A stretch of DNA of 64,000 nt. Origin: Acidobacteriota bacterium. Lineage in GTDB: Bacteria > Acidobacteriota > UBA4820 > DSQY01. Every line of letters starts with the position of its first letter. The first letter of the stretch is position 1. The stretch is from positions 59,774 through 123,773 of the forward strand of contig JBMFSH010000005.1 of the NCBI GenBank assembly GCA_049967655.1, written 5' to 3'. Below, in pieces: positions 1 through 64,000 of the stretch. Below the pieces are notes generated by a model that was not told where the DNA came from, did not search any database, and saw only the letters and a list, made by a program, of their open reading frames with translations. A program made the translations under genes and the position numbers.

Positions 1-1029
1 CCAGAAGATGGCGAGCTGGAGGTGCCACGTGCGGAGGAGCGTCCACGGGAGGTATTTAGCGATGTTGATCCCGTAGAAGGCGAAGGGCTCGACGCGGTAG
101 TGGGCCAGCGCGCCCCCTACGAGGGTCTGCAGGAGGAAGAGGAGCGCTACGACCACGAAGTACTTTCCCGTGGCCCACTGGCTCGGCGTCAGGCTCAAGC
201 TTCCCTTGGCGGCGCCCGAGAGCTCGTCGGTTGTGCCGTCCCCCTTCCACCCGAGGTAGTTGAACTTGCCGAAGATGAAGAGGACAAGCCCGAGCCCCGC
301 CAGGAGCACCACGAGGCTCAGCGCGCTCCAGAGATAGGCTTCGGTGGGAGGGTGGTTGCCGACGAGGGGCTCGTAGGGCCAGTTGTTGGTATAGGAGTAG
401 TCCTTTCCGGGGCGGCGCGCGACCGTGGCCCAGGCGGCCCATGCGAAGTAGGAGCTGAGGTCTTGTAGGTCCTTCGGATTCTTGATGTAGTCGGCGGGAA
501 GCCCTGGCGCGTGGTCCTTCTGGGTGAAGTAGGCAGCCCACTCCTTCGCCTGCGTCTGGTAGGCGGCCACCTCGCCGGGCGTGAAGACCAGGGTCTTGGT
601 TGCGGCGTCGTAGCGGTTCTTTTGAAGGGAGGAGGCCGTCTCCGCCTTCACGGCATCGGCCTGGCCCGCCGTGAGCTGGTCCAGGGGCTTGCCGAAATGC
701 TCCTGAGCGACGGTCTGCTGGTCAATGAGAGCCAGTCGGTGAAGGTACTCGGCGCTGTAGTCGGGTCCCAGGTAGGCTCCGTGGCCCCAGAGGGTCCCGT
801 GCTCCATGAGACCGTACTTGAGGAACACGGCCTGGCCGCGCTCGATGTCGCGGCCGGTCATGACGGTCGCCCCGGAGCCATCCACGACCTTCTCGGGAAT
901 GGGCGGGGCGTACTTGTAGCTGAGCATGGTCACGATGGAGAGGATGGAGAATCCGGCGATCATCACGAGGATCGCCGTGTGCCTCCACCAGGGCGAAAGA
1001 GGTTTAACGTTCTCGGAAACCGATGCCAT
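1..1029 (-). CDS. norZ: Quinol-dependent nitric oxide reductase (qNOR), N-terminal part; truncated by window edge
   Basis: Not in ORF track. My translation from ATG 1029 (SD AAGGAGGAG): MASVSENVKPLSPWW...GQAVFLKYGLMEHGTLWGHGAYLGPDYSAEYLH...GALAHYRVE...RTWHLQLAIFW, which are typical qNOR motifs. Confidence 0.93.
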   Translation of the reverse strand, partial: MASVSENVKPLSPWWRHTAILVMIAGFSILSIVTMLSYKYAPPIPEKVVDGSGATVMTGRDIERGQAVFLKYGLMEHGTLWGHGAYLGPDYSAEYLHRLALIDQQTVAQEHFGKPLDQLTAGQADAVKAETASSLQKNRYDAATKTLVFTPGEVAAYQTQAKEWAAYFTQKDHAPGLPADYIKNPKDLQDLSSYFAWAAWATVARRPGKDYSYTNNWPYEPLVGNHPPTEAYLWSALSLVVLLAGLGLVLFIFGKFNYLGWKGDGTTDELSGAAKGSLSLTPSQWATGKYFVVVALLFLLQTLVGGALAHYRVEPFAFYGINIAKYLPWTLLRTWHLQLAIFW

Positions 1030-1109
1030 GGGCCTGCTCCTCCTTTGTATTCACCTTCACTTTACGCCCGTTACAGTATGCAAAGCCGAGCGGCGCCGCC
1101 CTTCCCTTC

Positions 1110-1721
1110 TCACATGTGCCCGGGGCAACCCACGCAGGCGGCACCTTCAGCCATACGGGAGGCATCGGGGGGATAGGCTTCAATGAGACGCTCGGCCAAT
1201 GCGTGGTAGCGCTCGTGGGTGCCTTCTCCCATTTCGTTCCGTTCGAAGAGCTCCATGGCGGCGGCGAGCTTGTCCATCTCCTCCGGCGGGATGGCCTGCT
1301 GGGCCATGGGGTAGAGGATGTTGTCCTCCTTCATGATGTGGGCGCGGATGAGCGGGACGTAAGCGGCCCCGTGTTCGATGACCGCCTGGCGCTCGTCCTC
1401 GGTCAGGGGGCCGTCGCCCGCGCCGATGGAGGCCAGCACGCCGATGTGGTCGCGTCCCTCGCGGTGTTCGGCGATCATCACGGCCACGGGGCCGAACTCT
1501 TTGGGGAAGCCGAACTGGTTCATGAGGACGAAGAGGCGATCCTCCTCCTTGCCGTGGTGGCACTTGTCCGTGAAGGTGCGGAAGAAATCGGCGTAATCCC
1601 GCACGGTCTGGCGATCGGCCTCGGCCTGGCGGTCCAGATTGGCCACGAAGGTATCGAGCGAACCGGCCACCTGCTCAATGAGGCGGTGCTCGTGCATGAG
1701 GGTCTCAAGCGCTTCGACCAT
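1110..1721 (-). CDS. Hemerythrin/HHE cation-binding domain protein
   Basis: EH, HHGKEE, EH and HIMKEDNILYP motifs; start MVEALE preceded by AAGGAGGT; C-terminal CVGCPGH tail. Confidence 0.9.
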   Translation of the reverse strand: MVEALETLMHEHRLIEQVAGSLDTFVANLDRQAEADRQTVRDYADFFRTFTDKCHHGKEEDRLFVLMNQFGFPKEFGPVAVMIAEHREGRDHIGVLASIGAGDGPLTEDERQAVIEHGAAYVPLIRAHIMKEDNILYPMAQQAIPPEEMDKLAAAMELFERNEMGEGTHERYHALAERLIEAYPPDASRMAEGAACVGCPGHM

Positions 1722-1773
1722 AGGATTTACCTCCTTAGAAGGGGTGCGACGGGGAGCGTCGGCCGGGGCATAG

Positions 1774-2187
1774 TCACTCCGCCAGGGGCTGATGCCCCGA
1801 ACGGAGATCGGCGACGGTGGTTTTCTCCAGCAGGGTGTCGTATTCACTCTGCACGCGAGTCCAGCGGGAATGCAGCGGACAGGGGTGGGCCTCGTCGCAG
1901 GCCCGGAGGCCGAAGACACACTGCCTGGGCAGGGACGAGCCCTCGAAGAGCTCCAGGACGCGCCCGATGGGCTGCGCCAGGGCCTGCTCCCTCAGCAAGA
2001 AGCCCCCGCCCCAGCCCTTCTGGCTTTCGACGAAGCCTCGCTTGCGGAGCTGGTTCAAGATCTTGGACAGGTAGTTGGCGGGAATCCGCGTGGCCTCGGC
2101 GATCTGGCCACCCTGGACCCATTGCCCTGGGCGGTCGGCGAGGAAGCCGAGAGTCATGAGCGCGTATTTCGTGGTCTGAGAGATCAT
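1774..2187 (-). CDS. Rrf2 family (NsrR/IscR-like) Fe-S transcriptional regulator
   Basis: wHTH segment IAEATRIPANYLSKILNQL, SQKGWGGGF, and Cys cluster CVFGLRACDEAHPCPLH; first gene of the NO operon. Confidence 0.92.
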   Translation of the reverse strand: MISQTTKYALMTLGFLADRPGQWVQGGQIAEATRIPANYLSKILNQLRKRGFVESQKGWGGGFLLREQALAQPIGRVLELFEGSSLPRQCVFGLRACDEAHPCPLHSRWTRVQSEYDTLLEKTTVADLRSGHQPLAE

Positions 2188-2206
2188 CTCATCACCTCAA
2201 GACATG

Positions 2207-2235
2207 AATATATCCATAGAAATCGAAAAAGTCAA
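2207..2235 (-). promoter_or_regulatory. sigma70-type promoter of the rrf2-hemerythrin-qNOR operon
   Basis: TTGACT-17 bp-TATATT on the minus strand, 20 bp upstream of the rrf2 ATG. Confidence 0.7.
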
Positions 2236-2408
2236 GCCCCTCCTCCATCGTCTTTTTCCCTGTTATCTCTCCATGAGAAAAGGCGGATTCACAAAGTAAG
2301 GTCAACAGGATACGGAGCCTGGTTCGTTCACGGGGGGCGCCGGGGAATCTGCCGTGGGCCGTAATCGCGTGCAGTGGTGGACAACGATCCTGTTGCCCGC
2401 GGCCCGGC

Positions 2409-4037
2409 TCACCAAGGCTTCATGCCGGGGCTACTCTCGGTATGCGGCTTGAGCTGGTCCTGAAGAGCCTTCGGCGGCGGCATGTGGAGCTGTTCGAGGA
2501 CGTCCGGCGGCTTGGGTGGCGGCGGTTGTCTCGGCGGGTTCTTCTCTGGAGGGGGAGGCGGTTCGGGTGGCAGGGAGCGCAAGATCCATTCGTACAGCAG
2601 CTCCGCCTGGCGGTCCTGCGGGTCCATGACGAGGCGCGTCTTCAGTGCCCCCAAAGCCTTGTCCCTGTCGCCCTCCTGGACGAAGGCCTCGGCGAGGTTG
2701 TACAGGGCCACCCCCTTTACCTCCGGATCGGGGCCCGCCAGGGCGAGCATGAATTCCTCCCTGGCCGCCTGGGGCTTTTTCAGCGCCAGGAGGCAGGTGC
2801 CCCGATCGTAGTGAAGTAGGGCGCGGAGATCGGGCGTGTGCGCCTCCTGCTGAGCGCGTTCGTACAGCCCCTCGGCCAGCTCCACCTGGCCTGAGTGGTA
2901 GGCATCGAAAGCCTGTTTCGCCAGGTGGGACGCGGACTGGCCGCGCGCGGGAGAAGGCGTTAGCACCGCTGCGGCGGTGATGAGGAGAGCCATGACCATG
3001 GCGCCAACGGCGTTGGCGTCGTCGCTGGGTGGTCTGGATCGACCCCGCGGCATCCTCCGCCCGGGAATCAGCATCGCGAGTAGGAGCAGAAAGAGGGCGG
3101 GCCCGAGGAACCAAGCGTACTGGTCTTGCCGCATGGCCCGGGACTGGGAGGCGTACTCCTTACGCTTGAGATGGCCCAGCTCCTCCATGATGGCGGGCAC
3201 GGCGCTGCCCGCGCCGCTCAAGGACCAGTAGCGGCCGTCTGTTAGGGCGGCCACCTGGCGGAGGACCTCCTCGTGAAGCGAGGAGTGCGCCGGTCCGCCG
3301 GTGGAGGGGTCGATCACCGGCTTTCCGCCAGGACCCGGGACCGTGCCGCCCGCCGTGGTTCCCACGCCCACGCAGAAGATCTTCACCCCCCTGGCCGCCG
3401 CCTTGCGCGCCGCCGCGGCCGTGTTCTGCGCCTGGTCTTCGCCGTCGGAGAGGATCAGGATCACCTGATCGCGGTCCCTCTGCTCGGGAAGCAGCTTGAG
3501 GGCCTTCAGAATGGCGCGGCCGATGTCCGTCCCCTGTACGGGGATGAGATCGGAGTCGGCCACGTCCAGGAGCATGTTGATGGCCCCGCTGTCTTCGGTG
3601 AGCGGAGAGAGGATGACCGGAACCCCGCTGAAGGCGACGAGCCCGAAGCGGTCGTCGCGGTCGCTGGCCAGAAGGCTCCTGATCTCAAGCCGGGCGCGCT
3701 CCAACCGAGAGGGCGGGGTGTCGTTCACGTCCATGCTTCGGCTGGTGTCCAGGCATACCACCACGTCCAGCCCGACTTTCTCTACCGTCTCGGCCACCTC
3801 GCCCCACTGCGGACGGGCGAATCCCACTAGCGCGAGGGCGAAGGCGAGCCAGACGCACGCGGCCGCCACGAGGTCCCATTCTCGCGCCGGGGGCCTGGCC
3901 AGCTCCCGCAGGCGCTCCTGTCCGCCCCAGCGCAGAAGCGCCCTCGATCTGCGGAAGCGCCCCACCAAGGCCAGCGCCAGGAGCACGGGGAAAAGCCAGA
4001 GAAGCCAGATGCCGGCGGGGTTGGCGAAGAGGGTCAC
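2409..4037 (-). CDS. BatB-like VWA domain protein fused to TPR region and Pro-rich tail
   Basis: MIDAS DTSRS, LSDGED, TM segments, C-terminal TPR-like helices (LHYDRG, LYNLA). Confidence 0.85.
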   Translation of the reverse strand: MTLFANPAGIWLLWLFPVLLALALVGRFRRSRALLRWGGQERLRELARPPAREWDLVAAACVWLAFALALVGFARPQWGEVAETVEKVGLDVVVCLDTSRSMDVNDTPPSRLERARLEIRSLLASDRDDRFGLVAFSGVPVILSPLTEDSGAINMLLDVADSDLIPVQGTDIGRAILKALKLLPEQRDRDQVILILSDGEDQAQNTAAAARKAAARGVKIFCVGVGTTAGGTVPGPGGKPVIDPSTGGPAHSSLHEEVLRQVAALTDGRYWSLSGAGSAVPAIMEELGHLKRKEYASQSRAMRQDQYAWFLGPALFLLLLAMLIPGRRMPRGRSRPPSDDANAVGAMVMALLITAAAVLTPSPARGQSASHLAKQAFDAYHSGQVELAEGLYERAQQEAHTPDLRALLHYDRGTCLLALKKPQAAREEFMLALAGPDPEVKGVALYNLAEAFVQEGDRDKALGALKTRLVMDPQDRQAELLYEWILRSLPPEPPPPPEKNPPRQPPPPKPPDVLEQLHMPPPKALQDQLKPHTESSPGMKPW

Positions 4038-5035
4038 GGCACCATCCTCCCGGGGCCGCCCTGCCAGAGGACCAGGGCGGCGAGGCAGAAGAGGGCGACG
4101 GCTAGCGGATAGAGGAACAGGTCGCGGTAGCGGACGTAGCCCGAGGTGGTGATCTTGCTCCGCTCCAGCCGGTCGATGGCTTGGAAGATTTTGGAGAGGG
4201 TTCCGGTATCAGAGGCGCTGAAGTAGACCCCGTCCGTGATGTGGGCGATCTCCCTCAGGGTCTCCTCGTTGAAGCCGATGTGGACGTACTGGTAGGTCTT
4301 GCGGCCGTTCTCGTCGGCGATGGGGTAGGGCACGACCCCCTTGCTGCCGATCCCCACCGCGTCCACGCGGATCTTGTGGTCCTTGAGCAGCCGCGCGGCC
4401 TGCAAAGGATCGAACTGCCCCCGGTTGTTCTCCCCGTCGGTGAGAAGGATGATCACCTTGCTCTTCTCCGGGGCCGAGAGGAGCCGCTTGCCCGCCGCCA
4501 CCAGGGCGTCGCCGATGGCGGTCCCGTCCAGATCGGGGCGGTTCACCGCGTTCACCTCCTGAACGATGGAGAGCAGGGTGCGGTGGTCGAGCGTCAGGGG
4601 GCAGCGGAGAAAGGGCACCGCGGCGAAGGTGATCAGGCCCATGCGGTCATTGGGGCGCTTGCGGACGAAATCGGAGAGGACGGCCTTGGCGACGTCGATG
4701 CGGTTGTTGGGCTGGAAGTCCTCGGCGATCATGCTTCCCGAGACGTCCAGGCAGACCATGATGGCCACGCCCTCCGTGGTGACCTGGGTCCGGGCCGTCC
4801 TGATGGCCGGCCTCGCCAGAGCGAGGGCCGCCGCGGCGAAGGCCGCCGTCATGAGGCCCGCGGAGATCCAAGGCAGAAAGCGGTTGCGTCCGCCGAGGGC
4901 CTCGAGCAGCGTGGCCGGCGGGTAGGGAACGGCCCGCCGGGCCCTGTGAAAGAGCCAGGCCCTGTAAGCCAGGTGGACCGGAACCGCGAGCAGGAGCCAG
5001 AGCCAGGCCGGGTGGCGGAACACGAACTCGCTCAT
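4034..5035 (-). CDS. BatA-like VWA domain protein
   Basis: N-terminal FRHPAWLWLL, DVSGSM MIDAS, GTAIGD, LTDGENN; start re-called at MSEFVF (ATGA overlap with upstream gene). Confidence 0.88.
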   Translation of the reverse strand: MSEFVFRHPAWLWLLLAVPVHLAYRAWLFHRARRAVPYPPATLLEALGGRNRFLPWISAGLMTAAFAAAALALARPAIRTARTQVTTEGVAIMVCLDVSGSMIAEDFQPNNRIDVAKAVLSDFVRKRPNDRMGLITFAAVPFLRCPLTLDHRTLLSIVQEVNAVNRPDLDGTAIGDALVAAGKRLLSAPEKSKVIILLTDGENNRGQFDPLQAARLLKDHKIRVDAVGIGSKGVVPYPIADENGRKTYQYVHIGFNEETLREIAHITDGVYFSASDTGTLSKIFQAIDRLERSKITTSGYVRYRDLFLYPLAVALFCLAALVLWQGGPGRMVP

Positions 5036-5979
5036 GATGCCTTCTCCAGCGGACGGGGAGGGGCCACGGCCGCCAGAAGCCGGTGGATGCGGTTCCAGGC
5101 CTGGGCCTCCTCCTCCTCCTCGGGCCGATAGCGGGCGAAGCAGGCGCGGTCGCTGAAGACCAGGACCCACAGGAGGTCCTCAGCGGCGGCGCCCTGGAGC
5201 TGCTCAGCCCGAGTGCAGTTCGCACGGACCTCGGAGGTGGTCCACTCCAAGAAGGGAAGGCCGAACCGCAGCTCCAGATACTCTCGCAGCAGCTGGGACA
5301 CCTGCGCGTAGCGCGCGTCGGGCGGGAGGGCGCCGGCCCGGAGGCGCTCCATCTCCTGGCGGATCCAGCGCTCCGGGTCGGTCTCCCTCAAGGAGGGCTT
5401 CTGGGCGGGGCGCTTCGGCCTTTGGCGCAGGTGCCGCCTCCACAGAAGAACGCCAGCGAAGGCGAGGGCCGAAGCGAGCAGGGCCAGTGCACCCCAGCCC
5501 CACGGAAAGGGGAGCGGTACGGGCAGGAGCGGCTCGGGAGGAGGCTGGGGTTGGCGGCCCGGAGGCAGAAGGGGCATGATCGAAATGGGCGGCGGAGTCA
5601 CGGTGTAGACCAGGACCGATCCGGGCAGGTGGACCGCCACGCGGGCGGGAGGGAGCGACACCACGCCGGTGGCGAAGAGTTGGGCCGTCAGATCGAGCCT
5701 CAGGACCCCGGGAAAGGTCTCGGGGGGATGCTGGCGGATGGTGGCGATGCGTGCTGCTCCCCAGTCCGCTCCCTCGGTGAGGTCTCCCTCCAGGTAGAAG
5801 GAGGCCGCGGGGATGGGGATGTCGATCTCAAGCGGGATGAGGTTCCCGAGGTGGTAGACGCCGGGGGTCCACTGGGACGGGACGGCCTGGGGCGGAGGCT
5901 CCGCCGCCGCGTGGATTGCGCCGGATGTGGGAAGCAAGACGATCGCCGCGGCCAGGGCGTACGCTGCGAACCGTTTCAT
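5032..5979 (-). CDS. Membrane protein of the MoxR/Bat cluster (signal peptide, single TM, helical C-terminus)
   Basis: Start MKRFAAY overlaps DUF58 stop; LREYLE..FG...LEWTT.E motif typical of Bat-cluster proteins. Confidence 0.7.
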   Translation of the reverse strand: MKRFAAYALAAAIVLLPTSGAIHAAAEPPPQAVPSQWTPGVYHLGNLIPLEIDIPIPAASFYLEGDLTEGADWGAARIATIRQHPPETFPGVLRLDLTAQLFATGVVSLPPARVAVHLPGSVLVYTVTPPPISIMPLLPPGRQPQPPPEPLLPVPLPFPWGWGALALLASALAFAGVLLWRRHLRQRPKRPAQKPSLRETDPERWIRQEMERLRAGALPPDARYAQVSQLLREYLELRFGLPFLEWTTSEVRANCTRAEQLQGAAAEDLLWVLVFSDRACFARYRPEEEEEAQAWNRIHRLLAAVAPPRPLEKAS

Positions 5980-6857
5980 GCCGCCCGCCCGCGGAGGCGG
6001 CTCCGAAGGAAGCGCACCAGGGGCGCGGCCACGTCGCCCGAGGTGCTCAGGACGAGGGTGTCCACGCTGGCGCGGCGGAGGCTCTGCAAAAGCACCTGCT
6101 TCTGGCGGAGGCGGGTCTCCCGGAAGCGGCGCCTGAGCGGCGCCGATCCCGTCCAGGCCCAGCCGTAGCGGCCCGTCTCCGGGTCCTCCCACTCGGTCCA
6201 CCCGCCGGAGGGGAGTTCGAGCTCGGCCGGGTCTTCGACGTAGACCGCGCTGAGGTCGTGCCGGCGGGCCAAAACCGGCAGGCCCCGCCCGAGCGGCGCC
6301 TGGAAGTCGGAGCAGAGGAAAACCGTGGCCCTCCGCGGCACGAGCCGGCTGATGGTGGCGAAGCAGGCCGGAAAGTCCGTGCCCCGGCCTCTGGGTTCGA
6401 AGTAGAGGATCTCCCGCACTAGGCGGAGTACGTGCTCGACGCCCTTCCGCGGAGGAATGAACAGCTCCGTCCGGTCTGAAAACAGGAGGAGCCCCACGCG
6501 GTCCTGGCTCCTGATGGCGGAAAAGGCCAGGAGGGCCGCGAGCTCGGCGAGGGACTCGCTCTTGAGGCGCGAGGCGGTCCCGAAGCGAAGGGAGCCGCTC
6601 ACGTCCACCGCCAGCAGGAGAGTGCGTTCCCTCTCTTCGTGAAACTGTTTGATGTGCATGCTCCCCGTGCGCGCCGTCACGTTCCAGTCGATGGAACGGT
6701 AATCGTCGTCGGGCTGGTAGGGGCGGACGTCGCTGAATTCCATCCCCTGGCCCTTGAAGGTGGAGTGGTACTCGCCCGCCAGAACCTCGTTGACCGCCTT
6801 GCGGGTCTTGATTTCGATCTGCCTGACTTTCTTGCGGATCTCTTGGATGTCCAGCAT
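5976..6857 (-). CDS. DUF58 domain protein
   Basis: GEYHSTFKGQGMEFSDVRPYQ, IDWNVTAR, DVSGS; adjacent to moxR. Confidence 0.92.
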   Translation of the reverse strand: MLDIQEIRKKVRQIEIKTRKAVNEVLAGEYHSTFKGQGMEFSDVRPYQPDDDYRSIDWNVTARTGSMHIKQFHEERERTLLLAVDVSGSLRFGTASRLKSESLAELAALLAFSAIRSQDRVGLLLFSDRTELFIPPRKGVEHVLRLVREILYFEPRGRGTDFPACFATISRLVPRRATVFLCSDFQAPLGRGLPVLARRHDLSAVYVEDPAELELPSGGWTEWEDPETGRYGWAWTGSAPLRRRFRETRLRQKQVLLQSLRRASVDTLVLSTSGDVAAPLVRFLRSRLRGRAA

Positions 6858-6876
6858 GGGCGCTTGGAGAGGAGCC

Positions 6877-7863
6877 CTAAGGCACTTCCACGCTCTCGAA
6901 AATCCGGGATAGGAGGTTTTCCGGTGTAATGGATTCGGCCTCGGCCTCGTAGGTGAGGATGAGGCGGTGCCTCAGCACGTCCATGCCCACGGCCTTCACG
7001 TCCTCGGGCGTGACGTAGGCGCGGCCCCTCAAGAAGGCGTGGGCCTTGGCGGCCAGTGTCAGGAAGAGCGTCGCCCTGGGGGAGGCCCCGTAGCGGATGT
7101 AGCCCTCCGCCGACAGCTTGAAGCGGCTCGGGGTGCGCGTGGCCTGAACGAGGCGCACCACGTAGTCCTTGATCCTGCCGTCCACGTAAAGCCCGTCCAC
7201 GACCACCCGGGCCCGCAGGATGTCCTCGGGAGCCACCACGGCGGTGACGACGGGGATACGCCCGGTGCTCATGCGGTCCACCATCTGCCGCTCTTCCTCC
7301 GCGCTCGGGTAGGTCAGGACCACCTTCATGAGGAAGCGGTCCACCTGGGCCTCGGGGAGGGGATAGGTGCCCTCCTGCTCAATGGGGTTTTCGGTGGCCA
7401 TCACGAAGAAGGGATCGGGAAGGGGAAAGGTCTTGCTTCCCAGCGTCACCTGGCATTCCTGCATGGCCTCCAGAAGGGCCGACTGCACCTTCGCCGGCGC
7501 CCGGTTGATCTCGTCGGCCAGCAGAAACTGGGTGAAAATGGGCCCCTTTTTCGGATCGAAGGTGGCCTCCTTGGGGTTGTAGACGAGCGTTCCGATCAGG
7601 TCGGCGGGCAGGAGATCGGGCGTGAACTGGATCCGCTGGAAGGAGGCGCTCACGGCGCCCGCCATGGACTTGGCGGCCAGCGTCTTGGCCAGCCCCGGAA
7701 CACCCTCCACAAGGACGTGACCGCGGGCCAGCAGACAGATGATGAGCCTCTCCAAGAGGGCATTCTGGCCTACGATGACCCTGCGCACCTCCTCGATGAG
7801 ACGGGTCGTGGTGGCGGCTTCCGCGTCCACCCTCCGCTGGAGTTCTCGCAACTGTGCGTCCAT
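6877..7863 (-). CDS. moxR: MoxR family AAA+ ATPase
   Basis: Walker A GVPGLAKT, RIQFTPDLLPAD, DEINRAPAKVQSALLEAMQE, YPLPEAQVDRF. Confidence 0.95.
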   Translation of the reverse strand: MDAQLRELQRRVDAEAATTTRLIEEVRRVIVGQNALLERLIICLLARGHVLVEGVPGLAKTLAAKSMAGAVSASFQRIQFTPDLLPADLIGTLVYNPKEATFDPKKGPIFTQFLLADEINRAPAKVQSALLEAMQECQVTLGSKTFPLPDPFFVMATENPIEQEGTYPLPEAQVDRFLMKVVLTYPSAEEERQMVDRMSTGRIPVVTAVVAPEDILRARVVVDGLYVDGRIKDYVVRLVQATRTPSRFKLSAEGYIRYGASPRATLFLTLAAKAHAFLRGRAYVTPEDVKAVGMDVLRHRLILTYEAEAESITPENLLSRIFESVEVP

Positions 7864-7997
7864 GCAGGCCTCCCGGGAGCGATTGTACCGGCGGCACGGG
7901 GACGGAATCAAGGAGCGTTGCCCCGGGAGGCGCCGCGGACGATTGGCGCCGCGAGGCCGGAGCGGGTAACATGGCGGCGGAGGAGGGGATGGCCATT

Positions 7998-8756
7998 ATG
8001 GAACCGGCGCCGAAGGAACAGGCTGAGACCGCGGGTTCCCCCAAGGAGTTGCGGTACCATCTCCCCGTCTTCGAGGGCCCCCTGGACCTCCTGCTCTACC
8101 TCATCCAGAAGAGCGAGATCGAGATCACCGACATCCCCATCGTGCAGATTACCGAGCAGTACAGCGCCTACCTGGAACAGATGCGGGACCTGGATCTCGA
8201 CGTGGCGGCCGACTTCATCCTGATGGCGGCCACGCTGATCCACATCAAGAGCCGCATGATCCTTCCGCGCCCGCAGGAGGGGGAGGGGGGAGAGCCCCTC
8301 GACGACCCGCGGCAGCCGCTTGTGGAGCAACTGCTGGAGTACAAGCGGTTCAAGGAGATCGCCCGGCTGCTGGAGGAAAAGCTGGCGCTCTCATCGGCCC
8401 AGTTCTCCCGCGAGGCCGACGCTCTAGCGGCCGAACTGGACCCCGAGCGCAGCTCGCTGGACGTGGACCTCTACGATCTCCTGGAGGCGCTTCAGCGGGT
8501 CGTCAAGCGCGCGGCGGACCGGAAGGAACGGCTGGTCTACGCGCCCGAGGTGAGCCTGACCGCCAGGATCAACGCGGTCCTCGAACTGCTGGAGGGGCAT
8601 GGCTCCCTGCTGTTCACGGAGCTGTTCGAAGAGGGATGCACCCGCCTGCACGTGGTGGTGACCTTTCTCGCCCTGCTGGAGCTCGTCAAGCAGCGGGTGG
8701 TTCGGATCTTCCAAGAGGTGCCCCTGGGGCCCTTCCGCGTCGTCCTCGTGACCTAG
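7998..8756 (+). CDS. scpA: Segregation and condensation protein A
   Basis: FEGPLDLLLYLI, AATLIHIKSRMILP, VTFLALLELVK; SD AGGAGG upstream. Confidence 0.93.
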   Translation: MEPAPKEQAETAGSPKELRYHLPVFEGPLDLLLYLIQKSEIEITDIPIVQITEQYSAYLEQMRDLDLDVAADFILMAATLIHIKSRMILPRPQEGEGGEPLDDPRQPLVEQLLEYKRFKEIARLLEEKLALSSAQFSREADALAAELDPERSSLDVDLYDLLEALQRVVKRAADRKERLVYAPEVSLTARINAVLELLEGHGSLLFTELFEEGCTRLHVVVTFLALLELVKQRVVRIFQEVPLGPFRVVLVT

Positions 8757-8847
8757 GACCAGTGGGGGGTGGAGGGTGGAGAGGCAGGCAAAAGGGCCGC
8801 CGGACGGCTCTGTCCACGCCGCCTTCCGCCTCCTCACCTTCTACTTT

Positions 8848-9963
8848 TCACTTCCCCCTCTCCTGCCCGCGACGCGCCGGCAGGCAGAGACTGAGGCGGA
8901 CCGCGCCTCCCTCCAGCTCCTCTCCGCGGATCTCGGCGCCCAGCTTTTGAGCGGCCATTTTGGCCGCGGGCAGTCCAAGGTGAAAGGAGGGGGATTGGAG
9001 GCCGGGCATCCGGCTGGGCTCGGGCACGAACCGCTCCAGGTAGCGGACCAGGGGTGGGGCATCCCGCCTTCGTTCGGGGACGGTCAGGCTCCAGGCGGCC
9101 GCCTCCCCTTCTGCCCCACAACCGACGGTGATGACGGCCGAAGGGGCGGCCATATCCAGCGCGTTGAGCGCGAGACTCTCCAACAAGTACGCAGCGAGGG
9201 GCTCGCTGGACACGACGTGGTGAGGGGGTGGGTCGGTGAGGGCCGTGAAGCGATGGCGAGACACGAGGCCCGACTCCTCCCACCTTGCCAGGAGGCGGTC
9301 CCAGGCGTAGGCCAGCACGACCTCGCGGCCTCTTTCCTGCTCCTGCGCGCGGAGCAGGCGGCAGAGGTCCAAAAAGGCCTCCACCATGGCCGAAAGGGTG
9401 GCGATGTTCCTCTGCACGGTGCGGACGGGCTTCTCCATCTCGGCAGATAACGGGCCGTAGCGGCCCCTCAGCATTAGTTCGACGTACCCCTGGATGACCA
9501 CGGGCGGGGTCACGAGTTCGTGGAAGAGCAGGGCCAACGGATCACTCTGGTCCGATGGCGGGTGCTCCGGCGCGTGGGGAGAGAAATCGCCCGCAGGGTT
9601 CTCCAACGAGTCGGCGGCCTCGACGGGGAGAACCAGCACAGCGTAGGCGGCCTCCCCGCCCAGCTCCTTGGGGAGGGGACGAATATCGATGATCAGTGAC
9701 TGGGAGGAGCCGCCGGAGCGAGGAACGGCGATGCGGTGCGTGGAGGGCCGGCCGCGCATCGCTGGTAGGCGGGACTGAACGGCCCTCGATAGAGGTTCAA
9801 GGAGGCTCCGCCAGGGCGGCAAAGCCTCCGAGGAGAGGCCAGGCAGGGACGAAAACGAGCTGTTGTAGGAAAACACGCGCCCACCGCCATCCGCAAGGCA
9901 GCAGGCTACCCCGATTTTGTCCAGCGCGACGAACAGAGCCAACCCACTCGGGGGTATACCCAT
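8848..9963 (-). CDS. PAS-like + HisKA protein with degenerate HATPase domain
   Basis: H-box FHELVTPPVVIQGYVELML; N-box-like ALNA; no DxGxG G1 box; start uncertain. Confidence 0.7.
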   Translation of the reverse strand: MGIPPSGLALFVALDKIGVACCLADGGGRVFSYNSSFSSLPGLSSEALPPWRSLLEPLSRAVQSRLPAMRGRPSTHRIAVPRSGGSSQSLIIDIRPLPKELGGEAAYAVLVLPVEAADSLENPAGDFSPHAPEHPPSDQSDPLALLFHELVTPPVVIQGYVELMLRGRYGPLSAEMEKPVRTVQRNIATLSAMVEAFLDLCRLLRAQEQERGREVVLAYAWDRLLARWEESGLVSRHRFTALTDPPPHHVVSSEPLAAYLLESLALNALDMAAPSAVITVGCGAEGEAAAWSLTVPERRRDAPPLVRYLERFVPEPSRMPGLQSPSFHLGLPAAKMAAQKLGAEIRGEELEGGAVRLSLCLPARRGQERGK

Positions 9964-10138
9964 CTCCAACCTCCCTTCCGAAGAATACACCTGGACGTGG
10001 GGACGTCCAAGAATCAATAGGTGTCTCCGTGGTTCCATCCTGCCGTGCCCCTCCACCTGCCGGAGCGAAGCGGACGTTCCGGGGTGCGGCTTGACCCCGC
10101 CGAGGCCGCAACGCTATCCTCACGGGGGAGGATAGTCA

Positions 10139-10903
10139 TTGGATTGGAGGAAGTGGCGAATCTGGCAGGGACTGGAGTACCTGGGCGGGATCTCCGTCCT
10201 GGCCCGGGACACGGGGAAGGCTATTGTCTCCTCCCGCTGGGAGTGGGGCCTCCTCGCTTATCAGATGGACCTCTTGGGCGTCCAATCGTTCTCCATCGTG
10301 CTGATCACCTCCGTATTCATCGGCATGGTGCTCGCCCTGCAAACGGCCTACGCCTTGCGGTCCTTTGGGGCGAAGCTCTACGTCGGCGAGGCGGTGACCC
10401 TATCCATGACCCGCGAGCTCGCGCCGGTGCTCATTTCCCTCATGGTCGGGGGCCGGGTCGGCGCCGGGATCACGGCCGAGATCGGCTCCATGAACGTCAC
10501 CGAGCAGATCGACGCGCTCAGGGCATTGGGAGCCAACCCCGTCCGCAAGCTGGTGGTTCCCCGCCTGCTGGCCGTCGCGTTCACTCTGCCGCTCCTGGTG
10601 CTCATCGCCGATGCCCTGGGAGTCTTCGGGGGATACCTCATCTCCACGTATCAGCTTCAGATCGCGGGCCGCTTCTACATGTCTCACGTGTTTCGCCTGC
10701 TGCAGTTCTCGGACGTCTTTTCGGGACTCGGAAAGACGCTGTTTTTCGCTCTGTCCATCACCCTCATCGGCTGCTACAACGGGATGAAGGCGAGCGGCGG
10801 GGCGGACGGGGTGGGCCGGGCCACCACCTCCACGGTGGTCCTCAGCTCCATCGTCATCCTCATCTCCGATTTCTTCCTGACCAAGCTTTTCCTTGCCTTT
10901 TGA
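10139..10903 (+). CDS. mlaE: MlaE family ABC permease
   Basis: RELAPVL, GRVGAGITAEIGSMNVTEQIDAL, GVGRATT. Confidence 0.93.
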   Translation: MDWRKWRIWQGLEYLGGISVLARDTGKAIVSSRWEWGLLAYQMDLLGVQSFSIVLITSVFIGMVLALQTAYALRSFGAKLYVGEAVTLSMTRELAPVLISLMVGGRVGAGITAEIGSMNVTEQIDALRALGANPVRKLVVPRLLAVAFTLPLLVLIADALGVFGGYLISTYQLQIAGRFYMSHVFRLLQFSDVFSGLGKTLFFALSITLIGCYNGMKASGGADGVGRATTSTVVLSSIVILISDFFLTKLFLAF

Positions 10904-10906
10904 TCC

Positions 10907-11659
10907 ATGGAAACCTTCATCGAGTACCGCGGCGTCGAGAAGAGCTTCAACACGAACCGGGTGCTCCGGGGCGTCGATCTGACGGTGGCGAAGGGGGAGA
11001 CGCTCGTCATTCTGGGAGGCTCCGGTTCAGGAAAATCGGTCCTTTTGAAACTGACCATCGGGCTGTTGAGGGTCGACCGTGGCCACATTCTGGTCGCTGG
11101 TCAAGATGCAACGCATTTCACCGAGGAGCAGTGGATGCCGGTGCGCCACCGCATCTCCTATATGTTCCAGTGGGGCGCCCTTTTCGATTCCATGTCCGTC
11201 TACGACAACGTGGCCTTTCCGCTCAGAGAGCACAGGGTCTGCGACGAGCCGGAGGTGGAGAGGCGGGTGTCGGAGAAGCTCGCCTTGGTGGGGTTGAGCG
11301 CCGCCAAAGACCTCTACCCCTCAGACTTGTCCGGAGGGATGCGAAAACGGGCGGCGCTCGCCCGTTCCATCGTCATGGAACCGGACTGCGTCCTGTACGA
11401 CGAACCCACATCGGGCCTCGACCCGATCACCGCCGACAGCATCAACCGGCTCATCCGCAGGACACAGAGGCTGCTGGGGGTGACCTCGGTGGTCGTGACG
11501 CACGACATCCAGAGCATGTTTCACGTGGCTGACCGTTTGGCCTTTCTGTACCAGGGGGCCATGGCCTTCATCGGTACGCCCGAAGAGGCCAGGGTCTCCG
11601 AGCACCCCGTGTTGAGAGGCTTTATCGAGGGGAGAAACCCCGATGAACACGAACCCTGA
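10907..11659 (+). CDS. mlaF: MlaF family ABC ATPase
   Basis: GGSGSGKS, LSGGMRKRAALAR, YDEPTSGLDP. Confidence 0.93.
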   Translation: METFIEYRGVEKSFNTNRVLRGVDLTVAKGETLVILGGSGSGKSVLLKLTIGLLRVDRGHILVAGQDATHFTEEQWMPVRHRISYMFQWGALFDSMSVYDNVAFPLREHRVCDEPEVERRVSEKLALVGLSAAKDLYPSDLSGGMRKRAALARSIVMEPDCVLYDEPTSGLDPITADSINRLIRRTQRLLGVTSVVVTHDIQSMFHVADRLAFLYQGAMAFIGTPEEARVSEHPVLRGFIEGRNPDEHEP

Positions 11660-12791
11660 GTGGCGTTCCGTAAGGATCGGGCTTCTGGTGGCCTTGGCCC
11701 TTGTCGTTGCGGCGCTGGCCATCGTCGGCATCAGCAGCCGGCAGAACCTCTTCGAGCGAAAGGCGGAGTACTACAGCTATTTTCCCGATGCCCTCGGCCT
11801 CAAGGAGGGCAGCGGGGTCTGGTACCAGGGCGTCCAGGTGGGTTTCATCTCGGGCATTTCCTTCAGCCGGGACCCCGACATCCAGCACGTCAGGGTGGAC
11901 TACAAGATCGACGCCTCGCTGGTGCCGCGAATCCGCTCGGGGACGAGAGCCTCGATCCGCACACTGGGCATGCTGGGAGACAAGTACCTGGCGCTCGTCT
12001 CCCCGACCTTCACCTCCAATGAGCCGATCATCCTGCCCGGCCACGAGATCCCCATCGACAAGACGCTCAACCTGGAGATGCTCGGCAAGGGTGCCCAGGA
12101 CCTGATCAGCAACACCATCGAGCTCTCCAAGAACATCAACCTTCTGGTTTCCGAGATCAACAGCGGCAAGGGAACGCTCTCCCGCCTGCTGAACGATCCC
12201 GAACTGGGAAAAGAGACGGTAGAGCACCTCAAGCACATCGGCGATAGCATGGATGCGATCGCCAGCAGCATCGCGGGCGGAAGAGGCCTGGCGGGCAAAC
12301 TCCTAGTGGACCCCGTCTACGGCGAGAAGACGGCGCGGGACCTGAGCGACTCGCTGGCCCGCACCAATCAGATCCTTCAGGGCATTCAGGAGGGGAAGGG
12401 CGGTGCGGGAGCCTTTCTGGCCAACAAAGGGGATGGAGAGAGGATCGTCCGAAATCTCGCCCTCACCTCCGATGCCCTCGCCCAGGTGGCGGCGGGGCTT
12501 CAGAGGCCCGGCACCCTGGGAAACAAGCTCTTCATGGACGATGCCTACGGTGAACGGCTGGGAGGAAACCTGCTCTCCATCAGCGATTCCCTGGCTTCCA
12601 TCCTCAAGAAGGTGGACGAGGGCAAGGGCACGTTGGGGGCCCTGGTGAACGACCGCTCGGTATACGATACTCTCTCGGCGGTTGCCGAGGGCATCCGAAA
12701 GAGCCCGATCGTGAGATGGTACCTGAAGCGGAAGGCGGAGACCGCGGCCGAAACCGCCAAGCGCGCGGAGGAAAGGGGAACGACTCGATGA
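11643..12791 (+). CDS. mlaD: MlaD/MCE family protein with long helical extension
   Basis: N-terminal TM, MCE motifs GLKEGSGV..GVQVG and GMLGDKYL; repeated GKGTLxxL units. Confidence 0.88.
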   Translation: MNTNPEWRSVRIGLLVALALVVAALAIVGISSRQNLFERKAEYYSYFPDALGLKEGSGVWYQGVQVGFISGISFSRDPDIQHVRVDYKIDASLVPRIRSGTRASIRTLGMLGDKYLALVSPTFTSNEPIILPGHEIPIDKTLNLEMLGKGAQDLISNTIELSKNINLLVSEINSGKGTLSRLLNDPELGKETVEHLKHIGDSMDAIASSIAGGRGLAGKLLVDPVYGEKTARDLSDSLARTNQILQGIQEGKGGAGAFLANKGDGERIVRNLALTSDALAQVAAGLQRPGTLGNKLFMDDAYGERLGGNLLSISDSLASILKKVDEGKGTLGALVNDRSVYDTLSAVAEGIRKSPIVRWYLKRKAETAAETAKRAEERGTTR

Positions 12792-13738
12792 GAGTTTTGG
12801 TCACGGGAGCGGCCGGCTTCATCGGCTCGCACCTCTGCGAACACCTGGTGTCTAACGGCCAGCAGGTCACCGGAGTGGACAACTTCGATCCCTACTACGA
12901 CCGAACCACCAAGGAGCGGAACCTCAGGGCGCTGAAGGGTTTGGACGGATTCCATTTCCTGGAGCTGGACCTGCGGGAGCGGGCGGCCGTGACGTCCCTC
13001 GTAGCCCAGGGTTGGGACGTGGTGGTCCACCTTGCCGGCAGAGGAGGGGTCCGCCGGAGCATAATGGAACCCCAGGCCTACGCCGAAAACAACTACATCG
13101 CCACGCTCAACGTCCTGGAGGCCATGCGCGAAGGGGGATGCGGACGGCTGGTCTTCGGCTCCACCTCCAGCGTCTACGGCTCGCGCAGCACGGCGCCGTT
13201 CCGAGAGGACGATTCCACCGATCGCCCCCTTTCACCTTACGCGGCCACGAAAAAGGCCTGCGAGGTGCTCTGCCACGCCTACCACCACCTCCACGGTATG
13301 GAGATCTTCGCGCTCCGGTTCTTCACGGTGTACGGTCCACGGCAGAGACCGGACATGGCCATCTACCGGTTCGTGCAGGCCATCTCCCGCCACGAGCCCA
13401 TCGAACGCTACGGCGACGGCTCCACCGAACGCGACTACACCTACGTGGAGGATATCGTAAAGGCCACGGCCCTGGCGGTCGAACGAGTGAAGGGCTATGA
13501 GATCATCAACGTGGGCGGATCGAGGACCACCAGCCTGGGAACGCTCATCGAGCTCATCGAGCGACTGCTGGGTGAGCGGGCCATGATCGTGGAGAAGCCC
13601 CTTCCCCCCGGGGACGTGCCGCTCACCTCGGCCGACACGACCAAGGCTGCCAGCCTCCTGGACTTCACGTCGCAGGTCCCCATCGAAGAGGGGCTGAAGA
13701 GATTCATCCAATGGTTTCGTGAGGAGCAGATTGCATGA
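12788..13738 (+). CDS. NAD-dependent epimerase (UDP-glucuronate 4-epimerase-like)
   Basis: GAAGFIG, STSSVYG, YAATK, RFFTVYGPRQRPDMA. Confidence 0.9.
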   Translation: MRVLVTGAAGFIGSHLCEHLVSNGQQVTGVDNFDPYYDRTTKERNLRALKGLDGFHFLELDLRERAAVTSLVAQGWDVVVHLAGRGGVRRSIMEPQAYAENNYIATLNVLEAMREGGCGRLVFGSTSSVYGSRSTAPFREDDSTDRPLSPYAATKKACEVLCHAYHHLHGMEIFALRFFTVYGPRQRPDMAIYRFVQAISRHEPIERYGDGSTERDYTYVEDIVKATALAVERVKGYEIINVGGSRTTSLGTLIELIERLLGERAMIVEKPLPPGDVPLTSADTTKAASLLDFTSQVPIEEGLKRFIQWFREEQIA

Positions 13739-15033
13739 GAGTAACGGTAGTGGGAACCGGCTACGTGGGCCTCGTCACGGGCGCATGTCTCGCCCATTTC
13801 GGGCTGGACGTGACGTGCGCCGATGTGGACAAGGGCAAGATCGACAAGCTGAAGAAGGGAATCATCCCCATTTATGAGCCGGGCCTGGAGGAGGTGGTTC
13901 ACCGGAACGTTCAAGCCGGGCGCCTGCGCTTCACGACGGACGTGGCCGCCGCCATGTCCCCCGCCGAGGTGGTCTTCCTCGCGGTGGGCACGCCGCCCCT
14001 GCCCGACGGCAGCGCCGACATGCGGTACATTTTCGATGCCGTGACCATCTTTTCCGAGAACCACAAGGGCTACCAGGTGGTGGTGACCAAGAGCACGGTG
14101 CCCGTCGGAACCGGGGCGAGGATCGAGGCCATCCTGAGCGAGAAGCATCCGCGTGATAGCTTCGCCGTCGTCTCCAACCCCGAGTTTCTGCGCGAGGGCT
14201 CCGCCGTCCTGGATTTCATGAAGCCCGAGCGCATCGTGGTCGGGTGCGACGACCCCAAGGCCCAGGAGATCATGCGCAGGCTCTACAAGCTCCAGACGGA
14301 CCAGAACGTGCAACTGCTGATGACGGGGCGCGTGAGCGCCGAGCTGATCAAGTACGCCAGCAACGCCTTCCTCGCCACTAAGATCTCGTTCATCAATGAA
14401 ATATCCCGCCTTTGCGAGGAGGTGGGCGCTGACGTCATGGACGTGTCGAGGGGAATGGGCATGGACACGCGCATCGGTCCCCGTTTCCTGCACCCGGGCC
14501 CCGGCTACGGCGGTTCGTGTTTCCCCAAAGATACCCGTGCCCTCCTGGACGTGGCCAGGTCCCACAAGGTTGCGCTCAGGGTCGTGGAGGCGGCGTTGGC
14601 CGCCAACGAAGACCAGATCCAGCGTTCGTTGAACAAGATCCAGCGGGCCTTCGGCGAAGTCAAGGGAAAGACCGTTGCCCTCCTCGGGCTGGCCTTCAAG
14701 AGCGATACGGACGATATCCGGGAGTCGCCGGCCATGAAGATCGCGGCCGCCCTCCTGGACGCTGGGGCCAAAGTGCGCGCCCACGATCCGGCGGCCTCCG
14801 CCAACGCCATGCGCGAGCTCCCGCAGCTCAAGACCTTCGGGGACCCCTATGAAGCGGCGAAGGGAGCGGACGGCGTTGTTGTCGCCACCGAGTGGAACGA
14901 ATTCAAGAAGCTGGACTGGCCCCGCATGAAGGAGTGCCTGAAGGCCCCGCTGGTGGTGGACCTTCGCAACCTCTACGACATTCGGGAGATGGCCGAGGCG
15001 GGATTCTCCTGCTTCTCGGTCGGGCGCTCCTGA
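13735..15033 (+). CDS. ugd: UDP-glucose 6-dehydrogenase
   Basis: GTGYVG, KSTVPVG, NPEFLREG, GYGGSCFPKD. Confidence 0.95.
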   Translation: MRVTVVGTGYVGLVTGACLAHFGLDVTCADVDKGKIDKLKKGIIPIYEPGLEEVVHRNVQAGRLRFTTDVAAAMSPAEVVFLAVGTPPLPDGSADMRYIFDAVTIFSENHKGYQVVVTKSTVPVGTGARIEAILSEKHPRDSFAVVSNPEFLREGSAVLDFMKPERIVVGCDDPKAQEIMRRLYKLQTDQNVQLLMTGRVSAELIKYASNAFLATKISFINEISRLCEEVGADVMDVSRGMGMDTRIGPRFLHPGPGYGGSCFPKDTRALLDVARSHKVALRVVEAALAANEDQIQRSLNKIQRAFGEVKGKTVALLGLAFKSDTDDIRESPAMKIAAALLDAGAKVRAHDPAASANAMRELPQLKTFGDPYEAAKGADGVVVATEWNEFKKLDWPRMKECLKAPLVVDLRNLYDIREMAEAGFSCFSVGRS

Positions 15034-15083
15034 GTCCGCCCTCGCCGCGCCCGAGGGCGAGCCGCACGGTGGAAGACCGGATC

Positions 15084-15734
15084 ATGCTTGAACGCGTGGA
15101 CAAACCCTTTGGTGGGGGAGAGGCCTCTCTCCCCCTTCGCTTGATACACGGCGATTGGTGGAAGGAGGAGGACCTGCCCATCGCCTGGGAGCGCTACCTA
15201 GGAACGCGTCCCCTCGCGGTGGAGGTGGGCTTCGGCGGCGGAGAGTTTCTGCTCGCCATGGCCAAGCTCCACCCCGAAACGGGCTTCGTGGGCATCGAAC
15301 AGTTCGCCGAAGGCTACCGCAGGCTCCTGAAGCACGTGGCCGCGGAAGGGCTCACGAACGTACTCGCCGCCATGGGGGACGCGTTCATCCTCCTCAACCT
15401 GGCCTTCGAGGAGCGTAGTCTCGATTCAGTGACGATCAACTTTCCGGATCCTTGGCCCAAGGCGAGACACGCCCGCCGCCGCCTGCTCTCCGCTGAGTTC
15501 TTCAGGATCGCGGCTCGCAAGCTTCGCGAGGGCGGCCAACTCCGAGCCGCCACCGACGATCCTGCCTTCGCGCAGCAGGCGCTGGAAGCCTTCGACGTTG
15601 TGACCGAGCTCGTGCGCTGCCACCCCGAACCCTGGCTGAGCCGGTCTCCCTACCCCGTCCAGACTCGGTACGAGAGGAAGTGGATCGCGGAGGGACGGGC
15701 CCTTCACTATTTCACCTACGAGCGTCGGCGCTAG
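15084..15734 (+). CDS. trmB: tRNA (guanine-N7)-methyltransferase
   Basis: EVGFGGG, NFPDPWPKARHARRR, ATDD, TRYERK. Confidence 0.92.
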   Translation: MLERVDKPFGGGEASLPLRLIHGDWWKEEDLPIAWERYLGTRPLAVEVGFGGGEFLLAMAKLHPETGFVGIEQFAEGYRRLLKHVAAEGLTNVLAAMGDAFILLNLAFEERSLDSVTINFPDPWPKARHARRRLLSAEFFRIAARKLREGGQLRAATDDPAFAQQALEAFDVVTELVRCHPEPWLSRSPYPVQTRYERKWIAEGRALHYFTYERRR

Positions 15735-15755
15735 CGCCGGCACCGAGAGGCACCC

Positions 15756-16166
15756 ATGCCACACGTAAAACTCGCCGGGGAGCTGGCCCCGGCCCGCGTC
15801 TGGAAGCGGCCGCCCGCCTTTCACTTCTCGATCCCGGAGGAGGAGCTTCACATCAAGTTCACCGAATCGTTCCTGAATCACGAGGGGAACGTGGTTCTTC
15901 TGAAGTACATCCTGGTGGAGGGACGATTGACCCAGCGGGTACAGGTGCTCATGGTGCGCACGGGCGCCGAATGGCTCGTGAAGCTGGACGGGACCTATCC
16001 CATCCTGCGAACGGCGGGGGTCAAGATCCTCCTCGCCACCATCGGAGCATGGCTGACCTCGCTGGGGCTGCAAACGGTGGCCACCAACCTGGGACCGTAC
16101 GAGGCGAGGGGCGCCTTCTACGCGCTGCACATGTCCGCAGAACTGGAGGGGACCACGGAGGAATGA
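15756..16166 (+). CDS. Hypothetical protein
   Basis: SD GAGAGG, host-like codon usage, co-oriented after trmB; no recognised motif. Confidence 0.7.
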   Translation: MPHVKLAGELAPARVWKRPPAFHFSIPEEELHIKFTESFLNHEGNVVLLKYILVEGRLTQRVQVLMVRTGAEWLVKLDGTYPILRTAGVKILLATIGAWLTSLGLQTVATNLGPYEARGAFYALHMSAELEGTTEE

Positions 16167-16311
16167 AGCGGAAGAGGCCGGACTGCCGCCCGCTTGCTCT
16201 CATCCCGCCGGATTGAAGTGGCATCCCACCGGCGGCAAGGGCGTGGAAGCGCCATCCCTGCTTCGCCGCGTCTGGCGCGATGACGCGGCAGGCAGGACCG
16301 CCGTGGGGCAG

Positions 16312-17670
16312 CTATGGGCTGGTGGCCTGCGGCCGCGACGGAGCCTCAGCCAGAAGGGTCGGCTCCCGCAGGAAGTCGGCGAGCCGCATCTCGCCGAGGG
16401 AGGCATCGAAAGCCGCCCCCTCCCGCTCGATCCACTCCCTCGAAGTGGGGCAGCACTCCTTCAGGCTGGCCATGAAGGTCTGGTGGTAGAGGCGGGCTAC
16501 CTCCCCTGCGGTGATCATGGCCGGGGGGCGAGCGGGGACTAGGCCGTCGTTCTCTGTGCGCACGACCAGTCCGGCCCTCTCCAGGGAGGCGAACCAGATC
16601 CTGGCCTGATCCGGATGAACGTAGTACAGCCTGACCAGTTCGTCCGCATCCTGCGGCGCCTTCCCTTGGGCGAAGGTCCGAAGTATCTCCAGGAGAAGAG
16701 CGAGCGAAACTTGTCTCGAAAGCGGGATGAACCCCTGCGCAAGGGCTGAGCGCCGCCTGGCCTCCATCTGGAGCAGCTCCATGTGCTGAAGCACGTAGGC
16801 CAGCTCGGCGCCCACGAGCACGATGATCCACGAGTAGTAGATCCAGATCATGCCTATGGGCAGGATGGCCACGGAGCCGTACACCTTGCCCACCGTGCTG
16901 CGGCTGAACACGAGCTCCACGTAGCGGCTCAGGGCCACCTTCGCCACCTCCCAAAAGAAGGCGGCCAGAAGGGCCGCAGCCAGGGCTGGCCTGGTTCGGA
17001 CCCGTGCCCTGGGCACGAACCGGTAGAGGCAGAAAAAGGCCGCCAGGGTCAAGAGGTAGGGAATCCCGAAGTGCAGCAGGAGGAAGGTCTTGAACCACTC
17101 CTTGCGGATTCTCGCGGTAAGGGCGAAGGAGAGCCCGACCAGAATGGGCAGGAGGGTGACGCCCATCCAAAGCAGGGAGACCCTCGACAAAACGCTCCCC
17201 GTCCGCTTCTGGGACCGCCAGATCTCATTCAGCGCCTTCTCCACCAGGAGGATGAGCGAGCTTCCGAGGAGCAAGAGGACCAGAACGGCGATGGCGCCCG
17301 AAACCCCCGAGCCCAGGAGGCCGAGGTTCTTGGAGATGCTATCGAAGAGGTCCATGACCACCTGGCGCGCGGCGGGGGTCATGAGCTGCCGGATCAGCGC
17401 GCTCTGGATCTCGGCCACGTGCTCCTTGAAGAGGACCGAGTGGCTCACGATGAAAAGGAAGAGGGCGGTGAGCGGAAAAAGGTAGAGCATGGTGAAGAAG
17501 GAGAGGGTGGCGGCCCTGAGTGTGACGAGATCTTCCCATCCCTTATGGACGGTGTGGTAGAGAGCCCGGAGCCAGAGATCCAGCAGGCTCCGCAGCCGCG
17601 ACACGTGCTGAGCCTCCCGGAGCACGACGCTGCTGATCCGATCCCTCCAGGGCGTCATGTCAGCCAGCAT
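16312..17670 (-). CDS. YihY/BrkB family membrane protein with C-terminal wHTH-like domain
   Basis: AATLSFFT, LNEIW, VYGSVAILPIGMIWIYYSWIIVLVGAE; start uncertain. Confidence 0.88.
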   Translation of the reverse strand: MLADMTPWRDRISSVVLREAQHVSRLRSLLDLWLRALYHTVHKGWEDLVTLRAATLSFFTMLYLFPLTALFLFIVSHSVLFKEHVAEIQSALIRQLMTPAARQVVMDLFDSISKNLGLLGSGVSGAIAVLVLLLLGSSLILLVEKALNEIWRSQKRTGSVLSRVSLLWMGVTLLPILVGLSFALTARIRKEWFKTFLLLHFGIPYLLTLAAFFCLYRFVPRARVRTRPALAAALLAAFFWEVAKVALSRYVELVFSRSTVGKVYGSVAILPIGMIWIYYSWIIVLVGAELAYVLQHMELLQMEARRRSALAQGFIPLSRQVSLALLLEILRTFAQGKAPQDADELVRLYYVHPDQARIWFASLERAGLVVRTENDGLVPARPPAMITAGEVARLYHQTFMASLKECCPTSREWIEREGAAFDASLGEMRLADFLREPTLLAEAPSRPQATSP

Positions 17671-17776
17671 AAACGAGACGTGCGCCGCCCGCAAGAAGGG
17701 AGGGAGGATCCCGATCTTGGAGTCTTGGATCGGGGATCGGGTGGAGTGGAGCGCCGGGGGATGAAACGGAGGAGCC

Positions 17777-18724
17777 TTACTGGCGCTGGCCGCAGAAGGG
17801 GCAGGTCACGGCCCTTCTCGGCAGGGGCCGTCGGCAGTGGAAGCAGAAGGCCTCGCGCGGCGGATTGTCCCTTGCGGCGATGCGCTCGCGGATGTCCGCC
17901 AGCTCTCGCTCCCGGCGCGGCGTCAGGCGGATGTGGCGGAGGTCCTCCAGGAGGTCCAGGGCGTTGCGGTAGCGCTGGGACAGGTCGCGGGCCATGGCCT
18001 TCACGATGACGTCGCTGAACTCCTTGCTCACCCGCCGGTTCTTGAGGACCGGCGGCGTGAAACGCCCGGCGGCAACGAGCTCCTCGATGCGCGAGGGGTT
18101 CAGGTCGAAGAAGGGAAGCACCCCCGTGACCATCTCGTACATCATCACGCCGATGGAGTACACGTCGGAGGCGAAGGTGGTCCTGCCCTGAAAGTGCTCC
18201 GGAGCCATGTAGGGGGGCGAGCCGATGCGCGTGGAGGCGTAGGGGTCCCGTTCCAGGAGCCGCGAGATGGAAAAGTCCACGACCTTGGCCTCCAGGTCCT
18301 TGGTCAGGAGGACGTTGCTGGGCCGGAGGTCCCGGTGCAGGATGTTCCGCGAATGGGCGTAGCGGACCGCGTCCGCGATCTGCACGGACCAGGACAGGGC
18401 CCGCTGTTCGTCGGCCTGCCCCTCGCGCGTGAGCCATTCGGCCAGCGATTCGCCCTCCACGTACTCCATGACGATGAAGAAGGTTCCCGAAGCCTCGTCC
18501 CTGTCGGCGGTGAGCACGGAGACGATGTGGGGATGGTTCAGGGGAGCCATGAGACGGGCTTCGGATGCCAGATCCTCGATGCTCAGATTCTGCCTGTGGG
18601 GAACCTTCAGGGCCACCCATTTGCCGATGTAGGTGTCCTCGGCCAGAAAAACGGCCCCGAATCCACCGTTCCCCAGCGGCCTGACGATGCGGTACTTGCC
18701 GACGACCTGATCCTTGAGGAACAT
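17777..18724 (-). CDS. Hanks-type Ser/Thr protein kinase with C-terminal zinc ribbon
   Basis: LGNGGFGAV, VALK, HRDLRPSN, DFS, YMAPE, SDVYS; CFHC...CPFC. Confidence 0.92.
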   Translation of the reverse strand: MFLKDQVVGKYRIVRPLGNGGFGAVFLAEDTYIGKWVALKVPHRQNLSIEDLASEARLMAPLNHPHIVSVLTADRDEASGTFFIVMEYVEGESLAEWLTREGQADEQRALSWSVQIADAVRYAHSRNILHRDLRPSNVLLTKDLEAKVVDFSISRLLERDPYASTRIGSPPYMAPEHFQGRTTFASDVYSIGVMMYEMVTGVLPFFDLNPSRIEELVAAGRFTPPVLKNRRVSKEFSDVIVKAMARDLSQRYRNALDLLEDLRHIRLTPRRERELADIRERIAARDNPPREAFCFHCRRPLPRRAVTCPFCGQRQ

Positions 18725-18788
18725 GCCCCTCCCGAAGGACACAGTATACACGGAGAGAACAAAGTCTCGAACCGTTCGGGAGGCGCGC

Positions 18789-19544
18789 TCAGCGCGACAG
18801 GCCCCGCGAGAGGCGGCGTCCGGCTTTGCGGACCCTCGTGCGCACGGAGCGGCGCAGCGGCCTCCTGTGCAGGGGGCCCATCACCACGAGGTGGGGCTGC
18901 AGTTCGGCCTCGTCGAAGAGGACGTAGGCGGGGTTGGAGGTGAGCCAGGAGGAGGGATTCAGAAAGCCGACCCGGCCCGAGAGGTCGCTCTCGCGGTGGT
19001 GGGTATGCCCTACGACCACCCACCGGGCCCCCTTCGCGGAGGCCTTCTCCAAGGCCCTGCGCTTCACCTTGGCGACGGCTCGCGCAAAGATCACGTTGGA
19101 CCGCTGGGCCCACTGGATCGCCGTCTTCCGCGGCACGTCGAACCAGATGGCGAAGCCGTAGAAGATGTCGCGGAGGTTCTTTAATCCCCGCGTGCGGCTG
19201 TGGAAGTCATCGAACTGGTCGCCGTGTACCACGTAGACCTTATCCCCGCGGAAGAGAAAGGAGTACTCCTCCCTGATCGGAACGCCGAGCAGGTGCGCCA
19301 GGACGTTCGCGGAGCCGTCGTGGTTCCCTCGGATCCAGATCACCTCGCGCTGTACCGAGAGCGCCCGGAGCTGCTCCACCACCTTCCAGTGCCGGTCCTT
19401 GAGGCGACGGAAATTGAGGTCGTCGAAGATGTCGCCATTGAGGATCAGACGGTCGAAATCGGCCCGCTCCAGGAGGGCGGAGAGTTGCCCCGCCCGGCAA
19501 AGCGGTGAGCCGAGGTGGACGTCGCCCAATACAATCGTTCGCAT
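18789..19544 (-). CDS. Metallophosphoesterase (LpxH/UDP-2,3-diacylglucosamine hydrolase-like)
   Basis: DVHLG, GDIFD, GNHD, HGD, GHTH motifs. Confidence 0.88.
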   Translation of the reverse strand: MRTIVLGDVHLGSPLCRAGQLSALLERADFDRLILNGDIFDDLNFRRLKDRHWKVVEQLRALSVQREVIWIRGNHDGSANVLAHLLGVPIREEYSFLFRGDKVYVVHGDQFDDFHSRTRGLKNLRDIFYGFAIWFDVPRKTAIQWAQRSNVIFARAVAKVKRRALEKASAKGARWVVVGHTHHRESDLSGRVGFLNPSSWLTSNPAYVLFDEAELQPHLVVMGPLHRRPLRRSVRTRVRKAGRRLSRGLSR

Positions 19545-19675
19545 GATCCGATCCTAGAAGCTATTCTAGCATAGGAAAGCGGCTTCTTGCCTCGCCGTGG
19601 GCCAGGCGGGATAATAGGACGGGGCCCCGCTCAGAGGGGCGGTGGCCCGAGCTACCGATAAGGGGGGACAGCGAG

Positions 19676-20092
19676 ATGCCCGTGAACGTTCGATGGGTGG
19701 AGAAGAGCGCCTTCGCGGCACGCTCCGAAGGCAACCACTGGGTCATGATGGACAGCACCTTCAACGGAGGCGACGGCGCCGCTCCCTCGCCCATCGAGTA
19801 CGTGCTCATGGGGTTGGGCGGCTGTTCGGGCATCGATCTGGTGGCCATCCTGCAGAAGATGCGGCAGGATGTGACCGGCGTGGAGATCGAGATCGAGGGC
19901 GTGCGCGCCGATGAGCACCCGAGGGTCTACGTCAAGGTGCACGTCCGCTACAGGGTTCGGGGCAGGAATCTCAACCCGGCCCGAATCCAGGCCGCGGTCG
20001 AACTGGCCGACGAGGAGTACTGCGCCATCGCCGCCATGCTGAGGAAGACGGCGGATTACACCTACGAGGTGGTGGTGGAGGAGGAGGCCTAA
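19676..20092 (+). CDS. OsmC/YhfA family protein
   Basis: PSPIEYVLMGLGGCSGID and YCAI cysteine pair. Confidence 0.9.
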   Translation: MPVNVRWVEKSAFAARSEGNHWVMMDSTFNGGDGAAPSPIEYVLMGLGGCSGIDLVAILQKMRQDVTGVEIEIEGVRADEHPRVYVKVHVRYRVRGRNLNPARIQAAVELADEEYCAIAAMLRKTADYTYEVVVEEEA

Positions 20093-20182
20093 GGGCCGCC
20101 TGACGCGGGTAAGCCCCGCGTCCGGGCCACGAACCTGACACCTCGTGACGCGAGCAGCGCCACGGACAGCCGGGAGGACGCG

Positions 20183-21412
20183 ATGCGCATTTCGAAGCGA
20201 GCCACGACCATCCAGGAGTCACCCATCCGCAAACTGGCGCCCCTCATGGTGCTGGCCAGGCAGCGAGGCCTTGCCATCCACCACCTGAATATCGGGCAGC
20301 CGGACATTGCCACCCCCTCGGCCTACCTGGACGCGGTGGCCGCCTACAGGAGGCCCGGCGCCGTTCTTTCATACGGGCCCAGCGACGGGCTGCCCGAGCT
20401 GAGGCAGGCCATCGCGGATTACTTCGGCCGCTACGGGATCTCGCTGGGGACCGGCGACGTCCTCGTGACCACCGGAGGCAGCGAAGCAGCCTTTTTCGCG
20501 CTCAATCTGGTGGCCGACCACGGCGATGAAATCATCATTCCCGAACCCTTTTACACCAATTACAACGGCTTCGCCTCCATGGCCGGGGTGAAGGTGGTCC
20601 CGGTCACGACGCGGGCCGAGGAGGGCTTTCACCTGCCCCCCCCCGAGGCCTTCGAAAAGGTTATCTCCAGGAGGACGAAGGCCATCCTGGTCTGCTCCCC
20701 GAACAACCCCACGGGCACTATTCTGACGGCCGCCGAGTTGGGCATGCTTCGGGATCTGGCCCTTCGTCACGGCCTGTTCCTCATCGCCGACGAGGTCTAC
20801 AAGGAGTTCACCTACGAGGGCGCCGCGCACCACAGCCTCCTGGAGATGGAGGAGCTCGCCGAGCGGGTCATCGTGATCGACTCCATCTCGAAGCGCTTTT
20901 CCGCCTGCGGGGCGCGCGTGGGGTGCCTCATCAGCCGGAACCGCGCTGTCATGGAGTGCGCCCTGAAGTTTGCCCAGGCCCGCCTGTGCCCTCCCACCAT
21001 CGAGCAGCTGGGAGCGGTGGCCGCGTACCGTATGGACCCCGCCTACTTCGATCCCATCCGCCGAGAGTACCAGGCCAGGCGGGACGCCCTCTATTCGGGC
21101 CTGACAGCCCATCCAGGCGTGGTGCTTCGCAAGCCGGACGGCGCCTTCTACATGATCGTCAAGCTGCCCCTGGCGGACTCGGACGACTTCGCCCGCTGGC
21201 TTCTCTCCGACTGGTCTCTGGAGGGGGAGACGGTGATGGTGGCGCCGGGGAACGGCTTCTACGCGACCCCCGAGCTGGGCCACGACGAAATCCGCGTGGC
21301 CTACGTTCTCGAAGTGGAGAAGCTGGTCCGCGCCTCGCGCATCCTCCTGGAGGGAATGGAGCGGTATCTCTCGTCCGGCGCGGCCGGCCAACCCCGCGCG
21401 GCCAAGCGCTAG
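20183..21412 (+). CDS. Class I/II PLP-dependent aminotransferase (aspartate aminotransferase-like)
   Basis: LNIGQPD, PNNPTG, DEVY, SISKRFSACGARVG. Confidence 0.92.
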   Translation: MRISKRATTIQESPIRKLAPLMVLARQRGLAIHHLNIGQPDIATPSAYLDAVAAYRRPGAVLSYGPSDGLPELRQAIADYFGRYGISLGTGDVLVTTGGSEAAFFALNLVADHGDEIIIPEPFYTNYNGFASMAGVKVVPVTTRAEEGFHLPPPEAFEKVISRRTKAILVCSPNNPTGTILTAAELGMLRDLALRHGLFLIADEVYKEFTYEGAAHHSLLEMEELAERVIVIDSISKRFSACGARVGCLISRNRAVMECALKFAQARLCPPTIEQLGAVAAYRMDPAYFDPIRREYQARRDALYSGLTAHPGVVLRKPDGAFYMIVKLPLADSDDFARWLLSDWSLEGETVMVAPGNGFYATPELGHDEIRVAYVLEVEKLVRASRILLEGMERYLSSGAAGQPRAAKR

Positions 21413-21444
21413 AGGCTCGGCAGGGCAGGGGACGGGCTGGACTC

Positions 21445-22407
21445 TTGAACGAAACTGACCTTGGCGAACCCATCCGGGTGACCTTCGCCCTAGCCGCGGG
21501 CGACGGCTCCGAGGAGACCTTCCACAGGCTGGCGAGCGGGATCTCCGCGAGAGGCTCACGGACGGAGGTGCGCTGGGAAGCAGCGGCGGGGGCATCTTCC
21601 GTCGCGGTTGATCTGCCAGAGGGGCGGAAGTTCCGGTGGGAGATGGCTCCCGACCAGGCCATGGAGGCTCCCTTCTTCGCGCTCTGGGACGCGCGCGGTG
21701 CGGCTTCGGACCTGGACGGCTCGACGAAGGCGATCCTGGCTGGTCTTCGGCGGCCTCCGCAATTGGTCATCTACGGCGCGAGGTGGTGCGCGGCCAGCGC
21801 GGAGATGGTGCGCCTGGCCTCCCGCTGCCTGTTGGCCAGGTCGGGAACGCGCGTAACTGTCGTGGACGTGGAGCGCCTCTCCCCCGACCGGATTCCGCCC
21901 GGGATCGAGGCCGTTCCCGTGACCTTCATCGGAACGGAGGTCAGGCTCTACGGAAGTCTTTCCGAGGCGGAGCTGGCGGCCGGCTTGACGGCCTGCTCCC
22001 GGAACCTGGGGCCGGATTACACCCTGGCCCAGATGCTCAAACAGAAGAAGAGTCGAGAGGCCCTCGCCCTCGTGCGGGCACGCGTCCTTCCGGTCTCCGC
22101 TCTGGCGAGGGCGGCGGGCGATCCTCTTCACTTTGATCTGCGCCTTGGAGCTCTGGTGCTGCTCTCGGAAGTTGGCCGCCATGACAGGGTCTTGGCGGCC
22201 GAAGCTACCCCCTCGTTGTGCGCGCGGCTTTCGGACCCCTCTCCGCACATTCGAGGAGACGTACTCCTGGCGCTGGCTGAGGTGGGGGACCTGCGCGCGC
22301 TCCCGTCGGTGGAGTCGCTGCTGGACGACGCGGACGCCGATGTCCGAGAGGCGGCCGTCGAAGCGGCCGAACGGATCCGCCGGAGCAACCTCTGGGGCCG
22401 CTACTGA
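21445..22407 (+). CDS. Thioredoxin-like fold (CxxS) + HEAT repeat protein
   Basis: WCAAS, IEAVP cis-Pro motif, C-terminal HEAT repeats (LSDPSPHIRG, LLDDADADVREAA); TTG start inferred. Confidence 0.65.
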   Translation: MNETDLGEPIRVTFALAAGDGSEETFHRLASGISARGSRTEVRWEAAAGASSVAVDLPEGRKFRWEMAPDQAMEAPFFALWDARGAASDLDGSTKAILAGLRRPPQLVIYGARWCAASAEMVRLASRCLLARSGTRVTVVDVERLSPDRIPPGIEAVPVTFIGTEVRLYGSLSEAELAAGLTACSRNLGPDYTLAQMLKQKKSREALALVRARVLPVSALARAAGDPLHFDLRLGALVLLSEVGRHDRVLAAEATPSLCARLSDPSPHIRGDVLLALAEVGDLRALPSVESLLDDADADVREAAVEAAERIRRSNLWGRY

Positions 22408-22463
22408 AGGAGCCCCGCGCCCTTTCTCAAGACGGTCACGGAGGGCCGCCGCTGGAAGCGCTC

Positions 22464-24041
22464 CTATCCTGCGAACTGTTTTCGCAGGGCTGCCTTGTGG
22501 AGCTTGCCCGCGCTGGTGAGGGGCAGGGTCTCCACGAAGACGAATCGATCGGGGATCCAGAAGCGGGCCAGCCTGCCCTCCCGAGCCTTGGATTGAAGGA
22601 ATTCGCGAAGCTCCCCCTCGCCCACCGGTTCGCGGGCCTGGATGACGCCCATGGGGCGCTCTCCCCAGCGATCGTCGGCCACGGGGATCACGGCGGCCAT
22701 GGCCACCTTCGGGTGCTCCGAGAGAAGGCCCTCGACCACCGTACTGGCGATCCACTCCCCACCGCTCTTGATGGCGTCCCTGTCGCGATCCAGCACCGTG
22801 AGGAAGCCCTCTTCGTCGAGAACCCCCAGATCCCCGGTGCGGAACCATCCCCCGACGTAACTGGCCCGACTCCGCTCGGGATCCTTGTAGTACCCGTTGG
22901 GGAGCCAGGGACTGCGGACCCAAATTTCCCCGATGCTCCGACCGTCGCGGGGGAGTGCGGCGCCGGTCTCGTCCCTGATCTCAAGTTCCACGGCCGGTAA
23001 GGTTCTCATGCGCCGGGAGAGTTCCTGACGGCCCTCCTCGCCGTTCGCCGCCACTCGCTCGGGGACCACCGAGATGCTGGTTCCGAGCTGATCCGAGCCG
23101 CCGTAGATCAGGCTGTAGGACAGGCCGGCCTCGCTCGCCCGTTGTGCCAGCCCGGAGGGCAGGGCGCTACCCCCCGTGAGAATCTTCAACCCATCGAACC
23201 GAGCACCGCCGGAGGCCGCGGCATCGAGCAACATGTGAAGCTGGGTTGGGACCATGTTCATGCACGTCACCCCCTCCTCGGAGATGAGCGACACCTGCTC
23301 CTGCCCGCCGAATCGCCCGGGCAGGACCAGCTTGGCTCCTAGGTAGGGAACGAAGAGGGGCATCCCCCAGCCGTGGATGTGGAAAAAAGGGATGAGGGGC
23401 ATGAACACGTCGCGGGAGGAGACCCGCGCACCCCCCTCGTGGAGAGCGAGGTGATGCAGGATCTGCAGGGAGGCCAGGATCATGTCGCGGTGGCGGTAGC
23501 ACACGCCTTTGGGAGGGCCCGTCGTGCCTGTCGTGTAAAAGATGGAGAAGGGGTCCGTCTCGGAGACCTCGTCGGCGGACGGGTCTTCCACGGCCTCGCC
23601 CCCTTCGACGATGGCCTCGTAGGTGGGCGAAACGGACGATGTGGGGTCGGGGCCGTCGGTGAGCCAGACCCAGTTGGGAAACTGGCCGCGCACCTTCTCC
23701 GCAATCTCCCGGAACCCCTCCCACACGAAAAGCCACTCGTCGCCCGCTTGCTGGACGGTGTAGAGCATCTCCTCGGCCGGAAGCCGGAAGTTGATGGTAT
23801 GAAGCACCGCGCCCCGCATGGAGAGGGCGTAGTGCAGTTCGAGGTAGCGGTGGGTGTTCACGTCGAGCACCCCGACGACGGTACCCTTTCCCACGCCCAT
23901 TTTTCTGAGGCCGTCCGCCAGCCGGAGGACGCGCTCGTAAAAGGAGGTGTAGGTCAGGCGCACCGGCCCGCTGACGATCTCCTGGTCCGCATGACTCAGG
24001 AGGGAGTGCCTGATGAGTTCGTGGACGACGAGTTCTCGCAC
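22464..24041 (-). CDS. Acyl-CoA synthetase / fatty acid-CoA ligase
   Basis: YTTGTTGPPKG, WFRTGD, IKSGGEWI, WGERP, GK. Confidence 0.93.
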   Translation of the reverse strand: MRELVVHELIRHSLLSHADQEIVSGPVRLTYTSFYERVLRLADGLRKMGVGKGTVVGVLDVNTHRYLELHYALSMRGAVLHTINFRLPAEEMLYTVQQAGDEWLFVWEGFREIAEKVRGQFPNWVWLTDGPDPTSSVSPTYEAIVEGGEAVEDPSADEVSETDPFSIFYTTGTTGPPKGVCYRHRDMILASLQILHHLALHEGGARVSSRDVFMPLIPFFHIHGWGMPLFVPYLGAKLVLPGRFGGQEQVSLISEEGVTCMNMVPTQLHMLLDAAASGGARFDGLKILTGGSALPSGLAQRASEAGLSYSLIYGGSDQLGTSISVVPERVAANGEEGRQELSRRMRTLPAVELEIRDETGAALPRDGRSIGEIWVRSPWLPNGYYKDPERSRASYVGGWFRTGDLGVLDEEGFLTVLDRDRDAIKSGGEWIASTVVEGLLSEHPKVAMAAVIPVADDRWGERPMGVIQAREPVGEGELREFLQSKAREGRLARFWIPDRFVFVETLPLTSAGKLHKAALRKQFAG

Positions 24042-24382
24042 TGTACCCCACCTCCACGGCCGCCAAAGCCTCCGTCACCGGAGCCGCCTCACGAGAGGGG
24101 CTCGCTGCCGGCTCGTCCCTCCTCGGTCGCCAAGCTTCAAGCCTCGGCGTGCCTGCCTTGTGATCCTCGCCCGCAGTCTCTGCTTCCCGAAGTCCCGCAA
24201 GTCAGCGTTCCGCGTCATTCCCGCTGGCTTAAAGATACTCGGCGCGTGGGAGTTCCGCAAGGGCGAAGCGAAACCGTCGGGCGCCGCCGCGGCTGGATGT
24301 GGGAAGAGACGAGCAAGGGCCGTTGAACTGAAGGTGATCAGTTGATATACTCTGATTGTATGGAAAGGAGCCGGAGGTTCCC

Positions 24383-25210
24383 TTGGCCCACATAGACTGG
24401 GTATTGCTTTTCGGCGTGTGCATGAGCGGCCTGTCTCTGCTGGCGCTGCTCAAGTGGTGCCTTCCTCGGAACAACCCGCTCCAGGTCATCTGGGAGGTGG
24501 TGCGCGCCAACGCCGCCCGCACGGCCTCGTTGTTCTACGTCCTGACGATCTCCGGCATCATTTTCCTGGATCTCCTCGAGACGAAGTACGACGCGGCCAT
24601 CACGCGTTATCTGAACTGGGACTTCACCGGACTCTTCCTCCGGGTGGAGGGGTCGGCCACCGCCCTGTTCCAGATCATCCACTTCACCGCCCTCACCTAC
24701 GTGCTTTCCGCGGTCTACCTGTACATCTTTCCCGTCATGGGCGTCGTGGCAATCCTGGTGGCTTACCGGGACGGCGAACACAAGGTGGCCAGGAAGATTT
24801 TTTGGGGGGCCGTGTTCAACTACCTCTTCATCCTCCCCTTTTACGTTCTGGTGCCCGTCACGGAGCGCTGGGCTGCGGGGGATGGCGAGGTTACCCTCCT
24901 CATGAACCAGATCTCGCCCCTCCTCATCGAAGGGCTCCGGCCCATGAGCGGCCTCAACAACTGCTTCCCCTCCTTTCACGTGTCGCTGTCGCTCACTTTT
25001 GCCCTGCTCATATCGGAGAGCTCGAACATGCGGCTCCGGCGGACCATGCTGACGCTCGCCGGGCTCGTGACTTACTCCACTCTCTACCTGGGATTCCATT
25101 GGGCCCTGGATGTCTTCGGGGGCGTCCTCTTCGCGGCCTTCTGCACGGTGGTCGCCAATTGGGCCGTGGAGAATCTCCGCCTCGAACAGGTCCTCTACCG
25201 AGCCCGATGA
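24383..25210 (+). CDS. PAP2 superfamily membrane protein (AUR1/inositol phosphorylceramide synthase-like)
   Basis: NCFPSFH and STLYLGFHWALDVFGG motifs; multiple TMs; TTG start after GGAGG. Confidence 0.82.
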   Translation: MAHIDWVLLFGVCMSGLSLLALLKWCLPRNNPLQVIWEVVRANAARTASLFYVLTISGIIFLDLLETKYDAAITRYLNWDFTGLFLRVEGSATALFQIIHFTALTYVLSAVYLYIFPVMGVVAILVAYRDGEHKVARKIFWGAVFNYLFILPFYVLVPVTERWAAGDGEVTLLMNQISPLLIEGLRPMSGLNNCFPSFHVSLSLTFALLISESSNMRLRRTMLTLAGLVTYSTLYLGFHWALDVFGGVLFAAFCTVVANWAVENLRLEQVLYRAR

Positions 25211-26292
25211 CCCCGCGGACCGCCCTTCTCTCCTACGCGTTGGGAACGGGCCACCGACGAGTGGCCGAACTGGTGCAGGGGCGCCTGACCAACCTAGGCC
25301 ACCACTGCGAGCACCGTCCACTTGAAGAGTGGGTGCCGTGGGAGTACGACGCGCTGTTCCGAAGCGGCTACCTGCTGCTGGCGCTCCGATTCCCGAAGGT
25401 GTGGGATTATATGTACAACTCGCCCTTCTTCATCCGTCGGGGAAAACTCGCGCTCCCGGGTATGGGGGGCAGGGTGATCCGGCGGTTCGAACGCGCGGGT
25501 CTCTCCGAGTGTGACCTGGTGGTGGCTACCCAGTACAACGCCATGGAGGTGGCTGCGGACTGGAAGCGCGCTTCCGGATCACGATTGAAGCTGGCGGTGG
25601 TGATCACCGATTATGACGTCTATCCGCTGTGGGCGCGGCCCGAGGTGGACCTCTACCTCATTCCGCACGCAGACCTCGTTCCCGTCCTGACGAACTTGGG
25701 GGTCGCGGAGGAGCGCATCGCCCCGACGGGAATCCCCGTCTCCCCTGTTTTCGAGGGAACCCACGACGGGTTGGCCGTGCGGGCCTCACTCGGCCTGGAC
25801 TTAACCAAGCCGACCGCCCTCATCTTCGGAGGAGGGATCGGGGCGGGACCGCTGCGAGAGGCGGTGGAAGCCTTCCTGGAGCTTGGAGCGTGGCAGGCCC
25901 TGGTGGTTTGCGGACTCAACGAAAAGCTGAGGCGCTCGCTCATATTGACGGCGCAGAAGCACTCGGACCGTCTCCGCGTGCTTGGTTTTCGCAGCGACAT
26001 GGCCCTTCTCATGGCGGCCAGCGACGTGGTGGTGACCAAGGGAGGTGGATTGAGCCTGAGCGAGGCTCTCTACATGGGCAAGAGGGTGGTGGTCCTGCCC
26101 AGCCTGCCCGGCCAGGAGCGGGCCAACATCGCCTTCATGGCCGCGCGGGGATGGATCAGCGTCTGCGAGGATCCCAGACAGCTGGGCCGAGTTCTAGACG
26201 TTCCGCCGGCCGATTCCCCCGTTTCCCTGCCTCCCGCTCCACTAGAGGCGGCCGTCGGGCGCCTGGACGCGCTGGCTCGCTCGTCCCTCTGA
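25207..26292 (+). CDS. GT28 glycosyltransferase (MGDG synthase/UgtP-like)
   Basis: GTGH, ITDY, TGIPV, GGGIG, TKGGGLSLSEAL, PGQERAN; ATGA overlap with PAP2 gene. Confidence 0.88.
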   Translation: MTPRTALLSYALGTGHRRVAELVQGRLTNLGHHCEHRPLEEWVPWEYDALFRSGYLLLALRFPKVWDYMYNSPFFIRRGKLALPGMGGRVIRRFERAGLSECDLVVATQYNAMEVAADWKRASGSRLKLAVVITDYDVYPLWARPEVDLYLIPHADLVPVLTNLGVAEERIAPTGIPVSPVFEGTHDGLAVRASLGLDLTKPTALIFGGGIGAGPLREAVEAFLELGAWQALVVCGLNEKLRRSLILTAQKHSDRLRVLGFRSDMALLMAASDVVVTKGGGLSLSEALYMGKRVVVLPSLPGQERANIAFMAARGWISVCEDPRQLGRVLDVPPADSPVSLPPAPLEAAVGRLDALARSSL

Positions 26293-26441
26293 ATGGTGCT
26301 CTTTCACCGGTGGCCAAACCACGCGCCTCGCGCCTGTTTCCGAGAAAAACTCCCGAGGCCAGCGCGCCCTCTCGGCATAATTTTTGAAATTGCAGCCAAG
26401 AGGACTGGACAAGAGCCGCCGTGGAGCGTATGATTCCCGCG

Positions 26442-27122
26442 ATGCGGAAGGCTTTCCTGAGCGCCTTGGCGCTGGGCGTGTTCCTGATCTTGATTCCATC
26501 GCGTCTCAACGGCATTCCCGTTCTGGACACCGTGGTGGATTCCTTCTCCAGCTCACGGGAGTTCTATTCCGCCTGGAGGATCAAGAAGTGGACCGGGCAG
26601 GTGGACCTATCCTTCCTTCAGAATGCAGACAACCCATACCTGCAGTTGGTCTGTCCGAGCTCCTCGTGGGCTTTCGTGAGGAAGGTGAACGTCAATATTC
26701 ACAATACCCCCATCCTCACTTGGAGCTGGAGGGTGGAGGCGCTGCCCAAGGGGGGAGATGGTCGCTTCCGATCCACGGATGACGAAGCGGCCCAGGTTTA
26801 CGTCGTCTTCCCGGGCTCCGGACTTTTCAGCTTCGGCGCCTGGAGCAGCCGCATCCTCGGCTACACGTGGGAGACGCTCCCCGCGCCCGGCACCTTCTAT
26901 CACTCTCCAAGGCCCGCCGATACGCGGATCTTCGTTCTACGAAACCAACGGGACGGACTGAACGTCTGGAAGACCGAGAGCCGGGACGTGGTGGCCGACT
27001 TCGAACAGGCCTTCGGCGCGCCACCGCCCAACCCCAACTATTTCTGCATTCAGATCGACTCCGACGACACCCACTCCTTCGCCGAGAGCGACTTTGGCCC
27101 CATCGAGTTCAGGGCTCGCTGA
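26442..27122 (+). CDS. DUF3047-like exported protein
   Basis: Signal peptide, PILTWSWRV, DDEAAQVYVVF, RDVVADF..AFG, DSDDT; start uncertain. Confidence 0.8.
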   Translation: MRKAFLSALALGVFLILIPSRLNGIPVLDTVVDSFSSSREFYSAWRIKKWTGQVDLSFLQNADNPYLQLVCPSSSWAFVRKVNVNIHNTPILTWSWRVEALPKGGDGRFRSTDDEAAQVYVVFPGSGLFSFGAWSSRILGYTWETLPAPGTFYHSPRPADTRIFVLRNQRDGLNVWKTESRDVVADFEQAFGAPPPNPNYFCIQIDSDDTHSFAESDFGPIEFRAR

Positions 27123-27131
27123 TTTCTGACC

Positions 27132-27488
27132 ATGCGCTTCCTACTAAGGACCCTCCTACTGATGGCCTCCATGGGCGTAGTCAGCATGCTCCTGCCGGGA
27201 ATCAGGTTCGATGGCCTGCTTGCTCTCTTTTTAGCGGCCCTGACGGTGGGCCTGGCCAACGCGTTGCTCCGGCCCGTGCTCATCTTTTTCACGCTTCCGC
27301 TGGTGCTTGTGAGTCTGGGCCTCTTCATCATCGTGATCAATGCGGGTCTGCTCTACCTGGCCGCGTGGATCGTTCCCGGCTTTCACCTGGCGGGATTCGG
27401 TTGGGCGCTCGGCGCGGCCGTCCTGATTTCCCTGGTCTCCTTCGTGCTGAACCGGCTGGTGCTGGGGCCCGATGGACTCAGGAGATAG
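27132..27488 (+). CDS. Phage-holin-like 4TM membrane protein (YvlD family)
   Basis: NALLRPVLIFFTLP, LGLF..VINA, VPGF motifs. Confidence 0.85.
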   Translation: MRFLLRTLLLMASMGVVSMLLPGIRFDGLLALFLAALTVGLANALLRPVLIFFTLPLVLVSLGLFIIVINAGLLYLAAWIVPGFHLAGFGWALGAAVLISLVSFVLNRLVLGPDGLRR

Positions 27489-27509
27489 CGGCTCTTCGGC
27501 GGCGTTGCC

Positions 27510-28406
27510 TCAGGGTTCCAGATTCGCGCTTTTCTGCTGGCGCTTCCAGACGGAGAAGGCCGAGGGGCGCTTGAAACGGCCGATGACGTCCGAGGCCTCG
27601 AGAACCGTGACGAAAGCCGAAGGATCTTCCGAGCGGATGATGTCGCGTAGCTCTCTGAGTTCAAATCGGGTCACGACGCAGAGCAGGACGTTGCTGGTGC
27701 TGCCCGTATAGGCTCCTTCCGCCTTCAGGAGGGTGACTCCGCGGCCCATCTGAAGGAGCAGCCGCTCCTTGATGCTGAGGTATTCGCGCGAGACGATCAG
27801 TACAGCCTTGCGCGGCCTGGGCGATTGGATGGCGTCCAGGGTGCGGCTCGACACGTAAATGGCCACCAGGGTGTACATGGCCCGTTCGGGGTTCTCGATG
27901 AGGCTCGCGGCAAGGACAATCAGGCCATTGAGGATCATGCCGGCCTCTCCGATGCCGAGGCTGAACCTGCGGTTGAGCACGAGGCCCAGGATGTCGAATC
28001 CCGCGAGCGACCCTCCCGAACGGATGGCCAGGGCGCTCGCGAGTCCGCCGAAGAGGCCTCCGAAGATGGCGCCCAGCATCGGATCTCGCGTGAGGATGGG
28101 GAAGGGAACGTGATCCGCGAGCAGCCAGAAGAGCACCACCGCTAACCCCGAATAGACCACGAATCGCCGGCCGAGATCGCGGAATCCCAGGAGGAAGATC
28201 GGAGCGTTGAAGATCAGCACCACCAGGCCGACGGGGGTTCGAAAAACGGCGTTGAGCAAAAGGGAGAGGCCCGTGACGCCGCCGCTGAGCAGGTGGTTGG
28301 GCATGATGAAGCTTCGGACGGAAAGAACAAAGCTGAGCGTGCCGGCCACCAGCAAGAAAAATCGCCAGCCCTCCCGGGCGACCCGTAATCCCCACCGGCG
28401 TCTCAT
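27510..28406 (-). CDS. YitT family membrane protein (DUF161/DUF2179)
   Basis: GGVTG, NAPIF, GGSLAGFD, RGVT, GAYTG, DPSAF. Confidence 0.9.
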   Translation of the reverse strand: MRRRWGLRVAREGWRFFLLVAGTLSFVLSVRSFIMPNHLLSGGVTGLSLLLNAVFRTPVGLVVLIFNAPIFLLGFRDLGRRFVVYSGLAVVLFWLLADHVPFPILTRDPMLGAIFGGLFGGLASALAIRSGGSLAGFDILGLVLNRRFSLGIGEAGMILNGLIVLAASLIENPERAMYTLVAIYVSSRTLDAIQSPRPRKAVLIVSREYLSIKERLLLQMGRGVTLLKAEGAYTGSTSNVLLCVVTRFELRELRDIIRSEDPSAFVTVLEASDVIGRFKRPSAFSVWKRQQKSANLEP

Positions 28407-28598
28407 GCGCCCCTCTCTCCCCGCAAGCGCGTGGGCAGAGTCCTACGATAGCAGAGCCTGCCGTAGGGCGCCACGAACCGGAGCGTCATTTCCCTTCGCC
28501 TCCCTCACCTTCGTCCCTCGGCATGGACCCCCCAGGCGGGCGCGTGGTAACGTGACTCCTTCGCAAATGGGAGCCACCAACCCGAAGGGAGGTCCGGC

Positions 28599-29903
28599 AT
28601 GAACCGCGGCGACGACCACAACACGGCCTGCGTCACCAGGAACGGAGGCGTGAAGCCCTGGGCCACGGCGTGCAGCGGTTCCGTGAACCACGAGCACCCG
28701 GCGGAGCACCCCCTCCTGCGAACCTTCTTTCAGCAGGATCGGGACCGCGTTCTCCACTCCGAGGCCTTTCGCCGCCTCGGTTATAAGACGCAGGTCTTCG
28801 TGGTCCATGAAGGGGACTTTTACCGGACGCGCCTCACCCATACGCTTGAGGTGTCACAGGTGGCCAGGGGCTTGGCCTGCGGCCTCGGGGCGAGCGAAGA
28901 CCTCTGCGAGGTGATCGCCTACGCACACGATCTGGGCCATCCCCCCTTCGGCCACCGGGGCGAAGCGGCCCTGGACCGCCTCTTCGGTCGGGCCCTGGAG
29001 GAGAGATTGGGCATCGGTCGGCCCGAACAGGGAAGGGCCTTCGAACAGAACTTCCAGTCGTACCGCATCGTGAGCCGGCTGGAGCGGCGCTATCCGAAAT
29101 TCCCGGGCCTGAACTTGAGCTGGCCCGCCCTCCATGGCATCCTCAAACACCACACCGCCTTTGATTCCCCGACGCTTCCCTATCCCCTTGAAGCGAGCCA
29201 GCCCAAGGAGGCCGAGCGCGTGCGGGAGTCCTACCTCACCACCGAGGGCTGTTCGGCGGAGGCGCAGATCGTCAACCTGGCCGACCAGATCGCCTGGGTG
29301 ACGCACGATCTGGAGGACGCCCTTCGGGTCCGCTTCATAACGGTGGAGGAGCTTCGCGACCTCCCCATTCCTTTGCTTCAGAGGGCGTGGGAGCGGTCCC
29401 AGGGCGGCGCGCCGGGTTGGGAGAAGGATCGGATCCTCTGGGGGCGGATCATGGTGCGCAACATGATCGATCTCCTCATCAACGATGTGCTCGCGGTCTC
29501 GGCCCAAGGCCTTTCCGCCATGAACTCCGTGGAGGAGTTGATGGCTAGACGCGAGCCCGTGGTTCACTTTTCTCCAGAGATGGCCTCGTCCGTCGGCGAA
29601 CTGCGGGAGTTCCTCTACGCCCGCGTCTACACCCATCCCGTCGTGGAGCGCATGTCCGCCAAGGCGGCCGCCATCTTGGACCGGCTTTTCGAGAGCCTGA
29701 CGTCGGACCTGCTGGAGAAGGGCTCCATGGCCGCCCGGCTCCTGCCCCACACCACCCGAGAGCGCCTGGATGAGGCGCCCGATGCCGTGGGCAAATTCCA
29801 GGTCGTGGTGGATTTCCTCGCGGGCATGACGGACCGCTTCGCCACCGAGTTCTACCGCGTCCTCTACGCCCCCGACGAGAGGGGGATCACGAGCCTTTAC
29901 TGA
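28599..29903 (+). CDS. dgt: dNTP triphosphohydrolase (dGTPase)
   Basis: DRDRVLHSEAFRRL..KTQVF, RTRLTHTLEV, HDLGHPPFGH, DFLAGMTD. Confidence 0.95.
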   Translation: MNRGDDHNTACVTRNGGVKPWATACSGSVNHEHPAEHPLLRTFFQQDRDRVLHSEAFRRLGYKTQVFVVHEGDFYRTRLTHTLEVSQVARGLACGLGASEDLCEVIAYAHDLGHPPFGHRGEAALDRLFGRALEERLGIGRPEQGRAFEQNFQSYRIVSRLERRYPKFPGLNLSWPALHGILKHHTAFDSPTLPYPLEASQPKEAERVRESYLTTEGCSAEAQIVNLADQIAWVTHDLEDALRVRFITVEELRDLPIPLLQRAWERSQGGAPGWEKDRILWGRIMVRNMIDLLINDVLAVSAQGLSAMNSVEELMARREPVVHFSPEMASSVGELREFLYARVYTHPVVERMSAKAAAILDRLFESLTSDLLEKGSMAARLLPHTTRERLDEAPDAVGKFQVVVDFLAGMTDRFATEFYRVLYAPDERGITSLY

Positions 29904-29968
29904 TGGCAGGCCCCATCAAGACTCGGCCAAGGAGGGCAGGGGTCGAATGTCCGGCCCCCGCTCAGCAC

Positions 29969-29997
29969 TTGACCCGAGGGCCCGTTTTCCCTATACT
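29969..29997 (+). promoter_or_regulatory. sigma70 promoter of tRNA-Ala
   Basis: TTGACC-17 bp-TATACT. Confidence 0.8.
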
Positions 29998-30008
29998 AAA
30001 GGCTCGGT

Positions 30009-30084
30009 GGGGCTATGGCGCAGCTGGGAGCGCGCTTGAATGGCATTCAAGAGGTCGGGGGTTCGATCCCCCCTAGCTCCACCA
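30009..30084 (+). tRNA. tRNA-Ala(GGC)
   Basis: 76 nt cloverleaf GGGGCTA...TAGCTCC ACCA, G3:U70 pair, anticodon loop ATGGCAT, TTCGA T-loop. Confidence 0.97.
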
Positions 30085-30133
30085 AAAAAAATGACGCGCT
30101 GCCCCGCAACGTGAGGCGGGGAGCTGGGAATCG

Positions 30134-30170
30134 GGGTGCCGGGACGTAGGTTCCGGCGCCCTTTTCATTT
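30134..30170 (+). terminator. Intrinsic terminator after tRNA-Ala
   Basis: GGGTGCCGGGAC-GTAG-GTTCCGGCGCCC followed by TTTTCATTT. Confidence 0.75.
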
Positions 30171-30191
30171 CGGGCGGAAGGAAGGGGCGCG

Positions 30192-31853
30192 TTGAGCAGC
30201 GCGGGATGGATCGAGGCGGAAGGCTGGCAGGATTGGGCCCGTGAGGCCGCGGTGCGCCTCGGTGTGAGCGAGACCTTGGCCATGCTCCTGTCCCGGCGTT
30301 CGTGGGACAACGGAGATCTGGAATCCTTCCTGAGGCCGGATGACGTGCCCTGGCCCGATCCCCTGCGAATCCCGAGCATGGCCGAAGCCGCCGCCCGGAT
30401 CAAGGCGGCCATAGGCGATCGCCGCGCGGTCCTCATTCACGGAGACTACGACGTGGATGGGCTCATGGGGACGGCGGTCCTGATGGGGGGACTCAAGGCC
30501 CTGGGAGGCAAAGTGGAGGCCTTCATTCCCTCCCGCTTCGAGGGCGGGTATGGCCTCTCGGAGGCGAGCCTCGAAGCGGTGCGGCAGAGCGGCGCATCCC
30601 TGCTGGTGACCACCGACTGCGGAACGAACTCGCGAGAAATTGGCGAAGAGCTCGCCGCGAGGGGCGTGGAGGTCATCGTCACGGACCACCATCGCCCCGC
30701 CGAGGGGCAGCAGCCCCCGGCCCTCGTGGTGAACCCTCACCTGGTGCCGGATCACCCGGACCGGAGTCTGTGCGGCACCTTCGTCGCCCTGCAGACGCTT
30801 CGGCAGGTGGCGGCCGAACTGGGGCGGGATCTTCCCTTGGAACCCTTTCTCCGCCTGACGGCCATCGCCACCGTGGCGGATCTGGTTCCCATGTCGGCCG
30901 TCAACCGCAGGGCCTGCAAGGCCGGCTTCCGCGCCATGGAGTTCACGCCCAGCCCCGGCCTCGCCCTCCTGCTGGAAAAGGCCGGCATCAGGGAGGTCAT
31001 CCGAAGCCACCACATCGCCTTCCACGTGGCTCCCAGGTTCAACGCGGCCGGTCGCATGGAGGACGCACGGCTCGTGTTGGATCTCCTCCTGGAGCGGGAA
31101 CAGGTCAGGGCGGCCCACCTCATGGGGCGCCTGGAGAGCCTGAACCGCAAGCGCAAGGCCCTGCAAGCCTCGACCTACGAGGAGGCCTGCGGCCAGGTGC
31201 TGGAGGCGGCGGGAGGCCGGGTCGTCTTCGTCTTCTCCGACCAGTGGCACCGCGGCATCATCGGACCCGTGGCCGCGCGCCTGGCCGAGACTTTCCAGCG
31301 CAGCGCCTTCGTGGTGGCCGTCGAGGGGGGGGAGGGTGTGGGCTCGGCGCGGAGCTGGAACCACGACGACGTCTGCTCGCTCCTCGATCGCGTCGGGCAC
31401 CTCCTGGTGCGCTACGGCGGGCACGAGGGCGCGGCTGGTTTCACGGTCAAAGCGGAGCGCCTGGATGAGGTGGCCGGTATTCTCCGAACGCTTCCCGCTC
31501 AGGACGAGCCCTCCTCCAGGAGGGATGTCTACTACCCCATCGAGCCCGGACTGCTCTCCCAAGCCTGGGAGGCCTGGGGGGAGCTGGATCCCTTCGGGCC
31601 GGGCAACGAGGAGCCGATCCTCGGCGTCACCGGCCTTTACGCGAGGGGCCAGAGGGTCGTGGGGAACCGGCACCTGCTGTGGAGCGCGATCCTGCCCGAC
31701 GGCCAGCCGCTCAACGTGATCGCATGGGATGGAGTGCCCCGGGGCATGGAGCCATCCGCCCTCACGCCTTCCCGTATGGTCATCGGCCGTCCCGCTCCCG
31801 ACTCCCGTCCGGGCGGGCTGCCCTTCTATCTGAACGTCCAAGCCATCCTCTGA
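30192..31853 (+). CDS. recJ: ssDNA exonuclease RecJ
   Basis: GDYDVDG, TDCG, TDHH, PRFNAAGR, GGHEGAAG. Confidence 0.93.
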   Translation: MSSAGWIEAEGWQDWAREAAVRLGVSETLAMLLSRRSWDNGDLESFLRPDDVPWPDPLRIPSMAEAAARIKAAIGDRRAVLIHGDYDVDGLMGTAVLMGGLKALGGKVEAFIPSRFEGGYGLSEASLEAVRQSGASLLVTTDCGTNSREIGEELAARGVEVIVTDHHRPAEGQQPPALVVNPHLVPDHPDRSLCGTFVALQTLRQVAAELGRDLPLEPFLRLTAIATVADLVPMSAVNRRACKAGFRAMEFTPSPGLALLLEKAGIREVIRSHHIAFHVAPRFNAAGRMEDARLVLDLLLEREQVRAAHLMGRLESLNRKRKALQASTYEEACGQVLEAAGGRVVFVFSDQWHRGIIGPVAARLAETFQRSAFVVAVEGGEGVGSARSWNHDDVCSLLDRVGHLLVRYGGHEGAAGFTVKAERLDEVAGILRTLPAQDEPSSRRDVYYPIEPGLLSQAWEAWGELDPFGPGNEEPILGVTGLYARGQRVVGNRHLLWSAILPDGQPLNVIAWDGVPRGMEPSALTPSRMVIGRPAPDSRPGGLPFYLNVQAIL

Positions 31854-31940
31854 TCTGAAGGACAGGGCAGCGAGCACCTTCCGCAGGGCGCTCGCGCGCG
31901 GTGTGGTACACTTTTCTTCGATTGATGGAGAGGTCTCACC

Positions 31941-34670
<2,730 letters not shown>

Positions 34671-34786
34671 GGGAAGAGACCGCGAGGCGGCGAACCTCCC
34701 GTCGCCCGCAGGCGCCGGAAAAACGCAGCGGACGCCGGTGCCATCGGACCGGCGCCCGCTCACCTCATCCCAACCCGCGACGCCGT

Positions 34787-36571
34787 CTACTCGCTTCCCA
34801 GCTTGGGCATGCTGTGCCGCATCTTATGGAGTTGAAGCTCGAGGAGCGCCTTCTCCATGGCCAGCCCGGCCTGGGTCATGAAGATCTCCACGCCCGTCAG
34901 ATCCTCGATGGGAGAGCCGGACAACGCGTTGTCGCCGTAGAGGACGGCGATCACCCTTCCCCGACTGACCATGGGGATGGCCGCCATCTCCTGGGGCTTA
35001 TGCGCTCCCAAGGCCATGGCGTAATCGCTGTCGGCCTGCGTGTAAGCACCCTGGAGGCGAAGCACCGTGGAGCGCTGCTGGGCAGCCGCGTCGAAGATGG
35101 AGGCGGTCCCGACGGGGACTTTGAGCCTGCGGACCTTCTCCATCATCTTCTCCGTGTCTCCCGTCTCCCCAAAGCCGCCCAGGCCTACGATGAGATCCCT
35201 TTTGACGAGGAAGAGAACCGCACGTTCGAAATACTCGGCGGCCAGTCTCAGGACCAGGAGCGATATCTCGCTGGACTCCCTGGGGCTGGCCAGTTCCCCC
35301 ATGAGCCCTTTGAGCAGGCCGAGCTGGTCTCGGACTCGGTAGCCCTGGCTGACGGCCTCGGCTCCCAGGTCGCGGAAGAAGGTTACCACCTCCTCCTCCA
35401 CCTCGACGGGGGGCAAGAACTTCTCGATCTGGCTGACCAGCTCCGTCGAGAACCCGTCCAGGGATTTCTCGAACTGGTCCACGCGCAGATGGGCCAACCC
35501 GGGCTTCGGAACAATGGCGGCGGCTCCTCTGCTCCTTGCTACGTCTAGAATCCCCTCGTCTTCGAGGTCGCTCATCAGGATGACCTTGACCTGCGGGAAG
35601 CGTACCGAGGAGGCTTCGAGGATCTCTAAGCCCCCGAGGTAGCCCTCGCCGTTCTGAGTGGGCATGAGGAGGTCCACCAGCGCGAGAAAGGGCTGGTGGT
35701 CCTGGAGGTAGTGGTTGCAGGCCTCAAGGTACTCGGCCAGCGACCCCACGGCCTCAACGTGGGCAAAGCGGTCAAGAAGCCTCCGGCGCAAGAGGTTTTT
35801 GAAGATGGATTCGTCCGTGGCGAGTAGGACGTGGGCCCTGTTTTTTGCCCAGGACGTACGGCCGGCGTGGCTGGATTCGAGCGCGGTCCGCTCCGCCGGC
35901 TGCTCCTCCCGCCGGAGGGCGGGCTTGATCTGAGCGCCTGAGGCGGCGGCCGTGACCCGTGCCGGCGCCTCGACCTTGAGGGTGGGGGTGCTTGGCACCT
36001 TGGTCGGTGGGGGCGTCGCCGCTCTCTCTTTCTCCGGAAGATGGGGAGTGGGGCCGGAGAGCCAATCGGCCATGGAGGCCTCGGCCATGGTCTGGGTCAG
36101 GAGGTTCTGGGGCGAAACGGCCTTGGCGAGAGGGCTGAAGGCTTGGGGCGCATCAGCTCCTGGGGTATCTCCCGCCTCGGTCAGGGCAAAGGAGAACTCG
36201 CCCGAGGATTGCTGCGTCAAGAGTTTTAGGCGACCTGCCAATTCGATGCGACGGGCCTGATCGAGGAGTCGCGGGTTGAGAGCGCCCGTATCGGACAAAC
36301 GTTTAAGGATTCCGCGCGGATCGCCCCCACCCCTGGCGCGGGCCTCCCTGATCTCCTCCGCGTCCACGAGGCCGTGCGCTTCAAAGAAGTCCAGGAAGAC
36401 CATCTCGTCGAAGTCACCCACGATATCCAGGACGTTCCCACCGCTGAAATAGACGAACGCGCGCGCCACCGCCGGCGTCGTCAGGCGAAGCACGCCGCTC
36501 CGCCGCGACACGTTGACGATCTGCAGGATGTCCAGGAGGGAGAGATCCTCCAGGCTGCCCACCAAACTCAT
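34787..36571 (-). CDS. DUF4388 (PatA-N-like) + receiver + GAF multidomain signalling protein
   Basis: N-terminal SLVGSLEDLSLLDILQ; REC VDLLMP...ILMS...KP; C-terminal GAF IPMVSRGRVIAVLYGDN. Confidence 0.82.
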   Translation of the reverse strand: MSLVGSLEDLSLLDILQIVNVSRRSGVLRLTTPAVARAFVYFSGGNVLDIVGDFDEMVFLDFFEAHGLVDAEEIREARARGGGDPRGILKRLSDTGALNPRLLDQARRIELAGRLKLLTQQSSGEFSFALTEAGDTPGADAPQAFSPLAKAVSPQNLLTQTMAEASMADWLSGPTPHLPEKERAATPPPTKVPSTPTLKVEAPARVTAAASGAQIKPALRREEQPAERTALESSHAGRTSWAKNRAHVLLATDESIFKNLLRRRLLDRFAHVEAVGSLAEYLEACNHYLQDHQPFLALVDLLMPTQNGEGYLGGLEILEASSVRFPQVKVILMSDLEDEGILDVARSRGAAAIVPKPGLAHLRVDQFEKSLDGFSTELVSQIEKFLPPVEVEEEVVTFFRDLGAEAVSQGYRVRDQLGLLKGLMGELASPRESSEISLLVLRLAAEYFERAVLFLVKRDLIVGLGGFGETGDTEKMMEKVRRLKVPVGTASIFDAAAQQRSTVLRLQGAYTQADSDYAMALGAHKPQEMAAIPMVSRGRVIAVLYGDNALSGSPIEDLTGVEIFMTQAGLAMEKALLELQLHKMRHSMPKLGSE

Positions 36572-37740
36572 GGCACGCTCCGCAAGCCCCGCGCCCCACC
36601 GTTTCGACTATAGAATACTAGACTGCGCTTGTCCATCGGACCGAGCCTTATCAGGGCTTCCAGCGGAGCGCCTCCGGTGGGATGCAACACGAGCCGGTAT
36701 CGTCCCGGCTCCAGGTCGCGGAAAAAGAAGTTGCCCTCCCAGAGGGGCATGGAGGTGGAGGCGCCGCCGCCCATGAGCTCCGCCCGGCCGGTGAGGGGGG
36801 CATCCATGGGGCCGAGCAGTTTTCCCGACACCAGGGTCCCCGTGAATGAGGACTGCTCGGGACGCTTCCAGAGCACGCACGATTTCCCAGGGGCGGGCTC
36901 GTAGAAGAGGCGGTCGCGAAAATCCAGGCGCGTCAGGGTTGCGCCCGTGTACCTGGCGAGCGTGCCTACGGAAAGGCCCTCTCCGGTTCTGAGGACGATA
37001 TACTCCGCCGACACCCAGCCGGAGGACCTCAGGGCATCGCAATAGACACGGTTCGCCTCACCGTAATCGATTTCGATCCAGGCGTGCAACATGCCCCCTT
37101 CCAGGCGGACGGAGGAGGCACCCGAAGGGAGGAGGATCCCCACGACCTCTCGACTCTGGATGCCCAGCGCGTTGAGGATGGCGCAGGCGGCCGCGGTGAG
37201 GCCCACGCAGGAGGCCTTGCCGCTCTCGAAGATCTTTGGGAGGCTCTCGGTGAAATCCGGTCTGCTCGCGTAGCGCAGGTGGGTCCGAAGGTAGAGCAGG
37301 ACCGCTTCCACGGCCTCATCCGCCCGTTGGCAGCCGGCCAGCGATTTCTGAAGGCCGCGCGCGGCCTCCGGCGGCAAGCCCAGGCCGCGCGGCAAGGGGC
37401 CAGGACGGAAGGGAATTCGAACGCGCAGAGGTGGGGCCGAAACGTGCACCTCAATGCGGTAGCCGCTCGACGTGTGGTCCACGGTCTGCTGGTAGCCGTT
37501 GATGTCCACCCCCGGTGGAACGGGAGCTTGGGGAGCATCCAGGAGATATTGTCCTTGCTGTTGCCCAAACACCCACCCGTACCCTTCGGCACGAAGGGGT
37601 TCAGCGGCCTGTGCGCTCAGTGCCGGATGGCTGGCCGCCGCGAGGAAGATCAGGAGAATGCAGAACCGCGTCCAGTACGCCGTTGAGGAAGCGGGAGGAT
37701 TCCTCGCCTCCGAACTTCTTGCCGATTTCCACGGCTTCAT
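36568..37740 (-). CDS. Exported transglutaminase-like domain protein
   Basis: Triad ASCVG / HAWIE / D; hydrophobic signal-like segment; start uncertain because it overlaps nusB. Confidence 0.75.
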   Translation of the reverse strand: MKPWKSARSSEARNPPASSTAYWTRFCILLIFLAAASHPALSAQAAEPLRAEGYGWVFGQQQGQYLLDAPQAPVPPGVDINGYQQTVDHTSSGYRIEVHVSAPPLRVRIPFRPGPLPRGLGLPPEAARGLQKSLAGCQRADEAVEAVLLYLRTHLRYASRPDFTESLPKIFESGKASCVGLTAAACAILNALGIQSREVVGILLPSGASSVRLEGGMLHAWIEIDYGEANRVYCDALRSSGWVSAEYIVLRTGEGLSVGTLARYTGATLTRLDFRDRLFYEPAPGKSCVLWKRPEQSSFTGTLVSGKLLGPMDAPLTGRAELMGGGASTSMPLWEGNFFFRDLEPGRYRLVLHPTGGAPLEALIRLGPMDKRSLVFYSRNGGARGLRSVP

Positions 37741-38050
37741 TGATGGCCACCTTCCCGGGGACTTCCGGATCAAAGCACATCTCGTAGACGGCCATGCGCA
37801 GGAGGCCGCGGTCTGTTCGGGTGAGGCGCTCCAGCTTCCAGTGCGTCAAGTGGGCGGAGATAAGGCGGTCCACCTCATCCTTCTGGGCCCACACGCCTCG
37901 AACCAGCTGCCGGGCGAACTGCTTGACCCGACTGGAGGCCTTTCGCTCCTGGCCGATGGAGGCCTCCACGGAGGCGATGTCCTCCACCCCGAGATCCAGC
38001 TGGTAGAGGTAGGTGAGGGCCAACTCCCTGCCCTCGCGGCGAATGCCCAT
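37601..38050 (-). CDS. nusB: Transcription antitermination factor NusB
   Basis: RREGRELAL..LYQ, DRGLLRMAVYE, INEAVEIGKKFG, FLNGVLD. Confidence 0.95.
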   Translation of the reverse strand: MGIRREGRELALTYLYQLDLGVEDIASVEASIGQERKASSRVKQFARQLVRGVWAQKDEVDRLISAHLTHWKLERLTRTDRGLLRMAVYEMCFDPEVPGKVAINEAVEIGKKFGGEESSRFLNGVLDAVLHSPDLPRGGQPSGTERTGR

Positions 38051-38514
38051 CACAGCGCCTTGTAGAGGTTCGCCATCTCGATGGCGGCCATGGCGGCATC
38101 GAAGCCTTTGTTGCCCGCCTTGGTGCCGGACCGCTCGATGGCCTGCTCCAGAGTGTCCGTGGTGATGACCCCGAAGGCCACCGGAAGGTTGGTCTCGAGC
38201 GCCGAGGCAGCGAGGCCCTTGGCGACCTCCGCGGCGATGTACTCGAAATGGGGCGTATTGCCGCGAATGAGCGCACCCAGGGCGATGACGGCATCGAACT
38301 TGCCGCTGGCGGCCATCCTCTTGGCGACCATGGGCAATTCAAACCCTCCGGGCACCCAGGCTACGGTCACGGATTTCTCGTCGCCGCCATGGCGCACGAT
38401 GCAGTCCAGCGCACCGTCGAGCAGTTTCTTGGAAAAGAACTCGTTGAACCGGCTGACCACGATCCCGAACGAAAGCCCCTTGGCCGACAGGGCCCCCTCC
38501 AGCGTCTTCACCAT
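38050..38514 (-). CDS. ribH: 6,7-dimethyl-8-ribityllumazine synthase
   Basis: [27 protein letters not shown]. Confidence 0.97.
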
Positions 38515-38579
38515 GGCGTCCTCCATTCATCGTCCCGGGTTGCAGAACTCCCGGTCCGGCTTTGACTCGCTCCTGCGCT

Positions 38580-39491
38580 TCAGAGATCCCCAAATTCCGT
38601 CAAACGCCGGAAACTCCGGTACCTCTCGTCGATCTCCTGGCGGGAGAGGGAAGCCAGGCGGGCCGTGGAAAAGTCCTCCACGTTGTAGGAGGCCATGACG
38701 CTCCCCATGATGACGGCTTGGCGGAACGCTTCTGGCTCCAGGTTCCCGTTCCCCGCGAGGTAGCCGATGAAACCCCCGGCGAAGGAGTCACCCGCTCCCG
38801 TGGGATCGAACACCGATTCCAGAGGGTAGGCGGGGGCCGCGAAGACGGAGTCGTCGGTGATCTTCAAGACCCCGTACTCCCCGCGCTTGACGATCAGCAT
38901 CTTGGGCCCGTAGGAGAGGATGCGGTGTCCGGCGCGCAGCAGGTTGTACTCTCCCGTCAGCTGGCGGACCTCCGCCTCGTTGACCACGAGGATGTGGACC
39001 CGGGCCAGAAGATCCAGAAGCTCCCCGCGCTTCTGCTCAATCCAGTAGTTCATGGTGTCCGCAGCCACCACCTTGGGCGCCGTGATCTGGTCGAGGGTCT
39101 TCATCTGGATCTCGGGATCCATATTGGCCAGAAAGATGTAGGGAACGTCGCGGAGGTGTTCGGGCACGATGGGATCGAAGCTCTGGAGAACGTTGAGATC
39201 CGTGCGCAGGGTGACCGCGGTATTGAGGTCGAATCCGTATTCGCCCTGCCAGTGGAAGCAGTGGCCGCCGGGGATGGTGAAGAGTCCAGATAAGTCAACT
39301 TTATGCTGAACTAGCAATTCTCGGTCACTATCATTAAAGTCTTCACCTACCACTCCAAGAATGGCCACCTCCGTGAAGTAGGAGGCCGCCAAGGCGCAAT
39401 AGGTGGCCGATCCGCCCAGCGCCTGGTCTCGCTGGCCGAAGGGAGTTTTTACGGTGTCGTAGGCCACCGTTCCGAGTACCAGCAACTTCAT
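38580..39491 (-). CDS. PfkB family carbohydrate/nucleoside kinase
   Basis: GGSATY, NEAE, DPTGAGDSFAGG; start MKLLVLG overlaps mtnP stop. Confidence 0.92.
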   Translation of the reverse strand: MKLLVLGTVAYDTVKTPFGQRDQALGGSATYCALAASYFTEVAILGVVGEDFNDSDRELLVQHKVDLSGLFTIPGGHCFHWQGEYGFDLNTAVTLRTDLNVLQSFDPIVPEHLRDVPYIFLANMDPEIQMKTLDQITAPKVVAADTMNYWIEQKRGELLDLLARVHILVVNEAEVRQLTGEYNLLRAGHRILSYGPKMLIVKRGEYGVLKITDDSVFAAPAYPLESVFDPTGAGDSFAGGFIGYLAGNGNLEPEAFRQAVIMGSVMASYNVEDFSTARLASLSRQEIDERYRSFRRLTEFGDL

Positions 39492-40363
39492 CGTAACCCT
39501 CTCTTTTCTTCCAGCCTTTGGAGTAGGGGCCGAAGCCGGTGATAGGTCTCTTCCGGCCAACGGTCCCTGGCGGTCACGACGGCGTGTTCCAGCGCCCGCT
39601 GGCAGGGGCAGCCCTGCGGGGGGGGGAGGCTTGCGACGGTGGCCAGGACCGCCTGGGCGTTCTCGGCATTCTGATTCAGGACCTTGAGCACGTCCTGGAT
39701 GGCCACGGAGTCGTGGTCCGGGTGCCAGCAGTCGTAGTCGGTGACGAGGGCCAGGGTGGCGTAGCAAATCTCGGCTTCTCTGGCGAGCTTGGCCTCCTGG
39801 AGGTTGGTCATTCCGATGACGTCCATGCCCCAGGCCCGATAGAGGTTGCTCTCGGCCCGAGTGGAGAACTGCGGGCCCTCCATGCAGAGATAGGTGCCCC
39901 GCTCGTGCACCGGCATGTTCTTCTCGCGGCAGGCCGCCACCAACCGGCGTCGAAGCTCCGGACAGAAGGGATCGGCGAAGCCGGCGTGGGCCACGATGCC
40001 GTCGCCGAAGAAGGTGTCGGGGCGGTGGCGCGTCCTGTCCACGAGTTGATCCGGAACCACCATGTTGCCTGGTGACAGCTCCTGTTTGAGACTTCCCACC
40101 GCGGAGGCCGAGAGGATGGCCGTGGCCCCCAGGAGCTTGAAGCCGTATATGTTGGCACGGAAATTGACTTCGGAGGGCAGGATTCGGTGGCCCTCGCCGT
40201 GCCGGGCGAGAAAGGCCACGCGCCGGCCGGCCAGAGTTCCCAACACGTAAGCGTCGGATGGCTCCCCGAAAGGGGTGCGCAGGGTGACGCGCCCGGCGAT
40301 CTCCAGCCCGGCCATGTGGTACAACCCTGAGCCGCCGATGATTCCGTAGTCTACGGAGTCCAT
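39488..40363 (-). CDS. mtnP: S-methyl-5'-thioadenosine phosphorylase
   Basis: GIIGGSG, RHGEGH, EGPQFSTRAES, TDYDCW. Confidence 0.95.
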   Translation of the reverse strand: MDSVDYGIIGGSGLYHMAGLEIAGRVTLRTPFGEPSDAYVLGTLAGRRVAFLARHGEGHRILPSEVNFRANIYGFKLLGATAILSASAVGSLKQELSPGNMVVPDQLVDRTRHRPDTFFGDGIVAHAGFADPFCPELRRRLVAACREKNMPVHERGTYLCMEGPQFSTRAESNLYRAWGMDVIGMTNLQEAKLAREAEICYATLALVTDYDCWHPDHDSVAIQDVLKVLNQNAENAQAVLATVASLPPPQGCPCQRALEHAVVTARDRWPEETYHRLRPLLQRLEEKRGLR

Positions 40364-40475
40364 GTGCTCCTCACAGGCCAGACAGCATAGCATAGGAACC
40401 CACGGCGGCAGAAGGCGCTGGGCCCCGACCCGCGGTGTGTGCTTTATCCGCCGGGCGCACCGCTGTCTAGGCTCC

Positions 40476-40504
40476 TTGACACTCCAGCCATGGCTCCCTA
40501 AAAT
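40476..40504 (+). promoter_or_regulatory. sigma70 promoter of aconitase
   Basis: TTGACA-17 bp-TAAAAT. Confidence 0.8.
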
Positions 40505-40553
40505 AATCGTCCGCCCCGAGTCGGGGGACCCAGATAATGCTAAGGAGGCAACG

Positions 40554-42482
40554 ATGGGTGAGAACCTAGTGCAGAAGATCCTCGGCAGCCACCTGGTCGC
40601 GGGCGACCTTCACCAGGGAGACGAAATCGCCATCCGGGTGGACCAGACCCTCACCCAGGACGCCACGGGGACCATGGCTTATCTTCAGTTCGAAACCATG
40701 GGCATCCCGAAGGTCAAGACCGAGCTGTCGGTGTCGTACGTAGACCACAACACCCTCCAGGTGGGCTTCGAGAACGCCGACGACCACCGCTACCTGCAGA
40801 CCGTCGCCGCCCACCACGGCATCTATTACAGCAAAGCCGGCAACGGGATCTGCCACCAGGTCCACCTGGAGCGCTTCGGCGCACCGGGCAAGACCCTACT
40901 GGGCTCGGACAGCCACACCCCCACGGCGGGAGGGATCGGCATGATCGCCATCGGCGTAGGTGGGTTGGACGTGGCGGTGGCCATGGGGGGAGGGGCCTTC
41001 TACATGCCTAGACCGAAGGTGGTCAAGGTCCACCTGACGGGCAAATTCACCCCCTTCGTGTCGGCCAAGGACGTGATCCTCAAGCTGCTTTCGATTATGA
41101 CCACGAAGGGGAACGTGGGCAAGATCGTGGAGTACGCCGGCCCCGCCCTGGCCCACCTCTCGGTGCCCGAACGCGCCACCATCACCAACATGGGCGCCGA
41201 GCTAGGCGTGACCACCTCTGTCTTCCCGAGCGACGAGCAGACCCTCTCTTTCCTGAAGGCCCAACGGCGCGAGTCCGTGTACAAGCCGCTCTCGGCCGAC
41301 GCGGACGCGGCCTACGACGAGGTGATCGAGATCGACCTCTCCAAGCTCCAGTCCATGGTGGCGCAGCCGCACAGCCCCGACAACGTGGCCACCGTGGCCA
41401 GCCTCAAGGGCAAGCGGGTGAATCAGGTCTGCATCGGTTCCTGCACCAACTCCTCCCTACGAGACCTGGCGGTCGTGGCCCAGATGCTCAAGGGGCGCCA
41501 CGTGCACCCCGACGTGGAACTGGTGATCGCGCCCGGAAGCCGGCAGGTGGAGATGGAGGCCTCGCAACGCGGCTTCATGACCATCTTTCTCCAGGCGGGA
41601 GCCCGGATCGCCGAGACGGCGTGCGGCTTCTGCATCGGCTCGGGTCACGCGCCAGGCTCCGGTGAGGTATCGGTCCGCTCGAACAACCGAAACTTCAAGG
41701 GGCGCTCCGGTACGGCCGATGCCATGGTCTTCCTGGCCAGTCCCGAGACCTGCGTGGCGTGCGCGCTGACGGGGGCGTTCACCGAACCCTGCGATCTGGG
41801 AATCGCTCCGCCAGCCTTCGATCTCCCCGAGAGCTTCATGATTGATGACTCCATGGTGCTGGCTCCTGTGCCGGACGGTTCGGCCGTCGAGGTGATCCGC
41901 GGGCCCAACATCGGCGCTCCACCCAAAACCGAGCCCCTGCCGGACCGCATCGAGAAGAGCGTGCTGCTGAAGGTGGGCGACAAGATCACCACGGACCACA
42001 TCATGCCCGCGGGACAGTTCCTCAAGTACCGCTCCAACATCCCCAAGTACGCCGAGGTGGTCTTCAACGGCGTGGACCCGACCTTCCCCAAGCGGGCGCT
42101 GGACGCCGGCGGCGGCTTCGTGGTGGGAGGCGACTCCTACGGCCAGGGCTCATCCCGAGAGCACGCCGCCATCTGCCCCAGCTACCTCGGGGTCAAGGCC
42201 GTCTTCGCCAAGGCCATTGAGCGGATCCACAAGGCCAACCTGGTGAATTTCGGCATCCTCCCGCTCGTTTTCGAGAATGCGGCCGATTATGACCGCATTG
42301 AGCAGGGAGATACGTTCGTTCTGGAGGGGATCCACTCCTCCCTCCTCGGGGATCGTGTTCTGACCGTCAAGGATGTGACGCGCAATTTCGAGTTCCGCGT
42401 GAAGGCGGACGTCACTCAACGGCAGGCACTGATTCTGAAGGACGGCGGGTTGTTAAACCACATCGCCCTGGGAGGCAAATAG
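40554..42482 (+). CDS. Aconitate hydratase (short type)
   Basis: TQDATG, DHN, GSDSHT, GSCTN, CGFCIG, TTDHI, GSSREHAA; SD TAAGGAGG. Confidence 0.95.
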   Translation: MGENLVQKILGSHLVAGDLHQGDEIAIRVDQTLTQDATGTMAYLQFETMGIPKVKTELSVSYVDHNTLQVGFENADDHRYLQTVAAHHGIYYSKAGNGICHQVHLERFGAPGKTLLGSDSHTPTAGGIGMIAIGVGGLDVAVAMGGGAFYMPRPKVVKVHLTGKFTPFVSAKDVILKLLSIMTTKGNVGKIVEYAGPALAHLSVPERATITNMGAELGVTTSVFPSDEQTLSFLKAQRRESVYKPLSADADAAYDEVIEIDLSKLQSMVAQPHSPDNVATVASLKGKRVNQVCIGSCTNSSLRDLAVVAQMLKGRHVHPDVELVIAPGSRQVEMEASQRGFMTIFLQAGARIAETACGFCIGSGHAPGSGEVSVRSNNRNFKGRSGTADAMVFLASPETCVACALTGAFTEPCDLGIAPPAFDLPESFMIDDSMVLAPVPDGSAVEVIRGPNIGAPPKTEPLPDRIEKSVLLKVGDKITTDHIMPAGQFLKYRSNIPKYAEVVFNGVDPTFPKRALDAGGGFVVGGDSYGQGSSREHAAICPSYLGVKAVFAKAIERIHKANLVNFGILPLVFENAADYDRIEQGDTFVLEGIHSSLLGDRVLTVKDVTRNFEFRVKADVTQRQALILKDGGLLNHIALGGK

Positions 42483-42487
42483 ATAGT

Positions 42488-42519
42488 CCCGCGGCGACAG
42501 AATTCACGGTCGCCGCGGG
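42488..42519. terminator. Hairpin between convergent aconitase and DMT genes
   Basis: CCCGCGGCGAC ... GTCGCCGCGGG 11-bp stem; no clear U-tract. Confidence 0.5.
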
Positions 42520-42533
42520 GGGCCAACCCCCGG

Positions 42534-43442
42534 TCATTCGTGCCCGGACAACTGGCCCCAGAGCATGCCCGCTACGATGAGCCCTCCCCCGAGGAGGCCG
42601 CGGAGCCCGAGGTTTTCTCCGCCGACCCACACGGCGAAAAGACCGGCGAAAACGGGTTCCATGGTGAAGATGAGCGCCGTCTGGACCGCCGAGACGTACC
42701 GCTGGCAGGTGGTCTGAACCAGGTAGGCGAGGGCCGTTGCCAGCAGAGCGGTGAGGAGGATTCCCCAAGCCGCTGCCGGCGGAATGGGCCAGACCGTTCC
42801 CAGCCGGGGAATCGACGCCAGCCAGGCGAGGCCCGCCACGGTGGCGAGCTGGGTCAGGACGAGAACGCCCGTGTCGTGGCGGTGCGCCTGATGGCCCGTG
42901 ACCAGGAGGTGTACGGCGTAGACCGCCGCGCAGATGAGGCTGAGAAGGTCGCCGCGGTTCATCCCCTCAAGGCCGCCCGCAAAGGAGAGGAGGAAGAGGC
43001 CCGAGGAGGCCAGCAGCACGGCGGCGATGACGGCCAGTTTCGGGGCGCGCCTGAGCCAGAGGGCCTGAAAGACAGGCGTCAGAACCACGAAGAGGCCGGT
43101 GATGAAGCCGCTGTGCGAGGCGCTGGTGAAGAGGAGGCCCAGCGTCTGGAAGGCGTACCCGCAAAAGAGGGCCAGCCCCATCCAGAATCCGCCGAGGAGG
43201 GCGCCCCGGTCTGCGCGGGACAACCTGCGCCCAAGGAAGGGCAGCAGTACCAAGACCCCCAGGGTGAAGCGAACGGCGAGGAAAGGGAAGACGGGGTAGA
43301 CGGCCACCGCGTCCCGCACCCAGACGAAACTGATGCCCCAGACGGCCGTGATGGCCAGGAGTGCCGCGGTGGAAAGCAGGGGCAGGCGCCACGCTCCTGA
43401 CCATGCGCGAGAGGGAGGATCGGGACCGTGGGCGCAGCTCAC
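42534..43442 (-). CDS. DMT/EamA family transporter
   Basis: 10 TM pattern, WGISF, SGFITGL, EPVFA; start uncertain. Confidence 0.9.
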   Translation of the reverse strand: MSCAHGPDPPSRAWSGAWRLPLLSTAALLAITAVWGISFVWVRDAVAVYPVFPFLAVRFTLGVLVLLPFLGRRLSRADRGALLGGFWMGLALFCGYAFQTLGLLFTSASHSGFITGLFVVLTPVFQALWLRRAPKLAVIAAVLLASSGLFLLSFAGGLEGMNRGDLLSLICAAVYAVHLLVTGHQAHRHDTGVLVLTQLATVAGLAWLASIPRLGTVWPIPPAAAWGILLTALLATALAYLVQTTCQRYVSAVQTALIFTMEPVFAGLFAVWVGGENLGLRGLLGGGLIVAGMLWGQLSGHE

Positions 43443-43466
43443 GCTGGGTTCTCCTCATGGGGCCTC

Positions 43467-43504
43467 AAACGAAACGGGGCCGCCCACGGCGAGGGCGGCC
43501 CCGT
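43467..43504 (-). terminator. Intrinsic terminator after rocD
   Basis: 12-bp stem ACGGGGCCGCCC/GGGCGGCCCCGT with T-rich tail on the minus strand. Confidence 0.7.
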
Positions 43505-43524
43505 GCCGGTCAAGGCGGCGCCCG

Positions 43525-44727
43525 TCAGGCCAGTACCTTCCCGATCCGCTCCACCGCCCAATCGATCTCCTCGCGCGTGATGACGAGGGCTGGGGCAAAG
43601 CGGATCACCTGCTCGTGTGTGTCCTTGGCTAGGATGCCATGCTCCATGAGCTTCAGGCAGAAGGGCCGGGCCGGGCCCGAGGCGGTCTTGATGACCACTC
43701 CGATGAGCAGTCCCTTGCCGCGCACCTGCTCGATGTGGGGGCTCCCCAGCTTCCTGAGCCTCTCCATGAAGTAGTCGCCCAGCTCGGCGGCGCGCTTGTC
43801 GAGCTTCTCATCGCGCAGCACCTCGAGGGCCGCCTTGGAGACGGCGGCGGCCAGAGGGTTGCCCCCGAAGGTGGACCCGTGGTCGCCGGGGTGGAAGACG
43901 CCCATGACCTCCTCGTCCGCCACGATGGCGGAAACGGGGAAAAGGCCTCCCCCCAGCGCCTTGCCCAGGATCATGATGTCCGGCTTAACGGCCTCGTAGT
44001 CGCACGCGAACCACCGGCCCGTGCGGCAGAACCCCGTCTGGACCTCGTCGGCCACGAAGAGCACGTGGCGCTTCTTGCAGAGGTCGTAGGCGGCCTTCAA
44101 GAAGCCTTCCGGGGGCACCACGACGCCGGCCTCGCCCTGCACCGGCTCCACGAGAAACGCGACGGTGTCGCCCGTGATGGCCGCGTCGAGGGCCTTCACG
44201 TCACCGAAAGGGATCATCTTGAAGCCGGGCGTGTAGGGACCGAAGCCCTCGCGGGTTTGGGCATCGGAAGAAAAACCCACGATGGTTGTGGTGCGGCCGT
44301 GGAAGTTCTGCTCGCAGACCACGATCTCCTGCCGGCCCGCCGCCACCCCCTTGACGGTCTGTCCCCATTTCCGTGCTGCCTTGATGGCCGTTTCCACTGC
44401 CTCGGCGCCGGTGTTCATGGGAAGGGCCTTCTGGTAGCCCGTGATCTCGCACAGGAGCTTGAGCCAGGGTCCCATTTGGTCGTTGTGGAAAGCCCTCGAG
44501 GTGAGGGTGACGCGGTCCGCCTGGGTCTTGAGCGCCTCTACGATCTTCGGGTGGCGGTGGCCCTGATTCACGGCCGAGTAGGCCGAGAGGCAGTCCATGT
44601 ACTTGTTGCCGTCCACGTCCCAGACCCATACCCGCTCCGCCTTCTCGATGACCACCGGCAGCGGGTGGTAGTTATGGGCCCCGTAGGCATCGTCCATCCG
44701 GATGTACTCTTCGGTGCGCGAGGACAT
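43525..44727 (-). CDS. rocD: Ornithine aminotransferase
   Basis: GAHNYHPLPV, SAYSAVNQGH, NTGAEAVE, DEVQTG, GKALGGG, HGSTFGGNP. Confidence 0.95.
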   Translation of the reverse strand: MSSRTEEYIRMDDAYGAHNYHPLPVVIEKAERVWVWDVDGNKYMDCLSAYSAVNQGHRHPKIVEALKTQADRVTLTSRAFHNDQMGPWLKLLCEITGYQKALPMNTGAEAVETAIKAARKWGQTVKGVAAGRQEIVVCEQNFHGRTTTIVGFSSDAQTREGFGPYTPGFKMIPFGDVKALDAAITGDTVAFLVEPVQGEAGVVVPPEGFLKAAYDLCKKRHVLFVADEVQTGFCRTGRWFACDYEAVKPDIMILGKALGGGLFPVSAIVADEEVMGVFHPGDHGSTFGGNPLAAAVSKAALEVLRDEKLDKRAAELGDYFMERLRKLGSPHIEQVRGKGLLIGVVIKTASGPARPFCLKLMEHGILAKDTHEQVIRFAPALVITREEIDWAVERIGKVLA

Positions 44728-44899
44728 GACAACCTCCAAAGTCTCTGGGAAGCCGGTGAGGCCCCCTCGCCACCGCGAAGGGAACTTCCCGCCGGCATAG
44801 CCTCCAACCTTAACAAAACAAGGCTCTTTGGGCAAGCGCCCGGGGGTGCGCCGGGGAGTGCGTCGGAGGCCGGCCCGGCAAGGGGGTGGAGACGAGATC

Positions 44900-45979
44900 T
44901 CAGACCTCGAGCATTTGAATCGAGCAAAGCCCCAGGTGGCCGTCCAACAGGCCGTACGAGATGGTGCAAGAAGGCAACTTTCCCTCCAGAGACAGGCGCG
45001 CGGCCAGGAGTTCGGAGAGGGGAACCACCTTCACGCCCTTGCGGGCGGCGGCTCCGAGAAGTGCCTTGAAGGCTTCAAGGAAAAACAGTCCCTCCACCTC
45101 TGGGTAAACGGTGAGTACGGGCCAGCGCCCCCCGCCTGTCTCGGCCAGGACCGATTCGTAAAAGGAGGCGGCATCGGGCGCGCTGATCCCTAAGGCATCC
45201 TGGAGGGTGGGCAGCGTGTTGGGCACCTGGGGAATGCGGAGGGAGTGGGCTTCGATGTTTGGAAGGTACGGGTCCGTACCGTGCGAATCGGAGGCGAAGC
45301 GCAACCCGAGTTTCTCTTCGTGCCGAAGGCTTTCGTTGGAGCACAGAAGGCCCGGCGAAGCCATGGTATGGGGCTCCCGGCCGAAGATTTGTTCGTAGGC
45401 CTCGGCGGCCCTCTCCATCTGTAAGTCGATGAGATCGGCCGACATGCGTTGGAGGCCCGTCTGCCACCCGTGCCGGTCCCACGGCTGAACGCCTACCTCG
45501 TGGCCCTCTTCGGCGATCCGCCGGGCAAGGGGCGCCGCCTCGGCCCCCACCACCCTCGGGGGGACAAGAAGCCCCGAGAGCCTTGTCCGCCAGGAGTAGC
45601 CGCGGAGGAGTCCGAACCGGCGCAGGCGCAGGAGATGGCGGGGATTTTTAAGGAGCCTTACAAAATGGAGGCCGGCGCGGTCCGGTCCCAGGTTCAGGTA
45701 GAAGGTGGCCCTTGCCCCTCCGTCCCGGAGAGCCTCCAGCAGAGGGGGAACTCCTTGAAAGAGACCGTCGTGGCTGGCCGGTTCCACGCGCAGACCCAAT
45801 CGCGGAACCTCCGGCGCATCGGGCACTGGGAAAGCCCCCAATAGCTTATCAGCTGCCGATTTCTCCTTCAGGCGCTTCTGGCGCCGGAGTTCCATCCGCG
45901 CCTCCTCGGGGATGTCGTAGACGTTGCGGTGTCCGCTGCGCTGGGACTGGAGACCGAACACCCGCTCGAACCAGCTCAT
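44900..45979 (-). CDS. ArnD-like NodB/CE4-fold protein, catalytic residues apparently lost
   Basis: Collinear ArnD blocks (GVPPLL, GPD, HEVG..WD.H.WQ, SD..G, Q.P.TLPT, EVEG) plus N-terminal extension. Confidence 0.8.
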   Translation of the reverse strand: MSWFERVFGLQSQRSGHRNVYDIPEEARMELRRQKRLKEKSAADKLLGAFPVPDAPEVPRLGLRVEPASHDGLFQGVPPLLEALRDGGARATFYLNLGPDRAGLHFVRLLKNPRHLLRLRRFGLLRGYSWRTRLSGLLVPPRVVGAEAAPLARRIAEEGHEVGVQPWDRHGWQTGLQRMSADLIDLQMERAAEAYEQIFGREPHTMASPGLLCSNESLRHEEKLGLRFASDSHGTDPYLPNIEAHSLRIPQVPNTLPTLQDALGISAPDAASFYESVLAETGGGRWPVLTVYPEVEGLFFLEAFKALLGAAARKGVKVVPLSELLAARLSLEGKLPSCTISYGLLDGHLGLCSIQMLEV

Positions 45980-46075
45980 GAATACCACCCCCGGACTCCG
46001 CCCGCGAAGTCAGCCATCATTCCGCCCCCTGACAGTGTGCCCCTCCGGGGCTTTCGGCGCAAGCGGCCCGGTGCG

Positions 46076-46556
46076 CCCCAATCCCGCGATGGAACGGGGG
46101 AAAGAGCATGGAAAGCAGGCGGAGCAAGCCAATGAAGAAGAGGCCCTTGTCACCTATCAAGGGATTGGGGCGCCCTCGAGCCGAAGGCGAGATGACAGCA
46201 CCCTCTCCTCATCGCACCCCATACTGCACGGCTCCCCCTCAGTGGGGCCACCCGAAGTGCGGATAGAAGCGTGGAGGACGCTGGCCTCCCCCAACGCGCT
46301 CAACCTGAAGCCAGAGGACAACGGAGCCCCCCTTGACACGACCGGCCTGCTCATAGCAGGGCGCCAAGGGTGGGGTGAGGCTCCACGGGCTTGGCCCGTG
46401 GAGCGGGGCCCCGCAGGGCAATCTCCCGAACCGTCGGGCTTGGCTCGCGGTTCGGGGCGGCAAGGCCATGGCCCTCCCCGTTCAGGAGACAACGCCTTTC
46501 CCCCGTGAACCGGAGCCGTAGCCGAAAGCACCCGCATGTCCATCGCGGAATTTGGG
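46076..46556 (+). mobile_element. MITE-like non-autonomous element, copy A (481 bp, carries IS110 right-end segment)
   Basis: Imperfect TIRs CCCCAATCCCGCGATGGA / TCCATCGCGGAATTTGGG; homologous to inverted copy 50081-50396; internal hairpins. Confidence 0.75.
46173..46358 (+). ncRNA. Orphan homologue of the IS110 right-end (bridge/seek RNA-like) region
   Basis: About 75-80% identical by manual alignment to 60337-60524, including AAGTGCGGATAGAAGCGTGGA, TTGACA and the sub-terminal IR; no transposase nearby; expression not shown. Confidence 0.55.
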
Positions 46557-46635
46557 TCGTGACGGCCTGGCGCCGTTGGCATCGCCCCCACCCCTTCGAG
46601 TCTCGCCTCCCTGAAACGCATCAGGATGGAGCCCC

Positions 46636-46667
46636 AAAAGGAGGGGCCCCGGGGTGCCCCGGGGCCC
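46636..46667 (-). terminator. Intrinsic terminator after TonB-dependent receptor
   Basis: GGGCCCCGGG-4-CCCGGGGCCC hairpin followed by CTCCTTTT on the minus strand. Confidence 0.65.
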
Positions 46668-46691
46668 GCTCGACTTACCGAAAAGCCAGCC

Positions 46692-49600
46692 CTAGAAACT
46701 CCAGCGGAGACCGAGCCGGAGGAGCCTCGGTGACTGAGCGATCCAAGGTTTTTTGAAGAGCCCCGTTTCCAGCAAAATTGGCCCGCCAGCGTTGGGCTGG
46801 TGGGCATATTCCTCGTTGAGCACGACCGGTCTGTTCTCATTGGTCACGTTGAAGATATCCAGCCGAAGCCCGAGGTTGCTCTTCCAGAGCTTGAAGTTGT
46901 ACTGGGCCGCCGCATCCAGCGTCCACGTGGTGGGGGTCCGTCCCGCCGTCCCTCGCTGCGAATAGAGGCCCGCCATGGAGGCGTACCAGTCGAAGATGAG
47001 GTACTTGCTGATGGGTGTGCCGCTCTGGAGCTGGAAATTGGCCGAAAGCTCAAGCGGAATGTTATCAAAGAGATAGGAGCCGTAAGCCTTCAAGACGTGC
47101 GTGCGGTCCAGGGGCAGGAGGCCCATACCGTTGACGAGCATCTGCGGAAGGTCGTAAACGGCGTTGTTGCTGGGATCGAGCTGACCCGTTAGGGTATCGT
47201 TGCTGGATTCGCCTTCGTAGTTGCCTTCGAGGCGGGAGAGGACGTAAGAGCCGCCCATTTGCCAATGGTGGCTCATGCGCTTGTCCGCGGTAATTTCCAA
47301 GGCCTTATAACGGCGCGTGGGCTTGGGAAAGAAATAAATCTGCTTCCAGTTGGGCGTGAAGTCGGGGTTGAGCCCTGGCACGGGGACGCCCGTCCACTTG
47401 TCCGGGTTGCCCACGATGTAGGTCTGGGCGCCATCGAAGGAAAAGTCCTCGATAGCGCGGCCTAAGTTGCGGTAAATGAGACGCGACCCCAGTTTGAAGT
47501 CGGGAGCCACTTGGTACTCGTATCCGAGAATGTATTCGTCGGAATACGGCGCTTCGAGCGGAGTGGAAACGGGCAACCCCGGAGTCTGCCCCTGGATCTC
47601 CTCGCCCTGACCTCCCAAGATGACGGAAATACCGGGGATGAAGGACGTGAGGTTGGGGTTGTAGAAGTACTCCAGCCCGGACACCTCGTTGTTCAGACTC
47701 CGCACGGCTAGGTCGGCCGGCACTCGCTGGTAGTAGCGCCCGAAGAAGCCGAAGAGCTTGCTTTTGCCGTTGTGGGCCACGTCCCAGGTGAATCCCACCC
47801 TGGGGGCATAGTTGCCCTTCAGGTTGATGCTTTCACCACCCGGCAGGTCACCCGCGAGATACTCTTGACTGTAACGGAGGCCGAGCTTCAGCGTGAAGTA
47901 CTGCGTCAGGCTCCAATTGTCGTTAGCCCAGAAGGCTGTGTCTTTCATCGTGGTGGGCCGGGCCATCGGGGTGAAGTAATCCGACGCCAAGTAGACGTAT
48001 TGTTGGCCTTCTGGCCCCGAAGGCAGGCCATAGTAGGACGCAGGTGCCCACTGGACCTGCAAGCCGCCTATGGCCGGCTGGTGAAGAATGGGTGACATGA
48101 AATTCGTAGGCCCGGTGAGGCCGAAGATTGGCGTGTAATCCCGTTTGTCCCACTGGAACCCGTACGATACCTCGTGCTGGCCTCGGAAGCTGAAGATGTT
48201 GGTAAACTTTACATTGAGCTGTTCGGATTTGTCTTTCGTTACGCCGCCGTAACCGCCTCCACCCCGGGAGGGGAGGTAGTTTCCGTTCAACAGGTCGGTG
48301 ATGCCTGTGGCCGGACTGTAGGTGTAGCCGTTCGGGTCGACTTGATTCTTCGGGTAGGCGCGGAATCCGCCGTAGCTCGCCGAGGAGTTAATGTAGCTGT
48401 AGGCCCAGTTCTGGGAGGCCGAGGCGGGGAAGGACTGCCACTGGTGGCTGTCGTGGTAGCTCAGCACCGCCTCGCTAAAGAAGGTGGGCGACCACGTGGA
48501 ATTCCACTGCAACGAAATGTTGTTCGGTTCGTCCTTGAGCTGGTAGGTGGCAGAGGCCACATCCAGCGTATTCAGGTTGGAATAGAGATTTTCACGGTTC
48601 TGGTTGCCGAAGAAACTCAGGGCGAGCTTCTGGCTGGGACTCACGTTCCACGTGATCTTGAGGGCGTACTGCTGGTTGATCTGGTTGGTATCGGTGATCT
48701 CTCTGCCCGCAAAGACCGACTGAGCGGGCTGCCCGTTCAGGTAGAGGTAAGGATCGCCACCGGCCGCGGGGAGGCTCGTGTAATCCCTGTAGCGGTTGTA
48801 GTCGTAGCCCGCGTAGAACCAGAGCTTGTCTTTGATGAAATAGCCACCCAGCTCGCCGCCGATGTCGTAGCGCGTGTAACCGGCGTTGCCGGTGAGGTTC
48901 TGATTATAGGGATAACTCACCCCCTTGGCCTGTAAGCTGCTATTCCAGTAGTAGCTGTAGAGCGAACCGTGGAATTGGTTGCCCCCGCTCCGGGTGATCG
49001 CATTGACTACACCCCCCATAGCTCCGCCATACTCGGGCGGGATCCCTCCCGTCAGCACTTGCAGATCCTGGATGAAGTCGAAGTTGAGCATGGTGCCGTT
49101 CACGTCGGTGGCGTTGCCGATGCTGCGGCTGACCGTTGTACCAGCCGCCGTACCCAGGTCGGTGTTGGTGACGTTCATGCCGTTCACCATATACTGGTTT
49201 TCGGCACCAGTGGAGCCGCCGATGGACACCATTCCTGGTGTTGAAGAGCCAGAGTTCACCGCACTCGGGGCGAGAAAGGCGATCTGGTTGGAGTCCCTGG
49301 CCAAGGGGATGGCCTCAATCATCTGGTTGGATAAGGTGGCGCCAGTGGAGGTGCTTTTGAGGTTCACGATCGGCGCAGCGCTGGTGACAACGATCTGCTC
49401 GCCCCCGCTGCCCATGGTGAAGGGCAACTGGACTACGGCGCCCAGAGGCACCTCGATGTTCCGCCGGATGACCGTGTTGTATCCGTCCGCTGAAACCTTG
49501 ACCTCATAATGTGTTCCAGCGGGGACAAAGGGGACAATATAGTTGCCTTTTACGTCGCTGGCAGTACCGAGAAAGCCTTGTACCGACGGCCCTGAAACCT

Positions 49601-49742
49601 GGACCAGCGCGCCAGCTATGGGCTGCCCGTGGGCATCGGTGATTCGGCCTTGGACGGTTCCTCCGGTGGTCTGCGCCCACGGCACCTGCCCTAACCAGAG
49701 GCCGGTGAGAATCAACAACACTCCCCATCTGACCCGACTCAT
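46692..49742 (-). CDS. TonB-dependent receptor, Oar-like, with N-terminal carboxypeptidase-regulatory-like domain
   Basis: Signal peptide, GTVQGRITD, plug GGIPPEYGGAMGGVVNAITRSGGN, C-terminal LRWSF; visibly lower GC than core genes. Confidence 0.93.
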   Translation of the reverse strand: MSRVRWGVLLILTGLWLGQVPWAQTTGGTVQGRITDAHGQPIAGALVQVSGPSVQGFLGTASDVKGNYIVPFVPAGTHYEVKVSADGYNTVIRRNIEVPLGAVVQLPFTMGSGGEQIVVTSAAPIVNLKSTSTGATLSNQMIEAIPLARDSNQIAFLAPSAVNSGSSTPGMVSIGGSTGAENQYMVNGMNVTNTDLGTAAGTTVSRSIGNATDVNGTMLNFDFIQDLQVLTGGIPPEYGGAMGGVVNAITRSGGNQFHGSLYSYYWNSSLQAKGVSYPYNQNLTGNAGYTRYDIGGELGGYFIKDKLWFYAGYDYNRYRDYTSLPAAGGDPYLYLNGQPAQSVFAGREITDTNQINQQYALKITWNVSPSQKLALSFFGNQNRENLYSNLNTLDVASATYQLKDEPNNISLQWNSTWSPTFFSEAVLSYHDSHQWQSFPASASQNWAYSYINSSASYGGFRAYPKNQVDPNGYTYSPATGITDLLNGNYLPSRGGGGYGGVTKDKSEQLNVKFTNIFSFRGQHEVSYGFQWDKRDYTPIFGLTGPTNFMSPILHQPAIGGLQVQWAPASYYGLPSGPEGQQYVYLASDYFTPMARPTTMKDTAFWANDNWSLTQYFTLKLGLRYSQEYLAGDLPGGESINLKGNYAPRVGFTWDVAHNGKSKLFGFFGRYYQRVPADLAVRSLNNEVSGLEYFYNPNLTSFIPGISVILGGQGEEIQGQTPGLPVSTPLEAPYSDEYILGYEYQVAPDFKLGSRLIYRNLGRAIEDFSFDGAQTYIVGNPDKWTGVPVPGLNPDFTPNWKQIYFFPKPTRRYKALEITADKRMSHHWQMGGSYVLSRLEGNYEGESSNDTLTGQLDPSNNAVYDLPQMLVNGMGLLPLDRTHVLKAYGSYLFDNIPLELSANFQLQSGTPISKYLIFDWYASMAGLYSQRGTAGRTPTTWTLDAAAQYNFKLWKSNLGLRLDIFNVTNENRPVVLNEEYAHQPNAGGPILLETGLFKKPWIAQSPRLLRLGLRWSF

Positions 49743-50080
49743 CTCTCAACCTCCTGTCCCGCTCCCCTCCAATGGGCAATCCCTTCCTAATGGGCCTTGA
49801 TAGGCCTGGCCTCCCTCCATACCGAGGAGACTATTGGGGGATAAGGGATACGGCTTCCGTTCTTCGAAATCCTTTCGGGCGGGTGTTCATGACCTCCTTT
49901 CCATGGCGTGCGTTCACCTTTGGCGCCCACAATTTGCCCGCTGCGACATTTACAGAATGGGTCCCACTGGTGCTTAGACTCAAAGGGTGGATTTGATGCG
50001 ACCTCAAGCCCGCCCTCCGATCATCTGAACTAAAGATACCTTACCATCTCGGAACGGAGCTGATCAATACACCGCCCACA

Positions 50081-50396
50081 CCCAAATTCCGCAATGGAAA
50101 CGCGGGTACCTTCGGCTATCGCTCGGGTTCACCGGGGAAAGGCGTTGTCTCCTGGACGCGGAGGGCCATGGCCTTGCCCCCCCGAACCGCGAGCTAAGCC
50201 CGACGGTTCGGGAGATTGCCCTGCGGGGCCCCTCCCCACAGGCCAAGCCCGTGGAGCCTCACCCCACCCTTGGTGCCCATCTCGTCCTTCGCTCGAGGGC
50301 GCCCCAATCCCTGGATAGGGAACAAGGGCCTCTTCTCCAATGCCTTGTCCCGCCTGCTTTCCATGTTCTTTCCCCCGTTCCATCGCGGGATTGGGG
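50081..50396 (-). mobile_element. MITE-like non-autonomous element, copy B (316 bp)
   Basis: Same TIRs; flanked by direct repeat CCACA (50076-80 and 50397-401); lacks 165 bp present in copy A. Confidence 0.75.
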
Positions 50397-50460
50397 CCAC
50401 AAGCACAGCCGGGGGAGGTGGACCGCCCTTGATTTTTCGAGGGCTTGGCGTGCGAATGGT

Positions 50461-51945
50461 TCAGGCCGGACCCTGGGGAGCCGGCCGGTCGGCCGCTTCT
50501 GCCCTGCGCGCGATGGCGGCGGCCATGCCCGAGAATAGGGCGCCGTGGATGGGGTAGAGTCCGTACCAGTAGAGAAAGCCGAACAGGCCCCTGGGGGCGA
50601 AGAGCGCTTTCTGGATGAGAACGCTGGAGCACCCGTCCTTGGCCGGCAGGACGGAGAACTGCAGCCAAGCCCTGCCGGGCACTCGCATCTCGGCGCGCAG
50701 GCGTATCGTTTTGGGCTCCTCCCAGGCTTCCACCCTCCAGAAGTCCAGTGCCTCCCCCACGTGGAGTTTGCTGGGGTGGCGGCGCCCGCGGCGCAGCCCC
50801 ACACCCCCGCAAAGGCGGTCAAGCGCCCCCCTGAGCCTCCAGAGGACGTTCGCATAGTACCAACCCTGTTCTCCTCCAATGGAGGCCACAACCTGGAAGA
50901 GCGTTTCGGGAGCAGCGGCAACGGTGAGTGTGCGGGTTTCGCTCATGAGGCCCCGCTCGTCGGCCAAGCGGACTCGCGGCACGTCGCTGCGCCCTGCGCT
51001 GGAGACGGCCCCCGTCCAGGAAGTCTCCACTTCGTGCTGTTCCAGCTGGCGCAGGGCTGCGGCCAGGGCCTTGCTATAGCCCTGCGGGCGGATGGCAGGG
51101 AAGAGGGTGGCGGCGTCGCGGGTCGAGCAGACGGATTCGGAACGCACGCTCTCGATGAGGTGCCGTGCGGTCTTCACGGGGATGGGAGTCACGAAGCCAA
51201 GCCAGTAGGACGAGAGGCGCGGCGTAAGGACGGGAATGGTGAGGACCGCCCTGCGGAGGCCTCGCATCCGAGCGTACTGGAGCATCATCTCTTTGTAGGT
51301 GAGGACGTCGGCTCCGCCGATCTCGATCACCTTACCCCAGGCCCGCGGCTCCTCCAAACAGGCGATGAGGTAATCGAGGACGTCTCCGATGCCGATGGGC
51401 TGACAGCGGGTTGTCACCCAGCGGGGGGCCACCATAACGGGGAGACGCTCGCCAAGATAGCGGATGAGTTCGAAGGAGAGACTCGCCGAGCCCACGATGA
51501 TGGAGGCCCGGAATTCGGTGACGGGCACTCTGCCATCCCTAAGGACCCTGCCCGTTTCCAGGCGGCTTTTCATGTGCGGAGAATGGGGCCGCTTTTCGTC
51601 CGCCAGTCCCCCCAGGAATATGATCCGCTTAAGGCCGCAGAGGGATGCGGCGTCACGGAAAGAGGCTGCGGCGCGGCGGTCTCGCTGGTCGAAGTCTGGG
51701 CCCGAAGCCATGGAGTGCACGAGGTAATAGGCATCCGTCACACCACGCAGCGCCGGGGTCAAGCTGGTCGGATCCAGCAGGTCCCCGCGAACCAGCTCCG
51801 CACCTTTCCACCTTCTATTTTCGAGAGAGGCGGGGTCGCGCGCCAGGCAACGGACGGCGTAACCCGCCGCCAGGAGGCGTGGAACCAGGCGTCCGCCTAC
51901 GTATCCGGTTGCTCCAGTCACGAGGACGAGGCGCCTTTCTACCAT
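50461..51945 (-). CDS. Atypical SDR NAD(P)-binding protein with DUF2867 (YbjT-like)
   Basis: TGATGYVG, YYLVHSM, LDFWRVE, AEMRVPGRAWL, GFLYWY..YPIH; start uncertain. Confidence 0.9.
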   Translation of the reverse strand: MVERRLVLVTGATGYVGGRLVPRLLAAGYAVRCLARDPASLENRRWKGAELVRGDLLDPTSLTPALRGVTDAYYLVHSMASGPDFDQRDRRAAASFRDAASLCGLKRIIFLGGLADEKRPHSPHMKSRLETGRVLRDGRVPVTEFRASIIVGSASLSFELIRYLGERLPVMVAPRWVTTRCQPIGIGDVLDYLIACLEEPRAWGKVIEIGGADVLTYKEMMLQYARMRGLRRAVLTIPVLTPRLSSYWLGFVTPIPVKTARHLIESVRSESVCSTRDAATLFPAIRPQGYSKALAAALRQLEQHEVETSWTGAVSSAGRSDVPRVRLADERGLMSETRTLTVAAAPETLFQVVASIGGEQGWYYANVLWRLRGALDRLCGGVGLRRGRRHPSKLHVGEALDFWRVEAWEEPKTIRLRAEMRVPGRAWLQFSVLPAKDGCSSVLIQKALFAPRGLFGFLYWYGLYPIHGALFSGMAAAIARRAEAADRPAPQGPA

Positions 51946-52267
51946 GACACCCATGAACCCACTTTCCCTTACAATCCGTTCCAACCGCACCCAAAGGAGA
52001 TTTCGAACTTGCGATTTACTTGCAATCTTCCGGGGCGAGAAATCACCGTCGGAGGCCGGGCCGAGTGCCCGGCCTCTTCATTGGGAGAGTCCAATCGCAG
52101 GTAGGGGGACCGGGTACCGATTACCCAAGAGGATTTTACTGCGGTTTGCATTCAGGTTCGGCCAGATGAAAGGTTTTGGCTCGGCCAAATGAAGCCTCCC
52201 TCTGTAAGCTGAGTAAGCCTTGAGTTCAGAATACCATTGGAGCCCCGCGGCATTCTATGGGACCCGC

Positions 52268-52440
52268 TTACCGAGCTTTTCGCATATCTAGAAGAGCCTT
52301 CGCGTTGAAGGCTCGATCTCGTTCGCCCTCGCTCACTTGGACAAGGACCCTCTGTTTCTCCAATCGCTCGAAGGCTCCCTGCGCGGTCGTGCAGGCCACG
52401 TTCAGTGTTCCCGCGGCACCCTTAACCGTAAGGTACTGGA
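52268..52440 (-). pseudogene. Remnant resembling the C-terminal HTH of a Fic family protein
   Basis: YLTVKGAAGTLNVACTTAQGAFERLEKQRVLVQVSEGERDRAFNAKALLD; no N-terminal Fic domain; resemblance recalled, not searched. Confidence 0.5.
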
Positions 52441-52544
52441 CAGGCACTCGCGCGTGGCCAGCGTGGGCGCCCACGCCCGCTCCACCCCGGGCTGGAAGGC
52501 GAAGGCGAAGGCCTACAGCGTTTTGCCCGGCGGCAGGCCGGTGA

Positions 52545-52650
52545 GCTTCAGGTCAAACCCGTGCACCGCCGCTTCACCCCCATGGTCCTCAGGGTACGCA
52601 CGCTCCTCGTACCAGTCCACCTGCCCCTGCACCCCGGGCGGCGTCTCCAC
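52545..52650 (-). pseudogene. IS21-family transposase (IstA) fragment
   Basis: Minus-strand VETPPGVQGQVDW matches the IstA ETxPGxQxQxDW motif; no intact ORF. Confidence 0.55.
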
Positions 52651-52713
52651 ACGCCCGAAAGTGCCCCATGAGACCCCGGGGCACCCTTCGCAACTCCCTA
52701 TTTATCAATGGCT

Positions 52714-52807
<94 letters not shown>

Positions 52808-52826
52808 GCGCTCAGGTGGCAGAGGG

Positions 52827-52855
52827 ATTATAGGAGGGGGCGGGCCGCAAGTCAA
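52827..52855 (-). promoter_or_regulatory. sigma70 promoter of tRNA-Ser
   Basis: TTGACT-17 bp-TATAAT. Confidence 0.85.
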
Positions 52856-52925
52856 CGACGAGGGCCGACGAGGGCCCGGTCGGAAGGAGCGCTGCGAGCG
52901 CCGCGGCCGGGCGCTCGGCGCCGGA

Positions 52926-53039
52926 TCAATGGAAGACCCGCACAAAGCGCACGAGGAGTAACACCAAGAGCAGTACCAGATAAAACCTCAGAAAGTAGAG
53001 CGCGAAGCGCGTCATGGGGGTCATCTTCACGCGGGGCAT
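52926..53039 (-). CDS. 37-aa single-TM small protein at end of the Mg2+/metal transporter operon
   Basis: SD GGAGGT then MPRVKMTPMTRFALYFLRFYLVLLLVLLLVRFVRVFH. Confidence 0.65.
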   Translation of the reverse strand: MPRVKMTPMTRFALYFLRFYLVLLLVLLLVRFVRVFH

Positions 53040-53244
53040 GGGGCTACCTCCACCGCGGGACTGCGCCGCGTGAGGCCGGCGGCCGGAGCCGCACCCGAAG
53101 ACGCGGTCCATGGTCCCAGCCTCCGTTCCTTCCAACCGCACATCCGCATCATGGCAGCGCCTCGCCTTGAGCAACGAGGCCGGCACCGTCTGCCAAGTGC
53201 GGGCTTTCCCATCCGCCTTCCCTGCTCCTGGTTCGCCATGGCCC

Positions 53245-54543
53245 CTACACCTTCACCCGGGTGGTGAGCCCCTTCATGATTTCGTTGTAGCGGACCACGC
53301 CCAGGAGCTGGTCCTGGGCGTCCACTACGGGGATCATGCGGTAGTGGTATTTGGCGAAGAGCTCGGCCAGATCCTCCCGCACGTCGTCCATCTCGGCGGC
53401 CACGACGGGCGCCGTCATGATCTCCTTGAGCGTCTGGTGGTCGGCGGAGAGCAGCAGCTCGCGCAGGTCCACGACGCCCACGAGGGTCCGCCCCGTCTGG
53501 TTCACGACGTAGAGGTAGGAGATGCTCTCGGGCTCGGCACCGGAGCGGCGGAGCCTCTCCAGGGCCTGCCCCACCGTGATGTCGGCCGGGAAGGTGACGA
53601 AATCCTGCGACATGAGGTCGGCGGCGCTGGCCTCCCGTTCGGAGAGAATGGTCCTCAAGCGCTCGGCCTGTTCGGGCGGCAGAAGCTCCATCAGCTCCAC
53701 CATGTCGTCGTGCGGCAGCACCGAGAAGAGGTCGGCCAGCTGCGGCACCGTCATCTCCGAGAGGATGTTCCGGGCCCGCTCCTTGCGCAGGCTGGCGATG
53801 ATCTGCCTCTGGGCGCGCGGCTCAGCCTCGGCGAGCGCCTCGGCGGCCTTCTCCGAGTCGAGGGCCGAGAAGAGCGCCTGCTGCTCCTCGCCGGAGAGCT
53901 CCTCCAGCGCGTCGGCCAGGTCCTCGCCGGGCAGCTCCTTGATCTGCTTGCGCGTGATCGAGAGGGAGACCCGGTCGGTGGTGACGGCGTCCTCCACCGA
54001 GAGGGGCTGGACGAACTTCCATGAGATGAGCTGGTCCTTGATCCACTTGGTTTTCCCCAGCCCCCACTTGCGAAGGAAACCGTTGAAGGAGATGTCCACG
54101 TGAACCACCAGCATCCGGCCCCGCGACTCCAGCAGGTGGACGTCGTTGACCACCTCCGTCCGCCGCCCGTCCATGTCCAGGATGGTCCGCCCCATGAGGT
54201 GCTTGTCCAGCAGGATCCAGCCCGGCTGGTCCACGAAGGGCGGGTAGCGGTCGGCGCCCTCCGCCGGCTTGATGAAGATGGCGTCGTCCTCAATGCGCAG
54301 GACGCGGTCCCAGGGCACGAACTGGGTCGGTTTCCCCCAGCCGTACTCCAGGTAGATCCCCACCGCCTCGGGATAGGGCTCCGTGAGCCGGAAGACGAGG
54401 TCCGTCAGCTTTCCGATGCGGTCCCTGATCTTGCCCGCGCAGACGGGCCGCTTGAGCAGCTCCGAGAAGTAGAGGAACCGGAAGCTGCCCACGCCCGGCG
54501 GCAGGTCAGGCACCTTGGGCGGAGTCTTGGGTACCGCGATCAT
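53245..54543 (-). CDS. PRC-barrel + MgtE intracellular N domain + CBS pair protein (no MgtE TM domain)
   Basis: DLADALEEL, AADLM, YLYVV..LVGVVDLRELL, KYHYRMIPVVD; ATGA overlap with Nramp gene. Confidence 0.87.
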   Translation of the reverse strand: MIAVPKTPPKVPDLPPGVGSFRFLYFSELLKRPVCAGKIRDRIGKLTDLVFRLTEPYPEAVGIYLEYGWGKPTQFVPWDRVLRIEDDAIFIKPAEGADRYPPFVDQPGWILLDKHLMGRTILDMDGRRTEVVNDVHLLESRGRMLVVHVDISFNGFLRKWGLGKTKWIKDQLISWKFVQPLSVEDAVTTDRVSLSITRKQIKELPGEDLADALEELSGEEQQALFSALDSEKAAEALAEAEPRAQRQIIASLRKERARNILSEMTVPQLADLFSVLPHDDMVELMELLPPEQAERLRTILSEREASAADLMSQDFVTFPADITVGQALERLRRSGAEPESISYLYVVNQTGRTLVGVVDLRELLLSADHQTLKEIMTAPVVAAEMDDVREDLAELFAKYHYRMIPVVDAQDQLLGVVRYNEIMKGLTTRVKV

Positions 54544-55871
54544 GGGGACCTCCTGAACAGGGATTCGAGAAAGCCGGGAAAGAGGGTGGAGATAGCGAAG
54601 AGCGTGGACATGAAGGTGACGAATATCACGATGCTCCAGTTCGCGATATTCTCCCACCGCGTATTCACGTGCTCCCCCATGAAGGCTTCGTCGTTCAGGA
54701 TCAGAAGGAGGAAAACGAGCGCCGACGGCAAGAGGGTGACGGCGACCACCTGCACGAACATGGTGATCGTGATGAGCGGTGCGTTGGGAATCAGCACCAC
54801 CGCCCCGGAGGTGAGCAGCATGCCCAGGTAGATCACGTAGAACCAGGGCGCTTCTTTGACGCTCTTGTTGAGCGAGTGGGCCCAGCCGAAGACCTCGCCC
54901 ACGGCCCACGAGGTGGAGAGCGAGATGCAGAGGGCGCCCAGGAAGCCCGCGTCGAAGAGACCGATGGCGAAGAGCGTGCGAGCCAGCCCTCCTTGGCCGG
55001 CGGGCAGCAGGGGGACAAGCGCCTCCGCGGTCTGCTTGGCATCCTCCACGCTGATAGGGGGACGGTGATAGAAGAAGGCCGCCCCCGTCGTGATGATGAT
55101 GAAGGCCGCCACCAGGCAGGTCGATACGGAACCGATGAAGGTCTCCAGCTTGCCGAACTTGATGTCGTGGATGTCCAGCCCCTTGTCCACGACGGCGCTC
55201 TGCTGGAAGAAGATCATCCACGGGGCGATGGTGGTCCCGATGTTGGCCAGGAGCACGAAGATGAGATCCCCCGAGAGACCGCCGGCGAGGTTGGGCACGA
55301 AGAGTCCCTTGAACACCCCGCTCCAGGGAGGCGCGTCCGGCGTCTTCATGGCCCAGAAGGCCGCCGGAATGTAGACCAGATTAAAGGCGCAGAAAAAGAG
55401 GGTGAGCTTCTCGAAGGTCCAGTATTTTCCCGAGAGGACCACCAGAAACAGGATCGCCGTGACGACCACGTAGGTGACCACCGGCGGGATGCCGAACATG
55501 CTCATGGCGGCGATCATCCCGATGTACTCGGTGACCAGGGTGAGCCAGTTCGTGATGGCCAGATCGGAGAGCGAGAACCAGCCCCAGAACGGGCCGAAGC
55601 CCTCGAAGATGGCCTCCGCGTGGCCGCGCTTCGTGACCGCTCCCAATCGGACGGTCATCTCCTGAACGTAGTAGGCCATCGGGATGAGAATGATGAAGAT
55701 CCAGAGAAGGCTGAAGCCGTACTTGGAGCCCGTCACGGCGTAGGTGGAGATACCCCCCGCGTCGTTGTCGGCCACCATGACGATGATGCCCGGCCCGAGG
55801 ACGGCCAGGAAGATGAAAAGCTGCCGCCGGAAGCGGTTCAGCAGGTGGAAGCTCTTGCTGATCCAGTACAT
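54540..55871 (-). CDS. Nramp-family divalent cation transporter (Mg2+-transporter-like clade)
   Basis: GPGIIVMVADNDAGG, QEM.VRLG, GTTIAPW.IFFQQS; 11-12 TMs. Confidence 0.9.
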   Translation of the reverse strand: MYWISKSFHLLNRFRRQLFIFLAVLGPGIIVMVADNDAGGISTYAVTGSKYGFSLLWIFIILIPMAYYVQEMTVRLGAVTKRGHAEAIFEGFGPFWGWFSLSDLAITNWLTLVTEYIGMIAAMSMFGIPPVVTYVVVTAILFLVVLSGKYWTFEKLTLFFCAFNLVYIPAAFWAMKTPDAPPWSGVFKGLFVPNLAGGLSGDLIFVLLANIGTTIAPWMIFFQQSAVVDKGLDIHDIKFGKLETFIGSVSTCLVAAFIIITTGAAFFYHRPPISVEDAKQTAEALVPLLPAGQGGLARTLFAIGLFDAGFLGALCISLSTSWAVGEVFGWAHSLNKSVKEAPWFYVIYLGMLLTSGAVVLIPNAPLITITMFVQVVAVTLLPSALVFLLLILNDEAFMGEHVNTRWENIANWSIVIFVTFMSTLFAISTLFPGFLESLFRRSP

Positions 55872-56309
55872 GGGCCGCCCCCGTCGAGGGTCATGGGCGG
55901 CCTCCCGCCCAGGCCTCGGCCTGGGGCAGGCATTGCAGTTCGGGTGAAGTGTTCTGAACCATGGCGCGACTCCGTTTGCCGACAAGGGGCCCGGAGCCGC
56001 GCCGCAGGGGGGATGATCAGGCGGGGAAAGCCGATGCGGCGGTCAACCAAGGCCCGCTTGCGTGGGGACGGGCGGAAGCCTCTTTTTCTACCGGTCCTGT
56101 TTCTGCGCTACTGGGCGGTTCCATCGGACCTTTCCTGCACAATGACCCTTTCTCCTCCCCCGGGACCATGGGCTCGCACCGGGGAGGCGCCTTCCCATGC
56201 GGCAGTATAGGACATTTCCCCCGTCCGTTCAAGGCGTTGGGAGGATGATGGATGATGGACTAGAGGTGAGGGCGTGGGGGCTGCTGATGACCGCCGGTCC
56301 TTCGCACCC

Positions 56310-56365
56310 CGCTCAAACGCTCAATCGCCTCATTGCTCAATCGCTTCATCGCTCAATCCCTTCAT
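56310..56365. repeat. Seven imperfect tandem 8-mers (CGCTCAAT / CGCTTCAT type)
   Basis: cgctcaaa cgctcaat cgcctcat tgctcaat cgcttcat cgctcaat cccttcat. Confidence 0.8.
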
Positions 56366-56386
56366 TGCTTCTAGCCCCCCGCCCCT

Positions 56387-58060
56387 TTACGCCATCTGCG
56401 CGCGCACCAAGGCCTCGTAGAGGGCCGGCTCGCGGCTGGCCATGAGGCGCGAGGCGGCGGCGAGGAGCACGCCGTAGATCAGCGCGCCGTAGAGGAGCAT
56501 GGCGGGCAGGGCCACCGCCGCGAACAGGGGCGAAGCCACATGGGCCAGGGCCAGCCGGCCGAGGACCACGGGCAGGTCCACCACCAGCACCGCTCCCAGC
56601 ATGGCGAACTGCGCCAACATCACGAGGAATATCTTCCCGCCAGACACCTGCGGCACGAGCCGCCGTCCCCGCGGCGCCACGGGCATGGGCATGAGGAGCG
56701 AGAGCAGGTTGCCCAGCCCGAAGTAGATCATCCCCATGGAGAAGGCCATCACGAGGTCGTCGGCGGCCGCTCCCGGCGTCACACCCCTCCAGACGAAGTA
56801 GCCCTCCACAGCCGCCGTGACGCCCAGGTAGAGGCCCATGAGCAGAAGGTTCTTGCCCGCCAGCAGGCGCCAGCGCGGGGCGGGCGAGCCGATGAGGAGC
56901 AGGAGCCCCTCCCGCTCCACCGCTAGGTGGTTCGTGGAGAGGTGCGAGAAGGAGAGGAGCAGGACGAGCGGAAGGCCCACGTGGAGGAAGGCGCCCCGCC
57001 CGTCGAAGCCGGGGCCCGTGGCGATGAGCACCCAGAGAAACGGATAGAGGAGGATTCCCATGAGCGCCGTTTTCAGGTAGGGGTCCCTCGTCAGGTAGCG
57101 GAAGTCCTTCACGCAGAAGGGCCAGATCGCCAGCCGTTCCAGCGGCCCGGCGGAGATCCTGGCCGCCTCCGGGCGTCCCGTCTGTGCTCGCCGGCCCGTC
57201 TCCGCCGCGCCGCGCTCCATGAGCCGCACGAGCAGCAGGCGGCCCAGCGCCAGGAGTCCGGCGGCCTCCACCAGCGCCGCGGCCAGCCGGAAGGGCACCC
57301 ACCAGCCCGCCCCCACCCACGAGACCGCCGAGAGGCCGGGCAGGAGGAGCAGGACGGGGCCCAGCACGTCCCACGCGCCGGTGAGCCACCTGAGCGCGCC
57401 GCCGAAGGCCAGGCCGCGCACCGAGCGGGTGGCGAGGTAGTTCTGGACGATGAGGAGCGCCACGAAGAGCCCCGTCCCCAGGAGCCCCACGGCCTCCATG
57501 AGCCGGCGAGACCGGCGCAGGTTGAAGAGCAGGAGGTCGCCCGCCGCCAGCACGAGGTGAGCCTGGAGAAGCCAGAGGATCAGCGCGGCGGGCAGGAGCG
57601 CGGCGAAGGCCGCGTGCCCCTCCCCCGCGCAGGCCAGCGCGCTCCCCGCGAAGAAGGCCGCCGGCGGGAGGCTCCACGGCCCGAGCACCCGCGCCGCCGC
57701 GTCCGCCAGGACCATCTCTCCCGCCGCCACCGGCAGGTGGAAGAGGCGGCTCACGTCGAATCCCGAGCCCGCGCCTCCTCCGAAGAGGCCCGGGAAAAGG
57801 AAGAAGGCCAGCAGGCCGGCGCCGCCGATCCAGAGCGCCGGCGCGGGCCCCCAAGCCCGCTGTGCGAAGCTCTCCGTCAGGCCGTAGCCGACGAACCCGG
57901 CGCCCGCCGCCAGGGCCCCCATCACCAGGAGCATCACCCCCATGCCCAGAGCCGCCGCCGTGCCGCGGCCCCGGGCCGAGCGCCACTGGATCAGGAGCTG
58001 GAGCTCGAGCAGTACCCGCAGGCGGTCGGGCCGCCCTCCGCCTTTCACTCCGTCAGCCAC
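56387..58060 (-). CDS. ABC exporter permease (multi-TM)
   Basis: ~12-14 TMs, LFHLPV, KDFRYLTRDP, LAGKN; follows ABC ATPase. Confidence 0.82.
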   Translation of the reverse strand: MADGVKGGGRPDRLRVLLELQLLIQWRSARGRGTAAALGMGVMLLVMGALAAGAGFVGYGLTESFAQRAWGPAPALWIGGAGLLAFFLFPGLFGGGAGSGFDVSRLFHLPVAAGEMVLADAAARVLGPWSLPPAAFFAGSALACAGEGHAAFAALLPAALILWLLQAHLVLAAGDLLLFNLRRSRRLMEAVGLLGTGLFVALLIVQNYLATRSVRGLAFGGALRWLTGAWDVLGPVLLLLPGLSAVSWVGAGWWVPFRLAAALVEAAGLLALGRLLLVRLMERGAAETGRRAQTGRPEAARISAGPLERLAIWPFCVKDFRYLTRDPYLKTALMGILLYPFLWVLIATGPGFDGRGAFLHVGLPLVLLLSFSHLSTNHLAVEREGLLLLIGSPAPRWRLLAGKNLLLMGLYLGVTAAVEGYFVWRGVTPGAAADDLVMAFSMGMIYFGLGNLLSLLMPMPVAPRGRRLVPQVSGGKIFLVMLAQFAMLGAVLVVDLPVVLGRLALAHVASPLFAAVALPAMLLYGALIYGVLLAAASRLMASREPALYEALVRAQMA

Positions 58061-58848
58061 GGGGCGCCCTCCTCCGCCATCGGCTCGCCGACGGCTTTCA
58101 CGAAGAGGTCCTCCAGCGTGGCCGACTCTTCCAGGCCGAAGGCCGACCGCATCTCGTCCAGCGTCCCCACGGCCCGCACGGACCCCTTGTGCAGGATGGC
58201 CACCCGCGTGCAGATGCGCTCCACCAGCTCCATCACGTGAGACGAGAAGAAGATCGTCGTCCCCTCCCTCGTCATCTGGTGCAGGACCTCCTTGATGCCG
58301 CGCACGGCCAGCGGGTCCACCCCCGAGAAGGGCTCGTCCAGAAAGAGCAGGCGCGGCCGGTGGATGAGCGCGCAGCCAAGGGCCGTCTTCTTCTTCATGC
58401 CCGTGGAGTAGTCCACCACCAGCTTGCCGCCGTCCTCCTCCAGCCCCAGCCAGCTCAGCAGGTCCACGGCCCGCCGGCGCGCCGTGGCCGCGTCCAGCCC
58501 GTAGAGGCGACCCGAGAAGACCAGCGACTCGAAGCCCGTGAGCCGTTCGTAGAGCGCCAGCTCCTCGGGCACCAAGCCGATGCGGGCCTTCACCTCCATG
58601 GGGTGCTCGTAGGGGTCCAGCCCGAAGATCCGGATCGTCCCGGAGGTGGGCTTCAGCAGGCCCGCCGCCATCTTGATGGTGGTGGACTTGCCCGCCCCGT
58701 TGGGCCCCAGGAAGCCGAAGAACTCGCCCTCCCCCACCGCGAAGCTCAGCGAGTCCACCGCCGTGAAGTCGCCGAAGGTGCGCGTCAGCTTGTCAAAGCG
58801 CACCACCTCCCCGCCGTTCCCGCTCACCCGCGCCGCCGCCTCGTCCAT
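58045..58848 (-). CDS. ABC transporter ATP-binding protein
   Basis: GPNGAGKST, YSTGMKKK, LDEPFSGVDP, SSH. Confidence 0.95.
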   Translation of the reverse strand: MDEAAARVSGNGGEVVRFDKLTRTFGDFTAVDSLSFAVGEGEFFGFLGPNGAGKSTTIKMAAGLLKPTSGTIRIFGLDPYEHPMEVKARIGLVPEELALYERLTGFESLVFSGRLYGLDAATARRRAVDLLSWLGLEEDGGKLVVDYSTGMKKKTALGCALIHRPRLLFLDEPFSGVDPLAVRGIKEVLHQMTREGTTIFFSSHVMELVERICTRVAILHKGSVRAVGTLDEMRSAFGLEESATLEDLFVKAVGEPMAEEGAPWLTE

Positions 58849-58957
58849 CGCCGCCTCCGGCGCCGTATTGTACCAGAGCCCCTCCCCGTCGCCGCCATCC
58901 CCACGCCGCGCCCCCTACGTTTCCGTCCTTCCCGCCCCACCCTCTCCGCCGTTCCCC

Positions 58958-59042
58958 TCCTTCCCGCGAAAAGCTTGCCCCGGGCCCCGACCCGGGGCGG
59001 GAACCCAGGCCATGACGAGACAATCAGGATTCACCACGGAGA
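58958..59042 (+). repeat. REP-like palindromic unit plus left half of the IS110 target repeat
   Basis: TTCCCGC...GCGGGAA stem with nested CCCCGGG/CCCGGGG hairpin; paralogous to 61690-61749. Confidence 0.7.
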
Positions 59043-59125
59043 TGGAATGAGGAGGCCGGCCTCCACGGGGTCCAGTAGCCTGGCCCCAGTCTTTAGCGGG
59101 CTCGAAGCCCAAGGGAGGACCGGCC

Positions 59126-60187
59126 ATGAAGAAGGGTAGCACGAAGCGGGCTGTGGTTGTGGTGGGGTTGGATCTGGGAGAGCGGAACAGCCAGGTGTGC
59201 GGAGTGGATGCGCAGGGCGACTGGGTGATTGAGCGGCGGATAGGGACGACGAAAGCAGGTTTAGCGTCGATATTCGCGAAGCGACCTCGACTGCGGGTGG
59301 TGTTGGAGGCGGGCGGGCAGGCGCGGTGGGTAGCGGAAGCGGTGGGCGCGATGGGGCACGAGGTGAAGGTGGTGAACCCGCGCAAGATGCGGCGGATCTA
59401 CGAGAACGAGAACAAGAGCGACGTGGTTGACGCGAGGGAGCTGGCGGAGGCGGGGCTGTACCGGTGGGCGAAGCTGCCGGTAGCGTACCTGCGCGGGCAG
59501 CAGGCTCAAGAGAAGCTGGCGGTGCTGAGGTCGCGGGATCTTCTTGTTCAAGGGCGGACGAGCCTTGTGAACCTCGTGCGGTCGCTGCTGAAGCAGGAAG
59601 GGGTCCGCGTGCAGAAGTGCAGCACGGAAGCGTTCCCCCAGCGGGCCGGGGCGCTCGTCCCCGCGGGGCTGCGGGTGGCCGCCGAGCCGGTGCTCCGCAC
59701 CATCATGGAGCTGACGGAGCGGGTGAAGGAGCTGGACCGGTGGATCGAGGCGGAAGCGGAGCACGACTCGGCGGTGCAGAGCGTGCGGCAGATTCGGGGC
59801 GTGGGTCCTGTGACGGGTGCCGCGTTCGTGTGGACCCTCGAAGACCCAGGGAGATTCCGCAAGAGCCGCGCCGTGGGATCGTACCTGGGGCTACGGCCCA
59901 GGCGCGACCAGTCCGGGGAGACGGACAAGCAGATGCCCATCACGAAGGCCGGGAACTCCTATCTGCGGCGGCTCCTCGTGGGATGCGCGCACTACGTCCT
60001 GGGTCCGCACGGCCCGGACACGGCGCTGAGGCGGTGGGGGCTCACCCTCGCCCAGCGCGGGGGCAAGCGGGCCAAACGGAAGGCGGTGGTGGCCGTAGCG
60101 CGCAAGCTAGCCGTCCTTCTCCACCACTTGTGGGCCACCGGAGAGGTCTACGAAGCGTTCCCGGCCGCGAAGAGAGCGGCAGCTTGA
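59126..60187 (+). CDS. IS110 family DEDD recombinase/transposase
   Basis: VGLD, VLE, KSDVVDA (DEDD), GVGPVTG, YLGL.P...QSG (catalytic Ser), ARKLAV; SD GGAGG. Confidence 0.96.
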   Translation: MKKGSTKRAVVVVGLDLGERNSQVCGVDAQGDWVIERRIGTTKAGLASIFAKRPRLRVVLEAGGQARWVAEAVGAMGHEVKVVNPRKMRRIYENENKSDVVDARELAEAGLYRWAKLPVAYLRGQQAQEKLAVLRSRDLLVQGRTSLVNLVRSLLKQEGVRVQKCSTEAFPQRAGALVPAGLRVAAEPVLRTIMELTERVKELDRWIEAEAEHDSAVQSVRQIRGVGPVTGAAFVWTLEDPGRFRKSRAVGSYLGLRPRRDQSGETDKQMPITKAGNSYLRRLLVGCAHYVLGPHGPDTALRRWGLTLAQRGGKRAKRKAVVAVARKLAVLLHHLWATGEVYEAFPAAKRAAA

Positions 60188-60524
60188 ACCCAGGGAACAA
60201 GGACGGAAGGGCAAAGAGGCTGGGCAGGGAAAGATAAGAAAGGAAAGTAACGGACAGTACCATGCGGGATCACCAGCTTCCGAGACGGGACAGGGCGACT
60301 GCGGTTTGTGCCCGGGCGCGGCGGGAACGCGAGCTCCCCTCGACGCCGCCACGGAGATGGCAGCGCCCCCTCCCCATCGCCACCCATCGTGCACGGCCCT
60401 CCATGACTGGGCCCTCAAAAGTGCGGATAGAAGCGTGGAAGACGCTGGTCTCCCCCCCAAAGCGCCAAAACTAAAGTCAGCGGAAAACGGAGCGCCCCTT
60501 GACACGATCGGCCTCCTCATAGAA
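60188..60524 (+). ncRNA. Putative bridge/seek RNA in the IS right non-coding end
   Basis: Contains CCACGGAGATGG (= left junction), CGTGC (reverse complement of right target) and ATAGAAGC (= right junction) with hairpins; transcript ends unknown. Confidence 0.75.
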
Positions 60525-60611
60525 GCACGGAGAACACGGAGAAAGGAGGGAGTCAGGGCACAAATTGTGGCATTCCAAGATCTGGTTCTCGCTTCCCACG
60601 ACGGGGAGCCC

Positions 60612-60644
60612 TACGACTTCGGCTGGCTCTGGAAGGAGCTCGGC
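60612..60644 (+). repeat. Direct repeat copy 1 (gene 3'-end remnant, YDFGWLxxELG)
   Basis: 31/33 identity to 61378-61410. Confidence 0.75.
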
Positions 60645-60746
60645 ATCGACCGCGACAAGGAGATGGGGAAGTGCGGGCCCGCAAGAGGCACGATGCCGCG
60701 GCCGTAGGAGCGCTTTCCAGAGCGCGATGGGTCGGCCCGTGATGTT

Positions 60747-60971
60747 CTATTCGGTTTCGAAGAGTGAGCGCGGCAACCCGGATTGCCGGATGATCGAGGC
60801 GAGGGTTCCCAGCCGAAGCTCGGAGTGATTGGGGACAGGAACCGTGATGGTGGTCTTGTCGGAGCGCTTCTGCATGACGATGTGGCTGCCCTTTCGGCGC
60901 ACCTCCAGGAACCCCTGCCTGGCAAGAAGGGCACAGACCTCCTCCCCGGAAAGGAGGCGGAGCTTACCCAA
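60747..60971 (-). CDS. hicA: HicA family toxin
   Basis: GF..VRRKGSH, VPNH.EL..GTL.SI; TTG start overlapping hicB end. Confidence 0.92.
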   Translation of the reverse strand: MGKLRLLSGEEVCALLARQGFLEVRRKGSHIVMQKRSDKTTITVPVPNHSELRLGTLASIIRQSGLPRSLFETE

Positions 60972-61191
60972 GAGCCACCTCGAGCTGCGTGACGTACACT
61001 TCCTGGTGCAGCCTGCCTTCGACCTCTGCCGGATCGGCTTCCTCAAAGAACAACTCCAAAGCCTCTTTCAGATTGGCCTTCGCCTCTTCCACGGTGGCGC
61101 CCTGGCTGGCGATGTCCAGCTCAGGGCACAGGGCAAAGTAGCCCTCGCCTTCCCGCTCGATGATCGCCGTGAGCTGATGGGTCTGTCTCAT
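60964..61191 (-). CDS. hicB: HicB family antitoxin (short, no DNA-binding domain)
   Basis: YFALCPELDIASQGATVEEAKANLKEALEL; SD GGAGG. Confidence 0.92.
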   Translation of the reverse strand: MRQTHQLTAIIEREGEGYFALCPELDIASQGATVEEAKANLKEALELFFEEADPAEVEGRLHQEVYVTQLEVALG

Positions 61192-61377
61192 AAGGCCTCC
61201 TTCTTATTACGTTGCCTGGAAGCCATTGTAGCAGGAACTCAGCGGCAAGCCCACAGGCGAGGAAACGCATCCTTCCGTCAGACCGCCGCCGAACCCCGTT
61301 CGCACCCACAAGTCGTCGGGCTCCTCAAGTTCCTCGAACACAACGAGGCCAAAGGCTACCTCCACGGCGGCCCACTT

Positions 61378-61410
61378 TACGACTTCGGCTGGCTCTTGCA
61401 GGAGCTCGGC
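61378..61410 (+). repeat. Direct repeat copy 2 (gene 3'-end remnant)
   Basis: 31/33 identity to 60612-60644. Confidence 0.75.
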
Positions 61411-61566
61411 CATCTTGCCGGGCCGCCCAAGGAGCCGAACGGAAACGGGGCGAGAAGGCCTCGCCCCTCACCTTCCCCTCGGGCTCGGGCCATACGGGAG
61501 GGAGTTGGTCCATCGGGGCTAGAAGGTTCTTGGAAACGGGCGCTGCCTCTGAGACGAGCCACCCGC

Positions 61567-61590
61567 TATCGCATATCGCGATATGCGATA
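61567..61590. promoter_or_regulatory. Perfect 24-bp palindrome, operator-like
   Basis: TATCGCATATCGCGATATGCGATA is its own reverse complement; function inferred. Confidence 0.5.
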
Positions 61591-61689
61591 ATCACGGTCC
61601 CTGCTGGCTTGCCCGTCATGCCCAGGTCTGCGTCACCGTCATTCCCGCTCCGCGCCTGCCCCCCCGGCTCGCCCCCACCACCGCCATCG

Positions 61690-61772
61690 TCCTTCCCGCG
61701 AAAGCAGGAACCCAGGCCGTGATGAGACATTCAGAATTCACCACGGAGACCACGGGGAGCACGGAGAAAGGA
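61690..61772 (+). repeat. REP-like unit plus 9-mer triplet; empty paralogue of the IS110 target
   Basis: TCCTTCCCGCGAAAGCAGGAACCCAGGCC...ATTCACCACGGAGA|CCACGGGGAGCACGGAGAAAGGA aligns across both IS flanks. Confidence 0.85.
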
Positions 61773-62208
61773 TGGAGGCACCGGCCTTCTAAGACGGTGG
61801 TCGGGAGTCTGGATCCCTCTCCGCGTGCCGGCGTCGCGCCGCCGGTCATGGACAGCCTGCGGCCCTCCCTTCCTTCCAGTGAACAATTCGTGCACTTCCA
61901 AACCCCATCTTCTTCTTGCTCTCGGTCCGTTGCTCCCGCGGCTCATGGCGGGCTAACATGAGCCCATACCGCCCATTCGGGGAGGGGGAAGCCTTGATGC
62001 TCTGCGTCCAGACAGGCACACGCCATGGCTCACAACGGGAGGCGGCGGGCTCCCTGCCTCAACGGAAGCACTGCCAGGGCCAAGACCACGGCTTCCACGT
62101 CTGCGCCGCAAGGCCGTTGTCCGGCAGGCCTTCCAGACCGCACCATGCTGATACGAGCACCAGCCGGCCGTTGCCACGCTCGATCCGCCCCGCCCCAGAG
62201 GAGAGCGC

Positions 62209-62298
62209 ATGATGGCCACCAAGATCCACGGCAAGGACATCCTCCTTCACTCCGCCGCCCGCCCGGGCCAAGGCCGAAAACCGAAAGGCGGTGCCTGA
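62209..62298 (+). CDS. 29-aa small ORF coupled to SEC-C gene (possibly a remnant)
   Basis: SD GAGGAG, MMATKIHGKDILLHSAARPGQGRKPKGGA, TGATG overlap. Confidence 0.35.
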   Translation: MMATKIHGKDILLHSAARPGQGRKPKGGA

Positions 62299-63360
62299 TG
62301 CCCGCCCCTGGCCGCAACGACCCGTGCCCCTGCGGCAGCGGTCTCAAGTACAAGAAGTGCTGCATGGGGAAGGATCAGACCCGCCCTTCCGCGGCGCCCC
62401 GCGATGACGCGGCGCGGGGTTGGGCTTTCACGCTCCGCGAGCGCGAGAGCGCCATCGACAAGCTCATGCGCTTCGCCCATCGCGACGAGTTTCGCGAGGA
62501 CTGGCAGTCCGCCTTCGCCATCTTCGCCGGCTCCGGCCTCGTCACTGCCCCCGAAGAGCAGGTCCTCGAAGCCATGGAGTCCGACATGGCCCAGATCAAT
62601 TTCACCTCCTGGGTCCTCTACGACCTGAACCTGGAGGAGGGTCTCTCCATCGCGGACCTCTTCCTCCAGCGGCGAAAGCACGACCTCTCACCGGGCGAGA
62701 GGGCTTACATCGAGAAGGCCCTCGCGGCCCACTTCCGGCTCTACGAGATCCTGGAGGTCCTGCCCGACGAGGGCTTCACCCTGAAGGACCTCACGAGCGG
62801 CGAAAGCATCAGCGCCCACGAGAAGATGGGCACCCGCTTTCTCGCGCAGTGGGGGCTCGCGGCCATGCGCCTCATGGACTACGGCGGCTACGTCTGCATC
62901 GACGCGGGCATCATCCCCTTCCCAAGGGAAGACAGGACGGCCCTCCTCAAAGAACTGGAGGCCCAGCGGAAGCGCATCGCCGCCCCCTCTGAAGCCGTCT
63001 TCTTCAAGCGCGTCGTGCCCCTCCTCAACCACTGGTGGCTGCAGCGCACCCTGAATCGCCCCCTGCCAAAGATCGTCACCGCCGAGGGCGACCCCCTTCT
63101 CTTCACCAAGGTCCACTTCGACGTAGCGGATACCGAAGCCCTGCGCCGAACCCTGGACGCCGCCGACGATCTCGACCACGAGGAGGGCGACACCTGGGGA
63201 TGGAGCCAGCCCCATCCGGAGGACGGCCGGTGCGATCTCGGCCGCCTCGTCCTCAAAGCTCATCGCTTGACCCTCGAAGTGACCTCCAAGGAGCGCGGCG
63301 AGCGCGGCCGCGAGTACCTGGAGCGGCTCGCCGGCAACGTGCTGACCCATCGCGCCACCC
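62298..63360 (+). pseudogene. SEC-C metal-binding motif protein, 3'-truncated by antisense RT sequence
   Basis: GRNDPCPCGSGLKYKKCC; frame runs into reverse-complemented RT at ~63360 and stops at 63425. Confidence 0.8.
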
Positions 63361-63957
63361 TATCAAGTACTGGGCCAGTTCTTGGATCATCCGTTCCAGG
63401 CTCACACCCCTGGTCCGTCGCGTGAGTCCCGTGACTCTCGCCTTCAGGCGCTTCAGGGCCTTCGGCGCGATCCGCCGCCTCGGCTCTTTGCCGCCCGTAA
63501 AGCTGAATCCCAGAAACTTCCGCTCCGATGGCCTCCCCACCGCGCTCTTCTCCCGGTTGAGCTTCAGCCGCAACTTCTTCCCGATGAAGCTCCCGATGCT
63601 TTCAAGGACCCTCTGTCCCGCCCGCTCGCTCTTGACGTACCCATTGCAGTCGTCCGCGTAGCGCACGAAGCGGTGGCCCCGCTTCTCAAGCTCTTTGTCC
63701 AGTTGGATGAATCGGTCCAACACCGTCGGGATGCCGAGCCCTCGCTCGCCCCCGTCGGGCTTCGGAATCTGGACGCGTTTCACCGGCTTCGGCTTGTAGC
63801 GCCCTGCCATCAGTTCTTCCCGTATCCGCGGCCAGTGCTCTTTCAGGTAGCCCGGAAGTGCCGTCACGCTCATCCCGTCCACTCCCGCGCTCCCTCTGTT
63901 GCCCCTGACCCGCTTCAGCGCCTTCCTCAGATTCTCCGCCGCCAGCACCTCCTCCAT
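63352..63957 (-). pseudogene. Group II intron reverse transcriptase/maturase, internally deleted and 3'-truncated
   Basis: RT0 NRGSAGVDG, IPKPDGGERGLGIPTVLDRFIQ fused directly to LDKELE..RYADD, FLGF; ends at YLIGW; intron 5' part presumably continues past window edge. Confidence 0.88.
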
Positions 63958-64000
63958 TAGCCGCGCTGTTTCCGCCGGGCTTTCGGTCCCGCGCCCCGTG

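Follow-up and report, generated by a model that had tools for sequence, protein, structure and literature searches.

An intact IS1111-group insertion sequence in Acidobacteriota DNA with a predicted bridge/seek RNA in its right end

The 64,000-nucleotide stretch of Acidobacteriota DNA analysed here (the window) contains an intact insertion sequence of the IS1111 group (IS110 family) at positions 59042-60525, which is about 1484 bp long when one copy of its AG core is counted. We read it, with a probability of roughly 0.88, as an intact element, present once in the genome, that encodes a bridge/seek RNA in its right end with four guides as assigned in Table 1. It lies in a short tandem-repeat target, with an ABC-transporter ATPase gene on one side and a HicA gene on the other. 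The reading is carried by the anatomy of the element, by a conserved RNA fold and by the covariation of all four guides with the junctions of homologous insertions.

Table 1. Positions in the window of the parts of the element, its predicted RNA and its target.
Feature	Positions	Strand	Evidence or relation
Left target half CCACGG, part of (CACGGAGAR)n repeat	59034..59039	+	identical to guide 60349-54; left flank in repeat family
Core dinucleotide AG, left copy	59040..59041	+	homologue junctions; L053; G020 paralogue
Left terminal extension ATGGA	59042..59046	+	conserved ATGGR or ATTGGR ahead of left inverted repeat; complementary to right-donor guide
Left subterminal inverted repeat ATGAGGAGGCCG	59047..59058	+	reverse complement of 60509-20
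Recombinase gene, 353 aa, DEDD RuvC-like domain and Tnp domain with SG motif	59126..60187	+	PF01548, PF02371, NF033542, 8wt6
P1 5' strand GGGCG-A-CUGC, basal stem of target-binding loop	60293..60302	+	pairs with 60360-68; in minimum-free-energy fold
Right-target guide GTTTGTGCC	60304..60312	+	pairs with top strand G-CACGGA (60525-31): 5 Watson-Crick and 2 G.U
P2, variable distal hairpin of target-binding loop	60313..60348	+	seen in fold
Left-target guide CCACGG, core AG and 2-nt handshake-like AT	60349..60358	+	identical to 59034-43
P1 3' strand GCAGCGCCC	60360..60368	+	pairs with 60293-302
Right-donor guide CCCATC	60383..60388	+	complement of core G and ATGG of left end
P3 (GCAC / GUGC) around hairpin P4 (GGCCC / GGGCC), distal arm of donor-binding loop	60391..60424	+	conserved fold
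Left-donor guide ATAGA and core AG	60427..60433	+	identical to element's last 5 nt and core
TTGACA, candidate -35 box of circle-junction promoter	60499..60504	+	family-wide conservation just before right inverted repeat
Right subterminal inverted repeat CGGCCTCCTCAT	60509..60520	+	pairs with left arm 59047-58
Right terminal extension AGA and core AG (right copy)	60521..60525	+	homologue comparison
Right target half CACGGAGAA CACGGAGAA	60526..60543	+	repeat family

The recombinase matches the Pfam families PF01548 (68.8 bits) and PF02371 (72.5 bits), the NCBIfam model NF033542 ‘IS110 family RNA-guided transposase’ (238.6 bits, cut-off 140) and the IS621 transposase (PDB 8wt6, E 9e-9). Its reading frame is open and retains all the catalytic residues that are invariant across eight relatives (D16, E61, D99, D102, S263 and G264), the D/E/D/D and SG residues being equated with those of IS621 by position only. 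The translation also includes GLRPRRDQSG, which fits the GL-P----S(T)G motif quoted for IS1111 transposases in PMC11187229. The closest relative found is a 66% identical protein, and the nearest relatives found come from Acidobacteriota/Terriglobia assemblies. Both subterminal inverted repeats are perfect over 12 bp and are flanked by terminal extensions, 5 nt long on the left and 3 nt long on the right, in line with the 7-17 bp repeats with short terminal extensions given for the IS1111 group in PMC11208160; the arms co-vary among homologues through compensatory variants, with no more than one arm mismatch at 61 of 88 homologous loci. As in other IS1111 elements, the noncoding sequence is distributed unevenly, with 84 nt before the start codon (59042-59125) and about 337-338 nt after the stop (60188-60524/60525).

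Insertion is site-specific and duplicates nothing beyond a short core, as is typical of the IS1111 group. Copies of the core dinucleotide AG lie at 59040-41 and 60524-25, and 39 of 42 homologues have the same dinucleotide at their two junctions; in L053 the junctions and the guides alike read GG. The register is supported by an unoccupied paralogue in genome G020, CGCAGAGGCGCCGAGG, which equals the flanks of the L009 insertion joined with a single AG. The target belongs to a repeat family found in at least nine places in the genome, for which an Rfam search returned nothing relevant. The pre-insertion site reconstructed with an AG core, CAC-CACGGAG-CACGGAGAA, is 2 nt shorter than all four unoccupied family members examined and breaks the 9-nt repeat period. 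In addition, the relative X2 has two extra A after its right core, and together with the 2-nt shortfall this leaves an uncertainty of 1-2 nt on the original site. A search for the empty site found none in the same strain, and a search of G018 for the L007 target without its insertion gave 0 matches. A contig of X1 that skips the element was considered as an empty site and rejected as a diverged repeat member like that of G003, its two sides being separated by 33 other letters.

The bridge/seek RNA predicted in the right end would begin near 60293 and be about 150 nt long or longer. Its two-loop structure was compared across homologues after motif-anchored extraction of the right ends and trimming of the alignment, MAFFT on whole 306-nt ends having been too gappy (859 columns). 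In the conserved structure 87.9% of cells are paired, versus 81.1% in shuffles, none of the 500 reaching the observed value, and 31-44% with the partner strands slid out of register; the stability of the minimum-free-energy fold is no better than that of shuffles (z = 0.40). The basal stem P1 is paired in 99.1% of cells with compensatory changes at three pairs, whereas the P2 hairpin is variable in length among homologues and conserved in its GG/CC base. Within the donor-binding loop, P3 is paired in 100% of cells and shows one compensatory change, and P4 is 81.9% paired with both-side changes at all five pairs. A further stem, P5, drawn as the basal stem of this loop, is 55.5% paired and is unsupported as drawn. 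In the present element all RNA stems are intact, and the match to the full RNA model is 94.8 bits. Rfam 15, run on 58500-61500 with E up to 1, gave no bridge-RNA match and only one other match, weak, unrelated and inside the gene.

All four guide segments change together with the junctions they are predicted to read. We compared 44 distinct junction pairs, from 48 usable of 61 elements (13 dropped), and scored the core and handshake counts (n = 42) on fixed alignment columns. The left-target guide pairs with its cognate junction at 7.64 of 9 positions on average, versus 5.05 for non-cognate ones, and in 36 of 42 homologues, AA, TT and AC variants included, the element starts with the same 2 nt that follow the core in this guide. 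The right-target guide scores 7.30 of 9 against 4.23, and an unbiased scan for the best complement to the right junction, ties included, led to this position in 44 of 51 elements; the guide comes after the conserved strand GGGCGACUGC, which pairs with GCAGCGCC (99% paired, with compensatory changes). For the right-donor guide, a 5-mer was compared with the 5 nt preceding the left inverted repeat (4.12 of 5 cognate, 3.06 non-cognate), the informative pairs being TCTAA/TTAGA, CCCTA/TAGGG, TCCCA/TGGGA, GCCAA/TTGGC and CTCAT/ATGAG. For 42 of 44 elements, right end and core read the same as the left-donor guide, which takes the four co-varying forms ATAGAAG, ATGGAAG, ATGGGAG and ATGGAGG. The predicted RNA shows the target- and donor-binding loops with guide segments matching flanks and element ends that define bridge RNAs and seekRNAs; its four guide segments covary with junctions, and its conserved stems have compensatory changes. 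The guides also stand in the IS1111 order: the segment at 60304-12, which complements the top strand of the right flank, lies 5' of the segment at 60349-58, which is identical to the left flank, as described for IS1111 seekRNAs, where the top-strand-complementary segment precedes the bottom-strand-complementary one (PMC11187229).

From this arrangement we infer that the RNA is made, bound and used, and that the element forms a circle with a promoter at its junction. No RNA sequencing run containing the stretch was found, and the four runs compared with it were DNA contigs. The 5' side of the target-binding loop (60304-12) would pair with the top strand of core and right flank, and its 3' side (60349-58) with the bottom strand of left flank and core plus 2 nt of the left end of the element. 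In the donor-binding loop, 60383-88 would pair with the left end of the element and 60427-33 with its right end and core. By analogy with ISEc11, ISPa11 and IS621, which have been studied by experiment, the RNA-bound recombinase would then synapse the circularised element with CCACGG-AG-CACGGA, with strand exchange at AG. The TTGACA box, which lies 17 nt ahead of the GA-AG-AT of the would-be circle junction, may possibly serve as the -35 box of the junction promoter; a scan of the integrated element returned 0 sigma-70-like promoter sites.

The element could be real yet immobile in its host, as a fossil with an open frame, an unexpressed RNA or a guide that fits no site, which we consider unlikely. 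Its single copy and three decayed relatives in the same genome would agree with such a state, as would a right-target guide that is weaker than most, with 5 Watson-Crick and 2 G.U pairs of 9 and the core A opposite C, and that appears to have drifted, related copies in runs X1, X2 and X4 having a C at 60306 that would convert one G.U to G-C. However, the frame is open with all invariant catalytic residues in place, the inverted repeats are perfect, the RNA keeps its stems and its high model score, and a close copy sits at a different site in another sample: X2, a public metagenome contig, carries it at another member of the same repeat family, with 77 letters and 8 gaps differing over about 1.5 kb.

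A different guide assignment had been proposed in the preliminary description, which was made from the letters and open reading frames and was right in outline: the element is of the IS1111-type IS110 family, as the protein matches, the 12-bp inverted repeats and the long downstream noncoding end indicate; this end measures 337 nt (60188-60524), as it had said; and it carries guides, as the covariation bears out. All the strings it listed are present. The 12-mer CCACGGAGATGG at 59034-45 and 60349-60 occurs twice in the window, versus 0.02 times expected (100 window shuffles), and is indeed the left-target guide (60349-56, plus AT), covarying with junctions; the claim that guides reach past the crossover also holds, in that the 2 nt beyond the core of this guide are the first 2 nt of the element. 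The 8-mer ATAGAAGC at 60427-34 and 60519-26 occurs three times (0.49 expected, 100 window shuffles), the third being the same guide in a decayed relative (46263-70); its ATAGAAG is the left-donor guide, whereas its last C, found in 37 of 44 homologues, is not site-specific. The third match, of CGTGC to GCACG, is at chance level, with 179 occurrences of GCACG or its complement in the window and 176 expected (100 shuffles).

It was on this third match that the preliminary description placed its right-target guide (CGTGC at 60388-92, read against GCACG at 60525-29), with target guides flanking a GATGG/CCATC stem and a crossover at CCACGGAGA|GCACG. This version, which misplaces one of the four guide segments, is very improbable. 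Judged on the window alone, the two sites tie, each matching core and right flank at 7 of 9 positions with wobble, and flanks joined at A|G restore the 9-nt period of the repeat family. Across the 44 homologous insertions, however, the CGTGC site shows no covariation (3.93 of 9 cognate versus 3.88 non-cognate, 0 of 44 reaching 8 of 9); CCCATCGTGCACG recurs unchanged in L007 and L032, whose targets are different; the letters of CGTGC belong to the right-donor guide and stem P3; and the resulting guide order is the reverse of that of IS1111 seekRNAs (PMC11187229). Of the three proposed segments, the two identical-match guides change with the junctions and the CGTGC site fails to covary. The site at 60304-12 had been missed because its match includes two G.U pairs, and the proposed crossover is 1-2 nt off, the core being AG and not A|G. 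The right ends do share a conserved fold, but it is not built from the named stems: GATGG (60356-60) and CCATC (60374-78) lie outside it because G60360 belongs to P1, and the AGCGT-GGAAG-ACGCT hairpin (60432-46) is present but is 39.5% paired across 42 homologues against 38.2% in shuffles, a percentage limited by poor alignment past the donor guide, so that a clade-specific AGCGT/ACGCT hairpin is possible. Finally, it is close to negligible that the internal junction copies are fragments of target repeat left inside the element by earlier insertions or by target capture, with no role as guides: the repeat family at its at least nine places and the existence of rearranged copies (L088, L031) would suit this, but the matching segments occupy fixed positions of a conserved fold, change with the flanks across 44 distinct insertions at unrelated targets, include one that is complementary and not identical to its flank, and use G.U pairs, which fit RNA-DNA pairing but not the duplication of DNA.

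Relatives of the element include transposase-less, internally deleted forms that retain the RNA, most of them visibly decayed; their RNAs have the same donor guides as the complete element and different target guides. One of them, L008, lies in an assembly (G009) without an intact IS110-family transposase gene; more decayed copies lie at about 46.1-46.35 kb of the window, on C25 and on C9. It is improbable that derivatives keeping a full target-matched bridge RNA are guide-carrying satellites and not mere wrecks; if transcribed, satellite RNAs could load on a resident recombinase in trans and send the recombinase, or themselves, to more sites. A non-exhaustive literature search for guide-carrying MITEs found only MITEPpu9, and we regard the RNA-keeping relatives as an only mildly unusual extra of the locus. 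Rearranged copies are also seen: behind its donor guide L088 carries 21 nt that are identical to its right flank, and in L031 the right flank equals an internal piece of a right end.

Read as an intact IS1111-group element with a guide RNA, the locus adds a predicted RNA-guided recombinase, uncatalogued and apparently intact, whose guide code can be read and whose host lineage has been little studied. The comparison of 44 insertions provides a clean natural map of this IS1111 subfamily, placing its AG core, its four guides and its handshake-like bases, and such a map could aid the reprogramming of these elements. The understanding of the mechanism is unchanged, because seekRNA and bridge RNA were already described in 2024 (PMC11187229, PMC11208160, PMC11208158) and bridge RNAs are predicted in 93% of catalogued IS1111 elements (PMC11208160).

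Among known systems, ISEc11, ISPa11, ISKpn4 and ISPst6 (Siddiquee et al. 2024, PMC11187229) share with the present element a DEDD transposase with the GL-P----S/TG motif, subterminal inverted repeats, a long noncoding region downstream of the gene, an RNA whose top-strand-complementary segment lies 5' of the bottom-strand one and a site-specific, often repetitive target, a likeness that is drawn from their descriptions. The present element differs in its host lineage and its (CACGGAGAR)n target, and is known from sequence alone. IS621 (Durrant et al. 2024, PMC11208160; Hiraizumi et al. 2024, PMC11208158) has in common with it two internal loops in which a distal hairpin lies between a 5' guide and a 3' guide, guides that read a 2-nt core, and a RuvC-like domain combined with a serine Tnp domain (PDB 8wt6); its handshake guides (PMC11208158) are alike in that the 3' guide continues past the core with 2 nt that match the other partner. 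In contrast, the IS621 RNA lies in the left end and that of the present element in the right end, after the gene, the assignment of 5' and 3' guides to strands is reversed relative to gene direction, and the present element has long inverted repeats, a core of AG instead of CT and weak protein similarity to IS621. ISPpu9 and MITEPpu9 of Pseudomonas putida (Pares-Guillen et al. 2025, PMC12288879) likewise have an AG dinucleotide at both ends, insert into repeats and include small transposase-less derivatives scattered in the genome. However, the ISPpu9 bridge RNA is located upstream of the gene and that of the present element downstream, and MITEPpu9 is described as carrying the sRNA gene ssr9 and not a guide RNA, whereas the transposase-less relatives of the present element carry the predicted bridge RNA itself.

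The element is a single-copy insertion sequence (147 contigs of the genome searched) with the anatomy of the IS1111 group. Its recombinase matches the Pfam domains DEDD_Tnp_IS110 and Transposase_20 and the NCBIfam model NF033542, ‘IS110 family RNA-guided transposase’ (238.6 bits), is distantly similar to the IS621 transposase structure 8wt6 (E 9e-9), and carries D16, E61, D99, D102, S263 and G264, which are kept in 8/8 relatives. Its GLRPRRDQSG agrees with the motif GL-P----S(T)G given for IS1111 transposases by Siddiquee et al. (PMC11187229). The non-coding DNA measures 84 nt on the 5' side of the gene and 338 nt on the 3' side. The preliminary description had recognized an IS1111-type IS110 element, and the domains, the NF033542 match, the inverted repeats and the long 3' non-coding end bear this out. 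It is flanked by an ABC-transporter ATPase gene and a HicA gene, the latter directly right of the insertion site and overlapped by an upstream 75-aa ORF that may encode its antitoxin.

Features of the element, its surroundings and related copies, with guide matches and scores (paired positions out of 9, Watson-Crick only; non-cognate n=1878 pairs)
Feature	Position or locus	Details
Recombinase ORF	59126-60187	353 aa
Left subterminal inverted repeat	59047-58	12 bp, perfect; 5 nt in from left end
Right subterminal inverted repeat	60509-20	12 bp, perfect; 3 nt in from right end
TTGACA	60499-60504	conserved in nearly all homologues; 4-5 nt before right inverted repeat
Right-target guide, window	60304-12	GTTTGTGCC; faces G-CACGGA (60525-31)
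Right-target guide vs junction, homologue	L034	CTAACGT-CT vs AG-ACGTTAG
Right-target guide vs junction, homologue	L007	CCGACGGGC vs GCCCGTCGG
Right-target guide vs junction, homologue	L010	GTAGGTC vs GACCTAC
Right-target guide vs junction, homologue	L053	AGTTCCC-CC vs GG-GGGAACT
Score, right-target guide site (after motif)		cognate 7.30, non-cognate 4.23; >=8: 19/44 cognate, 0.3% non-cognate
Score, left-target guide		cognate 7.64, non-cognate 5.05 (44 junction pairs)
Score, CGTGC site	60388-92	cognate 3.93, non-cognate 3.88; >=8: 0/44
HicA-domain ORF	60747-61046 (-)	PF07927, E 2e-16
75-aa ORF	60964-61191 (-)	no Pfam match
Target repeat, occupied member	58997-59041 with 60526-60560	
Target repeat, other member in window	61704-61790	
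Decayed relative	46090-46347	about 80% identical to element over last 170 nt
Transposase-less RNA-module copy, same genome (L002)	C25:12067-12310 (-)	
Transposase-less RNA-module copy, same genome (L004)	C9:101296-101373	contig end
Transposase-less copy, genome G009, contig C33	L008:1458-1708	full-length RNA-model match, 74.2 bits
Other IS110-family transposase gene, same genome	C113:313-1293 (-)	above NF033542 cut-off; 28% identity to the element's, unrelated

The predicted guides of the right-end RNA were assigned by comparing 88 loci with homologous transposases (45-66% identity), a total that includes the window itself alongside 3 loci from related genomes, 4 from GTDB contigs (every one in Acidobacteriota/Terriglobia or Dehalococcoidia assemblies) and 80 from metagenome contigs. 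Both inverted repeats are present in 61/88 loci, and their arms change together among relatives (ATGAGAAGGCC/GGCCTTCTCAT, ...GGTC/GACC..., ...AATGCC/GGCATT..., ...GGTGGCC/GGCCACC...). Right ends were aligned on a conserved GG(C/U)GACUGCG motif; 48 of the 61 elements had all landmarks and enough flank to be scored for target guides (13 were dropped), giving 44 distinct junction pairs. The core plus right flank has its reverse complement in the 8-11 nt directly 3' of the motif, and the motif itself pairs with GCAGCGCC, located just 3' of CCACGGAGATGG, the 12-mer that also spells the left junction. This basal stem is paired in 99.1% of a 42-sequence alignment and changes in a compensatory manner (GGUG/CACC in 16 sequences, GACG/CGUC, GAAG/CUUC and UGCG/CGCA). 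The predicted target-binding loop thus runs from one strand of the basal stem through the right-target guide, the variable hairpin and the left-target guide to the other strand of the stem. The drawn structure as a whole is 87.9% paired vs 81.1% in shuffles (0/500 equal or above) and 31-44% with partners slid. The minimum-free-energy fold of the element recovers the basal stem and variable hairpin of the target loop (P1 and P2) and the distal arm of the donor loop (P3 and P4), with a stability no better than shuffles (z 0.40), as is usual for GC-rich sequence.

Every string quoted in the preliminary description was located, and the 12-mer occurs well above chance (2 in the 64-kb window vs 0.02 expected). 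Covariation of guide and target across homologues, on which that description had staked its reading, is seen for both target guides (Table). CGTGC, proposed there as the guide for the right flank, fares differently: GCACG and its complement together number 179 vs 176 expected, so that this match alone is at chance level, and cognate junctions score there like non-cognate ones. The 330 nt preceding the right repeat were also scanned without bias for whichever site best complements the core plus 7 nt. This site, unique (31) or tied (13), fell within the target loop's 5' half in 44/51 elements and elsewhere in 7; a tie with the CGTGC site occurred in the window only. CCCATCGTGCACG of the window is also present in two homologues, L007 and L032, whose targets differ widely from the window's. 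The window's own right-target guide pairs through 5 Watson-Crick and 2 G.U pairs, and because of the latter an exact-complement search misses it.

CGTGC instead overlaps a GCAC/GUGC stem of the donor-binding loop, which is 100% paired with one compensatory change (GCAG/CUGC) and encloses a hairpin with double changes at all 5 pairs. Just 5' of this stem, the right-donor guide complements the left terminal extension (CCCATC vs G-ATGG in the window; cognate 4.12/5, non-cognate 3.06/5), the informative pairs being TCTAA/TTAGA, CCCTA/TAGGG, TCCCA/TGGGA, GCCAA/TTGGC (twice), CTCAT/ATGAG and CTCCG/CGGAA. On the 3' side of the stem, the left-donor guide ATAGAAG equals the element's last 5 nt plus core in 42/44, with four co-varying forms. 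The preliminary match ATAGAAGC to the right junction is thus partly upheld: it occurs 3 times vs 0.49 expected, the third being the same segment of the decayed relative (46263-70), but its eighth base is not specific to the site, since the base after the guide is C in 37/44. In 4 of the 7 exceptions (L038, L039, L059 and L079) the 2 nt after the guide copy the right flank, which hints at a donor-loop handshake.

The crossover had been placed between A and G; we keep instead a dinucleotide core, AG. In 39/42 elements (fixed alignment columns) the same dinucleotide precedes the left end and follows the right end; it is AG throughout except in L053, which has GG at both junctions and in both left guides, and CC in its right-target guide. 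An unoccupied paralogue of the close relative L009's site in the same genome, CAC-CGCAGAG-GCGCCGAGG, corresponds exactly to the two L009 flanks with one AG between them. The target of the element is a repeat found at 9 places in the genome, with several copies in each of 3/3 same-genus genomes searched and no Rfam match; it consists of a conserved stretch of ~45 nt (…CCAGGCC…TCAGGAYTCAC), 2-4 tandem CACGGAGAR 9-mers and AAGGAGG. An analogous repeat, (GCGCAGAGG)n, is the target of L009 and L030. If the core is AG, the window's original site would read CAC-CACGGAG-CACGGAGAA-CACGGAGAA, 2 nt shorter than 4 unoccupied family members and off the 9-nt period. An A|G join restores the period but is incompatible with the shared core. 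A close copy from a public metagenome run (X2; 77 letters and 8 gaps different over about 1.5 kb), at another family member, has two extra A after its right core; with them the AG register yields three perfect 9-mers. The pre-insertion sequence at the window site is thus uncertain by 1-2 nt.

A covariance model from 42 RNAs matched 4 places in the genome: the element, 46158-46292 in the window, C25 and C9, the last cut by the contig end. The 46-kb copy is a relic with an internal deletion, still in its original target. It keeps transposase-start remnants (about 46111-46153), the donor loop and a right-target guide, GGCGCCCT (46168-75), that complements its own right junction AG-GGCGCC exactly. 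Its basal stem has lost the 5' strand, and its right end has decayed to ...CATAGCAG. The C25 and C9 copies share 99% identity over 105 nt, show 91% identity with the 46-kb copy, and have unusual AT-rich DNA upstream. L008 has a perfect right end, a weakly recognizable left end and no transposase gene upstream; its right-target guide TCCCGTCT and right junction AGACGGGA are exactly complementary, and the G009 assembly holds no intact IS110-family transposase, only a 131-position gene fragment. The 21 nt that follow the left-donor guide of L088 match that element's own right flank letter for letter, and the right flank of L031 comes from the interior of a right end (CCCATCGTGCACGG…). Donor-guide DNA mimics element ends and may serve as a pseudo-end in rearrangements.

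No sigma-70-like promoter was seen in the integrated element. In a circle, 17 nt would separate TTGACA from GAAGAT on the far side of the junction; because of this spacing, and of the junction promoters described in other family members (PMC12288879), a candidate junction promoter is plausible. AG at both ends, as in the element, is described for ISPpu9 (PMC12288879). In IS1111 seekRNAs, as presented by Siddiquee et al. (PMC11187229), the top-strand match lies 5' of the bottom-strand match, the same order as in the element. The 2 nt of the left-target guide past the core equal the element's first 2 nt in 36/42 (33 AT/AT, with covarying AA/AA, TT/TT and AC/AC; 6 discordant). The remark that guides run past the crossover was therefore right for these 2 nt but not for the further GG of the 12-mer, made up of a spacer base and the base that starts the basal stem. 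We infer that the 2 nt past the core are the topological counterpart of the IS621 handshake guides, which are described as lying 3' of the 3' guide and pairing with partner DNA after strand exchange (PMC11208158). The preliminary description correctly recognized an element of an already known type; here the crossover and one of its three guide assignments are revised, and a fourth guide is added. Of the catalogued IS1111 elements, 93% are given as having a predicted bridge RNA (PMC11208160), and NCBI's own model calls the protein RNA-guided; the element adds to this known type rather than opening a new one.
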